DNA from: an uncultured Nitrospiraceae bacterium
Lineage (GTDB): Bacteria; Nitrospirota; Thermodesulfovibrionia; Thermodesulfovibrionales; UBA6898
DNA length: 64,000 nucleotides
Direction of reading: 5' to 3'
Assembly (NCBI GenBank): GCA_963811165.1
Contig: CAWEQH010000010.1
Location: 736,001-800,000, forward strand
The first letter of the stretch is position 1, and every line of letters begins with the position of its first letter. Positions 1 through 64,000 of this stretch are shown here, one piece after another. Under the pieces are notes generated by a model, which had not been told where the DNA came from, made no database searches, and saw only the letters and a program-made list of their open reading frames with translations. Both the position numbers and the translations under genes were made by a program.

Positions 1-963
1 CCTCTTGCTTCCCGACCACTTTCCCCGCTTCGCCAAAGGGGTCCCTTCAACCTCCACGATGTCCATGGCAAAGTCGATGACCGGTGCATTGCTGATTGCC
101 GTACCGATCCCATACCCGTCGACAACAGGGTTAAGGACGGGAAGTTCGTGCTCCTTTATGCCGCCGCTGACATAAAATTTCACGTGTCCAAACCCCCTCA
201 TATCGAGCTCCCACCTTGCCTCCTGGAGGATACGGAAGAAGTCCCCGCGGCGCGACGCAGGCGTGTCGAACCTGACCGCATAAAGTCTGTCTCCCAACGC
301 TTCGGCAACGTTCATGCATTCGAACTTCTCATCGAGGAACGTGTCTATTAACGCGACCCGTTTTACCTCCGGGCCGAGGACCTCGTCATACGCCTTTATT
401 GCATCGACGGTAGATCCGAAACAGATAATAAGGGCATGAGGCATTGTGCCCATCGGGTCCTCGCCTATGATCTCGCCCGACTTAAGCACCGATACGCCGT
501 CGCACCCTCCGATAAAGGCGTTCCTTTCGATCATCGGCGCAAGCACGGGATGCATCCTCCTGGCGCCGAAACTGATGACCGGCCTCTCCCCTGCGAGCTT
601 CTTGAATCTCGACGCCCTGGTGGCGATGCCCGACGCCTGACAGAGAAGCCCCAGGAGCGCCGTTTCATAGACGCAGAAGTCCTGATACATCCCTTCGATC
701 TCCATTATGGGTTCAAAGGGATAGAAGACCGACCCTTCTTTCATCGACCTGACTTTCACAGGGAGATCTTTCATGAGGTACGCCGCCTCCTCAACGCCTG
801 CAAGCACCGCCCAGGGCCAATGTTCGGGCAAGTTCTTGGCGATAAACTCGGCCTTCACCCTTTTGTTTATCTTCTTGGCCTTCAGTATCTTTAGGGTCCG
901 GTCAAAATACACATCGGTGACCCTGCCCTCAAGGATCTCCTTCGACTCAGCAGTATGAAACAT
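1..963 (-). CDS. pncB: Nicotinate phosphoribosyltransferase (compact type), 3' end runs off the window
   Basis: Absent from the ORF track; translated by hand from ATG at 963 (GGAGG upstream): MFHTAESKEILEGRVTDVYFDRT...SFGARRMHP...GTMPHAL...RFDTPASRRG...VSGGI...GYGIGTAISNAPVIDFAMDIVEVEG. Confidence 0.88.
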   Translation of the reverse strand, partial: MFHTAESKEILEGRVTDVYFDRTLKILKAKKINKRVKAEFIAKNLPEHWPWAVLAGVEEAAYLMKDLPVKVRSMKEGSVFYPFEPIMEIEGMYQDFCVYETALLGLLCQASGIATRASRFKKLAGERPVISFGARRMHPVLAPMIERNAFIGGCDGVSVLKSGEIIGEDPMGTMPHALIICFGSTVDAIKAYDEVLGPEVKRVALIDTFLDEKFECMNVAEALGDRLYAVRFDTPASRRGDFFRILQEARWELDMRGFGHVKFYVSGGIKEHELPVLNPVVDGYGIGTAISNAPVIDFAMDIVEVEGTPLAKRGKWSGSKR

Positions 964-1067
964 CTTTCCTCCCGTGCGTCGGGCCTCGCGGCCTTTTATT
1001 TACATTATATATCTGTTCTTGCCTTTCGTCGCAGGGATATGGAAAATAGCTTGTGAAAGAAAATTTA

Positions 1068-1352
1068 ATGAAAAAGATGGTACTGGGCATAGGCTTTTAC
1101 CGGAGGGAGCAGTGGCCCCTTCTCATCGAGACGGCCGTCGATTCTCATCTGCTTGAGAAAACGTATGACGATTGGATGGCGGTCCTCGATTCCTCGATCG
1201 AAAAAATCCGTGCGACCGGGCTCGAACCCGAACTCGTCGACATAGACGTAGAGGAACTTCTCGCCTTCTGCAAAGAAGAGGGTCTTCCGAACAATGCCGC
1301 ATGCAGGGCCAGATTCATCGCAAAGCTCTCCTCGGAACGCAATAAAGAGTGA
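1068..1352 (+). CDS. Hypothetical protein
   Basis: Protein-like ORF MKKMVLGIGFYRREQWPLL..; no motif recognised; alternative GTG start at 1053. Confidence 0.6.
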   Translation: MKKMVLGIGFYRREQWPLLIETAVDSHLLEKTYDDWMAVLDSSIEKIRATGLEPELVDIDVEELLAFCKEEGLPNNAACRARFIAKLSSERNKE

Positions 1353-1401
1353 AGCTTTTTTCCCCTCTGGACATTCATGAAAAAACCGCTATTCTTAAAG
1401 T

Positions 1402-1950
1402 ATGGAGTTGAGGACACTGAGAGTCATTCTTATACTGGTCATTGTGACGGCGTCTCTCTCTCTTTATTCATTCATGGCCGAAGGAAAGGAGGCAAAGATG
1501 GTCGATGCGTTCAGACTTACAAGCAGCGTTTTTGAAAATAACGGAAGCATACCGGCAAAATTCACATGCGACGGAATGGATATAAACCCGCCCCTTGCGA
1601 TTCAGGGCGTTCCCGACAGCGCAAAATCCCTTGCGCTAATCGTCGATGACCCTGACGCCCCGAGGGGGATGTGGGTACACTGGGTGGTATGGAATATCGA
1701 CCCCAAGACCACGGAGATCAGGGAGGATTCTGTGCCGAAGGGAGCGGCGCAGGGAATGAACGACTTCAGAAAACATGATTATGGCGGCCCCTGTCCTCCG
1801 TCAGGCACTCACAGATATTTTTTCAAGCTCTATGCCCTTGATGCTCAGCTCGCTATCGGAGCAAACTCAGAGAAGGCGGCCCTCGAAAAAGCGATGCAGG
1901 GACATATCATTTCACAGGCCCAGATCATGGGCACATACAAAAGGAAATAA
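1402..1950 (+). CDS. YbhB/YbcL family (PEBP, Raf kinase inhibitor-like) protein
   Basis: LIVDDPDAP, WVHWVVWNI and YGGPCPPSGTHRYFFKLYALD motifs; hydrophobic N-terminus. Confidence 0.93.
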   Translation: MELRTLRVILILVIVTASLSLYSFMAEGKEAKMVDAFRLTSSVFENNGSIPAKFTCDGMDINPPLAIQGVPDSAKSLALIVDDPDAPRGMWVHWVVWNIDPKTTEIREDSVPKGAAQGMNDFRKHDYGGPCPPSGTHRYFFKLYALDAQLAIGANSEKAALEKAMQGHIISQAQIMGTYKRK

Positions 1951-2307
1951 CCGGCTTTATTGTCGCTATGTCATCGAGGTTAGAGATCAATCTCTAACGG
2001 GATTTTCACATAGTTGCCGCTAGTTGACCTGCCGGACAATGCCTGAAAGGATCAGCGGGGGTCATTTCACCCCAAAAAAAGGGTTATTTTAGTCACGGGG
2101 TTGAGGGGTAATAAATCGCAGTCATGCGCTACGAACCATAGGGGGAATGCGAACTCCGGGATGTAACTTTATTTTCTGCGAAGCCGCACCGTCCCCCATT
2201 ATTATGCGAGGAAAAAGAGGCGTTTCCTCATATCGGCTGCTGCTGGAGCCTTGACCGGCACAGGGCCCAACAAATGCAGACTGTCCGGACAGTCGTCTAC
2301 AAACGCA

Positions 2308-2427
2308 TCAACGCAGATAAGCTTCAACTGCAAGCATTAAGATGATCATAACGGACAGAGAGCCGACTATCAGGGACAAAATCGCTGCCAGGCTTCTCTG
2401 CTGCACGTTTCCCATGTTTGACATCAT
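2308..2427 (-). CDS. Putative 39-aa single-pass membrane microprotein
   Basis: GGAGGTG RBS, then MMSNMGNVQQRSLAAILSLIVGSLSVMIILMLAVEAYLR*; sigma54-like promoter upstream. Confidence 0.55.
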   Translation of the reverse strand: MMSNMGNVQQRSLAAILSLIVGSLSVMIILMLAVEAYLR

Positions 2428-2511
2428 ATCCGTTCACCTCCTATCCGCCCTTGAAAGGCTCGGGGTAACATTACCTTCCATCCGTCTATGGAGTCATTAA
2501 TATTATCTAAA

Positions 2512-2527
2512 AGCAAGACATATGCCA
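2512..2527 (-). promoter_or_regulatory. Sigma-54 (-24/-12) promoter
   Basis: Minus strand reads TGGCAT-ATGTC-TTGCT, matching TGGCAC-N5-TTGCW. Confidence 0.65.
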
Positions 2528-2827
2528 TTTCGGACAGGCGTGCCTATCGCATAGTATTTCTTGTTACGCATGAGATAGTTACAGGGGGGTTGTCTCATAT
2601 GACATACAGAGGGACAGACAACTAGTGCGTTAAATGACCCCAAGTCGGTGAATTCGCCAAACAGACGGGTGTCCGGGTCGGTCTTTTTGCCATGTCAATC
2701 CGCGCCCTTTCGTCCGGACGTCCATGGTGACGTTCTCCCCTTATCTTGACGCCAATCATCTGATATACTTTTTATGACCGGTGTATAAAGACACAGGTCG
2801 AAAAACAAACAGGAAGGAGGAGCGACG

Positions 2828-3391
2828 ATGAAGATCCGCGATTATTGCAGAGTGGTTGCACTGGTCCTAGGTTTTACGTTTGCGTTCTCTCTGCTTGCCG
2901 CCGTGTCGTATGCGAAGACGAAAGGAGAGATCAACGCCAGCGTCAGAGCAGGGATGAACCGTTTCAAGAAGGAAATCAAGGGGGGCACCGACTATCTCAA
3001 GGGCGCCAAGGGAGTGCTCGTCATGCCGGGCATCACCAAGGCCGGGTTCGTGGTCGGAGGGACATACGGCCAGGGCGCGCTGCTGGTCGGCGGCAAAACC
3101 GTTGACTACTACAGCCTTGCTGAGGGTTCGGTGGGATGGCAGATCGGTGCCGAGAAATACGACATGGTCATCCTGTTTATGACCGATGAGGTACTCAAGA
3201 AGTTCCGAAGGGGTGAGAACTGGGAGGCGGGCGTCGATGCGGAGATCACCCTTATTACCACAGGGGCAGAAGTCTCTGTTGAGACGCTGCGGAGCCAGCA
3301 CCCGATCGCCGGGTTCATTTTCAGTCAGAAGGGCTTGATGGGCGGGGTCTCCATCAAGGGTGCGAAATTCACCAAGATACATCCCGATTAA
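2828..3391 (+). CDS. Lipid-binding SYLF/Ysc84 domain exported protein
   Basis: Signal peptide; KAGFVVGGTYGQG, GSVGWQIGAE and KGLMGGVSIKGAKF motifs; GGAGG RBS. Confidence 0.85.
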   Translation: MKIRDYCRVVALVLGFTFAFSLLAAVSYAKTKGEINASVRAGMNRFKKEIKGGTDYLKGAKGVLVMPGITKAGFVVGGTYGQGALLVGGKTVDYYSLAEGSVGWQIGAEKYDMVILFMTDEVLKKFRRGENWEAGVDAEITLITTGAEVSVETLRSQHPIAGFIFSQKGLMGGVSIKGAKFTKIHPD

Positions 3392-3489
3392 GGACTGATC
3401 TGGCTGTGGGGGCATACCGCCTATAGCAGGGAATGGTCGGAAGTTCCTTGTCTTCCGAGAGTGTCGAGCAGAAGGAGAAAGAAAGAGGT

Positions 3490-5706
3490 TCAGACTTCGG
3501 CTTCAGAGTCCTTGCGCCCGGGTTTAAAATAAAGTACTGCAAGCGGAGGGACTGTGATCTTTACGGAATAGGGTTTCCCGTGCCACGGCACGTTTTCGGA
3601 AGTGACACCGCCGAGGTTCCCCATGTTGCTTCCCCAGTATTCCTGGGAATCGCTGTTCAGTATTTCTTCGTAGAAACACCTCTCCGGGACGCCTATCCTA
3701 TATCCCTGTCTCGGCATCGGGGTGAAATTACAGACGACGACGATATGGTCGTCAGGCTCCTTCGCGCGCCTTATGAAGGCAATGATGCTGTTGTCGGCGT
3801 CCCTGAAATCTATCCACTCAAAACCATTGGCCTCAAAATCGACCTCGTGCAAAGAGGCCTCCGCCACATAGGCGGAATTGAGATCGCGGACGAACTTCTG
3901 TAACTTTCTGTGCTGCTCCTTCTCGAGGACCTGCCAGTCGAGCCCCTGATCGAATTTCCATTCGTCCCACTGCCCGAATTCGTCCCCCATAAAAAGGAGC
4001 TTTTTGCCCGGATGGGCGTACATGAAACCATAGAAGAGCCTCAGATTTGCGAACTTTCTCCAGAGGTCGCCGGGCATCTTGCTAAGCATCGAACTCTTGC
4101 CGTGAACAACCTCGTCATGGGAAAGTACCAGGACAAAATTTTCGGTGAAGGCGTAGATGAGGCCGAAGGTCAGGTTGTTGTGGTGGTATCTGCGGTGTAT
4201 CGGGTCCTTAGAGATATAGACAAGCATGTCGTTCATCCATCCCATGTTCCATTTCATGTCGAAGCCGAGACCGCCCAGATAGACCGGCCTTGAGACGCCC
4301 GGCCAGGCGGTCGATTCCTCAGCGATGGTCAGTATACCGGGGAAAAGCTCGTGCGTGATCTCGTTGAACTTCTTTATGAACTCAATCGCCTCGAGGTTTT
4401 CGTTGCCGCCGTAAATGTTCGGTATCCACTCGCCCGGCCTCCTCGAATAATCGAGGTAGATCATTGAGGCGACGGCATCGACCCTCAACCCGTCTATATG
4501 GTACTTCTCGAGCCAGAAGAGCGCGTTCGATATCAAAAAATTCATTACTTCCTTGCGGCCGTAATTGAAAACCAGCGTGCCCCAGTCTTTGTGTTCGCCC
4601 TTGCGCGTGTCCATATGCTCGTACAGGCATGTCCCGTCGAAAAACCCGAGGCCGTGTCCGTCCTTCGGGAAATGCGCCGGCACCCAGTCAAGGATGACGC
4701 CGATGTCGTTGCGGTGACACATGTCGACAAAGAACATAAAATCCTCAGGGGTGCCGAACCTGCTTGTAGGCGCAAAATACCCTACTGTCTGGTAGCCCCA
4801 CGAGGCGTCAAGCGGATGCTCGGACACCGGAAGAAGTTCGATATGCGTAAAACCCATAAATTTGATGTACGGTATCAGCAGGCCGGCGAGCTCCCTGTAG
4901 GTGAGGAACCTGTTCTCCTCTTCCTTACCCCTCATCCAGGAGCCCAGGTGCACCTCGTACACCGACATGGGGGCTTCGAACCAGTTCATGCGTTCGCGTT
5001 TTTTCATCCATTTTTTATCGGACCAGGAATACCTGTTTATCTCATGGACGATAGAGGCGCTCTTCGGTCTCATCTCGAAACAGAAACCGTAGGGATCGGC
5101 CTTCACCGCGCGATAGTTATGGTAACGGGATTTGATATCGAATTTGTAAAGTTCCCCTTCGCCCAGGCCGGGAATAAATATCTCCCATATCCCCGATCCG
5201 ACAAGCAACCGCATAGGGTGACGGCGGCCGTCCCAGGCGTTAAAGTCGCCTATAACGCTTGCACTTTTCGCGTTCGGCGCCCAGACCGCAAAGTGCACAC
5301 CCTTCATCCCGTCCAGCTCGATTACATGGGCCCCGAGTTTCTCGTAATTCTTATAATGACTGCCCTCGCCTATCAGATGCAGGTCATAATCAGTGAGGAC
5401 TTGCCCAAAGGAATAAGGGTCTACGATTTCGGATATCTCTCCTTCAGCGGTCTTAATCCCGATACGGTAAGGAAATATCTCCCCCGGCAGACGGACGGCA
5501 TAGAAGCCCTTCTTATGGACCTTTTCCATCGCATGCATCTTTTGCGTCGCTTCATCAACGATCCAGGCCTCCTCCGCCTCGGGAAGAAAGGCCCTTGCCT
5601 CAATCCCCTTTTCATCGCCCTCGCCTAACACATGCATGCCGAGCACGGAAAAGGGATCTCCGTGCAGACCGTCGACGATGAGTTTGATGTCTTCCTTAAG
5701 CCCCAT
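3490..5706 (-). CDS. glgB: 1,4-alpha-glucan branching enzyme
   Basis: [55 protein letters not shown]; likely start MGLKEDIK at 5706. Confidence 0.97.
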
Positions 5707-6361
5707 TCCCTTCCTTTCTGCTCTGTACGCTGCTGAACCCCACCAGATCCTAAGTCCGGCGCGAATGCCAATTTCGCCAAGCCTGCACAAAAGATATTAA
5801 CACATCGACTATATCTGATGCATGTGCAGATTCTTACTGAAATTTGACCAATGTGCCGGCTCAGATGATTCCGAACGCTGATTCCGATCCGTTTTGGACA
5901 TCTTTAGAGAATTAGTGACCGATTCATTCAGTTCAGAAAAGAAGTAGCCGCAAGTCGCCATGGCTGACGCGGTTACTCAGTTCTTCACATTTTTCTTCAG
6001 CACGTCGCTTCGGGAAATAATAAATGGTCGGTTCATTTTCAGATAAATGCGTCGCTGTTTTGGAAAAGTCCGATCCCGGAGACTTTAGCAGGAGGAGGAC
6101 ATTACGGTTTTTATTTCAGAGAGAAACTGATGCCTTCTCCGCCGAGATTGGCATGATTGGCGATGATAAAACAAAACAGCCGGCAGGTTGTTTTATGGAT
6201 AGGCAGGCAATTATACACAACGTTGAACTGGCTAAGCGCGGAGCCCTCCTCGATAACGGGGTAACTGTCGCCGGCCTTGGAAGGTATCAAGGAATGTGAG
6301 TGGAATCACGGAACTGAATGCCAAAGTGAGGCTATATATAAATAGAGGTATACATTTCGCC

Positions 6362-7168
6362 ATGACAACCCGTCTTCTGACTCTTATTACGCTTGTTGTT
6401 CTCCTCGTCTGTCCCTCCTTGACCAATAGCGAATTAAGCGATAAGAAGAAGGACCTTCGGCAGGAACGCGTCCCCATCCTGCTTTATCACCGCTTTGGGC
6501 CGGTGGTATCCGACAGCATGACCGTCACAACAGCCGTTTTCAGATCCCAACTGGAATACATCAGGGAAAAGGGGTTTACGGTAATACCTCTTAGACAGCT
6601 TGTCGACTACTATCTGCGAAAGGGGCCGCCTCCGCCTCCCGGGTCTGTTGTGATCGTCGCCGACGACGCCCACAAGTCGGTCTATACCGATATGCTGCCG
6701 CTGGTAAAGAAATATCACATCCCCGTGACGCTTTTTATCTATCCTTCGGCGATATCCAATGCCTCCTATGCCATGACGTGGGAGGAATTAAGGGAGGTCA
6801 AGAGGACCGGCCTCTTCGATCTTCAGGGCCATACATATTGGCATCCGAACTTCAAGAAGGAGAAAAGGAGGTTGCCGGGCGCCGAATATGAGAAGTTCGT
6901 GGATATGCAGTTGAGGAGATCGAAGGACAGGCTGGGCAAAGAACTCGGTGTTACAATCGACATGCTGGCCTGGCCTTTCGGAATTTACGACAACGAACTC
7001 ATCAGGCATGCTTCGGGCGCGGGATACACGGCCGGTTTCACGATAGAGAGAAGGCCCGCGGGCAGCGGGGACAATGTCATGAAGATCCCCCGCTACCTTA
7101 TGCAGAATTCAGATAAAGGGAAGGCATTTGAGATGATCCTGGGGCAGCCCCCGGGAAGAAAGGGTTAA
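6362..7168 (+). CDS. Polysaccharide deacetylase (CE4/NodB-like), exported
   Basis: PILLYHRF, V..DDA, HTYWHP and AWPFG motifs; signal peptide. Confidence 0.9.
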   Translation: MTTRLLTLITLVVLLVCPSLTNSELSDKKKDLRQERVPILLYHRFGPVVSDSMTVTTAVFRSQLEYIREKGFTVIPLRQLVDYYLRKGPPPPPGSVVIVADDAHKSVYTDMLPLVKKYHIPVTLFIYPSAISNASYAMTWEELREVKRTGLFDLQGHTYWHPNFKKEKRRLPGAEYEKFVDMQLRRSKDRLGKELGVTIDMLAWPFGIYDNELIRHASGAGYTAGFTIERRPAGSGDNVMKIPRYLMQNSDKGKAFEMILGQPPGRKG

Positions 7169-7199
7169 TCATGTTCTTCAAGAGAGGCAAGGTGGCACC

Positions 7200-8510
7200 G
7201 TGAAAATCGCCGGGTTCCGTAGTGTACCGTATGTGATGTTTTTGCTCGTATTCTTGTCGGCGCCGGTATTCGCGTCTGATTATGCCGGCGGAAAAGTGGT
7301 GGATTATCTGACGCGGAAGCCGATTGAAGGCGCGATAGTGACAGGAAATAACGAGGTTGTCTATACCGACAATAAAGGCGTTTTTGCGGTTAAGAACTCC
7401 GCAGCGAAGATCGGCATCAGGGCCTATGGCTATGCAAGGGGGGAACTGCCACTCCCCGCGGCTTCTGCCAGGGACCGTCTCACTATCTATCTTAGACCGT
7501 TCGTCCCGAAGGCATTATATCTCACGTACTATGGAATAGGCAGCAGAGTGCTCCGGGAATCGGCCCTGGCCCTGGCGAAGGAGACCGAAATCAATTCCCT
7601 TGTCATCGATGTAAAGGGCGACAGGGGAGTGATAACCTACAAGAGCTCTATCCCCCTTGCATCTGAGATAGGAGCCCAAAGGCTTGTTATCATAAAGGAC
7701 ATAAGGGGCCTGATACAGTCCCTGAGGGAAAAGGGCATTTATACCGTCGCGCGGATTGTTGTCTTCAAGGATGAAGTCCTGGGCAGTGCGCGTCCTGACC
7801 TGACCGTGAAGACCCAGGACGGCAGGATATTTCACGACAGGGAGAACCTTGCCTGGGTAGACCCGTCGAGGAAGGAAGTATGGGACTACAATATCAATAT
7901 CGCTGTGGAGGCGGCGCAAAACGGCTTCGACGAGATACAGTTCGACTATGTGCGCTTTCCGGACAGGAAAGGCTTGCTGTTTGCCGTTGCCAACACAGAA
8001 GAAAACAGGGTGAAATACATATCGGGATTCCTCGGCGAAGCGAAGAGGAGACTGGCGCCCTATAATGTTTTTGTTGCCGCTGATATTTTCGGTTATGTAT
8101 CGTGGAACCTAAACGATACCCAGATCGGACAGAAGATCGAACAGGTTGCTTCGTGCGTAGATTACATATCCCTCATGCTCTACCCGTCAGGGTTTCAGTT
8201 CGGCATACCGGGATACAGGAACCCGGTTGCGCACCCGTACGAGATCGTCTCTCTAACGCTGAAGAGGGCCCGTGAGCGCACAAATATCCCTGCCAGCCGT
8301 TTCAGGCCCTGGCTCCAGGCATTCAAGGATTATGCATTCGACAGGAGGCATTTCTCAGGGCCTGAGATAAGGAGCCAGATAAAGGCTGCGGATGAGTTCG
8401 GCTCCGGCGGGTGGATGCTCTGGAATCCGAAAAATATCTACAAGTCCGACGGGTTGAAAAAAGAGCGGGTTTCGAACAATACTACAAGGCAGGATGGCCC
8501 GACAAGCTGA
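7200..8510 (+). CDS. Putative glycoside hydrolase (DUF4015-like TIM barrel) with N-terminal carboxypeptidase-regulatory-like domain
   Basis: VIDVKGDRG, ARIVVFKD, GFDEIQFDYVRFP, MLYPS, RPWLQAF, WMLWNP. Confidence 0.82.
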   Translation: MKIAGFRSVPYVMFLLVFLSAPVFASDYAGGKVVDYLTRKPIEGAIVTGNNEVVYTDNKGVFAVKNSAAKIGIRAYGYARGELPLPAASARDRLTIYLRPFVPKALYLTYYGIGSRVLRESALALAKETEINSLVIDVKGDRGVITYKSSIPLASEIGAQRLVIIKDIRGLIQSLREKGIYTVARIVVFKDEVLGSARPDLTVKTQDGRIFHDRENLAWVDPSRKEVWDYNINIAVEAAQNGFDEIQFDYVRFPDRKGLLFAVANTEENRVKYISGFLGEAKRRLAPYNVFVAADIFGYVSWNLNDTQIGQKIEQVASCVDYISLMLYPSGFQFGIPGYRNPVAHPYEIVSLTLKRARERTNIPASRFRPWLQAFKDYAFDRRHFSGPEIRSQIKAADEFGSGGWMLWNPKNIYKSDGLKKERVSNNTTRQDGPTS

Positions 8511-10911
8511 GGCAAAGGGAATCGCCGCACTCGAAATGACGTGTTCCGTTCTGGCAGCGCTCTGCCTTCTCTATGTGCTGGTCGTTACTTTCACAGTCCC
8601 GACACAGGCTCAAGCCGACTCAATTCAAAGGTTGCGCGCCGACCAACTGGCACCCATCGCCGATATCGTTGAAAAGGCCATCAGGGACGGCAGGACACCT
8701 GGAGCAGTTGTCCTTATCGGTAATCATGGGGAAGTTGTGTATCGGCGGGCCTTCGGTTTCCGCTCTCTTGAGCCGGAGCAGGTGCCGATGACGGAAGACA
8801 CCATATTTGATATGGCCTCGGTCACAAAGGTCGTCGCCACAACCACCGCAATCATGCAGCTGGCGGAAAAGAGAAAGCTGGATATCGAGGCCCCTGTTGC
8901 CAGCTACTGGCCTGCGTTTAGGAAAAACGGCAAGGCAAAAATAACGTTGCGGCAACTCCTCACCCATTACTCCGGGCTACGCCCCGACCTGAGTTTGAGG
9001 CCGAGGTGGTCAGGGTATAAAGATGCCATGAAAAAAATTATCGCGGAAAGGCCTGAACTTTCTCCGGGAACAGGGTTTATATACAGCGACATAAATTTTG
9101 AAGTCCTGGGCGAGCTTGTCCGACGTGTCTCGGGCCGGCCGCTCGATAAATATTGCGCCGAAAAAATTTTTAAACCTTTGGGAATGAAAGACACCGTCTT
9201 CAGACCATCGGGCTCCCTGCGTGACCGTATTGCCCCCACCCGGAATTGCCTTGAGGGGCCTCCCTGCGGAGGGGCGCATGACCCTTCATGTTGCAAAATG
9301 GGCGGCGTGGCCGGACATGCCGGGCTTTTTTCGACAGCCGATGACCTCTCCATTTTTGCACAAACACTCCTTAACGGAGGGAAACACGGCAATGCGCAGA
9401 TCCTCACCCCTGAGACTGTCGACACGATGACGGCGACACAGACTCCTGCAGGCAAAAAGAATCTTCGGGGGTTTGGTTGGGATCTGGAAGCACCTTTTGC
9501 CTCCAATCGGGAAGAATTGTGCCCTGCGGGCGCTTACGGACATTTGGGCTTCACAGGGACCGCGTTGTGGATTGATCCGGTTTCAGACACCTATATAATT
9601 GTTCTGACAAACCGTGTATATCCGGACGGCAAGGGCGACGTGAAGGAATTGCGGGCGCAGATCAAGAAGACCGTTGCTGATGCGCTCGGGCCGGTTTCGG
9701 ACGAACAGGTTCTGGAGAGGAGGCCCTCGCTGGCGAGCTGTTACGAGCGCACAAAGAGACAACGGGCGCAGGGTTTGCGCCGCGAGAGAGTGCTGACTGG
9801 GATCGATGTCCTGTCTGCCGAAAATTTTCTGCCCCTCAAAGGCCTGCGCGTGGGACTCATCACGAATCATACGGGACGCGATTCCTCCGGACGGAGTACC
9901 ATCGACCTGCTCCGCAACGCGCCCGGCGTGAAACTGACAGCCGTCTTCAGTCCTGAACACGGCCTGTCCGGCAGGGAAGACACGTGCGTGGCATCCGGTG
10001 TGGATTCCGCTACCGGCCTGCCTGTATTCAGTCTTTACGGCAAAGTAAGAAAACCGACGGAGGAAATGCTTAATGGTCTGGATGCACTGGTCTTCGACAT
10101 CCAGGACGCGGGCGTCCGCTTCTATACGTATATCACGACTATGGGGTATGCGATGGAAGCCGCCGCAAAGAAAGGGATAGCATTTTATGTCTTGGACAGG
10201 CCCGATCCCATTAACGCCTCCCTGGTGCAGGGACCTGTCCTGGACAAAGAGTTAAAGTCTTTTACCGGTTATTTCCCATTGCCCGTGCGGCACGGAATGA
10301 CGGTGGGGGAACTTGCCGGGATGTTCAACGCAGAAACCGGGATTGGAGTGAAACTGTACGTTATCAAAATGTCGGGGTATAAGCGCACCGAGTGGTTCGA
10401 CGAGACGGGCCTTCTGTGGATCAGCCCCTCCCCCAACCTGCGCAGTCTCACTGAGGCCATTCTTTACCCCGGAGTGGCAATGGTCGAGGGCGCCAACGTG
10501 AGCGTCGGGCGCGGGACTGATACGCCCTTCGAACTTCTTGGCGCCCCGTGGATCAATGCTGAAGAACTCGCAGCGGCCCTGAACAGCAGAAATATCAAGG
10601 GAGTAAATTTTACGCCGATTGTTTTTGTGCCGAAGAGTGACATATATGTAAATCAAGTCTGTCACGGAGTGCGGATAGCTCTGACTGACAGGCAGGCGCT
10701 TGATGCGGGAGCCATGGGAATTGAGGTTGCGGGAGCACTCTATACGCTTTACCCCCGCGATTTTCAGCTCTTTAAAACGCTGGGTCTTATCGGATCACGC
10801 GGAGTTCTACAGGCCATCAGGGACGGCAAGACTTCTGAGTCGATCACGCCCCAGTGGAGGAATACTCTTGAACAATTTGTGAATTTGCGGGCGAAGTATC
10901 TGCTCTATTAG
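8494..10911 (+). CDS. Serine hydrolase (beta-lactamase class C/AmiE-like) fused to NamZ (DUF1343) exo-beta-N-acetylmuramidase
   Basis: N-half SVTK, LLTHYSGL, YSD, GHAGLFST, GHLGFTG; C-half GLITNHTG, FSPEHG, FDIQDAGVRFYTY, LDRPDP, RHGMTVGELA, SPSPN, SVGRGT. Confidence 0.9.
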   Translation: MARQAEAKGIAALEMTCSVLAALCLLYVLVVTFTVPTQAQADSIQRLRADQLAPIADIVEKAIRDGRTPGAVVLIGNHGEVVYRRAFGFRSLEPEQVPMTEDTIFDMASVTKVVATTTAIMQLAEKRKLDIEAPVASYWPAFRKNGKAKITLRQLLTHYSGLRPDLSLRPRWSGYKDAMKKIIAERPELSPGTGFIYSDINFEVLGELVRRVSGRPLDKYCAEKIFKPLGMKDTVFRPSGSLRDRIAPTRNCLEGPPCGGAHDPSCCKMGGVAGHAGLFSTADDLSIFAQTLLNGGKHGNAQILTPETVDTMTATQTPAGKKNLRGFGWDLEAPFASNREELCPAGAYGHLGFTGTALWIDPVSDTYIIVLTNRVYPDGKGDVKELRAQIKKTVADALGPVSDEQVLERRPSLASCYERTKRQRAQGLRRERVLTGIDVLSAENFLPLKGLRVGLITNHTGRDSSGRSTIDLLRNAPGVKLTAVFSPEHGLSGREDTCVASGVDSATGLPVFSLYGKVRKPTEEMLNGLDALVFDIQDAGVRFYTYITTMGYAMEAAAKKGIAFYVLDRPDPINASLVQGPVLDKELKSFTGYFPLPVRHGMTVGELAGMFNAETGIGVKLYVIKMSGYKRTEWFDETGLLWISPSPNLRSLTEAILYPGVAMVEGANVSVGRGTDTPFELLGAPWINAEELAAALNSRNIKGVNFTPIVFVPKSDIYVNQVCHGVRIALTDRQALDAGAMGIEVAGALYTLYPRDFQLFKTLGLIGSRGVLQAIRDGKTSESITPQWRNTLEQFVNLRAKYLLY

Positions 10912-11604
10912 CACCGATAATTCATAATTTTTTTATGCGAAAGAAGGCAGGACATTGGGAGCAACGGAAAAAGGGGGAAAAAGGGGATTTACTGCGCTTT
11001 GGAACGCGTTATCATGGGCTCAGAAGGGGGAGGAAGGACCTTATCTGACGATTCCGATTATTTTTATTTTCATATTCTATCCCTCCTGGTGTTAATTCTC
11101 TCTCGTATGCAGAACAGCCAGGAATGGGCGCCAACGGATATTGATATGGCGACTTCTGAAGAATCACTTACAACAGCAGTTTTACAAAGATATCAGGCTT
11201 TGTATGTTTACTTATGATTGTTGGCGGCAAAAAGGCAGGCTACTTCATAGATCTCCAACCTTCTCATTTCTTCTGGAAATCGATAAAAGATTCGTCTATC
11301 AACTCCTGCTGATTATCGGGTGAAGACCGAACCGAGAAGAAACCTGCGCGGCGCTGCAGTGATTTTTTGCATATTGTTTTGACGGACGAATACCTCGAAA
11401 GTTTTTCCGACCTTTTTTTAGGAAATATCTATATTTTTGCAGCTCAGTGCCTGCCCCGCGGAAAAAACCAAAGGGAGAGACGCGCTTCCGCGATATCTCC
11501 ACGGTGAAGAATTTAGATCAGGGCCGCAACCAAGGATGCCGAAACCTGTTGACATATATGTAAATAATTTTTATTATTGTACACGAAATTACAAGGAGGG
11601 AACC

Positions 11605-12603
11605 ATGGTACTGTTACGAAATCTCCTCTTTCTTCTCATCATTCCTGCAATCGTTCTTTCAGGGTGCGAATCTCTGAAGTCGTCAAAGGCCATACTCCCG
11701 ATAAAGGAATACGAACTGATGATAGCCGGAAGGCTCGATGCCAACTATGTGGGGACGGCAAACTGTCTTGCCGCATGCCACTTCCACGACAGGATCAGGC
11801 GCGATTTTGAAGCGAGCACGATGGGGGTCCAGCTTTCAAAAAAATCGGGGATGCCTCTTGTCGACTGCGAATCATGCCACGGGCCCGGAAGTCTGGCAAT
11901 CGAGGGCCTGACCGTGGAGAAGGTCGAGCAGGACCAAAAGGAGGGGAAGCAGACCGCTTGCGATTTCAGGACGCTGATCAATATTAAAAGCCTGCCGGCC
12001 CAGGCCAGGTCACTCATATGCCTAAAATGCCATACCGCCAATGCGACCTTCAACCTGCATAACTGGAACGCAAGCGCCCACTCCATAGGCGACGTTTCAT
12101 GCTCCGAATGTCACAAGGTCCATGCGGGACCCGACTTAACGGTGAGGCTGGACGATATGGCAGGCATGTGCGAGAAGTGTCACATGGATGTGCAGGCCGA
12201 GTTCTCTCTGCCTAGTCACCACCCGATACACGAAAAAAAGATCTTCTGCATAAGCTGCCATGACCCCCACGGGACGACAAGCGACAAAATGCTCCGCAAG
12301 GCGGGCATCAAAGAGACCTGCACCCAGTGCCACGCCGAAAAAGAGGGGCCCTTTGTCTTTGAGCATGCGGATATCACGGAGGACTGCAGGACCTGCCACA
12401 CCCCGCACGGTTCCGTCAATAATAACCTTCTGACACAGCAACTGCCGTTTCTGTGCCTTCAGTGCCATTCGGGGCACAGGACGTCGAGCACCTCTTCTGC
12501 CGAATCAAAGGCGGCGTTTTATACGAGGTGCACGGACTGTCATTCCCAGATCCACGGCTCAGATCTTCCTTCTCCGGTCGGCAGGAGAAGGTTTACGCAA
12601 TAG
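11605..12603 (+). CDS. Decaheme c-type cytochrome, DmsE/MtrA-like lipoprotein
   Basis: 9 CXXCH plus one CXXXCH (CLAACH); lipobox LSGC; KEGPFVFEH and CHSQIHGS motifs; GGAGG RBS before ATG 11605. Confidence 0.92.
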   Translation: MVLLRNLLFLLIIPAIVLSGCESLKSSKAILPIKEYELMIAGRLDANYVGTANCLAACHFHDRIRRDFEASTMGVQLSKKSGMPLVDCESCHGPGSLAIEGLTVEKVEQDQKEGKQTACDFRTLINIKSLPAQARSLICLKCHTANATFNLHNWNASAHSIGDVSCSECHKVHAGPDLTVRLDDMAGMCEKCHMDVQAEFSLPSHHPIHEKKIFCISCHDPHGTTSDKMLRKAGIKETCTQCHAEKEGPFVFEHADITEDCRTCHTPHGSVNNNLLTQQLPFLCLQCHSGHRTSSTSSAESKAAFYTRCTDCHSQIHGSDLPSPVGRRRFTQ

Positions 12604-12619
12604 GGGGGACTGAACAATT

Positions 12620-14584
12620 ATGAAGAGATACGTTTATATCGCGCTTATCTCGGTAATGCTGATGAGCGGCCGGGCCTTTGCCCAGGCAGAAGGCCCTTCG
12701 TCCGGGGAAACAGCCGTCGAGGAAGCCCCTCAGGAAGAAGGGTACACATTCCCTACTATTAAACCCGATTTCTCTGTCTCGGGGGGATACCGGTTAGTCC
12801 ACAGCGACGGGTTCGACAGAGCGGCCGAGTATGAATACCTCCATAACTCTCTCACACTCGGCGGTGAACTCAGGATGTTTTCCTTCCCCAACAGGTTCCA
12901 TCTGGAATTCGACGTCAAGAACGAGAAGGACTTTAACGGCGATGTTACCTATATGTATCGGGACATCCTCCGTTTCAGGGGCGTCACCAGCAGCCTCTTC
13001 CATAACCTCGAAAATATCAAGCTCATGGACCTGGACCCCACAACCCCCTCACCCGGCGTAGAGGTCAGGGACGCCGAGACTAAATACGGGACCCGGACGG
13101 GTATGAGCAACGCCTCTCTTAGGTTCAAGACGCCCGACTTCCCTTTCCATGTGTATGTCGAAGGGAGCCTGGTAGAAAAGAACGGAACGCAGCAGCAGAG
13201 GAGCCTGCTCGGTTCGGGCTCGTTCAACAATATCGTCAGGGCCTCTCAAAGCAGAAACATCGACCTTGACACAAAAACCGTGACCGTCGGAGCAAACAGC
13301 CATCTCGGCCCTGTCGAAGTCGATTACTCACATAGTGAAAAGAGACTCGACGTCGGCGGCGACAAGGTCCTCTTTGATTTTTATACCGCCTCGGCGGCAA
13401 GGGCGGCGGGAGAATTTCCGCACAATCTGATACCGGACCTCAAGAGCTCTACAGACACCGTAAAGATCCATACTTCATACACGGGGGCCCTGGTCGCATC
13501 GGCTACCTTCTCGAAAATCGGCAAGGACAACAAAGACAGCGGCGCCAAGGCGGATTATTTCATAGGCGCTGGAGAAATCTCGTGGGTTGAGTCTCCGAGG
13601 CTGTCCTTCTTTCTCAAATACAGGCATAAGGAATCCGACATAGACAACCCCGACGTCGTAAGCATCACGGACAGGACTAACCCTCTGAACACTTACACCT
13701 ACGCCGTTGAGCCGGCCATCTCTTCGGTCACCGACAACGTCAGCGGCATCGTCAGATACAGGCCGCTTTCAGGGGTAACCCTCAGGGCGGACTATATCTA
13801 TGAAAACATCCGGCGTGACGTCTCCCCCGATTGGGACGTCCCCCAGAACACACAGAGGAACTCCGCATCGATCTCGGCCGATATCAGGCTCATCAGGGGC
13901 CTGGACTTCAAGGCAAAATATACACACAAGTACATCACCAACCCGGCTTATAATACGGAACCGGACCATTCCGACGAAGGCAGGGTATCGCTCACCTGGA
14001 TCCCGCTGCCGCGGCTCAACGCAACGGTCAGTTACAGCATCATCAGCGAAAAAAGGGATGACCTCCTTTTTACCGACACCGCGGACGCAAGAAACAGGGA
14101 GGTAAACAGGAACAGGCTGATGGGAAGCGTCACGTATTTGCTCTTAAGGGACCTTTCGGTCACGGTCAGCTATGCATACATGCATGACAGGACAAGGCAG
14201 GACATCGTGTACCAGGACCCGGCCGGAACTCCGCAGGTAGACCCCTTTGTACCGAGTACGGACATGGTGCATAACTATGTCCTCAACCTTAATTATGTTC
14301 CGAAAAATAATATCACCCTAAATACAGGAGTGAGCTATACCGTAAGCAACGGGGAGTTTTCTGTGTCGGACCCAAACCTCCTGGAGCCCGTGTCGATCGA
14401 TTCTTTTTCTCGGCTCAAGACAAGGGAGATCATCTACTACCTCTCCGGTGAATACAGGTTTAAGGGAGGTTGGGCGGCAGGCTTTCAGTACCGCTACAGC
14501 AACTCCGACGATATCCTGGCTTACGACGACTTGACGGACGGCAAGACCCATATCGTATTGCTGACACTTTCAAAGAGATGGTAA
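12620..14584 (+). CDS. MtrB/PioB-like outer-membrane beta-barrel protein
   Basis: Signal peptide, RAAEYEY motif, amphipathic beta-strands, C-terminal Trp, directly follows the decaheme gene. Confidence 0.8.
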   Translation: MKRYVYIALISVMLMSGRAFAQAEGPSSGETAVEEAPQEEGYTFPTIKPDFSVSGGYRLVHSDGFDRAAEYEYLHNSLTLGGELRMFSFPNRFHLEFDVKNEKDFNGDVTYMYRDILRFRGVTSSLFHNLENIKLMDLDPTTPSPGVEVRDAETKYGTRTGMSNASLRFKTPDFPFHVYVEGSLVEKNGTQQQRSLLGSGSFNNIVRASQSRNIDLDTKTVTVGANSHLGPVEVDYSHSEKRLDVGGDKVLFDFYTASAARAAGEFPHNLIPDLKSSTDTVKIHTSYTGALVASATFSKIGKDNKDSGAKADYFIGAGEISWVESPRLSFFLKYRHKESDIDNPDVVSITDRTNPLNTYTYAVEPAISSVTDNVSGIVRYRPLSGVTLRADYIYENIRRDVSPDWDVPQNTQRNSASISADIRLIRGLDFKAKYTHKYITNPAYNTEPDHSDEGRVSLTWIPLPRLNATVSYSIISEKRDDLLFTDTADARNREVNRNRLMGSVTYLLLRDLSVTVSYAYMHDRTRQDIVYQDPAGTPQVDPFVPSTDMVHNYVLNLNYVPKNNITLNTGVSYTVSNGEFSVSDPNLLEPVSIDSFSRLKTREIIYYLSGEYRFKGGWAAGFQYRYSNSDDILAYDDLTDGKTHIVLLTLSKRW

Positions 14585-14595
14585 AGGACGACACC

Positions 14596-15558
14596 ATGAA
14601 ATCCCGACTTCACGCTGCTCTTCCCGATGCCGGACTCAGAATTATATATCTGCTCCTCATCCCCGTGCTCATTATTTTTTTGACGGGTCCGGCCGCCTCG
14701 GCAGCTCAAAGAACTATAGGTATCATCATGACCGGAAACATTCCTTACTATAAGGATGTCCAAAAGAGCTTCACCGAGACGCTGGCAGCGGAAGGTTTCG
14801 GCCCCGGCAGCGTAGATCTCGTAGTCCAGACGCCGTCGCCCGAGCCCATGTCATGGACAAATGCAGCCAGGAAGCTGGTCACCATCGGTTCTCACCTAAT
14901 CGTCTCCTATGGCGCGCCTGCCACGATTTATGCGATGGGCGAGACCTCCGATATCCCTATCGTGTTTGCCGGGGTGTATGACCCCCACGCGGTCGGGGTT
15001 ACCGGCAAAAACGCAACCGGTATCAGCTCGAAGGTGCCCGTCGCAAGTATTCTCAAGAATTTAAAGAGCATTACCAACTTCTCCACTTTGGGCGTTGTCT
15101 TCAACGATTCAGAAAAAGACACGGTAGTCCAGGCCAACGACGTGAAACAGCTTGAATCCGCTTATGGGTTTAAGTCGACGAGGTTCAACATCAAGAAAGC
15201 ATCCGATTCCCCGAAGATCGCAAACGTAGATGCCCTCCTTTTGACGACGGGTTGCGCGGCGATGCACTGTGTCTCAAATATAATCGGCATTGCACGAAAG
15301 GCCAAGATCCCAACCGCCGCTACCATAGCGGGCGGGGAGACGTCGGGCATCATACTTACGATCGCGGCGGACCCCCATGAGCAGGGCAGGGAGGCCGCAA
15401 AAATGGTCGCCAGGATCCTCAAGGGAGCTAAGCCCTCCTCCATTCCCATCGAACAACCGAAAAAAATCGACGTCATAATAAACCTCAAAGAGGCCACGGA
15501 TATGGGACTCAAGGTGCCGTTTGATTTGCTGACTTCGGCCACGAAGGTAATAAGATGA
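14596..15558 (+). CDS. ABC-type substrate-binding protein (ABC_sub_bind family) with no cognate permease
   Basis: IPIVFAGVYDP, NATGIS, ARILKGAKPSSIPIE, INLKEA...LL..A. Confidence 0.85.
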   Translation: MKSRLHAALPDAGLRIIYLLLIPVLIIFLTGPAASAAQRTIGIIMTGNIPYYKDVQKSFTETLAAEGFGPGSVDLVVQTPSPEPMSWTNAARKLVTIGSHLIVSYGAPATIYAMGETSDIPIVFAGVYDPHAVGVTGKNATGISSKVPVASILKNLKSITNFSTLGVVFNDSEKDTVVQANDVKQLESAYGFKSTRFNIKKASDSPKIANVDALLLTTGCAAMHCVSNIIGIARKAKIPTAATIAGGETSGIILTIAADPHEQGREAAKMVARILKGAKPSSIPIEQPKKIDVIINLKEATDMGLKVPFDLLTSATKVIR

Positions 15559-17630
15559 AGATGGACTTTAATCTTCAAAAGAAAGCGGTCCTATTGATAG
15601 CGGGCATTCTCTTTTTTACCATCGCCATAAATACCGTCGTGCTCACCATGGTCGGGACGGAAAAATTTAAAGACGCGATCTTTTCAAAGACCGAATCCGC
15701 CGGCGAGGGTATGCAGAGGGACCTTGGCAAGGTCCTCAGTCTCGGGGTCCCCATAGAGTCCCTCGAAGGCATGAACGAGAAGATGAAGGAGCTGGTTACG
15801 CGGGACAAGGCGATCGGATACGCAATGATAATGGACACACAGGGAAAGATCTTGTTCCATAGCAGCGAGGCCGAAATAGGCAAGGTACTCAAAGACAGGA
15901 TCACAACAGCCGCAATCTCTTCCGATAAAATACTCCGCCAGACCGCAGACTCCTTCTACGATTTCTCATTTCCGCTTCTTAATGCCGAGGGAAAGATTGC
16001 CGGGACCCTCCGTGTAGGGCTGCGGGCCGAGGCGATAAATTCCCAGCTTTACGCACTCCTTCTCTGGGCGGTAGGCGCCTCAATTCTCTGTTTCGCGCTC
16101 TCTCTCTCCTTGGTCTCTTTTTCGATTTCGAAATTCATTACACGGCCTATCTCGGTCATGGAAAAGACGGCCGACAGGATCGCAGCGGGTGATCTCACCG
16201 CGGCAATAGACATCAAAGGCCGGGGCGAGATTGCGTCTCTCGGCCAGGCGATAAACGGGATGGCCTTCAATCTTAAGGACATGCTCTCCAAGATTAGCGG
16301 CATCACGGGCAGCGTCGCGGGTGTAACGACGAATATCGCCACTTCCTCCCAGACGATACTGTCCATCGCAGACGTGCAAAAGCGCTCCGTCGAAGAGACC
16401 ACCCTTGCGATGGAGGAGATGGACGGTTCCGTCTCGAAGGTCGTGTCAAGCGCAGGCAGCCTCTCCGAATCCGCAGAGCATACCTCTTCGGCGATAATGC
16501 AGATGTCCGCTTCTATAGAGCGCATAGCCGAAAACGCAAACGTCTTCAGCGAGACCGCCCACGACACCGCGTCCTCCATCGAGGAGATGGTCTCATCGAT
16601 CAAGCAGATCGCGGCTAGCATAGAGAACCTCTCCGCATCATCGGAGGAAATCGCATCGTCAATAGACGAGGTGAACGCCACTACCAAGGACATCGAACGC
16701 CGGGCGGCCGACTCCGTCGCCCTTGCAGAGAAGGTCATGACGAACGCGTCCGACAGGGGAATGAATGCGGCGACCGCGGCGCTCGACGGTATGGAGAACA
16801 TAAAGAAAGGCGTCGTCGCGCTTTCGGACGTCATCAATATGCTCGGCAAGAGGACTTTCGATATCGGAAAGATACTCAACGTCATCGACGACGTTGCCGA
16901 CCAGACCAACCTCCTGGCGCTCAACGCGGCAATTCTTGCTTCAAAGGCGGGTGAGCACGGCAAAGGGTTTTCTATCGTGGCCGACGAGATCAAGAGCCTC
17001 GCGGAGCGGGCCTCCGTCTCCACCAATGAGATCGCCGCTCTCATCACGTCGGTGCAGGACGTGACAAAATCGAGCATAAGAATGGCCTCCGACGGGATCC
17101 AGACGGTCGATAAAGGGTTCCTCCTCGTAAAAGACATGGACAATGCCCTGCGTGAGATAGTCGAGAGTTCCAAGGCCTCCACCGAAATGGCAAAGGCAAT
17201 CCAGAGGGCCACCGCAGAGGAATCGCAGGTAATCAAACAGATTACCGATGCCATAGAAGGCATGACCGAACAGACGGAAACCATCTCCCGCGCGATCCAG
17301 GAACAGAGCAAAGGGAGCAAATTCATTATAGAGGCCACCGAAAGGGTGAAAGAACTCTCCCGCCAGGTGAAAACCGCTACAGGCGAGCAAAAAGACGGCA
17401 GCAGGCAGATAGCCGGGGTAATCGATAACGTCTCGCAGCAGGCCTCGCAGATCGCAGGCGCCACGGCAAAACAGAAGGAAAAGAGCATCTCCATAGTCCA
17501 GTCAATGCAACAGATCCATCTGGCCTCCGATAAACTGATTAGTTCGGGAAACGAGATGAACCAGGTCATTGGCTCGTTGAAGGAGGAGGCCCTGAACCTC
17601 CTGAAAGAGATTCAGAAGTTCAAGGTCTAG
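15555..17630 (+). CDS. Methyl-accepting chemotaxis protein (2 TM, HAMP, long signalling domain)
   Basis: IDDVADQTNLLALNAAILASKAGEHGKGFSIVADEIKSLA; ATGA overlap with the upstream gene. Confidence 0.95.
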   Translation: MKMDFNLQKKAVLLIAGILFFTIAINTVVLTMVGTEKFKDAIFSKTESAGEGMQRDLGKVLSLGVPIESLEGMNEKMKELVTRDKAIGYAMIMDTQGKILFHSSEAEIGKVLKDRITTAAISSDKILRQTADSFYDFSFPLLNAEGKIAGTLRVGLRAEAINSQLYALLLWAVGASILCFALSLSLVSFSISKFITRPISVMEKTADRIAAGDLTAAIDIKGRGEIASLGQAINGMAFNLKDMLSKISGITGSVAGVTTNIATSSQTILSIADVQKRSVEETTLAMEEMDGSVSKVVSSAGSLSESAEHTSSAIMQMSASIERIAENANVFSETAHDTASSIEEMVSSIKQIAASIENLSASSEEIASSIDEVNATTKDIERRAADSVALAEKVMTNASDRGMNAATAALDGMENIKKGVVALSDVINMLGKRTFDIGKILNVIDDVADQTNLLALNAAILASKAGEHGKGFSIVADEIKSLAERASVSTNEIAALITSVQDVTKSSIRMASDGIQTVDKGFLLVKDMDNALREIVESSKASTEMAKAIQRATAEESQVIKQITDAIEGMTEQTETISRAIQEQSKGSKFIIEATERVKELSRQVKTATGEQKDGSRQIAGVIDNVSQQASQIAGATAKQKEKSISIVQSMQQIHLASDKLISSGNEMNQVIGSLKEEALNLLKEIQKFKV

Positions 17631-17642
17631 CAGGGTTCGGCG

Positions 17643-18329
17643 CTATTTGGGTTTCCGGACTGACAGGAGCCTCTTTGTGGCGCTGCGGACCGCCTCGCAG
17701 ACGTTCTTGTTCTTTTCGAGGATGACCAGGTCTTTCGTCCTGAGATCGCTCACATGTGTCACTGAGATCCCCGGAGGGGTCTTAGGGTTCGTGACGATGG
17801 CAAGGGTGACCGCGTAGTTTTTCATCCATTCCCTGTTCCTCGATATTCTCCTCAGCGCCTCCTCAATCGCCTGTCTGTTCCTGGCGATCATCTCGACCTC
17901 GGACTCGGTAATTTTGCCGTTTTCAAGGACGCTAAGCATCACCTCCTTGTTCGAATCCCTTGCAAGGATACCCCTTATCTCTCTGCCGCCCTTAAGGGCC
18001 AGTTGGATCCTGGCCGATATGCTCAGGCTCTGGATCTTGGTCGTAAGGCTCACGGCCCTCGCCTCTTTCGTCTCCTTCGCCTTCTCCGCCTTTACCATGG
18101 CAAGGCTGGACCTGGTCGGAAGGTTAAGGTGCTCCTCGACGAATCTCCTCACTTCTTCCGGGGTGTCGGGGTTTTCAAGGATAAGCCTCAGGATTTCGGG
18201 GCGGTGAAGATTTGCCTTTGCGACCTCCTCGAAGATACCGGGCTCGGACGCATCACCGAGAAGGATTTCGAGAATCTCCTGCGATGCGCCGGCATAATCG
18301 AGCAGTATAAGCTTCTGCGGATCTTCCAT
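17643..18329 (-). CDS. Conserved hypothetical protein
   Basis: LALKGGREIRGILARD, NREWMKNY, NPKTP; translationally coupled to tlyA. Confidence 0.75.
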   Translation of the reverse strand: MEDPQKLILLDYAGASQEILEILLGDASEPGIFEEVAKANLHRPEILRLILENPDTPEEVRRFVEEHLNLPTRSSLAMVKAEKAKETKEARAVSLTTKIQSLSISARIQLALKGGREIRGILARDSNKEVMLSVLENGKITESEVEMIARNRQAIEEALRRISRNREWMKNYAVTLAIVTNPKTPPGISVTHVSDLRTKDLVILEKNKNVCEAVRSATKRLLSVRKPK

Positions 18330-19067
18330 CTAAGTTCTCCCAAGGTAAATGAAATATTCTATGTTGCCCTTCTGTCCGCGGACAGGCGATTCAAAAACCC
18401 CGAGCGTCTGGAGCCCGGTCCCCTCAGCCCACTGGCGGACGCTCTCTACTGCAGAGAGCCTCGTGGACTCGTCCTTCACGATGCCGCCCTTGCCGACCAT
18501 GCCCTTTCCCGCTTCGAACTGCGGTTTTATGAGGGCAAGGACCTTGCCCCCGCCGCCCATGAATTCGAGTACCCTCGGCAGGACCTTCAGAAGCGATATA
18601 AAAGATACGTCTATGACCGCGATATCGACAGACTCCGGGACCGCAGTATTTTCGATGTATCGTATGTTCGTTTTTTCGAGCAACACCACTCTTGGATCAT
18701 TTCTCAGGGACCAGTCCAGTTGGCCGTAACCGACGTCTATAGCATACACCTTTCGTGCATTTTTTTTAAGGAGACAATCCGTGAATCCGCCCGTAGAACA
18801 CCCGACATCCATCGCGACCATCCCCCCGGGATCTATCCCAAAATGCTCCAGGGCCGCTTCAAGCTTCAACCCGCCGCGGCCCACATAAGGGCACTCCTTT
18901 TCCTTAAGGATTATTTCGCCGGCCACAGCCACGAGGCTGCCGGCCTTTGTGACAACGGCCCCGTCGACAAAGACGTGTCCCTCCATGATGAGCGCCTTCG
19001 CCCTCTCCCGGCTCTTCACGAGCCCCCGGTCTATGAGAAGTTTATCGAGTCTCTCCTTAATTTTCAT
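18330..19067 (-). CDS. tlyA: TlyA family rRNA methyltransferase
   Basis: S4 domain RLDKLL, YVGRGGLKL, DVGCSTGGFTD, DVSFISL, LIKPQFE. Confidence 0.95.
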   Translation of the reverse strand: MKIKERLDKLLIDRGLVKSRERAKALIMEGHVFVDGAVVTKAGSLVAVAGEIILKEKECPYVGRGGLKLEAALEHFGIDPGGMVAMDVGCSTGGFTDCLLKKNARKVYAIDVGYGQLDWSLRNDPRVVLLEKTNIRYIENTAVPESVDIAVIDVSFISLLKVLPRVLEFMGGGGKVLALIKPQFEAGKGMVGKGGIVKDESTRLSAVESVRQWAEGTGLQTLGVFESPVRGQKGNIEYFIYLGRT

Positions 19068-19089
19068 GAAAAACGTCCCAGGCCCTATT

Positions 19090-19893
19090 TCAACTGCGCT
19101 TGTGCTTTAGGACTACTTGCTCGAACATCATGGCTAACCCGACGCCGAGATCAAAGATTGATTGAATAGGTAAATAATTTTCAACCGTTGACTCGAAGAA
19201 GATATGAAGAGACGATGCGATATCGCCATCTGCTTTCCAGTAGCAGATCAAGATCGGCACTTTTGGAAGCGGGTACAAGATCAGCGATATATCTGATGAA
19301 AACATATTTGACGACCTGTCTCCGCTAAAAATATAGATGAGATCTTCAAATAGGTCCGTATGGGTATCGGCCATCTCTTTAAGGGGTTTTTCGCACAGCT
19401 GCTCAAAAAGAGAACTCCGCTCCGCTCCCATTCTTAATTCTCTAAATGGAATCCATTTGCCGGATACATTGTCATCCTTATTGGTAATGACATAGTCAAG
19501 TAATATGAGCGTTATCCAGGCATGAGTGTGACATTCAGACGTAATATTCCCCATCGAATCCATGTAGAAGTCCTTGCCGAGACATTTAATAGCCAGCTTG
19601 TCACCAATCATTCCGGCGCCAAGTTTCTGAGCGGATGAAAGCAAATCTATCGAATGTATTTTACTTCTGAGTTGATTCGCGGCCTCCTCCCTCTTTTGGA
19701 GGATAGATTTGTGTGTATCTATCTTCTTAATCACCCCGGCGATACTCCTGTCGATATGCGGGCAATCGGTAAGTTGCTTTTCACCGCTTAATACGCCCGT
19801 AGAAAAAGCCATACACGACGGAAGTGAGCATTGCCTGCAATTAGATTTCGGGAGTAATTTGTATACGTCCAAAGGAGATTTAATCTGTGTCAT
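19090..19893 (-). CDS. Fe-S domain plus DUF3786 protein
   Basis: LPKSNCRQCSLPSCMAF...CP N-terminus; LYPLPKVPILICYW C-terminal domain. Confidence 0.8.
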   Translation of the reverse strand: MTQIKSPLDVYKLLPKSNCRQCSLPSCMAFSTGVLSGEKQLTDCPHIDRSIAGVIKKIDTHKSILQKREEAANQLRSKIHSIDLLSSAQKLGAGMIGDKLAIKCLGKDFYMDSMGNITSECHTHAWITLILLDYVITNKDDNVSGKWIPFRELRMGAERSSLFEQLCEKPLKEMADTHTDLFEDLIYIFSGDRSSNMFSSDISLILYPLPKVPILICYWKADGDIASSLHIFFESTVENYLPIQSIFDLGVGLAMMFEQVVLKHKRS

Positions 19894-19956
19894 TATCCTA
19901 TCCTTATTGATTAATCCGGTAGCAATAAAGGCAGAGCCCCCGAAACAGACCAGAGC

Positions 19957-21834
19957 TTAGACACTGAGCGTATGCTCTCTCATAAACGAAAGCACCGCGC
20001 TAAAGATCCCCTCTTCATCGAGCCCGTATTTGGCCCTCATGCTGTCGGGCTTGCCCTGTTCGATAAACTGATCGTCGATGCCGAGCCTCTTTACTTTGAC
20101 ATGGCCCATCTCATTGTCGGAGAGAAGTTCAACGACAGAACTTCCGAAGCCGCCCTGAAGCACGTTTTCCTCGATCGTAACAATCCGCGGGACACGCGAG
20201 GCCACAGAAAGGATCATCTCCTTGTCGAGGGGTTTTACAAAACGGGCGTTTATCACGGTCGCATGCACTCCGGCCTTCTCAAGCCTTTCTGCGGCCCTAA
20301 ATGCGGGCAAGACACAGTTGCCGATGGCAAGCAAGGCCAGATCAGGGCCTTCCTTAAGAAGCTCCGCATGGCCCAAGGTAACCTCGGAACAGGGCATATG
20401 CGCATCAGGGACCTTGCCTCTGGGGTAACGTATGGCAGATGGGCCCTCATGCCCGACTGCGAATTCGAACATCTTCCTCATCTCGTTTCCGTCTTTCGGG
20501 GCCATAAGGGTAAGGCGCGGGATATGCCTTAGATAGGAGATATCGTAAAGGCCGTTATGGGTCGGGCCGTCTTCGCCCACGATCCCCGCCCGGTCGATCG
20601 CAAAGATCACCGGCAGGTCCTGGAGGCAGACATCATGGATTATTTCATCATAGGCGCGCTGAAGAAACGTCGAGTAAATCGCAACCACCGGCCGAAGCCC
20701 CCTTGTTGCAAGACCGGCGGCAAACGTAGTGGCATGCGGCTCGGCGATGCCTACGTCGTAGAACCTCTCCGGGTATTTCTCGGCAAAACATTCGAGCCCG
20801 GTACCTTCCTTCATCGCCGCGGAAATGGCGATCACCCTCTCGTCGGTCTCGGCGATATCGGTTATGATCCGTCCGAAGACCGCGCTGTAAGTGGGCGCCC
20901 CTTTGGCGCCAAGCGGCGAGCCGGTCTCAAGTTCGAAGGGGCCGACCCCGTGGAATATGCAGGGGTCCTTCTCCGAAAACTCATAGCCCTTGCCCTTCTT
21001 CGTCATAAGGTGGATAAGTGTGGGAGAGCTTGCCCTCTTCACCGTTTTAAGCGTTTCTATGACCCGCTCTATATCATGCCCGTCAATAGGCCCGAAATAT
21101 TCGAACCCCAGTTCTTCAAACAGTATGCCCGGAAGTATCAGCCCCTTGATAAGCTCCTCGAACCTCTGCGCCATCTTCGCCATCGGCGAGCCGAGTTTCG
21201 GTATGCCCTCTAGGAAGGACTTCGTCTCCTTCCTGAACCTCCTATAGAACTCGCCCGAAAGTATCCTGTTCATGTAGGCCGACAGGGCGCCGACGTTTTG
21301 GGATATCGACATCTCGTTGTCGTTTAGTATCACGATAAGGTCTTTCTTTAAGTGCCCCGCGTGGTTGAGCCCCTCAAACGCCAGTCCCCCTGTAAGGGCG
21401 CCGTCGCCTATCACGGCGATGACCTTAAAGTCTTCTCTTTTTTTGTCGCGGCCCTCCAAGATGCCGAGCGCAGCCGATATCGAGGTGGAACTGTGGCCGG
21501 TGTTGAAGGCGTCATGAACACTCTCTTCCCTTTTTGGAAATCCCGAAATCCCATTTTCCTTTCTGATCGAGTGGAACCTCTCCCGCCTTCCGGTGATAAG
21601 TTTGTGGCTGTATGACTGGTGCCCCACGTCCCAGATTATCTTGTCTTTCGGCGAATCGAACACATAATGAAGGGCGAGAGTGAGCTCTACGACGCCCAAG
21701 TTCGAGGCAAGGTGGCCGCCGTTTACCGAGACGGTCTGAATGATCGTCTCCCTGAGTTCCCCTGCGAGTCTGCGGAGGTCCTCCGCCTTAAGTCCCTTAA
21801 GGTCCGAAGGCGAGTCGATTTTTTCGAGCAGCAT
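19957..21834 (-). CDS. dxs: 1-deoxy-D-xylulose-5-phosphate synthase
   Basis: GGHLASNLG, WDVGHQ, GDGALTGG, DVGIAE, DRAGIVGEDGPTH. Confidence 0.98.
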   Translation of the reverse strand: MLLEKIDSPSDLKGLKAEDLRRLAGELRETIIQTVSVNGGHLASNLGVVELTLALHYVFDSPKDKIIWDVGHQSYSHKLITGRRERFHSIRKENGISGFPKREESVHDAFNTGHSSTSISAALGILEGRDKKREDFKVIAVIGDGALTGGLAFEGLNHAGHLKKDLIVILNDNEMSISQNVGALSAYMNRILSGEFYRRFRKETKSFLEGIPKLGSPMAKMAQRFEELIKGLILPGILFEELGFEYFGPIDGHDIERVIETLKTVKRASSPTLIHLMTKKGKGYEFSEKDPCIFHGVGPFELETGSPLGAKGAPTYSAVFGRIITDIAETDERVIAISAAMKEGTGLECFAEKYPERFYDVGIAEPHATTFAAGLATRGLRPVVAIYSTFLQRAYDEIIHDVCLQDLPVIFAIDRAGIVGEDGPTHNGLYDISYLRHIPRLTLMAPKDGNEMRKMFEFAVGHEGPSAIRYPRGKVPDAHMPCSEVTLGHAELLKEGPDLALLAIGNCVLPAFRAAERLEKAGVHATVINARFVKPLDKEMILSVASRVPRIVTIEENVLQGGFGSSVVELLSDNEMGHVKVKRLGIDDQFIEQGKPDSMRAKYGLDEEGIFSAVLSFMREHTLSV

Positions 21835-22721
21835 TAGTTTTTCCTTTCAAGAAGATAGCGCGCAATCTCCCTCAGGGGGTCGGCGCTAAAAGAGAACGGG
21901 TCGAGGGACGATACGGCGTCGTCAACCAGTTTCTTTGCGATCTCCCGGGACCTTTCGAGCCCGTAGAGCCGCGGATAGGTCATCTTGTTGATCTTTTCGT
22001 CGGAACCGACAGATTTGCCCAAAACGCGCGTATCTCCTTCTATATCAAGTATATCATCAACCACCTGAAATGCATGTCCTATCTTTTCGCCGTATGAGGT
22101 CAATGCGCCCACAATCTCCGCATTGCTTCCAAAGAGGACCCCGCCGACCTTTACCGAGGCTCGGATAAGGGCCGCGGTCTTGTGCCGGTGAATGAACTGC
22201 AGGGTCTCAGCGTCCGCTTCGGCATTTTCTGAAAGGATATCCTGTACCTGTCCGGCGACCATGCCCTGATATCCCGACGCCGCGGCGATCTCCGCAGACG
22301 CCTTCAAAAGGTCCCTGTCTTTGACCTTGCTGCCGTGAGAAGAGTCGGAAAGTATCCGGAATGCCTCGGTGAGCAGGGCATCTCCCGCAAGGATCGCCAC
22401 GGCCTCGCCGTATACCTTGTGGTTCGTCGGTTTCCCCCTTCTTAGATCGTCGTCGTCCATGGCGGGCAGGTCGTCATGAATAAGGGAATAGGTATGGATA
22501 AGTTCCAGGGAAGATGCGTAGGGAACGATGTCCTCCGCATTGCCGCCGCAGGCCTCGTACGCGGCCATCGCAAGGATCGGTCTTACCCTCTTTCCGCCTG
22601 CAAAGAGAGAATAGAGCATCGACTCCTGAAGTACGGCCGGTCTCCTCTGCTCTTTGAAATAATCCCTGAAGAAAGAATCGACCGATTCTCTCTTGTCTTT
22701 CAGATATTTTTTTAAGTCCAT
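21834..22721 (-). CDS. ispA: Farnesyl diphosphate synthase/polyprenyl synthetase
   Basis: GGKRVRP, LIHDDLPAMDDDDLRRGKPTNH, FQVVDDILD. Confidence 0.95.
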   Translation of the reverse strand: MDLKKYLKDKRESVDSFFRDYFKEQRRPAVLQESMLYSLFAGGKRVRPILAMAAYEACGGNAEDIVPYASSLELIHTYSLIHDDLPAMDDDDLRRGKPTNHKVYGEAVAILAGDALLTEAFRILSDSSHGSKVKDRDLLKASAEIAAASGYQGMVAGQVQDILSENAEADAETLQFIHRHKTAALIRASVKVGGVLFGSNAEIVGALTSYGEKIGHAFQVVDDILDIEGDTRVLGKSVGSDEKINKMTYPRLYGLERSREIAKKLVDDAVSSLDPFSFSADPLREIARYLLERKN

Positions 22722-22746
22722 AGACCTTCCGTCCGGTCCGTCCTGT

Positions 22747-24285
22747 TTACTCCCACTCGATCGTGCCGGGCGGTTTCGAGGTGATATCGAAAACCACCCT
22801 GTTGACGCCCTTCACTTCGTTGATGATCCTGTTTGAGATCCTGCCTAAAACCTCATAGGGGACCTTCGCCCAATCCGCGGTCATGCCGTCTACGCTCGTG
22901 ACCGCTCGCACGGCCACGACACTTTCGTAAGTCCTTTCGTCTCCCATGACCCCGACACTCCTTATGGGAAGTATGACCGCAAACGCCTGCCAGATCTCGC
23001 GGTACAAACCCGCAGCCTTTATCTCTTCAAGCACGATCGCATCCGATTCCATCAGTATCCGGAGCCTCTCTTCGGTAATATCGCCTATGCAACGTATAGC
23101 GAGTCCGGGTCCCGGAAACGGATGTCTCCATGCGATCTCCTCGGGAAGTCCGAGTTCCTCGCCCAGGACCCTCACCTCGTCTTTAAATAACTCACGGAGG
23201 GGCTCGATCAGCTTCAGTTTCATTACGTCCGGAAGCCCGCCCACGTTATGGTGGCTCTTTATTACGGCTGAAGGGCCTTTAAACGAGACACTTTCGATAA
23301 CATCCGGATAGAGGGTGCCCTGGGCGAGAAACTCCGCATCCTTTATCTTCTTTGCCTCGTCTTCAAAGACCGCAATAAACTCGTTGCCTATGATCTTGCG
23401 TTTCTTCTCCGGCTCGGTGACTCCGCTGAGCTTTTCGATGAACCTCTTTCTTGCATCGACATGGACCAGCCTGATGTGGAAGTGCTCCTCGAAGGTCTTC
23501 TTCACCTTCTCCGCCTCGCCTTTTCTTAGGAGTCCATTGTCGACGAAGATGCAGGTCAGCTTGTCCCCAACGGCCTTATGGACCAAAAGTGCCACCACCG
23601 ACGAATCGACCCCCCCGCTTAAGGCGCATATCACCTTCTTCTGCCCCACCTTCGACCTGATGTCGCCGACCTGCCATTCTATGAACGACGACATCTCCCA
23701 TGTCGGTTTACAGCCGCATATACCGAAGATAAAATTATGCAGCATGCGAGTGCCTTCTTCGGTATGGGCCACCTCGGGATGAAACTGCAGAGCGTAAAAC
23801 TTCCTCTCCCTGTCGGCCATCACCGCCACCGGTGAATTGTCCGTATGGCCGATGGCCGAAAAACCCGCGGGAAGGGCCTCTATCCTGTCTCCGTGGCTCA
23901 TCCAGACCTTCGTGTCCGCCGACAGTCCCCATAGCAGATCGGTATCGTCGTCCACTTTCAGTTCGGCCCTGCCGTACTCCCGCTTTGCGGCCTTGGCGAC
24001 ATTGCCCCCAAGGGAATGGGCCATCAGTTGCATGCCGTAGCAGATACCGAGGACCGGGACGCCTAGCGTAAATACCTCCATATCGGGAAACGGCGCCCCC
24101 GCGTCGTATACACTGGAAGGCCCTCCTGAGAGGATGAGACCCTTCGGCCGGAACTCCTTTATCTTTTCAATGGGGGTGTTGAAAGGGAATATCTCAGAGT
24201 ATACCTTGCTCTCCCTTACACGGCGGGCGATAAGCTGAGTATACTGGGAACCGAAATCGAGGACCAATATTCTTTCTTCATGCAT
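22747..24285 (-). CDS. guaA: GMP synthase (glutamine-hydrolysing)
   Basis: [39 protein letters not shown]. Confidence 0.98.
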
Positions 24286-24309
24286 GGCGGAATCGAGTCT
24301 CCTGCCCGT

Positions 24310-25794
<1,485 letters not shown>

Positions 25795-25923
25795 TTAACA
25801 CGACGCATCCCAATAAAGCAACGCGCCCGACGATTTGACGAAGAGATCTTGCGTGTCTTCAGTGAGGGGAAATAGCCCCACCCCTATATAATGAAGAGAT
25901 GCTTTTTTGTCCACTAATTTATC

Positions 25924-25953
25924 TTGACACCGACTCTTTGTTTTTATTATAGT
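25924..25953 (+). promoter_or_regulatory. Candidate sigma70 promoter upstream of the c7 cytochrome
   Basis: TTGACA-18 nt-TATAGT. Confidence 0.45.
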
Positions 25954-26111
25954 TTGAGGTATCTTATTGTTCCCAAATAGGCAAACATTTTACTATATGG
26001 GAAAAGGAGTCAGACATAAGTCCGCAGTTACTATCAATATCTTAGTGGCATAAAAATTGTTATCCTGTATAACAGGTTTCTAAATTTTTCATAATGAAAG
26101 GGGGTGAAGAG

Positions 26112-26429
26112 ATGAAGAAGACAGTATTGATCCTGACAGTTATCGTAGCCCTGGCATTCGTTGGCAGCGCATTCGCGGTTCCGAAGGGAAAGACCGTAGA
26201 ATTCACAGGCGGGAGCGAGGGCAAAGTAGTTTTTGACGGCGGAAAGCACGCAGAAAAGGGCTTGAAGTGCAACGATTGCCATACCAAGATATTCCCTATG
26301 AAGAAAGAAGAAGGGAAGTTCAAGATGGCGGATATGGAGGCCGGTAAGGCCTGCGGAACATGCCATAACGGCGAGAAGGCATTCAGCGTGAAGGACAAGG
26401 CAAACTGCGGAAAGTGCCATAAAAAGTAA
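26112..26429 (+). CDS. Triheme c7-type periplasmic cytochrome
   Basis: Signal peptide; CNDCH, CGTCH, CGKCH; ACGTCHNGEKAF. Confidence 0.93.
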   Translation: MKKTVLILTVIVALAFVGSAFAVPKGKTVEFTGGSEGKVVFDGGKHAEKGLKCNDCHTKIFPMKKEEGKFKMADMEAGKACGTCHNGEKAFSVKDKANCGKCHKK

Positions 26430-26457
26430 GGCAATTTTCGATTAGCTTTTTTCCTAT

Positions 26458-26490
26458 AGAAAGGCCGGAATTTATTCCGGCCTTTCTTTT
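26458..26490 (+). terminator. Rho-independent terminator
   Basis: AGAAAGGCCGGAA-TTTA-TTCCGGCCTTTCT followed by T-rich tail. Confidence 0.85.
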
Positions 26491-26612
26491 ATTCTCTTCT
26501 TCATTTTTTTGTCTAGGACTCCCGAAGTCCGTCTGCGCGGACAACCGCAGTGTCGGAGCGGAGCGAGAATGAGCGAAAGGGCAGTCCTTCCTGCACCCAT
26601 GAATAATCCGGG

Positions 26613-27527
26613 TTAGATTCTTGTGAGCCAGGAAGCGTACTTCCGGTTCCTGCCTTTTACCACATCGAAGAAAATCTTCTGCAGCCTCTCAGTGATCTTT
26701 CCGCGGCCGCCGTTGCCGATCTTTCTTCCGTCGACCTCCCTGATAGGGGTGACCTCGGCCGCTGTCCCGCTGAAGAAAGCCTCGTCCGAGATATAGACCT
26801 CGTCTCTCGTGAAGCGTTCCTCTATCACGGGTATCTTTTCGTCCCTGGCGATCCTGATAATGCTTTCCCTGGTAATCCCCTCGAGAATAGACGTCAGGGG
26901 CGTGGTCTTTATACGGCCGTCCCTGACGATGAAGACATTCTCCCCGCTCCCCTCCGACACATATCCTTCGGTATCCAGAAGAAGGGCCTCATCATAGCCG
27001 CAGGCTATCGCCTCTCTCTTGGCGATCTGCGAGTTTACGTAATAGCCGCACACCTTTCCCCTCGTCATATCGATGTTTACATGGTGGCGGGTGAAGGAGG
27101 AAACTTTGACCCTAATGCCCTTTTCGAGCCCCTCGTCTCCCAAATAGGCGCCCCATGGCCAGACGGCCACCGAGACCTTGATCGGGTTATCTTTCGGATA
27201 GAGCCCCATAGCGCCGTACCCGATATAGACGAGCGGCCTGATATAGCACTCCTTCATCCCGTTGACCTTCACCGTCTTGATGATGGCAGACCTGATCTGC
27301 TCCCTCGAAAAGGGCATCTTCATCATAAATATGTGCGCAGAGTCGAAGAGCCTTTCTACATGTTCGTCGAGGCGGAAGATTGCCGAACCCTTCCCGGTCT
27401 CGTAACAGCGTATCCCTTCGAACACACCGAGGCCGTAATGGAGGGTATGGGTAAGGACATGGACGTTGGCGTCGTCCCAGGAGACGAGCTTACCGTCCAT
27501 CCAAATTTTGTCTGATTTTTTTATCAT
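26613..27527 (-). CDS. ilvE: Branched-chain amino acid aminotransferase
   Basis: [39 protein letters not shown]. Confidence 0.96.
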
Positions 27528-27583
27528 GGCCCATTATTTAACCAATTGAGCTTGACCGCTGTCAACTTATTTTGTTGGCGCAA

Positions 27584-29230
27584 TTACATCTTCTCTGGTG
27601 CGGTCACTCCGAGTATCGACAAGGCGTCGGACAGGACAACCTTGATCCCCATGCATAGGGCAAGCCTCGCCTTCGTCATCGCCTCGTCATCCGTAATTAC
27701 CTTATATTTATGGTAATAGGGATGGAACATGCCTGCGAGTTCCTGCAGGTAAAAGGTTATCCGGTGAGGCTCAAAGGCCCTGGCCGCCCCTTCGAGCATC
27801 ATAGGGTAAGCAAGGAGTTTTTTTACAAGCGTCATCTCCTCAGTATTGAGGAGAGAAAAATCGATATCCCCTGTTTCGATGTCGATGCCCTTCTCAGTCG
27901 CGTTTGCGAGGATACTGTTTATCCTTGCATTTGCGTACTGGACGTAAAAGACCGGGTTTTCGGCAGAAGTGGCCGTTACGACGTCGATGTCGAAATCGAG
28001 GTGGCTGTCCGACTTTCTGGTAAGAAAGATGAATTTTGTCGTGTCGGCGCCGACGAGGTCGACGACATCTCCGAGGGTGACAAAATTCCCCGCCCGCTTC
28101 GACATCTGAAAGGGCTCGCCCTGTTTCAGGAGATTTACCATCTGCACAAGGATGACCCTGAACTTGGAGCTGTCGTAGCCGAAGGCCTTCATGACCGACT
28201 CTATCCTCGGTATGTAGCCATGGTGGTCAGCTCCCCATATATCTGCGATAACGTCGTATCCCCTGTCGAGTTTGTCTTTGTGATAGGCGATGTCGGAGGC
28301 AAAATAGGTATATTCACCGTCGCTCTTTATGACGACCCTGTCCTTGTCGTCTCCGAATTCGCTCGAACGAAACCAGAGGGCGCCGTCTTTCTCATATATA
28401 AATCCCTTTCCCCTGAGGGCCTCTATCGCCCCGGTCACTTCACCTTTTTCATAGAGCTGCCTCTCGCTGACCCAGTTTGTGAAGTCCCTGATATGAAAAG
28501 TTGCGATATCCCCCCTGATGAGAGTAAGCATCCTCTCATATGCCCACGAGGTGATCTCCTTTTCGCATTCCTCAAAGGGCAAGCCGCGGAATTTGTCCTT
28601 TCCCTCGGCCCTGAGCGCCGCCGCCTCGTCGTCTATATACTGCCCGCGATAGCCTTCTTTCGGGAATTCGGCATCGAGCCCAAGGAGTTGCTGATACCTG
28701 GCGTAAACGGACATGCCGAGCAATCTCACCTGCCGGCCGGCATCATTGATGTAATACTCCCTTTCGACTATGAAACCTGTTTCCTCAAGCAGGTTGCAAA
28801 GGGCATTGCCGACGGCAGCCCCCCTGGCGTGGCCTATATGCAGAGGCCCGGTGGGATTGGCGCTTACGAATTCAACGAGCGCCTTTCTGCCCTGTCCGAC
28901 GTCTTCCCTCAGCATGGACCTGTCCCCGGCAAGGACCTTTTTCAACTGCAGATGAAGATACTCGCGGGTAAACGTAAAGTTGAGAAAGCCGGGACCTGCG
29001 ATATCTACCTTCTCAAAGATACTCCGGTCCGCTATCGCCGCGATGATCTCCTCGGCGACCTTGCGGGGGGCCTTTCTGAGCTGTTTTGCGAGTCCCATAG
29101 CAACAGGCGTAGAGAGGTCACCGAAAGTCTCGGCCTTCGGGACCTCTATCTCGATCCCGGGCAGCGGAGTTATCCCCATCGATTCAAGGGCGGATTTGAG
29201 TATTTTTACGAGGTCTTTTTTCATACGCAT
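27584..29230 (-). CDS. argS: Arginine--tRNA ligase
   Basis: VEFVSANPTGPLHIGH, WGADHHGY, MSKRAG, YVQYA. Confidence 0.98.
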   Translation of the reverse strand: MRMKKDLVKILKSALESMGITPLPGIEIEVPKAETFGDLSTPVAMGLAKQLRKAPRKVAEEIIAAIADRSIFEKVDIAGPGFLNFTFTREYLHLQLKKVLAGDRSMLREDVGQGRKALVEFVSANPTGPLHIGHARGAAVGNALCNLLEETGFIVEREYYINDAGRQVRLLGMSVYARYQQLLGLDAEFPKEGYRGQYIDDEAAALRAEGKDKFRGLPFEECEKEITSWAYERMLTLIRGDIATFHIRDFTNWVSERQLYEKGEVTGAIEALRGKGFIYEKDGALWFRSSEFGDDKDRVVIKSDGEYTYFASDIAYHKDKLDRGYDVIADIWGADHHGYIPRIESVMKAFGYDSSKFRVILVQMVNLLKQGEPFQMSKRAGNFVTLGDVVDLVGADTTKFIFLTRKSDSHLDFDIDVVTATSAENPVFYVQYANARINSILANATEKGIDIETGDIDFSLLNTEEMTLVKKLLAYPMMLEGAARAFEPHRITFYLQELAGMFHPYYHKYKVITDDEAMTKARLALCMGIKVVLSDALSILGVTAPEKM

Positions 29231-29373
29231 TCGCCGGAGATAAAGTTTATAGATGAGTGATGGGGAAAGTCAAATGCGGGGGAAAATAATTAATAATTAG
29301 CGCCCTTGCCGCAATTTGATATAATGATACAATATCTCAATTAAGGTTTATCGAAAGAGGATGGATCGAAATA

Positions 29374-32300
29374 TTGGATAAATCGGCTGAATGGGAACTG
29401 ATCCGCGAGCGCAAAGAGGCCGAGGAGAAATTGCGGATCTCCTACCTTTTTTTGGAAGCAGTTCACAGGCACAGAGATATGCCGCCTCTGCTCGATGAAT
29501 ATGTGTCTCTGATAAAGGCGTACACAGGGTGCAATTCCGTCGGCATTCGGATACTCGATGAGGCAGGAGGGATTCCCTATCGTTCGTACGAGGGGTTCAG
29601 CTCCCTGTTTTACGAGTCGGAGAGTCCCCTTTCCATTAACAGGGACCAATGTATGTGCATAAACGTAATCAAGGGCTCCGTCGACCCTGGCAAGCCCTTT
29701 TATACCGAGGGCGGCTCCTTCTATATGAACGGCACAACCCGCTTCCTCGCCACGGTATCTGACGAAGTGAAAGGCCGGACCAGGAATGTCTGCAACAAAG
29801 AGGGATACGAATCAGTGGCATTAGTGCCTTTTTGGTCGGACGGGCGGATTCTCGGTCTAATACACGTGGCGGACCAGAGGGAAAACATGGTGCCCCTTAA
29901 GGCAGTACAGATGCTCGAGAAGGCCGCTATGCAGCTGGGCACCGCCCTTCATCGCATCCTCGCGGAGGAGGCGATGCGACAGGCCCAGGCCCGCTTGGAA
30001 TCTATTCTTGGCAGTGTGGCAGACACCCATATTCTCTTCGACCGGCAATGGCGCTACCTTTACGTCAATGAAGCCGCTGCCCGTGCTATCGGGCGGCCGC
30101 GGGAAGAAATACTGGGGAATACCCTTTGGGGGCTTTTCCCTGACATCGCCAACACAGAGCTGGGGCTCCAGTATCTCCGCTCGATGGTGGAACGCGTCCC
30201 GGTTTCCTTCGAGTTCCATTATCCGGCCTCGGATACCTGGTGGGAGAACCGTTTTTATCCTGCGCCGGAGGGCCTATCGGTGTTCGCAACCGACATCACC
30301 GAGCGGAAAAAGACAAAAGAGGCGTTGTTGGAACGAGAGGCCCTTTTCTCTACAGTATTCCACAGCAGTCCTATCGGCATCGTCATCTCCAGACTATCTG
30401 ACGGCCTGATCTACGATGTGAATGAAACGTTCCTGAGTACCTATGGCCTTGCACGCGAGGAGGCGATAGGCCATACGTCTTACGAGCTGAAAATTTGGAC
30501 CAATCCTGAGGAGCGTGCCAATATGGCCGAGTTGTTGCGCCGGAAAGGGCGAGTGCAGAATTTCGGGGCCAAGTTCCGGAGGAAGTCCGGACAAGTCGGT
30601 GATCTGCTCATATCTGCCGAACTGATCGAGCTGACCGGCGAGCAGTGCGTACTGGGTATGTTTTCGGACATCACCGAGCTGAGGCGTGCTGAGGATGAGC
30701 TGCGAAGAAGCGAGGAGCGTTACAGGTCCTTATTTGAAAACATGATCGAGGGCTATGCATATTGCAAGATGCTTTTCGAGGGTAAGGAACCGATCGATTT
30801 TGTCTACATCGATGTCAATAACGCCTTTGAAAAATTGACCGGCCTAAGAAACGTGATCGGGAAAAAGGTCACCGAGGTCATTCCACGGATCCGGGAGACC
30901 AACCCTGAACTCTTCGAGATCTACGGCAGAGTTGCCTTGACAGGAGAGTCTGAGCGGTTTGAGACGTTTGTGGGTTCCCTGGGGATATGGTTTTCCGTTT
31001 CCGTCTACAGCCCGAAAAAAGGATATTTTGTGGCCGTCTTCGACAATATCACGAAGCGCAAAAAGGCAGAAGAGGAAATCCAGATAAGAGACGTCGCCAT
31101 CCAGTCTTCGATCAGCCCCATAGGCATGGCAGACTTAAACGGCAATATTATCTTTGCCAACGGCTCATACTTAAGGCTCTGGGGCTATGACGATCTGAAG
31201 GAGATTGTGGGCAAACACATCTCGGAATTTGCCTTATCGCAGGGGCAAAGCGCAGAAGTTGCAGCCTCACTTCTGTCGGGGAAGGGATACATAGGAGAGG
31301 GCGGAGCCATAAGAAAGGACGGGTCTGCTTTCGATGTGCAGATATCGGCCAACCTGGTGAAGTCGCGCGAGGGGAAACCGGTATGCCTGATGGCTTCATT
31401 CGTCGACATCACCGACCGCAAACGGGCAGAGAAGGCCCTGCAGGAGTCGGAAAGAAACTATCGCAACCTGGTCGATAACGCCCTCGTGGGCGTGTACCGG
31501 TCCACCATCGAAGGCCATTTCCTTTATGTGAACGAGGCAATGGCGCGTATATTTGAGTGCGGGTCTCCAAAGGAAATGCTCTCTGAAGATGTACAGCTAA
31601 GATACAAAAGCCCAAAAGACAGAGAATGTTTCATTGAGAGGCTTAAACAGCACGGCGCGGTCAGCAACTACGAAATCGAAGTCCCCACCAAGGACGGAAA
31701 ACTCGTCACAATACTTATCAGCGCCACGCTGGACAACGGGATCATTTCCGGCATGGTCCTCGACATCACGGAGTATAAAAGGCTCGAGGAACAGTTCCTT
31801 CATGCCCAGAAAATTGAGGCGATCGGACTGCTGGCAGGCGGCGTCGCGCACGATTTCAACAATATCCTCTCGGCGATCATCGGCTACTCAGAGATTATGT
31901 TGATGAAGATGCAGGGAGATGATCCTCTACGGAACTACCTGGAACAGATAATGGCGTCATCCAACCGCGCCACTGTCCTTACGCAGAGCCTGCTGGCCTT
32001 CGGCAGAAAGCAACCGGTCAATCTTGCCGTTATCGATCTGAACAAAGTGATAAAGGGATTCGAGAAATTCCTCCTCAGGCTTATCAGAGAGGACATAGCG
32101 CTGCAAACGGCATACGAAGGAGACGCTCTTCACGTGCTGGCCGACAAAGGACAGGTCGAACAGGTCATCATGAACCTTGTGACAAACGCGCGTGATGCCA
32201 TGCCCGAAGGCGGGAGCCTTCTTATCGCGACGGGGCGTATATATCTTGGCCGGGCCTTCATCGACTCTCAGGGATACGGCAAGCCGGGCGAATACGCCGT

Positions 32301-32934
32301 TGTTACCGTGACCGATACGGGCGGCGGCATGGATGAACCCACAATAGCGCGCATCTTCGAGCCGTTTTATAGTACTAAAGAACAGGGAAAGGGCACGGGA
32401 CTCGGTCTTTCCATGGTGCATGGTACAGTGAAAAAGCATAACAGTTTCATCACCGTTACCAGCGAGCCTGGCCATGGGACGACCTTTACTATTTATTTCC
32501 CCCTCGTCCGGGTGGCCGCGCAGGCCGAACCGCATAGAGAAAAAAAACCGGCCGAGGTCCGGGGAGGTAAGGAGACCATCCTCCTGGCGGAAGACGATGT
32601 TTCGCTCAGGCGTCTCTATACGTTAGCACTCAAAGATTTCGGCTATGCCGTCATAGAGGCGGTTGACGGGGAAGATGCGATTTCCCGGTTCAGGGAGAAC
32701 AGGGAAAGAATTCAGCTGACCATCCTTGACGGGATCATGCCGAAGATGAACGGAAACGAGGCATACAGGGAAATCATGGCCTTGAACCCCGGGATAAAGT
32801 GCATCTTCATAAGTGGATATCCGGAGAACATATTTACCCAAAACGGCATGCCCGACGGCAAAACCGAACTCATTCTCAAACCGATCTCGCCTGTTGATCT
32901 TCTGACAAAGATCAGGGCTGTGCTGGACGGGTAA
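29374..32934 (+). CDS. Hybrid sensor histidine kinase (GAF, multiple PAS, HisKA, HATPase, REC)
   Basis: LAGGVAHDFNN, NARDAM, DTGGGM, FEPF..TK..GKGTGLGL, C-terminal receiver; start codon (TTG) uncertain. Confidence 0.93.
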   Translation: MDKSAEWELIRERKEAEEKLRISYLFLEAVHRHRDMPPLLDEYVSLIKAYTGCNSVGIRILDEAGGIPYRSYEGFSSLFYESESPLSINRDQCMCINVIKGSVDPGKPFYTEGGSFYMNGTTRFLATVSDEVKGRTRNVCNKEGYESVALVPFWSDGRILGLIHVADQRENMVPLKAVQMLEKAAMQLGTALHRILAEEAMRQAQARLESILGSVADTHILFDRQWRYLYVNEAAARAIGRPREEILGNTLWGLFPDIANTELGLQYLRSMVERVPVSFEFHYPASDTWWENRFYPAPEGLSVFATDITERKKTKEALLEREALFSTVFHSSPIGIVISRLSDGLIYDVNETFLSTYGLAREEAIGHTSYELKIWTNPEERANMAELLRRKGRVQNFGAKFRRKSGQVGDLLISAELIELTGEQCVLGMFSDITELRRAEDELRRSEERYRSLFENMIEGYAYCKMLFEGKEPIDFVYIDVNNAFEKLTGLRNVIGKKVTEVIPRIRETNPELFEIYGRVALTGESERFETFVGSLGIWFSVSVYSPKKGYFVAVFDNITKRKKAEEEIQIRDVAIQSSISPIGMADLNGNIIFANGSYLRLWGYDDLKEIVGKHISEFALSQGQSAEVAASLLSGKGYIGEGGAIRKDGSAFDVQISANLVKSREGKPVCLMASFVDITDRKRAEKALQESERNYRNLVDNALVGVYRSTIEGHFLYVNEAMARIFECGSPKEMLSEDVQLRYKSPKDRECFIERLKQHGAVSNYEIEVPTKDGKLVTILISATLDNGIISGMVLDITEYKRLEEQFLHAQKIEAIGLLAGGVAHDFNNILSAIIGYSEIMLMKMQGDDPLRNYLEQIMASSNRATVLTQSLLAFGRKQPVNLAVIDLNKVIKGFEKFLLRLIREDIALQTAYEGDALHVLADKGQVEQVIMNLVTNARDAMPEGGSLLIATGRIYLGRAFIDSQGYGKPGEYAVVTVTDTGGGMDEPTIARIFEPFYSTKEQGKGTGLGLSMVHGTVKKHNSFITVTSEPGHGTTFTIYFPLVRVAAQAEPHREKKPAEVRGGKETILLAEDDVSLRRLYTLALKDFGYAVIEAVDGEDAISRFRENRERIQLTILDGIMPKMNGNEAYREIMALNPGIKCIFISGYPENIFTQNGMPDGKTELILKPISPVDLLTKIRAVLDG

Positions 32935-33024
32935 GCAACTTATCTGCTATAGAATCCCGATTATTCATCGCGTTCATTCGGCAAATAGTATACTGACTAA
33001 TCAGGCGCCTGCCATCCGCCGGCC

Positions 33025-33480
33025 TCACCCTTCGCCCTCAGCGAGGCCCTTCAACTTCAGAAGATATTTCTTCATGCGAGGTCTAAAGAGATATTGCGAA
33101 AGGAAGATCAGGCCCCCTGTCAAGAAATTCGTCCGATATTTATACAAGACGATGCGCTGTTTGAGCAATGTACCCCTGGTGGACGATGAAAGTTCATATG
33201 CCTCCTGCAGATAGCCGCTCACGGGCATATCGCCGCCCGTCAGATGAATGACGAGCCTCGTGGGTTTTTCAAACTCCAGCACCTCCGCCAGATAGTTGCT
33301 CTCTCTGCCGCGAAACTCGTACCTGACCCTCCACCGCGAGCCGGCCGTCCACTCACCCGCAGACACGGGTACGATCGCCTTGATCCCGCCGTGCCACTTC
33401 CTCACCTTTTGCGGATCGGAAATATAAGACCATACCTCCTCGGGAGGGGCGGCGATGTCGCTGCGGAATACGATGATCAC
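33025..33480 (-). CDS. SRPBCC (polyketide cyclase-like) family protein
   Basis: IAAPPEEVWSYISDP...W...LKLKGLAE pattern. Confidence 0.8.
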   Translation of the reverse strand: MIIVFRSDIAAPPEEVWSYISDPQKVRKWHGGIKAIVPVSAGEWTAGSRWRVRYEFRGRESNYLAEVLEFEKPTRLVIHLTGGDMPVSGYLQEAYELSSSTRGTLLKQRIVLYKYRTNFLTGGLIFLSQYLFRPRMKKYLLKLKGLAEGEG

Positions 33481-33488
33481 GCCTCCTC

Positions 33489-34256
33489 TTATCCCTTCCT
33501 TTCAAACACCTTCCCGCCGATAACTACAAAGATCAGCGCCGCGGCGAGGATGACGAGCACATCCAGCACAAACGGAAAGTCCGGACTCATCGGGCCTTTT
33601 TCAAGCGGGAAGGTCAGATGCTTAAGCGCATCCACGCCGAAGGTAAGCGGGTTGATCTTCGTAACGAGCTGAAGCATGGGAGGCATGAGTTTTACCGGAT
33701 ACATCGCGCCTGAGAGGAAGAACATCGGCATCACGATAAAGTTCATGATAACGCTGAAGCTTTCGTAATTTTCGTATAAGGACGCCAGCACAATGCCGAA
33801 GGAGGCCAGGGCAAAGGCCAGGATGGCGCAGACGAAAATAATGCCCGCGATTTCGAGCGGCCCAATCCTGAGGCCCAGAAAAGGGAAAAAAGCGAGGATG
33901 ATCACCGCCTGTATCGTCGAGATGATCATGCCGCTCATCGCCTTCCCTACCACGACAGAAAACCTCGATATGGGCGCAACGAGTATCTCCTTCATAAATC
34001 CGAATTCCTTGTCCCATATGATCGATATCGAAGAAAAGATCGAGCTGAATAGGATCGTCATGCCGAGTATGCCGGGGAAGATGAATTGTATGTAAGAGAC
34101 CCCTCTGCCCGCAGGCACAAGCCTCGACATGCCGCCTCCGACGAGGAAGAGCCAGACAAGGGGCCTTGCGATCGTCGATATGAGGCGGCTCTTCTCCCTG
34201 ATGAATTTTTTAAACTCCCGCGCAACGATCACGTAGACGGCGTTAGCTTCTATCAT
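33489..34256 (-). CDS. ABC-2 exporter permease
   Basis: DKEFGFMKEILVAP, PMFFLSGAMYP, NPLTFGVD. Confidence 0.92.
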   Translation of the reverse strand: MIEANAVYVIVAREFKKFIREKSRLISTIARPLVWLFLVGGGMSRLVPAGRGVSYIQFIFPGILGMTILFSSIFSSISIIWDKEFGFMKEILVAPISRFSVVVGKAMSGMIISTIQAVIILAFFPFLGLRIGPLEIAGIIFVCAILAFALASFGIVLASLYENYESFSVIMNFIVMPMFFLSGAMYPVKLMPPMLQLVTKINPLTFGVDALKHLTFPLEKGPMSPDFPFVLDVLVILAAALIFVVIGGKVFERKG

Positions 34257-35229
34257 GCCGCCTCCTGTATGAACGGACCGCCTCTTTGATGTCGTCTCCC
34301 GGGGAGACCGTCTCCTCCCTTATCTCCTTGCCCGTAAGCTTCAGGAATACGTCATTAAGCGTAGGCCTCTGCATCCTCACCGACAGGACCTGCTCGCCTA
34401 TTTCGCGTATGATCTCCGGGATACACGCCTCGCCCTTGAGCACCGATATGAAGATCTCACCGTCTTTTTCGGACGCCTCAATGCCGAAAAGGCCCCTTAT
34501 CTCCTCCATCGCCTTTTTGTTGTCGGCGGTCTTCAGGTATATCACGTCTCCGCCTATTATCTTCTTTAGCTCACGGGGCGTGCCCGATGCGATTATCCTG
34601 CCTTTATCGATGATGGCTATCTTGTCGCAGACCTCCGCCTCCTCCATATAATGGGTGGTCATGAAGATCGTCACGTTGTGCTTCCTCGGGAGGTCGGTAA
34701 TGAATTCCCATAGGCTCTGCCTGCTTTGCGGGTCGAGGCCGAGCGTCGGCTCATCAAGAAAAAGCACCTTCGGCCTGTGTATGAGTCCCCTGGCAACTTC
34801 GAGTCTGCGTTTCATGCCCCCGGAAAAAGTCTTTATGAGGTTGTTGGCCCTGTCCTGAAGCCCTGCAAACGCAAGGGCGTCCTCCACCCGCTTTTTCCTT
34901 TCGGTCTTCGGCACGTCGTAGAGATGCGCATGGAACATAAGGTTTTCTCTTGCCGTCAGGTCCTTGTCAAGGGAGCTGTCCTGAAAGACGATGCCGATCG
35001 ACCTTCGCACGGCGGCAGATTCCGAATAGCAGTTGTGACCGTCCAGGGAGGCCGTGCCTGACGTAGGCGCCAGCAGGGTACAGAGTATGTTGATCGTGGT
35101 TGTTTTCCCCGCGCCGTTTGGCCCGAGGAAGCCGAAGATGGTGTTCTGCTCGACCTCAAAGGAAATGCCGCCCACCGCCGTGATCGCACCGAATTTCTTG
35201 ACGAGGTCTTCTACCTTTATAATCTGCAT
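34243..35229 (-). CDS. ABC exporter ATP-binding protein (DrrA-like)
   Basis: GPNGAGKTT, FSGGM, FLDEPT, TTHYMEEA. Confidence 0.95.
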   Translation of the reverse strand: MQIIKVEDLVKKFGAITAVGGISFEVEQNTIFGFLGPNGAGKTTTINILCTLLAPTSGTASLDGHNCYSESAAVRRSIGIVFQDSSLDKDLTARENLMFHAHLYDVPKTERKKRVEDALAFAGLQDRANNLIKTFSGGMKRRLEVARGLIHRPKVLFLDEPTLGLDPQSRQSLWEFITDLPRKHNVTIFMTTHYMEEAEVCDKIAIIDKGRIIASGTPRELKKIIGGDVIYLKTADNKKAMEEIRGLFGIEASEKDGEIFISVLKGEACIPEIIREIGEQVLSVRMQRPTLNDVFLKLTGKEIREETVSPGDDIKEAVRSYRRRHDRS

Positions 35230-35322
35230 AGAAAAGTTTAGCAGATTCTGAGAAAGATGGGGAAGATAGTATGGCCTCAGCTGGGGATAAAGTTTCTACC
35301 CGCAAGAAACATACTGTCGGGA

Positions 35323-36267
35323 CTATACCTTCCCTCTATTAGCCATTTCACGCAAGCCCGTGATGTCGCGAAGCGGCGAGTCACCAAACAAGCGGCTGTA
35401 CTCCCGGCTGAATTGGGAGGGGCTTTCATAGCCGACCTGAAACGCCGCCGTGGCCGCATCCTGATTTTCGGCGAGCATCAACCGCCGCGCTTCGTTCAGA
35501 CGCAACCATTTTTGGTATTGCAGCGGGCTCATTGCCGTCACCGCCCGGAAGTGATGGTGGAAGGTCGATGTACTCATATGGACTTGCGTTGCGAGGTGAT
35601 CGATACGCAACGGCTGTGTGAAGTTACCCTTCAACCAATCGACTGCACGCGCAATCTGTTGACTCTGACTTCCCGCCGACGCCATCTGGCGCAGACGCGT
35701 ACCTTGATCGCCCACAAGTAAACGGTAAAATATTTCCCGCTGGATGATCGGCGCAAGGATCGGGATGTCCTTCGGTTCATCAAGCAGGTCGATCAAACGT
35801 TGAAAGGCGGCGAGCAGCGGAAATGTAACCTCGCCGGTCGCCATTCCACGGCTCGTTTGCTGCGGACGGGGGGGAGGCAGATTGCTGTCCACCATCAGTT
35901 GTGAAATCTCGCGCTGATCAAGTTTCAAGATGAGCCCCAGGAAGGGCTTCTCCCGGCTTGCTTCGATGATCTGCACAACTGTGGGCAGATCCACGGACGT
36001 GATTAAAAAGTTGTGTAGGTCATAAACATACGTGTCGTCTCCGAGCAGCACGCGTTTTGCACCTTGTGTGGTCAAGCAAATACTTGGCTCGTACATGGCG
36101 CTAGACGGCTGAGTCGGTTCATCCCGCCGAAAAAGTGACAAGCCCGGAATCGCGGTCATGATCCGGTCTGGTTTATCAGTCCATCGGGCAATGCTCTTTG
36201 CCAAAGCCTCAATCGCAACATTCAGGCTGTTATTCTCAATTGTCTGATTCTTGGCCAGCTTATGCAT
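35323..36267 (-). CDS. AraC family regulator (YqhC-like)
   Basis: YEPSIC, QREIFYRLL, SPLQYQKWLRL, VGYESPSQFSREY. Confidence 0.94.
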   Translation of the reverse strand: MHKLAKNQTIENNSLNVAIEALAKSIARWTDKPDRIMTAIPGLSLFRRDEPTQPSSAMYEPSICLTTQGAKRVLLGDDTYVYDLHNFLITSVDLPTVVQIIEASREKPFLGLILKLDQREISQLMVDSNLPPPRPQQTSRGMATGEVTFPLLAAFQRLIDLLDEPKDIPILAPIIQREIFYRLLVGDQGTRLRQMASAGSQSQQIARAVDWLKGNFTQPLRIDHLATQVHMSTSTFHHHFRAVTAMSPLQYQKWLRLNEARRLMLAENQDAATAAFQVGYESPSQFSREYSRLFGDSPLRDITGLREMANRGKV

Positions 36268-36496
36268 TAATGCCTCCTTTTCTCAATGATACCAAGCTTT
36301 ACTTCATCGTAACAACAAATTTATCGTAAGCTCGTACGATTAGGCAAGAAATTAACAGAATTGGTCTACCTGACTTTGGTTTTTCAGAATTACAATAAAA
36401 TCATGAGCAGGGCGGCTGACGCCTCGTTAGCCACGTAGAAGGCAATATGATACTATCTGATAAGGAAACATTGCGTTTGATAACCAAGGAGGATAA

Positions 36497-37487
<991 letters not shown>

Positions 37488-37516
37488 CCGGAAGAATGTC
37501 TTTTGGTTGCTTGCCT

Positions 37517-37595
37517 GTCATCCGGGCTTGACCCGGAATCCAGCGACTTGAGAGACAAACTACTGGATTCCGGCTCAACTCACTGCCGGAATGAC
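37517..37595. repeat. REP-like nested palindromic element
   Basis: GTCATCCGGGCTTGACCCGGAATCCAG...CTGGATTCCGG...GCCGGAATGAC with terminal and internal inverted repeats. Confidence 0.75.
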
Positions 37596-37633
37596 CGGCA
37601 AAATATTGAGCTTATACATAAAAACTATTTAAC

Positions 37634-38713
37634 ATGGAGGAAAAAGCAATGACAATGAACGTACGAGGTTACGCAGCACAGTCCGCCAAGGATGCCCTGG
37701 CCCCCTATCGCTTTGAGCGTCGCGAGCCGCGAACTGACGATGTGGTTATCGAGATTCTCTATTGCGGCGTATGCCACTCGGATTTACATACGGTCCGCAA
37801 TGACTGGAGTAGTTGGTTTCCCACTACTTACCCGGTCGTGCCTGGTCATGAAATCATCGGCCGCGTGACAAGTGTCGGAAAGGATGTCAAACGCTTCAAA
37901 CAAGGCGATCATGTCGGCGTCGGTTGCATGGTCGATTCCTGCCAGCATTGTGCGTCATGCGAGCAAGGACTGGAACAGTATTGCGAGGAAACCGCGACAT
38001 TCACCTATAACCATATTGATCGCCACGATCACATGCCTACCTTCGGCGGGTATTCTGAGAAGATCGTCGTGTCGGACAAATTCGTACTGAAGATTCCTGA
38101 TGGGCTGGATCTGAAAGGGGCGGCGCCTTTATTGTGCGCAGGGATTACTACCTGGTCGCCGCTTCGCCACTGGAAAGTGGGTAAGGACAGCAAGGTGGCG
38201 GTTGTCGGCCTCGGTGGACTGGGTCATATGGCCTTGAAACTGGCAAAAGCGCTGGGCGCTAGTGTCACGCTGTTTACCCGTTCATCGGGGAAAGAGAAGG
38301 AAGCGCGGCGTTTGGGCGCCGATACAGTAGTGCTCTCCACCGACAAAGGGCAGATGGAAGCCGTAAAAGGCCGGTTCGAGCTGATAATCGATACCGTGCC
38401 CTATGTCCATGATCTCAACTACTATCTGCCGTCGCTGACGATTAACGGCACGCTGGTGTTGCTTGGGTTTCTGGGCGGGCTGGAGCCAATATTGAGCACC
38501 GTGCCGTTGGTGATGGGGCGTAGATCGGTGGCGGGGTCTGTCATTGGCGGTATCGCCGAAACCCAGGAGATGCTCGACTTTTGCGGCAAGCACGGCATCA
38601 CTTCAGATGTCGAAGTGATCAAGATCCAGGATATCAATGAAGCGTATGAACGCATGCTGAAAAGTGACGTGAAATATCGGTTTGTGATCGACATGGCGTC
38701 GCTTAAGGCCTGA
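37634..38713 (+). CDS. Zn-dependent NAD(P)H alcohol dehydrogenase/aldehyde reductase (CAD/YahK-like)
   Basis: CGVCHSD, GHE, CxxCxxC..C, APLLCAG, GLGGLG, YRFVID. Confidence 0.95.
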
Positions 38714-38732
38714 TAGCGAAGGAGATAATAGA

Positions 38733-39129
38733 ATGGAGATAAAGCGAAGCGGCTCACAACCATCCGGCAAGGGGCCGGGAGAATATTTTACCGGAACAGT
38801 ACGCGTTGATCCTCTGTTCAACGCGCCCGATCCCGCGCGGGTCCTCGGCGCTCTGGTCACCTTCGAGCCCGGCTCCCGCACGGCATGGCACAGCCACCCC
38901 CTGGGCCAGACCCTGATCGTCACGGCAGGGTGCGGCCTGGTTCAGCGCTGGGGCGGCCCGATCGAGGAGATTCGGCCGGGTGACGTGGTCTGGATTGCAC
39001 CTGATGAAAAGCATTGGCACGGCGCCGCAGCCGACAACCGCCATGACGCATATCGCCATTGTGGAGCAGGCCGACGGCAAGAGCGCCGAGTGGATGGAAA
39101 AGGTGAGCGACGAACAATACCGCGGGTGA
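38733..39129 (+). pseudogene. Cupin domain protein with a +1 frameshift near 39029
   Basis: [25 protein letters not shown], then the shifted frame continues [32 protein letters not shown]. Confidence 0.85.
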
Positions 39130-39245
39130 TCTTACGCCTTTGAAATGATGTCTTATCGAAAGGTGGACAATACCCAAGGAAATACAAATTTTGCGTCGCG
39201 GTCTGGCGTCGCTCAAAGACAGACAGCGTGAAGAGGATAATGCAT

Positions 39246-39785
39246 ATGTCAAAAAAAGTATTGGTATTGTCTGCAAGTCCAAGAAAAGGCGGGAATTCCG
39301 ATCTGTTATGTGATCAGTTCATGCGCGGGGCGAAAGAAGCAGGAAACCAGGTGGAAAAAATATTTCTAAGGGACAAAAGGATCAATTATTGTATCGGATG
39401 CGGCACCTGTCAGGGCAATGGAGGCAAGTGTATTCAGAAGGATGATATGGCCGAAGTCCTCGATAGGATGATAGCTGCCGATGTGATCGTGATGGCGACA
39501 CCTGTGTACTTTTATACCATGAACGCACAGATGAAGACACTGATCGACAGGACCTGTGCCCGTTATACCGAAATCAGAAATAAGGATTTTTACTTCATCG
39601 TGGCAGCTGCCGATACCAGCAAGCGGGCGATGGGGAGGACCTTGGAGGGATTCAGGGCATTCACATCCTGTTTGAGCCGGCCAAAAGAAAAGGGGATTAT
39701 CTATGGTACCGGCGCCTGGAAGATCGGAGATATCAAAAAAAGTGATGCCATGAATAAAGCTTTTGAAATGGGTAAAACAGTATAA
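39246..39785 (+). CDS. Flavodoxin family (iron-sulfur flavoprotein-like) protein
   Basis: SPRKGGNS, CIGCGTC...C, TPVYF, MKTLIDR. Confidence 0.9.
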   Translation: MSKKVLVLSASPRKGGNSDLLCDQFMRGAKEAGNQVEKIFLRDKRINYCIGCGTCQGNGGKCIQKDDMAEVLDRMIAADVIVMATPVYFYTMNAQMKTLIDRTCARYTEIRNKDFYFIVAAADTSKRAMGRTLEGFRAFTSCLSRPKEKGIIYGTGAWKIGDIKKSDAMNKAFEMGKTV

Positions 39786-39810
39786 ACCGAAGGACTAAGA
39801 GGGTTTAAAC

Positions 39811-40557
39811 ATGAGCATAAGTGAAACAGCAAACAAAAACCATGGGGAACTGTTCCCGGATCATAAATCAACATTGAAAATAACAGATCCGGAATTGATA
39901 GAAGTATTCGACAATTTCGCTTTCGACGAAGTGCTTAGGTATGGAAACCTGGATACCAGAACAAGGCTAATGGTTATTTTGGGATCAATGATTGCAAGCC
40001 AGGCTTTAGGCGAATATAAAGTGATGCTTGGTGGTGCGCTGAATGTCGGTGTAACTCCGGTTGAAGTGAAAGAAATTGTATATCAGGCTGTACCCTATGT
40101 TGGAATTGCAAAAGTATTTGATTTTCTCCATGCCACAAATGAAATATTGGAAAGCAGGGGAATAAAGCTGCCATTAGAAGGACAATCTACCACTTCACCG
40201 GAAACACGATTTGAAAAAGGACTGGAATTACAAAAATCAATCTTTGGAGAAATGATTGATAAGATGTATAAGGAATCACCGGCAAATCAGCTTCATATTC
40301 AAAAATATTTATCTGCTAATTGTTTTGGTGATTATTTGACAAGAAAAGGATTAGACATAAAAACAAGAGAGCTTTTAACGTTTTCCATGATCTTATCTTT
40401 GGGCGGATGTGAGCCGCAGTTAAAAGGGCATATACAAGGCAATTTAAATGTCGGAAATGATAAAGAAGTATTACTTAGCACCGTTACTCAACTATTACCT
40501 TATGTAGGATATCCAAGAACATTAAATGCAATAAGATGTATAAATGAAGTAGGGTGA
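39811..40557 (+). CDS. Carboxymuconolactone decarboxylase family protein
   Basis: Two CMD repeats; PYVG, NCFGDY.TR.GLD..TRE, LPYVGYPR. Confidence 0.9.
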   Translation: MSISETANKNHGELFPDHKSTLKITDPELIEVFDNFAFDEVLRYGNLDTRTRLMVILGSMIASQALGEYKVMLGGALNVGVTPVEVKEIVYQAVPYVGIAKVFDFLHATNEILESRGIKLPLEGQSTTSPETRFEKGLELQKSIFGEMIDKMYKESPANQLHIQKYLSANCFGDYLTRKGLDIKTRELLTFSMILSLGGCEPQLKGHIQGNLNVGNDKEVLLSTVTQLLPYVGYPRTLNAIRCINEVG

Positions 40558-40945
40558 CCGTCGAACTGACAGCCGATGATTTGCACGAGGATTCTCGCGC
40601 GAAGCAAATGAGGAAACGTGACTGACCTTTCCCTCAAGGATACGCCGGAACAGAAATACGAGGTCACGCCGGCCTCGCCACGCTGGCTGTTCCGCCCTAT
40701 ATTGCATTGCTTCTTGTCGGTGCGAGTGTCTCGACCCTCGCGATACTTGCCCGATAGTGAAGCCGGATCTGCATTCGCCTAGAAGGCGTAAAGAGATAAG
40801 ATTAAGAGAGTATCCTGAAGGTCGGAGAAGTATTCTGACGCTCTCCACTTATGATGAAAATTTTTTGAAGACAGGGTTGTGTTGCAATTTTCTATCAAAT
40901 ACCTTTAAATAATTATTCGAATAAAATTCAGAACAGAAGGGAAAA

Positions 40946-42100
40946 ATGAAAAGCAGGTTCAGGATAGACAAGACGCATTACGAGATCACCGCAAAGTCGA
41001 CGATCAGGAAGGCCCTGGCGTTTCTGAAGACGACCGACCTCGAGCCGCCCTACCTTCTGATCGACACCGCCATGGTCAAGAAAAAGGTGCGCTCCATCGG
41101 CAAGAACATCAAAAATTCGAGGGTCTTTTACGCGGTCAAGGCCAACCCCGATATTGAGGTCCTGAAACTGATCGACAGTCTCGGGCTCGGGTTCGAGATC
41201 GCTTCCGAGGGGGAGCTGGCGGTCCTCACCTCGATCGGCGTCAAGCCGGCGAGGATCATCACAAGCAATCCGATAAAGTCCTTCAGGTTCCTGCGCATGC
41301 TGGCGGAATGCAACCTGCCGTATTACGCCTTCGATTCAAAAGATGAGGTCCGAAAACTGCGGGACTATGTGCCGGGCTGCAATGTATACGTCAGACTCAC
41401 GGTCCCAAACGAGGGGTCGGAATGGCCCCTGAGCAAGAAGTTCGCCGTTGAACTTGATGAGGCGGAGGAATTGCTCCTCTATGCAAAGAAGAAGGGGCTG
41501 AACCCCGCCGGCATCACCTTCCACGTCGGCTCCCAGTGCACCAACATCTACAACTGGAATTCCGCCCTCGACAAGGCCAAGATACTCTGGGACAGGATGG
41601 AGGAGAGGGGGATACGTCTTTCGGTACTGAACATCGGCGGAGGCTATCCGATACGCTATACAAAGAGCGTCGTGGATATCCCTTCGATCGACAAGAACGT
41701 CAACAGTCTCATCTACGAGAAATTTCCGAGAAATATGAAGGTCTTCATCGAACCCGGCAGGGCCGTCGTCGGGGATGCGGGCATCTTCGTATCGAGGGTC
41801 ACGGGAAAGGCCCGGCGGGGTGACGATGAGTGGCTGTACATCGACGTAGGGGTGTTCAACGGCCTCATGGAGAGCGTAGGAGGGATCAAGTACAAATATA
41901 TCGTCGAAGGGTACAGCCAGGTGAAGAAATGGACCCTTGCGGGGCCGAGCTGCGACAGCTTCGACGTAATCGACAAAGATATCCTTTTGCCGGACGCGCC
42001 TATAGGCGGAAGGGTACTGATCCTTTCAAGCGGGGCATATACGATTTCCTATGCCTCGGAGTTCAACGGCTTTTCGATACCGAAAACTATTCTGATTTAG
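40946..42100 (+). CDS. Ornithine/lysine decarboxylase (fold-type III PLP enzyme)
   Basis: FYAVKANP, FHVGSQ, LNIGGG, IEPGR, GPSCDSFD, GAYT. Confidence 0.92.
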   Translation: MKSRFRIDKTHYEITAKSTIRKALAFLKTTDLEPPYLLIDTAMVKKKVRSIGKNIKNSRVFYAVKANPDIEVLKLIDSLGLGFEIASEGELAVLTSIGVKPARIITSNPIKSFRFLRMLAECNLPYYAFDSKDEVRKLRDYVPGCNVYVRLTVPNEGSEWPLSKKFAVELDEAEELLLYAKKKGLNPAGITFHVGSQCTNIYNWNSALDKAKILWDRMEERGIRLSVLNIGGGYPIRYTKSVVDIPSIDKNVNSLIYEKFPRNMKVFIEPGRAVVGDAGIFVSRVTGKARRGDDEWLYIDVGVFNGLMESVGGIKYKYIVEGYSQVKKWTLAGPSCDSFDVIDKDILLPDAPIGGRVLILSSGAYTISYASEFNGFSIPKTILI

Positions 42101-42109
42101 GAGGCGCCG

Positions 42110-42946
42110 ATGGTAAAGTTTATCGAGAAGGACCCCTACGCACCCATTCAATATTCCTACGAAGTGTCCGAGATCCTCTATCACAAAAAAAGCAAATTCC
42201 AGGATATCATGGTCTTCGAAAACCCTTTCTTCGGAAAGGTGCTGGTGCTAGACGGGGTCGTACAGATCACGGAGAGGGACGAATTCTTCTATCACGAGAT
42301 GCTCGTCCATGTCGTCCTGAACTCCCACCCCAACCCCAGAAAGGTCGTCGTGATCGGCGGGGGCGACGGCGGCACGGTGCGCGAAGTCTTGAAACATCGG
42401 TCCGTAGAAAAGGTCTTTTTTATCGAGATAGACAAAGAGGTCATCGATGTCTCGAAAAAATTCTTCCCTTCGGTCGCAAACGGCGTCAGGGACAGACGCG
42501 TCGAGATCAAATGCATGGACGGCGCCGAGTTCGTCAGGGGCCGGCGCTCCGATATCGACGCGGTCATCGTCGATTCCACCGACATAGTGGGTTTTGCAAA
42601 GAGCCTCTTTACCAGGAATTTCTTCCGGACGATCAATAATTGCCTTACGCAAGACGGCATGTTCGTGACGCTTTCGGAGTCGCTGCACTTCCACAAGGAC
42701 ATGGTCGTAGCGGTCCAAAAGACGATGAAGTCCGCGTTCCCGGTCGTTGACCTCTACACCGCGCCGATAGCGACCTACGCGGGGAACTGGTGGTCCTTTT
42801 CGGTAGGGTCGAAAAAGTTCGATCCGAGGGAGATACGGCGCAAGGACAAGATCAGAACAAAATACTACGGCCCTGAGATACACCGGTCCGCTTTTTTGCC
42901 CAAGGACATGTACGCCAAACTGCTCACGGGAAAACTCGGTTGGTAA
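42110..42946 (+). CDS. speE: Polyamine aminopropyltransferase (spermidine synthase)
   Basis: LVLDG..Q.TERDEFFYHEM, IGGGDGG, IVDSTD. Confidence 0.95.
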   Translation: MVKFIEKDPYAPIQYSYEVSEILYHKKSKFQDIMVFENPFFGKVLVLDGVVQITERDEFFYHEMLVHVVLNSHPNPRKVVVIGGGDGGTVREVLKHRSVEKVFFIEIDKEVIDVSKKFFPSVANGVRDRRVEIKCMDGAEFVRGRRSDIDAVIVDSTDIVGFAKSLFTRNFFRTINNCLTQDGMFVTLSESLHFHKDMVVAVQKTMKSAFPVVDLYTAPIATYAGNWWSFSVGSKKFDPREIRRKDKIRTKYYGPEIHRSAFLPKDMYAKLLTGKLGW

Positions 42947-42974
42947 ATGATCGGCCATTGACCGCAGGATACGC

Positions 42975-43748
42975 ATGATCCCTTATCCAAATATAGACCC
43001 GGTGATAGTCAGGATAGGTCCTCTTGCCTTCAGATGGTACGGGGTAATGTACCTGATCGGGTTCGCATCGTCCTATCTCCTGGTGCGCCTGCAGATAAAA
43101 AAGAAGGGGCTCGACTTCGGACAGGATTTCGTCGACTCCCTCTATTCCTATCTCATACTCGGCCTGCTTCTGGGCGCGAGGCTGGGATATGTGGTCTTCT
43201 ACGACCTGTCTGAATACATGAGACACCCCCTTGAGATATTCGCCCTTTGGCACGGGGGCATGTCCTTTCATGGGGGCCTCATCGGCAGCATTGTGTCCGG
43301 CATATTCTTCTGCAAAAAATCCAGGGCGGATTACTGGCAGGTCGCCGACCTGGTCGCCGTCACCGCGCCTATAGGGCTCGGCTTCGGGCGGCTCGGGAAT
43401 TTCATTAACGGCGAGCTTTACGGAAGGGTCACGGCTGTGCCCTGGGCAATGGTATTTCCCGGCGGCGGGCCTTTGCCGCGGCACCCTTCCCAGCTTTATG
43501 AGTTTTTCCTTGAAGGCGTCGTTCTTTTCACGGTCCTCTGGCTGCTCAAAGACAGGATTTCAAGGTCGGGTATCCTCACGGCGCTTTTCCTTACACTTTA
43601 CGGGATATTCCGGTTTGTCCTTGAGTTCTTTAGAGAACCGGACGTCCAGCTAGGTTATATATTAGGCCCGTTCACCATGGGGCAGTTATTGTCGGCATCG
43701 ATGGTCGCTGCCGGGGTGCTCCTTCTTTTTATCAGGAAAAACCGCTGA
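42975..43748 (+). CDS. lgt: Prolipoprotein diacylglyceryl transferase
   Basis: RWYG, GGMSFHGG, GRLGNFINGELYGR, RHPSQLYE, EFFREPD. Confidence 0.97.
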   Translation: MIPYPNIDPVIVRIGPLAFRWYGVMYLIGFASSYLLVRLQIKKKGLDFGQDFVDSLYSYLILGLLLGARLGYVVFYDLSEYMRHPLEIFALWHGGMSFHGGLIGSIVSGIFFCKKSRADYWQVADLVAVTAPIGLGFGRLGNFINGELYGRVTAVPWAMVFPGGGPLPRHPSQLYEFFLEGVVLFTVLWLLKDRISRSGILTALFLTLYGIFRFVLEFFREPDVQLGYILGPFTMGQLLSASMVAAGVLLLFIRKNR

Positions 43749-43849
43749 TCTCTTCCACTTCCCAACAAAAGCATTCGCACGTTGCCATACTTTGAGTGAC
43801 CACTTTGCAATGGACAGATAGACTTTCTCAAGACTAAAGGGGCGGTGTC

Positions 43850-44154
43850 ATGAAGAAAGCTTTTCCGTTGTCTAAGGTCTATAGCCTGCAAGGTCGGCAA
43901 GTTCGAAGCCTTTCGTCTCACGCCCGCGGCCGCATCCTGCGTCAAAGCCCCCCTTCATTGATGAATGCTATGCCAATCTTGAGTGCAAGGTCGTCGATGC
44001 GCGCATGGTGACAAAATATAATTTCTTCATTCTCGAAGTACTCAAGGCATGGATCGACCCCTCAAAATAAGACCCGCAGACGATACATCATCTCGGCAGA
44101 GGCGCTTTCATGGTTGCCGGCGCGACGATTAAGTTACCTTCAAAGATGAAATAG
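43850..44154 (+). pseudogene. Flavin reductase family remnant
   Basis: MKKAFPLSKVYSL, then an apparent internal deletion, ...ECYANLECKVVD...YNFFILEVLKAWIDPSK*DPQTIHHLGRGAFMVAG..IKLPSKMK*. Confidence 0.75.
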
Positions 44155-44446
44155 CTTCACCTGATACTGCGCAATACTCCGTGAGATTAATTTATCTCAA
44201 TTACCAAAGAAAACGAGCGGTGGGTCATTTTCCTTATAGGTCGTTATCTGATCCACCGACTACTTCTTACTAGCGCCATTTTGATAGGGCAGCAATTATC
44301 GCTCGAAACCCGAGGTCTCATCGATGGCGGCTGTTAGCACGGTACATATCGAAATACTCATCTGACTTGATCAGCGGAGATTGATGATTGCAGAAAGGTA
44401 GTGCCATATATTCACCATATGCTGCCTTGAAGTATTAAATATTTAT

Positions 44447-47400
44447 ATGATACGATTTTCAGTGATGAATCGGAACCTATCCCCTCTCAAAATTGTTATA
44501 TATTTTACCGCCTTCAGTTTTTTGTGGATAATCTCTTCTGACGTGCTCGTATCCAAAATAACTAAAGACCCTGAGACATATACCAAACTCAGCATCGTTA
44601 AAGGGTGGCTGTACATGTTGCTGACAGCAGCTTTCTTGTACTGGCTTATCGCTTTGTATTCAAAACAGAGAACCCAGTCTGAAATAGCACTTCGTGAAAA
44701 CGAGCAAAGGTTCCGTGTCTTTTTTGAATCTCACGGTTCTGTCATGATGCTGATTGATCCGGATACGGGAGGTATTGTCGATGCAAACAGGGCAGCAGCA
44801 GATTATTACGGCTTTACCCGGGACACGCTCCGCAACATGGCGATCTCAGACATAAACCTGCTACCTCCCGATGAATTAACGACTCAACGCCGTCATGCTG
44901 CTGTTAACCAGTATAATTTATTCGTAGTCCCCCATCTCGTAGCCGGAGGAGAAATCAGGACGGTCGAGGTTCACACAAGTCCAATAGAAGTAAACCAGAA
45001 AAAGTTATTGTTTTCCATAATCCATGACATCACTGAACGAAAACGGGCAGAGATCGCACTGCGTGAGAGAAAGGAACTCCTGCGCACCGTCGTGGAAAAT
45101 ACGCCTGTGGTTCTGTTCGCGCTGGATGTGAAAGGGGTCTTTACCTTATCTGAAGGCAGAGGTCTTGTAGCTCTTGGCCTGAAGCCGGGAGAGGTCGTCG
45201 GCCAGTCCGTCTTTGACGTATATCGCAACTTACCAGCACTACTCGAAGGAGTCCGCCGAGCATTAGACGGGGAGATATTCAGCTTCGAGGCAAAAGTGGC
45301 GGAACTTGTATTTGAAGTCTCTTACCATCCTGTGAGAAACGACTTGCATGAATTGACCGGGACCATCGGTGTGGCTATTGACATTACCGAGCGCAAGGCG
45401 ACCGAGGAGGAGCTGAAAGAATATCAGACAGACTTGGAGGAAATGGTAGCAAAACGTACGGCGGATCTTGAAAAGACCATTTCGCAATTAGAGAGGGAAG
45501 TAAATGAGAGAAAATGCGCGGAAGACGCTTTGGAAGGAAACCGTAAGCTCCTCCACGATGTTTTTGAGAGCATTCAGGACGGAATCGCCGTGCTTGACAC
45601 CGAACATAACATCATCATGGCGAATAGCGCAGCAGAGAGCCTCTTTGGATGCAGCGATCTAATCGGGGTTAAGGCGAAAAAGTGCTTCGAAGTCTGCCCC
45701 TACTCCACGGAACAATGTGGAAACTGCATGTCGGTCAAAGCGATGGAGGAAAAGACCGTCCAGACCGAGACCATTTCATACAAACTCGAGGGGAGCGATG
45801 CCAGATCTGTCGAAATATTCACATTTCCTTTCTACGGAAGGAGGGGGAAAATAAAGGGCGTTATCCAGTACCTGCGGGACATCACAGACCGCAAGCGGGC
45901 CGAGGAGGCGCTGAAAGAAAGCGAAAAGAGATTCAAAAAGCAGCTGGATAACGCACCGATAGCCATATCAATAGTCAACAGAGACGGCACCGTCGAGTAT
46001 GTCAATAGAAAACATCCTGAAATCATGGGGTACGATCTTCGCGATATCCCGACGTTAGAACATTGGTGGTCCCAGGCATATCCTGATGAAACAGATAGGA
46101 CGAGAATCAAGACGGCCTGGCAGGAGCTCTGCCGGCGGGTTTTTCAGGGAGAGCAGATCACAGGTGTGAATCGGAAGGTTGTCTGCAAAGATGGCACAAT
46201 CAAGGAGTTAGAACTGAGCTTCAGGGCTGCTGCTGCGCCAGACAAGATCATCGTCGCTTTTGGTGATATCACCGAGCGCAAGAGGGCGGAAAAAAAGCTG
46301 CGGGATAGTGAACTTCACTATCGGACCCTTTTTGAAAAAGCCTCTGAGGGGATAATATTTATTGACGGCGACGGGACTATCGTAGCTGTGAACGAATCAT
46401 TTGCTCATATGCACGGCTATAGTTGCGAAAAAATCCTGAACATGCATATCAATGACCTGGAGGCCCGAACAGATTTCAAAAAAGATTCAGAAATAACACG
46501 CAGGCTCCTGACTGGTGAATCTGTATTGGTTGAAGTGGAACACTATCATGCAGATGGTCATACTTTTCCCATGGAGGTGTCAATTACATTTACAGAAATA
46601 AACGACAAGCGATGCTTTCTGTGCTTCCACCGTGACATTACGGACCGCAATAAAGTACAGAGGGAATTGCAGGAGAAAGAGGCAAAGATGAGAGCCATGC
46701 TCGAAAGTTTCGATGGTCTCATTTATATCTGCTCAGTGGATTATCGCGTTGAGTTCATGAACGAAAATCTGATCCAGCGGACCGGAAGAAATGCCGTGGG
46801 CGAACGGTGCTATGCAGTTCTGAATGATCGAGACTCGATCTGCCCATGGTGCGTAAATGACAGGATTTCCAGGGAAGAGATCATTCGGTATGAGATTCAG
46901 AGCCCGAAGGATGGGCGATGGTATCACGTAGTGAACACGCCGATTCACTATGGCGGAGGATCCCTTTCAAAACTGACAATGTTCGTGGACATCACGGAGA
47001 GGAAGAAGGCGGATTTAGCGCTTAAGGAGAGCGAAGAGCTATACAGACGGCTTCTTGCTTCGGTCACAGATTATATTTACGCGGTGAGGGTCGAAGACGG
47101 CCGATCCGTTGCCACAAGGCATGGAGATGGTTGCCTTACGGTTACTGGCTATACACCGGAGGAATACCAGACGGATCCTGACCTATGGGATCACATAGTC
47201 TATTGCGCTGACCGTGATTCGGCTACGCAACAGTGGAGAGCTATAACCTCCGGACAGAAGACGGAGCCTCTTGAGTACCGTATCGTCCACCGTAACGGGT
47301 CAATTCGATGGGTGCGTAATACCGTGGTGCCGCGCTTCGACAAACTCGGGAAACTGATGGCTATTGACGGCCTGATTTCCGACATTACCGAGAAGAAGAT

Positions 47401-48106
47401 GCTTGAAGAGAAGCTCAACCTTGCCCGGAAGCTGGAGGAAGAAAACATGAAAAGATTTCCCAGGGTCTTGATTGAGACGCAGGAGGAAGAACGACTGGCC
47501 ATAGCCCGTGAACTCCACGACGAGATAGGTCAGTCCCTGACAGGATTGAAACTCTATGTCGAAAGCATATCAAACTCCATGCTGCCCGATCATGCAGGCG
47601 ATATGAGAGCCATAGAGTCTTCGTTAGGTGAGATGCTCCACATAGTACGGAACATGTCTCTGAATCTGCGTCCGTCGATGCTCGATGATTTCGGGCTTGT
47701 CAGTACCTTGAAGTGGTATTTCGAGCGGTATAAATTGCAGACAGGCATCTCGGTTAACTTTACCCAGACCGTGGCAAATAAACGCTTCAGTCAGAAGAAA
47801 GAGATTTCAATCTATCGCATAACGCAGGAAGCATTGACAAACGCAGCACGCCATGCAGATGTGAAGTGCATCCTCGTGGAACTCATCATTGCACAGGGCA
47901 GGATCACACTCAGTATAACGGACAAAGGCCGGGGATTCGACATTGAGAACACGGGTTATTGCGGTTCCGGGCTGTCGATAATGAGGGAGCGTGCTATACT
48001 TCTCAAGGGAACTTTTTCTCTCAGTTCCTCTCCGGGAAAAGGGACAGAGATTATCGTGACAATTCCACTTCATGATAGGGAAGATGAAAGGGAGGCGGTA
48101 TTATGA
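44447..48106 (+). CDS. Membrane-anchored multi-PAS histidine kinase, NarX/UhpB (HisKA_3) type
   Basis: Two N-terminal TM segments, repeated DITERK linkers, EEERLAIARELHDEIGQ, QEALTNAARHA, GSGLSIMRERA. Confidence 0.93.
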   Translation: MIRFSVMNRNLSPLKIVIYFTAFSFLWIISSDVLVSKITKDPETYTKLSIVKGWLYMLLTAAFLYWLIALYSKQRTQSEIALRENEQRFRVFFESHGSVMMLIDPDTGGIVDANRAAADYYGFTRDTLRNMAISDINLLPPDELTTQRRHAAVNQYNLFVVPHLVAGGEIRTVEVHTSPIEVNQKKLLFSIIHDITERKRAEIALRERKELLRTVVENTPVVLFALDVKGVFTLSEGRGLVALGLKPGEVVGQSVFDVYRNLPALLEGVRRALDGEIFSFEAKVAELVFEVSYHPVRNDLHELTGTIGVAIDITERKATEEELKEYQTDLEEMVAKRTADLEKTISQLEREVNERKCAEDALEGNRKLLHDVFESIQDGIAVLDTEHNIIMANSAAESLFGCSDLIGVKAKKCFEVCPYSTEQCGNCMSVKAMEEKTVQTETISYKLEGSDARSVEIFTFPFYGRRGKIKGVIQYLRDITDRKRAEEALKESEKRFKKQLDNAPIAISIVNRDGTVEYVNRKHPEIMGYDLRDIPTLEHWWSQAYPDETDRTRIKTAWQELCRRVFQGEQITGVNRKVVCKDGTIKELELSFRAAAAPDKIIVAFGDITERKRAEKKLRDSELHYRTLFEKASEGIIFIDGDGTIVAVNESFAHMHGYSCEKILNMHINDLEARTDFKKDSEITRRLLTGESVLVEVEHYHADGHTFPMEVSITFTEINDKRCFLCFHRDITDRNKVQRELQEKEAKMRAMLESFDGLIYICSVDYRVEFMNENLIQRTGRNAVGERCYAVLNDRDSICPWCVNDRISREEIIRYEIQSPKDGRWYHVVNTPIHYGGGSLSKLTMFVDITERKKADLALKESEELYRRLLASVTDYIYAVRVEDGRSVATRHGDGCLTVTGYTPEEYQTDPDLWDHIVYCADRDSATQQWRAITSGQKTEPLEYRIVHRNGSIRWVRNTVVPRFDKLGKLMAIDGLISDITEKKMLEEKLNLARKLEEENMKRFPRVLIETQEEERLAIARELHDEIGQSLTGLKLYVESISNSMLPDHAGDMRAIESSLGEMLHIVRNMSLNLRPSMLDDFGLVSTLKWYFERYKLQTGISVNFTQTVANKRFSQKKEISIYRITQEALTNAARHADVKCILVELIIAQGRITLSITDKGRGFDIENTGYCGSGLSIMRERAILLKGTFSLSSSPGKGTEIIVTIPLHDREDEREAVL

Positions 48107-48750
48107 TAGATATATTTCTCACTGACGACCATGAGATGGTAAGGCAGGGAATAAGTGCCCTGATCGAGAAGGCATCGGACATCCGCGTGATAGGTGAAGC
48201 GGGAAGTGGAAAAGAGACGCTGTCGAAGCTGACCACTTTAAAGCCTGATCTGCTGCTTCTTGACCTTATGCTGCCGGACATGAGCGGTTTGGAGGTTCTC
48301 GAAAATGCAAAAAAGGCGCTCCCGGGGTTGCGCATAATAATTCTCTCCATGTATGACAACAAAGTCCACCTGCGCGAATCCCTGCAACGGGGCGCTAATG
48401 GCTATGTCATAAAAGGCAGTTCGGGCACTGAGTTGCTGAGGGCGATTCGTAGTGTGATGGAGGGCCGCCGTTATGTGAGTTACTCACTCTCTGAATATCT
48501 TATGGAAAACATGGCGGCAAAGCACTCGAGAAACCATACGGACAGCTCCGGTAACCTCACTTCCCGCGAAGAACAGGTGCTTTATCTTACTGCGGAAGGC
48601 CTCAGCAGTTCGGAAATAGCCAGGAGACTGGGGATAAGCTCCCGTACTGTCGAGTCCCATCGCAACAATCTCATGAAAAAACTCGATCTCCACAACAAGA
48701 CGGAATTGATACGTTTTTCAATTAAGCATGGTGTATCAGATAAGGCATAA
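48103..48750 (+). CDS. NarL/FixJ family response regulator
   Basis: DDHEMVRQG, LDLMLP, LTSREEQVL, IS.RTVESHR.NLMKKL. Confidence 0.95.
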   Translation: MIDIFLTDDHEMVRQGISALIEKASDIRVIGEAGSGKETLSKLTTLKPDLLLLDLMLPDMSGLEVLENAKKALPGLRIIILSMYDNKVHLRESLQRGANGYVIKGSSGTELLRAIRSVMEGRRYVSYSLSEYLMENMAAKHSRNHTDSSGNLTSREEQVLYLTAEGLSSSEIARRLGISSRTVESHRNNLMKKLDLHNKTELIRFSIKHGVSDKA

Positions 48751-48808
48751 CGCACCGTGACATCGACGTACCCCTCTATATTTTTTGAATAACCCTTCCC
48801 GCTAGCAG

Positions 48809-48854
48809 TCTACGTATATTTACGAGTGTTCTACGTAATTTTACGAATTATAAT
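48809..48854 (+). promoter_or_regulatory. Tandem operator repeat plus -10 box upstream of the che operon
   Basis: TCTACGTATATTTACGA (48809) and TCTACGTAATTTTACGA (48830), 21 bp apart; TATAAT at 48849. Confidence 0.65.
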
Positions 48855-48913
48855 GCCTGGATCATTCTTCTAAGATGAAACCAGAGTATCTGATTTTTGA
48901 GGGGGTGAGCGTC

Positions 48914-49375
48914 ATGAGATTCGATTATATCAGCTCTTTTGTGGATTCGGCTGAAAATGTGATGGAAGGCATCATATCGTCTGGCATCAGACGAGGAGAG
49001 ATTACCCTGGAGGATTCTCTTTTCGCCCGGGGTATTTCCGCAACGATATTCCTCGTCGGTAGCGTGGATGGCCGCGTGGTCCTGGATCTGGAGCCCTCGG
49101 TAGCAAAAAAAATCGCAGGGTCGATGAATAATGTAGAGTTCGACCGCGTTGATCATCTTGTCCTGGATACAATATGCGAACTGACAAACATCATTATCGG
49201 GAAGGCCGTGACGGCCCTCAACAACAAGGGATTCCGATTCAGGCCTTCTCCACCGTGTTTTTTTATCGGAGAAAAGGTCTACTTCGGTCTTGAGGCCCTG
49301 TCCATCTCACTTTCCACAGAATGGGGAGAGTTGTACATAAAGGCGGCGATCAAGGAACGAACGGGGTTCAATTAG
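48914..49375 (+). CDS. cheX: CheX-like chemotaxis phosphatase
   Basis: LVGSVDGRVV, ICELTNIIIGKA (E-x-x-N), SPP. Confidence 0.85.
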   Translation: MRFDYISSFVDSAENVMEGIISSGIRRGEITLEDSLFARGISATIFLVGSVDGRVVLDLEPSVAKKIAGSMNNVEFDRVDHLVLDTICELTNIIIGKAVTALNNKGFRFRPSPPCFFIGEKVYFGLEALSISLSTEWGELYIKAAIKERTGFN

Positions 49376-49433
49376 TAATGGGTAGATTTGTTGAAAAAAG
49401 TCAAGGGCGATCCTAACCTGGAAGGAGGCAAGT

Positions 49434-49898
49434 ATGCTGAAAAAAAATCAGATTGTCAGATTCATGGTAGGAAAAGAATCTTTCGGAGTTGATATCGGAA
49501 GAGTACAGGAGATTGTAACGGTCCCTGAGATAACGAGGGTGCCGGATACTCCGGATTTTGTTGAAGGGATAATCAATCTCAGGGGAAAGATCGTATCTGT
49601 TGTAGATCTCAGGAAAAGGCTGAAGTTCAACTGCACCGGGACAGATAAGAAAAACAGGATCCTCGTTACCGAGATCGAGGGTAAAGTGGTGGGGCTTATT
49701 GTAGACGAAGTGTCTGAGGTGTTGAGGCTGAATCCGGATAATATTGAACCACCTCCGGAACTGGTCAATTCTGTCGGCGCCGAATATATAACGGGTGTCG
49801 GGAAGCTTGTTGACGGGATAATCCTTCTGCTCGATCTTGGTAAAGTGCTCGACCTGGAGGAGATTGCTAAGATTAAAGTCGTTCCGGAGGCCGCATAG
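49434..49898 (+). CDS. cheW: Chemotaxis coupling protein CheW
   Basis: VQEI, GIINLRGKIVSVVDL, GLIVDEV. Confidence 0.96.
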   Translation: MLKKNQIVRFMVGKESFGVDIGRVQEIVTVPEITRVPDTPDFVEGIINLRGKIVSVVDLRKRLKFNCTGTDKKNRILVTEIEGKVVGLIVDEVSEVLRLNPDNIEPPPELVNSVGAEYITGVGKLVDGIILLLDLGKVLDLEEIAKIKVVPEAA

Positions 49899-50048
49899 GA
49901 TTTTTTGCCGGAAGGAGGATTATTTATGAATATACGAATAAGAAGGGAGCTGCCGCGTTGTCGGGCTTCTTAATGATTGTGAATAAAATGGAGCAGCTGT
50001 AAAGATGGCATGTAATCACCATATTATCAAACCATAGAGGAGGTTGAA

Positions 50049-52292
50049 ATGTTTGAGTTCCTAAAAAAGGATTTAATTGCAAGTAATGAACAATTACAAA
50101 AACGCGTCATGGAACTGGAAGAAGACCTGAATAAGGTAAATCAAAGTAACACTCGATGTGAAGGTATCATTGAGGCTATTGCTGCTCCAATGATTGTTGT
50201 TGACAGAGATCTTTTGATTACCTACGTCAATGAAGCTGCATTAACGGCAATGGGTTACAGACGTGAAGAAGTAGTGGGAAAGATGACCTGTGACCGGTTC
50301 CAAAAGACGCTTATTTGTGGCACAGAAAAATGCACCCTCAAAAAATGTATGCGGACCGGCGAGATAATAATAGGCGAAACAATGGCAGAGACAAAGAATG
50401 GGAAAAAAATACCTATACAGGCAGCCTGTTCAGCCCTTTATGATAAAGATGGTAATGCTTGCGGCGGTATAGAGGTAATAAGCGACCAGACAGATCTTGT
50501 TGGTGCAAAGTGGGAGACAGATAACATCCTTAAATCCATTGCTGCGCCTATGGTTGTTGCAGACAAGGATTTGAAGATTACCTCTGTTAATGATGCTGCA
50601 TTAGTGGTAATGGGCTACAGACGTGAAGAAGTAGTGGGAAAGATGACCTGTGCCCAGTTCCAAAAGACCTTACTCTGTGGTACTGCTAATTGTACTCTTA
50701 AAAAGTGTATGAGCACTGGTGAAGTGGTCATAGGTGAAACTATCGCAGAGACCAGGGGCGGGAATAAATTTCCCATACAGGCGTCATGTTCAGCACTTTT
50801 TGATAAGGATGGCAATGTTCGTGGAGGTATGGAAGTAATCATAGATATATCTGAAGTCAAACATCTCCAGAAAGAGGCCATTGAACAGAGGGAATATCTT
50901 GAGAGACAGGTAGCAATGCTGGTCGAAAAGTTAGAGGCTCTAAGCCTCGGAGATCTCACGGTCAATTTTGTTGCTGAACACAAAGACGAAATCGGAAAAA
51001 TCATAGACAGTTTGAATAAAGTTGTTCTTAGTATCAGAGAGATGGCTAATACCGCGGATGAGATTGCGGAAGGAGACCTGAGGGGGAATGTGACACCGAA
51101 GTCCGACAAGGACATTCTCGGCAACGCCTTCAAAAAGATGGTCGCCGGCCTGAGGGACATAGTCGGCGAGATAAAGATCGGTTCTGAGCAGATAACCGCT
51201 GCCTCGACCCAGATAGCGTCAACCGCCGAGCAGGCATCCAGAAACAATGAGTCGGCAGCCTCTGCAGTAGAGGAGACCACATCAACGATGCACGAGATGT
51301 CCGCAAATATTGGGAATGTGGCAAAAAATACCCAGAGTCAGGCGTCGTCAGTCACAGAGACTTCTGCATCTATCGAGCAGATGGCCGCCTCGACACAGAG
51401 AATAGCGGCTACTGCAAAGCAGCTCGTTGAATTGTCGCAGCAGGCAAAGAAGGCCGTTGAACTTGGACTGGAGTCTGTTGAAAACTCCGTAAAAGGAACG
51501 GACGAGATCAGCAAGGCAATAACCCGTTCAGCGGACAGCATCGGGGCCCTTGGCTCAAGGGCTGAAAATATAGGCAAGATCGTTGATGTCATCGACGATA
51601 TCGCCGAACAGACAAACCTCCTTGCCCTTAATGCCGCGATAGAGGCTGCAAGGGCCGGGGAGCAGGGTCTCGGCTTTGCCGTTGTCGCCGAAGAGGTCAG
51701 AAAGCTTGCGGAGCGTTCGGCGAAGTCAACGAAAGAGATTGCAGAGCTCATAACCGGCATTCAGAAAGAGACACAGGAAGCGGTAAAGTTTATGGACAAA
51801 TCCATCCAAATAGTGGAAAAGGGCGTTGATCTGAGCAAACAGGTAGGCAATTCCCTCAAGAACATAGAAGGCAATGTGGTGGAGGTAGACCGGTACTCAA
51901 GAGAGATAGGCGCTGCAACGCAGGAACAGTCCAGCGGCAGCACGCAGATCGCAAAGGCAGCGGAAAACCTGAGAGAGGTGACCCATGAAATAACGTCCGC
52001 GACCGAGGAGCAGGCTTCAGCCGCCGAGCAGATCGTAAAAACAATGGAGAAGATGAGGGATATGATACACCAGAATGCCTCGGGCACTACAGAGCTTGCC
52101 TCATCAGCCGAACAGTTGAATTCCCAGGCCGAGAGGTTTCAGCAGGTGGTGGGCAAGTTCATGCTTAATGGGTCTGAAAGAGTATCAGTGGCGCGGCCGG
52201 ACTTGCATAAAAAAGAAAGAAGCGCTAAGCAGGATGATGGGAACGGTGATCGCAAGGCGAAATTCGGGCGTGAAACAGTGGCTGTAAGGTGA
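50049..52292 (+). CDS. Cytoplasmic MCP with two tandem Cys-rich PAS domains
   Basis: No TM segment; duplicated 120-aa PAS; IAEQTNLLALNAAIEAARAGEQGLGFAVVAEEVRKLAERS. Confidence 0.94.
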   Translation: MFEFLKKDLIASNEQLQKRVMELEEDLNKVNQSNTRCEGIIEAIAAPMIVVDRDLLITYVNEAALTAMGYRREEVVGKMTCDRFQKTLICGTEKCTLKKCMRTGEIIIGETMAETKNGKKIPIQAACSALYDKDGNACGGIEVISDQTDLVGAKWETDNILKSIAAPMVVADKDLKITSVNDAALVVMGYRREEVVGKMTCAQFQKTLLCGTANCTLKKCMSTGEVVIGETIAETRGGNKFPIQASCSALFDKDGNVRGGMEVIIDISEVKHLQKEAIEQREYLERQVAMLVEKLEALSLGDLTVNFVAEHKDEIGKIIDSLNKVVLSIREMANTADEIAEGDLRGNVTPKSDKDILGNAFKKMVAGLRDIVGEIKIGSEQITAASTQIASTAEQASRNNESAASAVEETTSTMHEMSANIGNVAKNTQSQASSVTETSASIEQMAASTQRIAATAKQLVELSQQAKKAVELGLESVENSVKGTDEISKAITRSADSIGALGSRAENIGKIVDVIDDIAEQTNLLALNAAIEAARAGEQGLGFAVVAEEVRKLAERSAKSTKEIAELITGIQKETQEAVKFMDKSIQIVEKGVDLSKQVGNSLKNIEGNVVEVDRYSREIGAATQEQSSGSTQIAKAAENLREVTHEITSATEEQASAAEQIVKTMEKMRDMIHQNASGTTELASSAEQLNSQAERFQQVVGKFMLNGSERVSVARPDLHKKERSAKQDDGNGDRKAKFGRETVAVR

Positions 52293-53146
52293 TTGAGGAA
52301 TTAAGAGGCTCCTATATGACGGACGATGAATTCAAAATCTTTAGGGGACTTATCCACAAGAAATGCGGGATATACCTGAACGATAGCAAAAAGGAATTTC
52401 TCAGGACGAGGGTGGAAAAGAAGCTGAAGGCTCTGAATATCGGGAGTTTCTTTCAATACTATAAGCATATAACCGATAAGGACCATATCGAGTTATGGAG
52501 TTTTATCGATTCCGTCACCATAAACGAGACCTATTTTTTCAGGAACCTGCCGCAGTTCGATATGTTCAGGGAGAAGGTGTTACCTGAGTTAACCGAAAGA
52601 AAACGCAGACTCCGTGATTATAGCCTCACCATCTGGAGCGCCGGCTGCGCGACAGGCGAAGAGCCATATTCAATCGCCATAGAGGTCGCCCAAGCGATAC
52701 CGGACGCTGCGCTCTGGAATGTCAGAATCGTTGCATCCGACATATCCTTACGGTGTCTGGATATCGCGAGCAAGGGGAGGTATTTGCCGGACAAACTGAG
52801 AGACGTGCCCGAAGGATACATGGCGAAATGTTTCAGACAGGCCGGTGAGCACTATGAAGTAAAAGACGGCATCAAGAGACTCGTCATGTTCGACTACCAC
52901 AACCTGATCCACGAGAACGGCCTGGCCAACATCGATATCATATTCTGCAGGAACGTTATGATATATTTTGAAGTTGAAGAACAGAAACAGGTCGTTGCGA
53001 GGTTCGCCAGAGCTTTGAATCCGGAAGGATATCTTTTTCTTGGGCATGCCGAAACGCTTCAGGGCATCACATCGAACGGGGATTTCAAGTTCCACTTCTG
53101 GAACAAGGGCACCGTTTACCAAAAGGTGGGTGACACGCATGAGTGA
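52289..53146 (+). CDS. cheR: Chemotaxis methyltransferase CheR
   Basis: TINETYFFR, IWSAGCATGEEPYS, IFCRNVMIYF, LFLGHAE. Confidence 0.96.
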   Translation: MIEELRGSYMTDDEFKIFRGLIHKKCGIYLNDSKKEFLRTRVEKKLKALNIGSFFQYYKHITDKDHIELWSFIDSVTINETYFFRNLPQFDMFREKVLPELTERKRRLRDYSLTIWSAGCATGEEPYSIAIEVAQAIPDAALWNVRIVASDISLRCLDIASKGRYLPDKLRDVPEGYMAKCFRQAGEHYEVKDGIKRLVMFDYHNLIHENGLANIDIIFCRNVMIYFEVEEQKQVVARFARALNPEGYLFLGHAETLQGITSNGDFKFHFWNKGTVYQKVGDTHE

Positions 53147-54797
53147 GATAATACTAACCGACTCGGATATGGCCGAATTGAGAGAGGCCTTTTTTCAGCA
53201 GGCAGGGGAGATACTCGATAACCTCAACGGTTATATTATGGCGATCGAGACGAAGCCTGACGAAGACAACTGGAAACCTCTCAAGAGAGCCTTTCATACT
53301 CTTAAAGGGGACTCAAAGGCGATGGGCTTTAACAGTCTCGGCACTTTTGCGCATAAGGTGGAGGACCTGATCGCAGTCTTAAAGGACAGGGAACCCGAAA
53401 AGGGATCCTTCGACCTCCTTCTCAGCTGCGCCGACGCTTTCGGAACTTTTATCGACACAATCGCCGGAGGCAACGAACCGGACATATCGGACATTGTGTC
53501 AAAGATAGATTCACATATACGCGCTCGGGGAACGTGCGCCGGAAAGGCTGAAAAGTCGGTCAGCTTAAAAAATGTGGACAGGGGAGCAGCATTATTAAAA
53601 ATAGAACCCGAACGCGTTGACAAGATAATGAACCTTGTAGGGGAACTGGTCATTGGACGTTCCATGCTGTCGCAGACAACCTCCGAGATCGACACACTTC
53701 GAAGGGAAACCATTGCAGCGCGCCTGTACAACCTTAATTCATCCTTTGAACGTACGCTTTCCGAACTGCAGAAGTCCGTCATGAAAGTGCGGATGCTGCC
53801 GGTCGAAGTTGTTTTCAGGCGCTTCCCCCGAATTGTGAGAGATCTGTCGGCTGAAAAAAGCAAGCGTGTTAGATTAATGACGGAAGGAGAAACTACGGAA
53901 CTCGACAAAAGCATTGTCGATATTATTGGCGAGCCGCTTATGCATATCGTCAGAAACGCTGTCGATCACGGCATAGAGACTCTTGAAGAAAGGGAGTCGG
54001 CCGGAAAACCGCAAGAGGGCCTCATCTGTTTAAAGGCATTCCACCAGGGCAACCAGATCGTTATCGAGGTAAAAGACGACGGTCGCGGGATAGACATAGA
54101 CCTGTTGAAGCAAAGGGCAGTTCAGAAAAATCTCATCAGTGAAGACGATGCAAGCAAAATGGACATCCAGGACGCAATAAATCTTATCTTTCACTCAGGG
54201 CTCTCTACCGTTGCGTGTATCACCGAGATTTCTGGCAGAGGAGTCGGCATGAATATAGTGAAGGACGTTGTCGAATCTCTTCGCGGGGTGATAGAGATTG
54301 CTTCAGAAAAAGGAAGCGGAACAAAATTCACAGTTCGCTTGCCGCTTACTCTTGCAATTATAAAGTCCATTCTTTTTGTTTACAAAGGCAAGAGTTTTGC
54401 CATTCCCCTGACGTCCGTAACAGAGATAAAACGGGTATTCCCTAAAGATCTGGACACGATGGGTGGCAAGCACGTGTTCAGGCACAGAAACAGTATAGTC
54501 CCCTTGATCTCCATAGATGGAGAAGTGATTTGCAGCGAGAAGTCCTTCATAATATTTATCAGTGTCGGTCACATGAGGGCAGGCATTATTGCAGAAAAAA
54601 TAATCGGAGAAGAGGAACTGGTGATCAAGGCCCTTGACGAAAGGGTTTCAACCGGTATTGCATCAGGAGCTTCCATCCTCGGTAACGGCAGTGTGGTATT
54701 GATACTCGATCCCCTTTCTTTGATCAGAAAATACCTGTCCCGGCAGGAAGATGTCACAACAAATAAAGAGGCCTTTTATGTGCCCGGCAGTAGATAG
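53139..54797 (+). CDS. cheA: Chemotaxis histidine kinase CheA (compact)
   Basis: RAFHTLKG, MNLVGELV, RNAVDHGIE, DDGRGI, SGRGVGM, LPLTLAI; likely start MSEIIL. Confidence 0.96.
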   Translation: MSEIILTDSDMAELREAFFQQAGEILDNLNGYIMAIETKPDEDNWKPLKRAFHTLKGDSKAMGFNSLGTFAHKVEDLIAVLKDREPEKGSFDLLLSCADAFGTFIDTIAGGNEPDISDIVSKIDSHIRARGTCAGKAEKSVSLKNVDRGAALLKIEPERVDKIMNLVGELVIGRSMLSQTTSEIDTLRRETIAARLYNLNSSFERTLSELQKSVMKVRMLPVEVVFRRFPRIVRDLSAEKSKRVRLMTEGETTELDKSIVDIIGEPLMHIVRNAVDHGIETLEERESAGKPQEGLICLKAFHQGNQIVIEVKDDGRGIDIDLLKQRAVQKNLISEDDASKMDIQDAINLIFHSGLSTVACITEISGRGVGMNIVKDVVESLRGVIEIASEKGSGTKFTVRLPLTLAIIKSILFVYKGKSFAIPLTSVTEIKRVFPKDLDTMGGKHVFRHRNSIVPLISIDGEVICSEKSFIIFISVGHMRAGIIAEKIIGEEELVIKALDERVSTGIASGASILGNGSVVLILDPLSLIRKYLSRQEDVTTNKEAFYVPGSR

Positions 54798-55875
54798 GAT
54801 AAGGGTACTTGTTGTTGACGATTCCGCACTGATGAGGAAAATGATACCAATGATCATCTGCGCCGATGATAGTATTCAGGTAGTCGGGACTGCGATGGAC
54901 GGAGAATTTGCCATAAAAAAAATCGGGGAATTACGGCCGGATGTTATAACGCTCGATGTGGATATGCCGAGGATGGATGGTTTGGCAGCTCTTAAATTGA
55001 TTGTCGGCGATTTCGAAATACCCGTTATCCTTGTCAGTTCACTTACAAAGGAAGGAACCGAGATAACATTGCGGGGGCTTGAGCTCGGGGCCTTTGATTT
55101 CGTTCCAAAACCTCATGACGCGATTTCGGTTCATATCCAGGATATAGCACATGAGCTCATCGAAAAAATAAAAGCGGCGGCCTGTTGCCGCAGACCGAAA
55201 TTCAGGGAGCACCGGACGGTAAAGCCTAAGCAACCGCTGTCGCCGGTTATGCCTTTACGACAGATCTCTGCCGGGACTGTGGTGGCCATAGGGATATCGA
55301 CCGGGGGACCCCAGGCGCTTGCAGAGATATTGCCGCTCCTGCCTGCAGATTTCCCTGCGGGCATTCTCATAGTGCAGCATATGCCGGAAGGGTTTACCGA
55401 TCTTTTTGCCAAACGTCTCGACACCATCTGTAATATAAGAGTCAAGGAGGCCTGTAACGGCGATCTCATCAGCCCGGGCAAGGCCCTTATTGCTCCTGGA
55501 GGAAAACACCTCAAGATGAAGAAAACGACCTTTGGTCTTGTTACTGTTCTCAGTCAGGCCCCCCCCGCATCCGGCCACAGGCCGTCGGCGACCGTCCTCT
55601 TCAACTCTGTAGCTGAAGAACTAGGTAGCGGCGCGATAGGAGTAATAATGACAGGCATGGGCGATGACGGGGTCGAAGGACTTGCGAGGATAAAGGAGAA
55701 TGGAGGTGTGACTATAGCGCAAGACGAGGAGTCATCCGTTATATATGGCATGCCGAAAGTGGCGGCTGAAAAAGGATATGCGGACATGGTTGTCGGGCTG
55801 TACGAAATAGTGCCGAGACTTGTAAGCATAATTGATCTTAGCAGTGTCAAAACCGGGATTTCGTTGATGACATAG
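54778..55875 (+). CDS. cheB: Chemotaxis methylesterase CheB
   Basis: REC domain, IGISTGGP, VQHMP, MTGMGDDG, AQDEESS..YGMP. Confidence 0.96.
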   Translation: MCPAVDRIRVLVVDDSALMRKMIPMIICADDSIQVVGTAMDGEFAIKKIGELRPDVITLDVDMPRMDGLAALKLIVGDFEIPVILVSSLTKEGTEITLRGLELGAFDFVPKPHDAISVHIQDIAHELIEKIKAAACCRRPKFREHRTVKPKQPLSPVMPLRQISAGTVVAIGISTGGPQALAEILPLLPADFPAGILIVQHMPEGFTDLFAKRLDTICNIRVKEACNGDLISPGKALIAPGGKHLKMKKTTFGLVTVLSQAPPASGHRPSATVLFNSVAEELGSGAIGVIMTGMGDDGVEGLARIKENGGVTIAQDEESSVIYGMPKVAAEKGYADMVVGLYEIVPRLVSIIDLSSVKTGISLMT

Positions 55876-55903
55876 AGGTCCCGCTCTTTTCAGGAGGACG
55901 ATT

Positions 55904-56269
55904 ATGGCAAGATTTATGATAGTGGATGATTCCCTGTTTCAGAGAAAAAACCTTTGCAAGTTTATAAAACAGCTGGGGGCGGAGGTGGTCGGCGAAGCGT
56001 CAAACGGCAGGGAAGCGATAGCCCTGTACCAAACTCTGAACCCGGACGTTGTATTCATGGACCTTGTGATGCCGGAAATGGAAGGAATTGACGCTGTAGA
56101 GAGGTTGCTTGAGATCGACAGAGATGCAAAAATAATCGTAGTGAGTTCTCTCGGCTACAGTGAGATCGTCGACAAGGCCCTGTCACTCGGCGCCAAGCAA
56201 TTCATCACAAAACCAATCAGTTTTGCAGAGACAGCTGATATGGTTAGGGCTGTGCTGGAGGAAAAATGA
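55904..56269 (+). CDS. cheY: Single-domain response regulator (CheY-like)
   Basis: IVDDS, FMDLVMPEM, FITKP. Confidence 0.9.
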   Translation: MARFMIVDDSLFQRKNLCKFIKQLGAEVVGEASNGREAIALYQTLNPDVVFMDLVMPEMEGIDAVERLLEIDRDAKIIVVSSLGYSEIVDKALSLGAKQFITKPISFAETADMVRAVLEEK

Positions 56270-56634
56270 AAAAGATACTTTTTGTCGACGATTCATCGAT
56301 TATGCGGCTTTTCGCAAGGATGTCCACCAAGGGCATCCAGGGGGTGATGATAACAGAGGCGCGGGACGGGCTGGATGCTGTCGAAATGATTAGAAAAGAA
56401 ATATTCGATCTGATAATAACGGACATCAATATGCCAAAGATGGACGGCCTGCAGCTGATACAGCATGTCAGGATGATGGGACTGAGAATTCCCATAATAA
56501 TCCTTACTACCCTCGGAGAGGAGAAGGACCTGACAAGGGGAATGGATCTCGGCGCCAACGATTACGTGACCAAGCCGATATCAACACATAAATTGACGAA
56601 GATCATCTCAAATTTTATGAATGCCCCGGCCTGA
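56266..56634 (+). CDS. Single-domain response regulator (CheY-like)
   Basis: FVDDS, ITDINMPKMDG, YVTKP. Confidence 0.9.
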   Translation: MKKILFVDDSSIMRLFARMSTKGIQGVMITEARDGLDAVEMIRKEIFDLIITDINMPKMDGLQLIQHVRMMGLRIPIIILTTLGEEKDLTRGMDLGANDYVTKPISTHKLTKIISNFMNAPA

Positions 56635-56670
56635 TCGGTTGGTCCTGAAGATGAAGGGAGGCCCTCGATT

Positions 56671-58740
56671 ATGAAAAAAGAAGTTGTCGATAACTTTCTC
56701 TCGCACAATGATCTTCGGAGATATATCACCACATTCGAAACTTCCTTTGACGGCATCGCTATTATTAACAGGGACAGGAGAATACTGTATTCAAACTGTG
56801 CCAATGCTAGGGCTTATGGATACGCCAGCAAATTTGAACTTATAGGTAAGAGATGGCAGATGCTTTGTGACGATAATGAGATGAAGAGGTTCGAAGATTA
56901 CATTATCCCTCTGGCATGGAAAAATGGACGATGGCGCGGTGAATCTGTCGGCAAGAGAAGGGATGGGACCAGGTTCCACCATGAGGTCTCTCTAACCGTG
57001 ATTGAAGGGGGAAAGATAGTAATCGTCGTCAGGGATCTTACGGAATACAAGAAGACGAGGGATGAGCTATTTTCGCTGAAAAAGGCGGTCGAAAACATGC
57101 AGATAGGGGTCACAATCACAGATCTGCACAGGAAGATTCTTTATGCCAACCCCAGCGAAGCGGAAATGCACGGCTACAGCGTTGAAGAACTGATAGGAAA
57201 AGATGTTCGGGTCTTTGCTCCACCGGACCGGTGGAAGCCCCTGAAGTTGGACGGATTGACGAGACACTTTACAAGGGAGAGCGTCAACATCAGGAAAGAC
57301 GGAAGTCTTTTTTCTGTGCAGCTTATGTCCGATTTTGTGACCGACTCCGAAGGGCAGATAATAAATATTGTTACGACATGCGAAGACATAACGAAACGCA
57401 AGATGTCCGAGGAGACGATAAAACATAAGGCTTACTACGACGACCTGACTGACCTTCCCAATCGCCTGTTATTCAGTGAATGTCTGGAGCAGGCCCTTTC
57501 GGAGGCAAAGAGAAAAAACAAACTGGTAGCCGTAATGCTCTTTGATCTCGACCGCTTCAATGCCATTAACGATTCGATTGACCACGATGCCGGAGACCTC
57601 CTCATATATTATGTGGCTCAGAGACTTCGGTGTTGCGTGCGCAACAAGGACACTGTCTCGAGGCTCGGCGGAGATGAATTTCTCATAATGTTGCCGGATC
57701 TAAACACTGTTCAGGAGGCGGTAATTGTTGCCAAAAAAATTCTGGGCGTAATATCTCAGGTCTTTATGCTGGACCCCCATGAACTGCATGTCACTGCGAG
57801 CATAGGCATTAGTATTTATCCCACCGACGGAGACAAAGTTTCGACGCTGATAAAAAATGCCGACACAGCGATGTATTACGTCAAATCGCAGGGGAGGAAC
57901 AATTACTTTTTTTATACTCCACCGATGAACTCAAAAAAACTGGAGCATCTGACAATGGAAAACGACCTGCACGATGCTCTGAAACGGAAAGAGCTGCGGC
58001 TTCACTATCAGCCGCAATACGACCTTAATACAGGCAGAATCGTTGGCGTAGAAGCCCTGATGCGGTGGCAGCATTCCATCCGAGGGCTGATCTCTCCCAA
58101 AGAGTTTATACCCCTTGCGGAAGAAACGGGGCTCATTGTATCGATCGGCAGTTGGCTGTTACATAATGCTTGCGAACAGCTCGTGACTTGGCGAAAGGAA
58201 GGTTGCTGTTTGCAACGTGTTGCGATCAATCTATCGATGCGTCAGTTCAAATTAACGAACTTGGCTGAAACCATCGGCAAGACGCTAAAGAAAATGGGTC
58301 TTGATCCTAATTCGCTGGAATTGGAACTTACAGAAAGTATAATAATGCAAGACCCTGAGATTACTGTAGCAAGCTTGCGGGAATTGAGTTCAATGGGTCT
58401 CTACCTTTCCATCGATGATTTCGGCACAGGATATTCATCCTTAAATTATCTAAAGTACCTTCCCATAAACAAGCTTAAGATTGCTCCCAATTTTGCGGCG
58501 GGGATCGGAGAAGATCCAAACGATGAGGCCATTTGCAAAGCGATTATAACGCTGGCGCACAGCCTAGACCTCAAGGTGATTGCCGAAGGAGTGGAAACTA
58601 CGGAACAACTTGAGTTTTTGCGTTTACATAAATGCGATGAAGTGCAGGGTTATCTTTTTAGCGAGCCGCTACCGGCGGAAGAGATTTACCAATTACTTGC
58701 CGGAGAGAACTGCGAGGGGACGCATGCGCGACAAACATGA
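56671..58740 (+). CDS. PAS-PAS-GGDEF-EAL diguanylate cyclase/phosphodiesterase
   Basis: YDDLTDLPNR, RLGGDEF, EALMRW, DDFGTGYSS, AEGVET, QGYLF. Confidence 0.96.
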   Translation: MKKEVVDNFLSHNDLRRYITTFETSFDGIAIINRDRRILYSNCANARAYGYASKFELIGKRWQMLCDDNEMKRFEDYIIPLAWKNGRWRGESVGKRRDGTRFHHEVSLTVIEGGKIVIVVRDLTEYKKTRDELFSLKKAVENMQIGVTITDLHRKILYANPSEAEMHGYSVEELIGKDVRVFAPPDRWKPLKLDGLTRHFTRESVNIRKDGSLFSVQLMSDFVTDSEGQIINIVTTCEDITKRKMSEETIKHKAYYDDLTDLPNRLLFSECLEQALSEAKRKNKLVAVMLFDLDRFNAINDSIDHDAGDLLIYYVAQRLRCCVRNKDTVSRLGGDEFLIMLPDLNTVQEAVIVAKKILGVISQVFMLDPHELHVTASIGISIYPTDGDKVSTLIKNADTAMYYVKSQGRNNYFFYTPPMNSKKLEHLTMENDLHDALKRKELRLHYQPQYDLNTGRIVGVEALMRWQHSIRGLISPKEFIPLAEETGLIVSIGSWLLHNACEQLVTWRKEGCCLQRVAINLSMRQFKLTNLAETIGKTLKKMGLDPNSLELELTESIIMQDPEITVASLRELSSMGLYLSIDDFGTGYSSLNYLKYLPINKLKIAPNFAAGIGEDPNDEAICKAIITLAHSLDLKVIAEGVETTEQLEFLRLHKCDEVQGYLFSEPLPAEEIYQLLAGENCEGTHARQT

Positions 58741-58976
58741 CGATCCGTTATTTGTTCCATGGCGGAGAGAGACAACGCAAATCCCGCACATTCCGGCACT
58801 TCTTGCGTTGATGGGGGAGGATTGCTATGGGTGACAAAAGAATCGAAAAGCAGGACCTGATCGAGGAACCGGAGAGATCGCAGACGCGCATAGAGAAGTT
58901 TGATAAGAACCGGATCACCGTAGCAAAATATGTCCGGGAAGGCATTGTCTCAACCCGGAAATTAGTATCTTAACCC

Positions 58977-60764
58977 ATGTTGCCAAACTTGGGAGATAAG
59001 GATAAGTCAAAAAAGGAAGGCCTAGGGGAATTGACAGAAGCTCATAATGCTGACCCGGAATACAACAAAATTATTCAGACTTCCATGGATGGCTTTTGGA
59101 TTAATGATATCCATGGACGGTTCCTGGATGTAAATGATGCATATTGTGATTTAGTAGGTTACGGTCGTGAGGAGCTGCTGAATATGCATATCGCCGATAT
59201 CGAGGTGGTTGAAAAGCCGGGGGAGACAGCGGCACGCATCCAAAAGATAATGGAGATTGGCTCGGACCGTTTTGTAACACGTCACCGGTGCAAGGACGGC
59301 AAAGTTGTTGATATCGAGATCAGTGTTAACTATATGAAGGGCGCCAGTGGAAGTTTTTTTGCGTTTATCAGGGACATCACCGATCGTCTGCGGATTGAGA
59401 ATGAACTGTTATTGAAAGAGGAATCTTTCCGGACTATCATGGAAAACTCGCCGTCCTGAATAATGCTGTTTGACAGGCAAGGTCATTGCCTGACCTCGAA
59501 CAGACCCGGACTTATGATGATGAGAGTCTCAGATCACGAAATAATAGGGAGAGAATTCAGGGATATTTGGCCCGAGGAAATTCGGCCAACAGTCGCTGCC
59601 TGTGTAAGGAAGGTCTTGAAAGGGGAACGTTGCACATTTGATGCTTACAGGATGAATGGGCCCGAGAAGGGATGGTGGAGCGTATCACTGAACCCATTTT
59701 TTGATGATAGTGGAAGTGTTTATGGGTTTGTTGCCATGAGCACCGATATCACAGAGCGCATACAGGTGGAAGAAGCCTTACGGCAATCTGAACAGAGGTT
59801 CAAAGGTGTTGTCAACAATATAGCCATAGGGATAGCTGTCATAAGCCCGGAGATGGAAATATTATCCTTGAACCGTCAGATGAAGAGATGGTTCCCGGGA
59901 ACTAATGTCTTAGATAGACCTGTATGCTTTAGGACATTTAATTCCCCGCCGAGAGAAACGATTTGTCCTTATTGCATAACGTATTTAACTCTGAAAGACG
60001 GCCAGGTGCATGAGACAATAACAGACACGCCGGCTGGCAATAAAATAATAAATTACAGAGTGCTTTCTTCCCCCATACTAAATAAAGAGGGAAGAGTTAT
60101 TGCTGCAATTGAGATGGTTGAAGATGTAACGGAGCTCAAGCATGCAGAACAAGCCATAAAAGAATCGGAAAACAAATTCAGGGACCTTTCGGAAAAATCG
60201 TTAGTCGGCATTTACCTAATACAAGATGATATCTTCAAGTATGTTAACCCTATGATGGCCGAGATTTTTGGTTATAGAGTTGATGAGTTGATAGATAAGA
60301 AAGGACCTGCTGATTTGACCTTGCCGGAAGATTGGTCCAAAGTAATCGAAAATATTAGGGCACGACAGACAGGAGAACTCAAATCTGTTCATTATGAATT
60401 TAGAGGCCAGAAAAAAAATAACGAAATTCTATTCATAGAGGCCTATGGATCGAGGACGACGTATAATGGACGGCCTGCTGTGATAGGGACCTTATTGGAC
60501 ATTACGAAGCGCAAAAAAGATATGGCGGAGCGTGAAAGGCTTCTCGGAGAACTTCAAGAAGCGGCTGTTACAATCAAGACACTTCAGGGAATATTACCCA
60601 TATGTTCTTCGTGCAAGAAGATACGGGACGACAACGGCTATTGGAGTCAGATGGAGAAATACATCACCGAACATTCATCAGCAGAGTTCAGCCATAGCAT
60701 TTGCCCCGATTGTGCAAAGAAAATATATCCTGACTATTATGATAAATTATTTGGGGGTGATTAA
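58977..60764 (+). CDS. Multi-PAS protein with Cys-rich C-terminal domain, interrupted by in-frame TGA at 59457 (candidate selenocysteine, otherwise pseudogene)
   Basis: ORFs 58977-59459 and 59463-60764 share a frame and join within one PAS domain (..MENSPS-TGA-IMLFDRQG..); C-terminus LPICSSCKKIRDDNGYW..FSHSICPDC. Confidence 0.75.
59466..59503 (+). promoter_or_regulatory. Candidate bacterial SECIS hairpin
   Basis: CTGTTTGA-CAGGCAA-[GGTCA]-TTGCCTG-ACC-TCGAACAG; apical loop begins 21 nt after the TGA. Confidence 0.5.
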
Positions 60765-60850
60765 AAGGATCACGCATGAGCATTGTCACTAGAAAGAAGG
60801 CTGGCCAAGTATGAAGATTTGACCACAAACGGAACATAAGGAGGACAATT

Positions 60851-61162
60851 ATGAAAAAAACGAAGCTTAACTGTTGGGACTTTATGAAATGTGGACGACA
60901 GCCTGGAGGGCAGCATGTCTCTGATTTAGGTATCTGCCCGGCGACGCTGGAAAAGCGCTTAGATAGTGTTCATGAGGGCCTTAATGCGGGCAGGAGCTGC
61001 TGGGTTCTTACTGGTACACTCTGCAAAGGGGAAGTGCAGGGAACTTTTGCCAAGAAATTCAAGAACTGCCAGATATGCGATTTTTACCAGACGGTGAAAA
61101 ATGAAGAATCTTATAACTTCCAGCTATCGGCCGTGCTCATGAAAAAAATAGCGGATAAGTAG
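60851..61162 (+). CDS. Two-CW-domain Cys-rich small protein
   Basis: NCWDFMKCGR, CPA, GRSCWVLTGTLC.GEVQG, CQICDFY; 7 Cys; GGAGG RBS. Confidence 0.85.
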   Translation: MKKTKLNCWDFMKCGRQPGGQHVSDLGICPATLEKRLDSVHEGLNAGRSCWVLTGTLCKGEVQGTFAKKFKNCQICDFYQTVKNEESYNFQLSAVLMKKIADK

Positions 61163-61418
61163 AAAATTCGGAAATCGCCATCAATATGCAAACTATTTTA
61201 AGTTTTTAGCCAGGGGGTCAATATGTCAGTTGTTGGTGAAGAGTCCTCAATCGTGCCTTCAATGGTATGGACAGGCCGAAATTGAAGAAATTAATTCGCG
61301 TCTAAAAATAATGAGCATGATTAACTGACAGAAATTAGTCTCTGAGCAAAGTACTGTGAGAACCTAACGTCACCTGGACGCACCTGTTTTTAAAGACTTG
61401 TTGAGTAACGCGAGCGTT

Positions 61419-61620
61419 TCATTTGTCTTTTTTGAGGAGCCGGAATGTCTCCTGATATATCCTCTCCCGGGGACCGACCGCCACGATTTCAACGATATTC
61501 TTCCTGACGCGGTAAGTGATCCTGAAACGCGTCACGCGGAAGCTCCTGAGGCCCGCAAGCTCGTCTTTCAGCTCTTTCCCGGCATGCGGAGCATCCAGAA
61601 TAAGCCTTATGGACGCCGGT
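61419..61620 (-). pseudogene. 5'-truncated RelE/ParE family toxin remnant
   Basis: PHAGKELKDELAGLRSFRVTRFRITYRV..VEIVAVGPRERIY; no credible N-terminus, RBS or antitoxin. Confidence 0.7.
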
Positions 61621-61643
61621 ACATCACTCCCGGCATGCCTCAC

Positions 61644-61673
61644 TTGACACCCATTACCCATAACTGTTAGATT
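61644..61673 (+). promoter_or_regulatory. Sigma70-type promoter of the heat-shock operon
   Basis: TTGACA-18 nt-TAGATT directly before CIRCE. Confidence 0.65.
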
Positions 61674-61674
61674 A

Positions 61675-61701
61675 TTAGCACTCGATGATGGAGAGTGCTA
61701 A
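61675..61701 (+). promoter_or_regulatory. CIRCE element (HrcA operator)
   Basis: Perfect TTAGCACTC-N9-GAGTGCTAA. Confidence 0.98.
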
Positions 61702-61704
61702 GGC

Positions 61705-62727
61705 ATGTTAGATGAACGAAATAAACGGGTTTTATTCGCGGTAATTCAGTGTTATATCAACACCCCCGGCCCTGTCGGCTCAAGGGTAGTTACGAAGAAA
61801 TACTCTTTCGGCCTTTCACCGGCGACCATCCGAAACATCATGTCCGACCTGGAAGAGATGGGGTACCTCCGTCAGCCCCATACGTCGGCAGGAAGGGTCC
61901 CCACCGACGTGGGATACCGATACTATGTAGACGCGATCAACAGGGAAGAACGGCATGTCGATGGGGACTTCGCCTTAGAGCTCGCACGGAAACTCGAAAT
62001 GCTCAAAAAAGACATTAACGCCTTTCTTGACGAGGCGGCAAAGATGCTGTCTTCGTTGTCGCACTATGTAGGGATAACCATGTCGCCTAATTCGAGTACC
62101 GCAATGCTCACCAGGATCGAGCTGATCAAGTACCGCGACAGCCGTGTGGCAGTCGTTATATTTACCGATGAAGGGCTTGTCAGAAACGCGGTCATCCGGA
62201 TGGACACAGACTTTTCCCAGAGAGACCTCAACAGGATCGCCTCCTATATAAATTCTCAATTTTCAGGACTTACGCTCGAAGAGATAAGGAAGGTCGTCGT
62301 GAAGGAACTGGCAAGGGAGAAGGTGCTCTGCGACAACCTTATCTCCGAGGCGATGAGGATATGCGACGCTGTTTTTTCTTCTGCACCCGGCAATATTTAC
62401 ATCTCCGGCCTTTCCGAGGTCCTCGCCCTTCCCGATTTCTGCGATGTCGACAGGATAAAAGAGCTTCTAAAGACCATCGAAGACAAACATATCATCGTCA
62501 CACTCCTCGACAAGATTGCGGATGCTGAAGGGCCACAGGTCTTCATAGGTTCGGAAAACCCTCTTGCCGAGATGAAGAAGTTCAGTCTTGTGGCGGCGAC
62601 TTACAAAGAGGGCAAGAGACCTATAGGCGCGGTAGGAATAATAGGTCCCACCAGGATGGACTATGCGCAGGCGATCTCGATCGTCGATTTGACAGCTAAA
62701 TATATCACCCGGATGCTGTCTTTATAG
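61705..62727 (+). CDS. hrcA: Heat-inducible transcription repressor
   Basis: PVGS, SPATIRN.M.DLE, QPHTSAGRVPT, IIGPTRMDY. Confidence 0.98.
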   Translation: MLDERNKRVLFAVIQCYINTPGPVGSRVVTKKYSFGLSPATIRNIMSDLEEMGYLRQPHTSAGRVPTDVGYRYYVDAINREERHVDGDFALELARKLEMLKKDINAFLDEAAKMLSSLSHYVGITMSPNSSTAMLTRIELIKYRDSRVAVVIFTDEGLVRNAVIRMDTDFSQRDLNRIASYINSQFSGLTLEEIRKVVVKELAREKVLCDNLISEAMRICDAVFSSAPGNIYISGLSEVLALPDFCDVDRIKELLKTIEDKHIIVTLLDKIADAEGPQVFIGSENPLAEMKKFSLVAATYKEGKRPIGAVGIIGPTRMDYAQAISIVDLTAKYITRMLSL

Positions 62728-62744
62728 ATAGGGGGACACAATAG

Positions 62745-63353
62745 GTGAAACGACATAAGACCGTTGACAACGATTCCGGAAAAGAGAGGGACGAGGAACT
62801 CGTACCCAAAGAGAGGGACGAGGAACTCGTGACCGTGGAAGATAAAGAGGCAGAAAGAGAGGCCCCGGAAAAGGCGGCGGAACAGGCGCAGACTGCTGAT
62901 GCCGGGGCATTGCAGGAGCTCAACAACAAATACTTGAGATTGTACGCGGAATTTGATAATTATAAGAAAAGAGTAAACAAAGACAAGGAAGAACTTGCAC
63001 GGTACGGCAACGAGTCACTTCTGTATGCGCTATTGCCGGCGATCGACAATCTGGAACTGGCGCTCAAGCACGCTTCCTGTGACCCAAAGACCGGTGTGGT
63101 GCAAGGGGTCGAAATAACCCTGAAGGAACTGCAGAGGACTCTCGAGAAATTCGGCCTGAGGAGAATTGAGGCGGCGGGGAAAAAATTCGATCCCGCAGTG
63201 CATCATGCGATGATGCAGGTCGAACGTGAAGATATCGAAGAAAAGATGGTGGCAGAAGAACTGAGGGCCGGCTACCTCTATAACGAAAAGGTGCTGCGGC
63301 CCTCCCTGGTAGCGGTCTCTGCAAGGCCGAAAGAGTCGGAAGAGAATGAATAG
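62745..63353 (+). CDS. grpE: Nucleotide exchange factor GrpE
   Basis: LRLYAEFDNYKKR, FDPAVHHA, GY...KVLRPSLVAV. Confidence 0.96.
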   Translation: MKRHKTVDNDSGKERDEELVPKERDEELVTVEDKEAEREAPEKAAEQAQTADAGALQELNNKYLRLYAEFDNYKKRVNKDKEELARYGNESLLYALLPAIDNLELALKHASCDPKTGVVQGVEITLKELQRTLEKFGLRRIEAAGKKFDPAVHHAMMQVEREDIEEKMVAEELRAGYLYNEKVLRPSLVAVSARPKESEENE

Positions 63354-63398
63354 ACATAAAGTGACGGACTGGGCGGGAATTATTTTATCTAAGAATAA

Positions 63399-64000
<602 letters not shown>

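Follow-up and report, generated by a model that had tools for sequence, protein, structure and literature searches.

An in-frame TGA that separates two open reading frames (ORFs) in a 64,000-nucleotide stretch of genomic DNA (hereafter the window) raises the question of whether it ends one gene ahead of another or encodes selenocysteine (Sec) within a single sensory protein. The host genome (G000; 3.66 Mb, 95% complete) likely belongs, as judged from its named relatives, to an anaerobic member of the Nitrospirae/Thermodesulfovibrionales. The two ORFs, 58977–59459 (160 aa) and 59463–60764 (433 aa), share a frame and are separated solely by the TGA and one ATA (Ile) codon. A preliminary description of the locus proposed a Sec-containing PAS sensor in which the TGA is followed by a SECIS-like hairpin, and the same-frame ORFs, the TGA with its Ile codon and the hairpin are all in place. 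Translation with TGA as U gives U as residue 161 within ENSPS-U-IMLFDRQGHC and a cysteine, Cys171, at U+10 (Table 1). The TGA lies inside a conserved domain (PAS_4), with 434 open codons behind it; the domain concerned, PAS domain 2, scores over the Pfam cut-off and has a DIT motif.

Table 1. Coordinates of the Sec-PAS gene and its features in the window
Feature	Position	Strand	Remarks
Read-through CDS	58977..60764	+	Starts at ATG 58977; 595 aa with four PAS domains plus Cys-rich tail; without catalytic output domain
PAS domain 1	59058..59384	+	Residues ~28–136; Pfam PAS 28–134, PAS_9 38–136
Sec-PAS module	59406..59780	+	PAS domain 2 with N-terminal helix, DIT motif and C-terminal linker; PAS_4 156–261
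Inferred Sec161, in-frame TGA	59457..59459	+	Column TGA 11, Cys 18, other 4 (n = 33 domains)
SECIS-like hairpin, whole	59466..59503	+	Lower stem, bulge and upper stem; lower stem peculiar to this copy
Conserved putative SECIS core	59474..59492	+	7-bp stem, loop GGTCA 59481–59485, 21 nt past TGA
Cys171 (Sec+10)	59487..59489	+	TGC codon within 3' arm of putative SECIS stem
PAS domains 3 and 4	59784..60536	+	Approximate limits; four stretches of TIGR00229 and PAS_9
C-terminal tail	60540..60761	+	CxxC (543, 546), HxxCxxC (576, 579); predicted metal-binding
Upstream 48-codon ORF, same frame	58827..58973	+	GGAGG ribosome site; TAA 3 nt before ATG 58977

The in-frame TAA at 58971, which had been raised as a caveat to the integrity of the gene, is present, and this region is the same in low-depth contigs from sequencing runs X1 and X4. 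It does not break the gene, since it terminates the separate 48-codon ORF, and the N-termini of homologues coincide with the start of the Sec-PAS gene, beginning at the position of TTG 58989, an alternative start. The 48-codon ORF has no Pfam match and lies outside the protein, but possibly couples its translation. At the other end of the gene, the Cys-rich tail has no Pfam match over cut-off and falls in Atlas clusters called 'hypothetical protein' (score 0.97); the same tail is carried by the Sec-PAS proteins of four other genomes (G323, G567, G260 and G028), and its CxxC...HxxCxxC pattern is likely metal-binding.

Folding with ViennaRNA reproduces exactly the hairpin described, comprising a lower stem (59466–59473/59496–59503, 8 bp), an upper stem (59474–59480/59486–59492, 7 bp) and an ACC bulge (59493–59495), at −19.4 kcal/mol (z −4.0), a stability equalled by 1 of 200 shuffles; z is −3.0 when a longer stretch around it is folded. 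The hairpin falls within a published bacterial SECIS model (PMC13188914, section 5), which specifies a loop of 3–9 nt, a stem of 4–16 bp, a spacing of 16–37 nt, a minimum free energy of −7.5 kcal/mol or lower and a G in the first two loop positions. Comparison with a known selenoprotein gene of the host, as the preliminary description had suggested, revealed a TGA with a like element in fdhA (loop GGTCT at 18 nt). A scan with criteria set after this hairpin had been seen (a GG-opening loop of 4–5 nt at 21 nt, on a stem of at least 6 bp) found such a hairpin behind 58 of the 126,198 TGA triplets of the host genome, and a looser form behind 1,058. The peptide itself partly predisposes the upper stem, as random synonymous recoding yields a stem as long (14% of draws for this copy; 2.5–14% over 11 copies); an equally stable fold arose in 0.5% of draws for this copy (0.1–28% across copies).

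The homologues considered here cover Nitrospirota and one class of Bacillota. When the 390 genomes of the class were searched with a profile of the subfamily, 30 of them gave a total of 34 matching places, 11 with one TGA. Outside the class, 19 of 401 genomes matched, and one further TGA came from another family of the phylum (G230). Three stop-free places were left out of the fetched set, from which 33 distinct domains scoring above 100 bits were compared (group I), with G495 and G496, identical over the compared stretch, collapsed. At the column of Sec161 these domains have TGA in 11 (12 genomes), Cys in 18, Gly in two, Ser in one and Phe in one, so that Cys occupies 18 of the 22 non-TGA copies. 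The comparison of this column had been put forward as a check on the Sec assignment, and its outcome is Cys or TGA rather than Trp, with other residues in 4 of 33; in those few homologues the Cys or Sec appears to be dispensable. The TGA copies share 31–78% protein identity, and past the site their frames stay open for 186 to 744 codons. Among all 70 PAS domains of the host genome, the column is Gly in 24, Ala in nine, Val in six and Cys in five, and TGA in this one only; because Gly is commonest, a GGA-to-TGA nonsense change was taken as the null.

The hairpin follows the TGA: a GG-opening 5-nt loop on a stem of 5–7 bp is found in 11/11 TGA copies versus 0/22 non-TGA copies, at a spacing of 21 nt (24 nt in G285, which has one extra codon), and the mean local fold is −11.4 kcal/mol in the TGA copies versus −3.8 kcal/mol in the others. 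The Cys+10 codon, which is part of the stem, is TGC in every TGA copy, whereas the 22 non-TGA copies have TGC (8), TGT (12) or another codon (2). Across the TGA copies of group I, 97.4% of stem cells are paired, compared with 25–53% in slid controls, and two pairs are changed on both sides (one of them in the window's copy, A-U for G-C), a count reached in 6 of 500 shuffles, so that the covariation is thin for sequences this closely related. Of the two-part stem in the preliminary description, the consensus structure of the relatives retains the upper 7-bp stem, but the 8-bp lower stem is absent from it.

Database records show the same interruption at the protein level. The 12 best non-self matches to the downstream piece (59–82%) all begin after the column, and nine of the ten non-self relatives of the upstream piece stop exactly at ENSPS/ENSPT, the tenth being frameshifted just before; the type of stop codon is not visible in these records, and the nine include the piece from G230. 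A scan of a genome collection returned 17 Cys loci with a pattern that demanded Cys and was hence blind to TGA copies, and in none of the four loci from a metagenome scan is this codon covered for a close relative. Eight of the 162 genomes in the Bacillota class around G657 match, all without an internal stop, and the five readable at the column have Cys (four) or Ser (one).

A search of the host genome for the Sec machinery, likewise proposed in the preliminary description, found all four components. The matches to selA (612 bits), selB (375) and selD (350) are all over curated cut-offs, selD itself carries a TGA, and the tRNA-Sec (selC; 69.5 bits) has a UCA anticodon and a G discriminator and is the only UCA tRNA in the genome. 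An ARAGORN prediction of 'tRNA-Cys(aca)' at C4:644207–644298 is absent from the 15 matches of the tRNA-Sec model and was set aside. In the other TGA genomes of group I, selA is present in 11/11 and selB in 10/11; the exception, G230 (89% complete), has no selB match but has a tRNA-Sec. Cys carriers of the same class also possess selA and selB, so the machinery has no power to tell Cys from Sec carriers, and five distant genomes without selA and selB carry Cys at the column.

TGA also occurs at this column in a more distant type of PAS domain (PECVKLL type; group II), where it is present in 11 of 113 matches, in nine of the 75 genomes matched among 390. The 32 group II matches that were read comprise 11 TGA and 21 Cys copies, with Cys in 21/21 of the non-TGA copies. 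After collapsing three duplicates, at least six of the seven stem positions are paired in 7/9 distinct TGA stretches versus 1/20 Cys stretches, and at least five in 9/9 versus 5/20; there were no compensatory stem changes in group II. Of the nine TGA genomes in this group, eight have selB or a tRNA-Sec, and G017 has no tRNA-Sec match. In a tree of 42 domains a single Sec clade was rejected (AU p 0.0016), in a short, midpoint-rooted alignment with one group II Sec row. Sec was therefore probably gained at least twice at this column, as far as can be judged from sequence, while within group I one gain followed by losses may account for the hairpin common to the TGA copies and for the decayed stem of the Ser copy.

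Taken as a whole, we consider it very probable that the TGA is decoded as Sec by SelB and tRNA-Sec at a coding-region SECIS, and the readings in which no Sec is inserted retain little probability between them. Databases annotate the locus as two genes, with the TGA a true stop and a restart at ATG 59463, and such an arrangement is consistent with the ATG found at +2 in 11/11 group I TGA copies versus 4/22 others and with a sigma-70-like match at 59412–59440. However, promoter-like sites number 15 versus 9.6 ± 3.4, barely over chance, a ribosome site is absent before ATG 59463, the Cys homologues are continuous, and in group II, whose TGA occupies this column too, the first ATG comes at +13; according to the structural model, the restarted protein would also lose the N-terminal helix and first strand residues of the PAS fold. 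Two separate genes are thus very improbable. Reading of the UGA as Cys is a second route to a full-length product, as selC* tRNA-Cys species with a UCA anticodon occur in some anaerobes (PMC5389517), and the host does have a selC*-like tRNA; its anticodon, however, is GCA, which leaves the tRNA-Sec as the sole UCA tRNA, and leaky insertion of Trp is at odds with the lack of Trp in all 33 homologues, making either form of readthrough highly improbable. We give next to no weight to a nonsense mutation (GGA or TGG to TGA) or an assembly error in a dying gene. The abundance of Gly at this column in the host would be in keeping with such an event, and the contigs of four DNA sequencing runs from one study do not extend over the TGA, but the same TGA and hairpin are present in 11 other genomes with frames open behind them, and in-frame TGA occurs in only 1/70 of the host's PAS domains; short of a shared artefact, recurrence across genomes refutes it.

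The Sec-PAS module is mobile, being found in front of a variety of outputs. Among these are hybrid kinases (G019, G030 and G230), kinases (G285), HisKA_2-type kinases (G049 and G463, by sequence) and, in P0011, a GGDEF domain (the upstream part lying outside the stretch seen), and in G323 it precedes a CxxC...HxxCxxC tail, as in the window's copy. G323 and G049 have no other PAS domain ahead of the output, and every Sec copy that was read has its TGA before the output domain. The preliminary description placed the gene at the end of a chemosensory operon. A che cluster does lie upstream in the window, yet no che gene is present among the ORFs of at least 110 codons in eight stretches (3.6–12 kb, seven genomes) around Sec-PAS homologues, so the cluster is a local feature and a chemosensory role is not borne out. 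These eight neighbourhoods have nothing in common with one another, and neither selenium-uptake nor sel genes are among their Pfam-named members.

An AlphaFold2 model of the Sec-PAS module, with U folded as C, has a standard PAS fold (pLDDT 92.3). The top ten solved matches from Foldseek, among them domains of DosP, NifL, LOV proteins and TodS, have TM scores of 0.74–0.81 and identities of 13–25%. In the model, U (residue 18) is the first residue of strand A-beta (DSSP E18–22), and Cys+10 is on the next strand (E27–31), out of register with U as judged from strand limits only; from the register usual for such hairpins we infer that it would face residue +4, some 13–14 Å from Sec. Pairing of Sec with the Cys 10 residues later, as put forward in the preliminary description, is not upheld by these comparisons: 31 of 33 close homologues retain Cys+10, yet the residue is Leu in 11/11 group II Sec copies and Cys in none of the five Bacillota homologues readable there. 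Given this Leu, a Sec–Cys+10 bond is unlikely as a general mechanism.

The repeated exchange of Cys and Sec at the column suggests a reactive side chain, and the pKa of Sec is 5.2, versus 8.3 for Cys (PMC13188914, section 8). In AsLOV2, N414 at the start of A-beta bonds the DIT motif and relays the signal to the A'alpha helix (PMC9098866). Sec161 is predicted at the start of A-beta, adjacent both to the N-terminal helix and to the DIT motif, which belongs to strand I-beta. By analogy Sec161 may occupy the same hinge as N414, a match that we presume from strand position and LOV numbering, not from residue-level superposition. A selenolate at this hinge could be modified reversibly by oxidants or by sulfur or electrophilic species, and there is perhaps an even chance that such modification would shift the flanking helices and coiled-coil linker and thereby set output activity. 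The output that follows the linker would be set by this helix shift, as with N414 in AsLOV2, and in the window's copy would be the uncharacterised Cys-rich tail. No UxxC or CxxU redox motif is present at Sec, and no conserved gene neighbourhood points to the signal. We favour, by a modest measure, one four-PAS protein in which Sec would be a chemically reactive switch that responds, most likely, to oxidants or to reactive sulfur or electrophilic compounds.

Other roles for an inserted Sec have to be weighed against such a reactive switch. Within the PAS pocket, Sec might instead coordinate a metal ion or a cofactor (heme, Fe-S, Cu/Zn/Hg), or it might anchor a small ligand covalently. The retention of Cys+10 in nearly all close homologues, the Lys or His two residues past Cys in related Cys subfamilies (CVKLL, CIHEID), the binding of heme, FAD, FMN or aromatics by the nearest solved folds and the apparent use of Sec as a metal ligand in the host's own fdhA and hydrogenase are all consistent with this proposal. 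However, no second ligand is common to both groups, the +10 residue being Leu throughout the group II Sec copies and the +2 residue Met in group I, and identity to the solved matches is so low that no cofactor is transferable; we regard a ligand role as unlikely. A switch on selenium supply, in which full-length protein would require abundant Sec-tRNA, translation would otherwise terminate at the UGA and Sec chemistry would be secondary, would be served by the position of the TGA ahead of the output domain, as termination there removes the output. The column is immaterial to such a switch, yet in both groups the TGA falls exactly on a conserved Cys, and the neighbours of the homologues include no selenium-related genes as above; it is improbable. 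Sec might, finally, be a near-neutral stand-in for Cys, arising where the codons of a D-G-x-C/L peptide already favour the hairpin. The predisposition of the stem by the peptide, the 5/20 group II Cys copies that pair five to six of the seven stem positions and the many Cys copies in Sec-competent genomes are in line with this view. Recoding is costly, however, and the TGA and hairpin persist over the full range of protein identity in group I and across families, which makes neutrality quite improbable. We thus lean, somewhat better than evenly, towards the mobile Sec-PAS module as a selenol-based sensor for histidine kinases, diguanylate cyclases and Cys-rich outputs in anaerobic Nitrospirota, with selenium recruited at least two times at a hinge Cys.

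Catalogued prokaryotic selenoproteins are mostly redox enzymes or metal- or sulfur-handling proteins, and Sec in a PAS input domain, if correct, would extend the use of Sec to signal perception. Sec-PAS proteins would then form the first class of selenoproteins that act in signal input, and they would point to the sensing residue of a Cys-PAS family that is very large and uncharacterised. The signal of most PAS domains is not known, and the repeated replacement of Cys by Sec draws attention to a single residue of a large Cys-PAS family, located at a known relay position. Variants with Sec, Cys, Ser and Gly occur naturally and, together with small single-PAS kinases, are suited to assay. Because databases split such genes in two, the kinases are annotated without their whole sensor.

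The 119 prokaryotic selenoprotein families in Table 1 of a 2026 review (PMC13188914) include no PAS, sensor or kinase entry, nor do the accessible portions of the deep-Sep text and supplements include a PAS or sensor entry. No selenoprotein model is among the 19 NCBIfam (June 2026) matches of the domain or the best 25 of 30 matches for the whole protein. We found no published Sec-PAS sensor in the openly accessible literature; a prior report is possible in subscription papers, BSepDB Table S2 or Haft and Tolstoy 2025. On sequence grounds this is apparently a real, unpublished selenoprotein family that uses a known decoding route. With SelB/SECIS selenoprotein genes of the formate dehydrogenase alpha type (PMC13188914) it has in common the in-frame UGA, the hairpin with a G-start loop, Cys homologues and selA, selB, selC and selD; in contrast to them, the host protein here is a signalling PAS domain rather than an oxidoreductase or metal-handling protein, and UxxC/CxxU is lacking.

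The closest relatives, Cys-bearing PAS_4 subfamilies of Nitrospirota and Bacillota (SPNCVxLFD, PECVKLL and PxCIHEID), have the same column, the N-x-x-G-L motif after B-beta and the same fusions, but differ in having a Cys codon without the conserved hairpin; no characterised member of these subfamilies was found in the literature and the PDB. LOV domains are similar in fold (TM about 0.8) and would have the corresponding residue at the same spot beside the DIT motif and A'alpha helix, an equivalence of position that is inferred, not superposed. However, identity is 16–18%, and the YtvA and LOV kinase models score 36 bits versus 250 and 28 versus 450, respectively; the flavin-binding Cys motif of LOV domains is not seen in the alignment of the module. 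For the proposed mode of action the nearest parallel is E. coli ArcB, in which PAS cysteines constitute a quinone-driven redox switch with two Cys and intermolecular disulfides (PMC11620690). In both, a PAS domain ahead of a kinase output would carry a residue of thiol type, and the proposed mode of action is the same. The Sec-PAS protein differs in that a single Sec/Cys stands at the start of A-beta, the score with the ArcB model is 53 bits against a cut-off of 838, and this copy lacks a kinase domain. ArcB is thus best regarded as a working analogue of the putative Sec-PAS switch, not as a family match.

Among the close relatives of the window's very likely Sec-containing PAS domain, the copy at locus L009 (G030:C141) carries a serine (TCC) in the Sec column, is placed as sister to the Sec copy of genome G496 (tree support 100/98), and still has a decayed form of the SECIS-like hairpin. 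This Ser copy is likely a recent Sec loss. The frame of P0094, a protein-database relative, shifts just ahead of the Sec site, and its tail peptide reads as though the same DNA, TGA included, had been translated in another frame.

The second, more distant Sec-PAS group (APT-U-V/I-K-L; loci L104–L111, L115, L134, and L135, from genomes G012, G017, G028, G034, G260, G486, G567, G648, and G649) has its TGA in the same column as the window copy, together with a GCAGA..UCUGC hairpin; the EPE-C of Cys relatives is replaced by A/V-P-T-U or T-P-T-U in all Sec copies of this group. A tRNA-Sec search of G017 gave no match, and a TAG lies within selB of G486.

The Cys-rich ORF directly downstream of the Sec-PAS gene had no match in a Pfam search; it may encode a small metal-binding partner. 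The MCP of the chemosensory cluster has a PAS-PAS-HAMP architecture without an evident membrane anchor. The ParE/RelE-like ORF lies upstream of a run of genes resembling hrcA, grpE, and dnaK.

Features in the window and elsewhere in its genome (G000; C, contig; L, locus)
Feature	Position	Strand	Remarks
Chemosensory cluster	48875-58740	+	cheX, cheW, MCP, cheR, cheA, cheB, two receivers, then PAS-PAS-GGDEF-EAL gene
Cys-rich ORF, 103 aa	60851-61162	+	CWDFMKC, CP, CW, C, CQIC
ParE/RelE-like ORF	61419-61661	-	Pfam
fdhA	G000:C8:341464	+	in-frame TGA and hairpin, CARL-U-HAP
selD	G000:C8:483413	-	in-frame TGA and hairpin, CAG-U-ASK
Long frame, no family assignment	G000:C4:699549	-	in-frame TGA and hairpin, ILHYL-U-DAGAV, 161 + 465 codons
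[NiFe]-hydrogenase large subunit	G000:C10:300257; L136:1569-3269	+	Pfam, 711 bits
tRNA-Sec-like tRNA	G000:C4:471036-471126 (L007:1501-1591)		GCA anticodon, U discriminator, 57.3 bits

In the hydrogenase large subunit, an in-frame TGA followed by a hairpin (−14.8 kcal/mol) stands where the N-terminal motif has its second Cys (RFCGV-U-T), and Cys is retained in the C-terminal DPCLAC. Hydrogenase alpha subunits are catalogued with UxxC only (PMC13188914, Table 1), and none of the papers listed in a literature search dealt with an N-terminal CxxU Sec site in hydrogenases; this CxxU may be a Sec site absent from the catalogue. The tRNA with the GCA anticodon fits the published description of the selC* tRNA-Cys class, which is known from Thermodesulfovibrio (PMC5389517).
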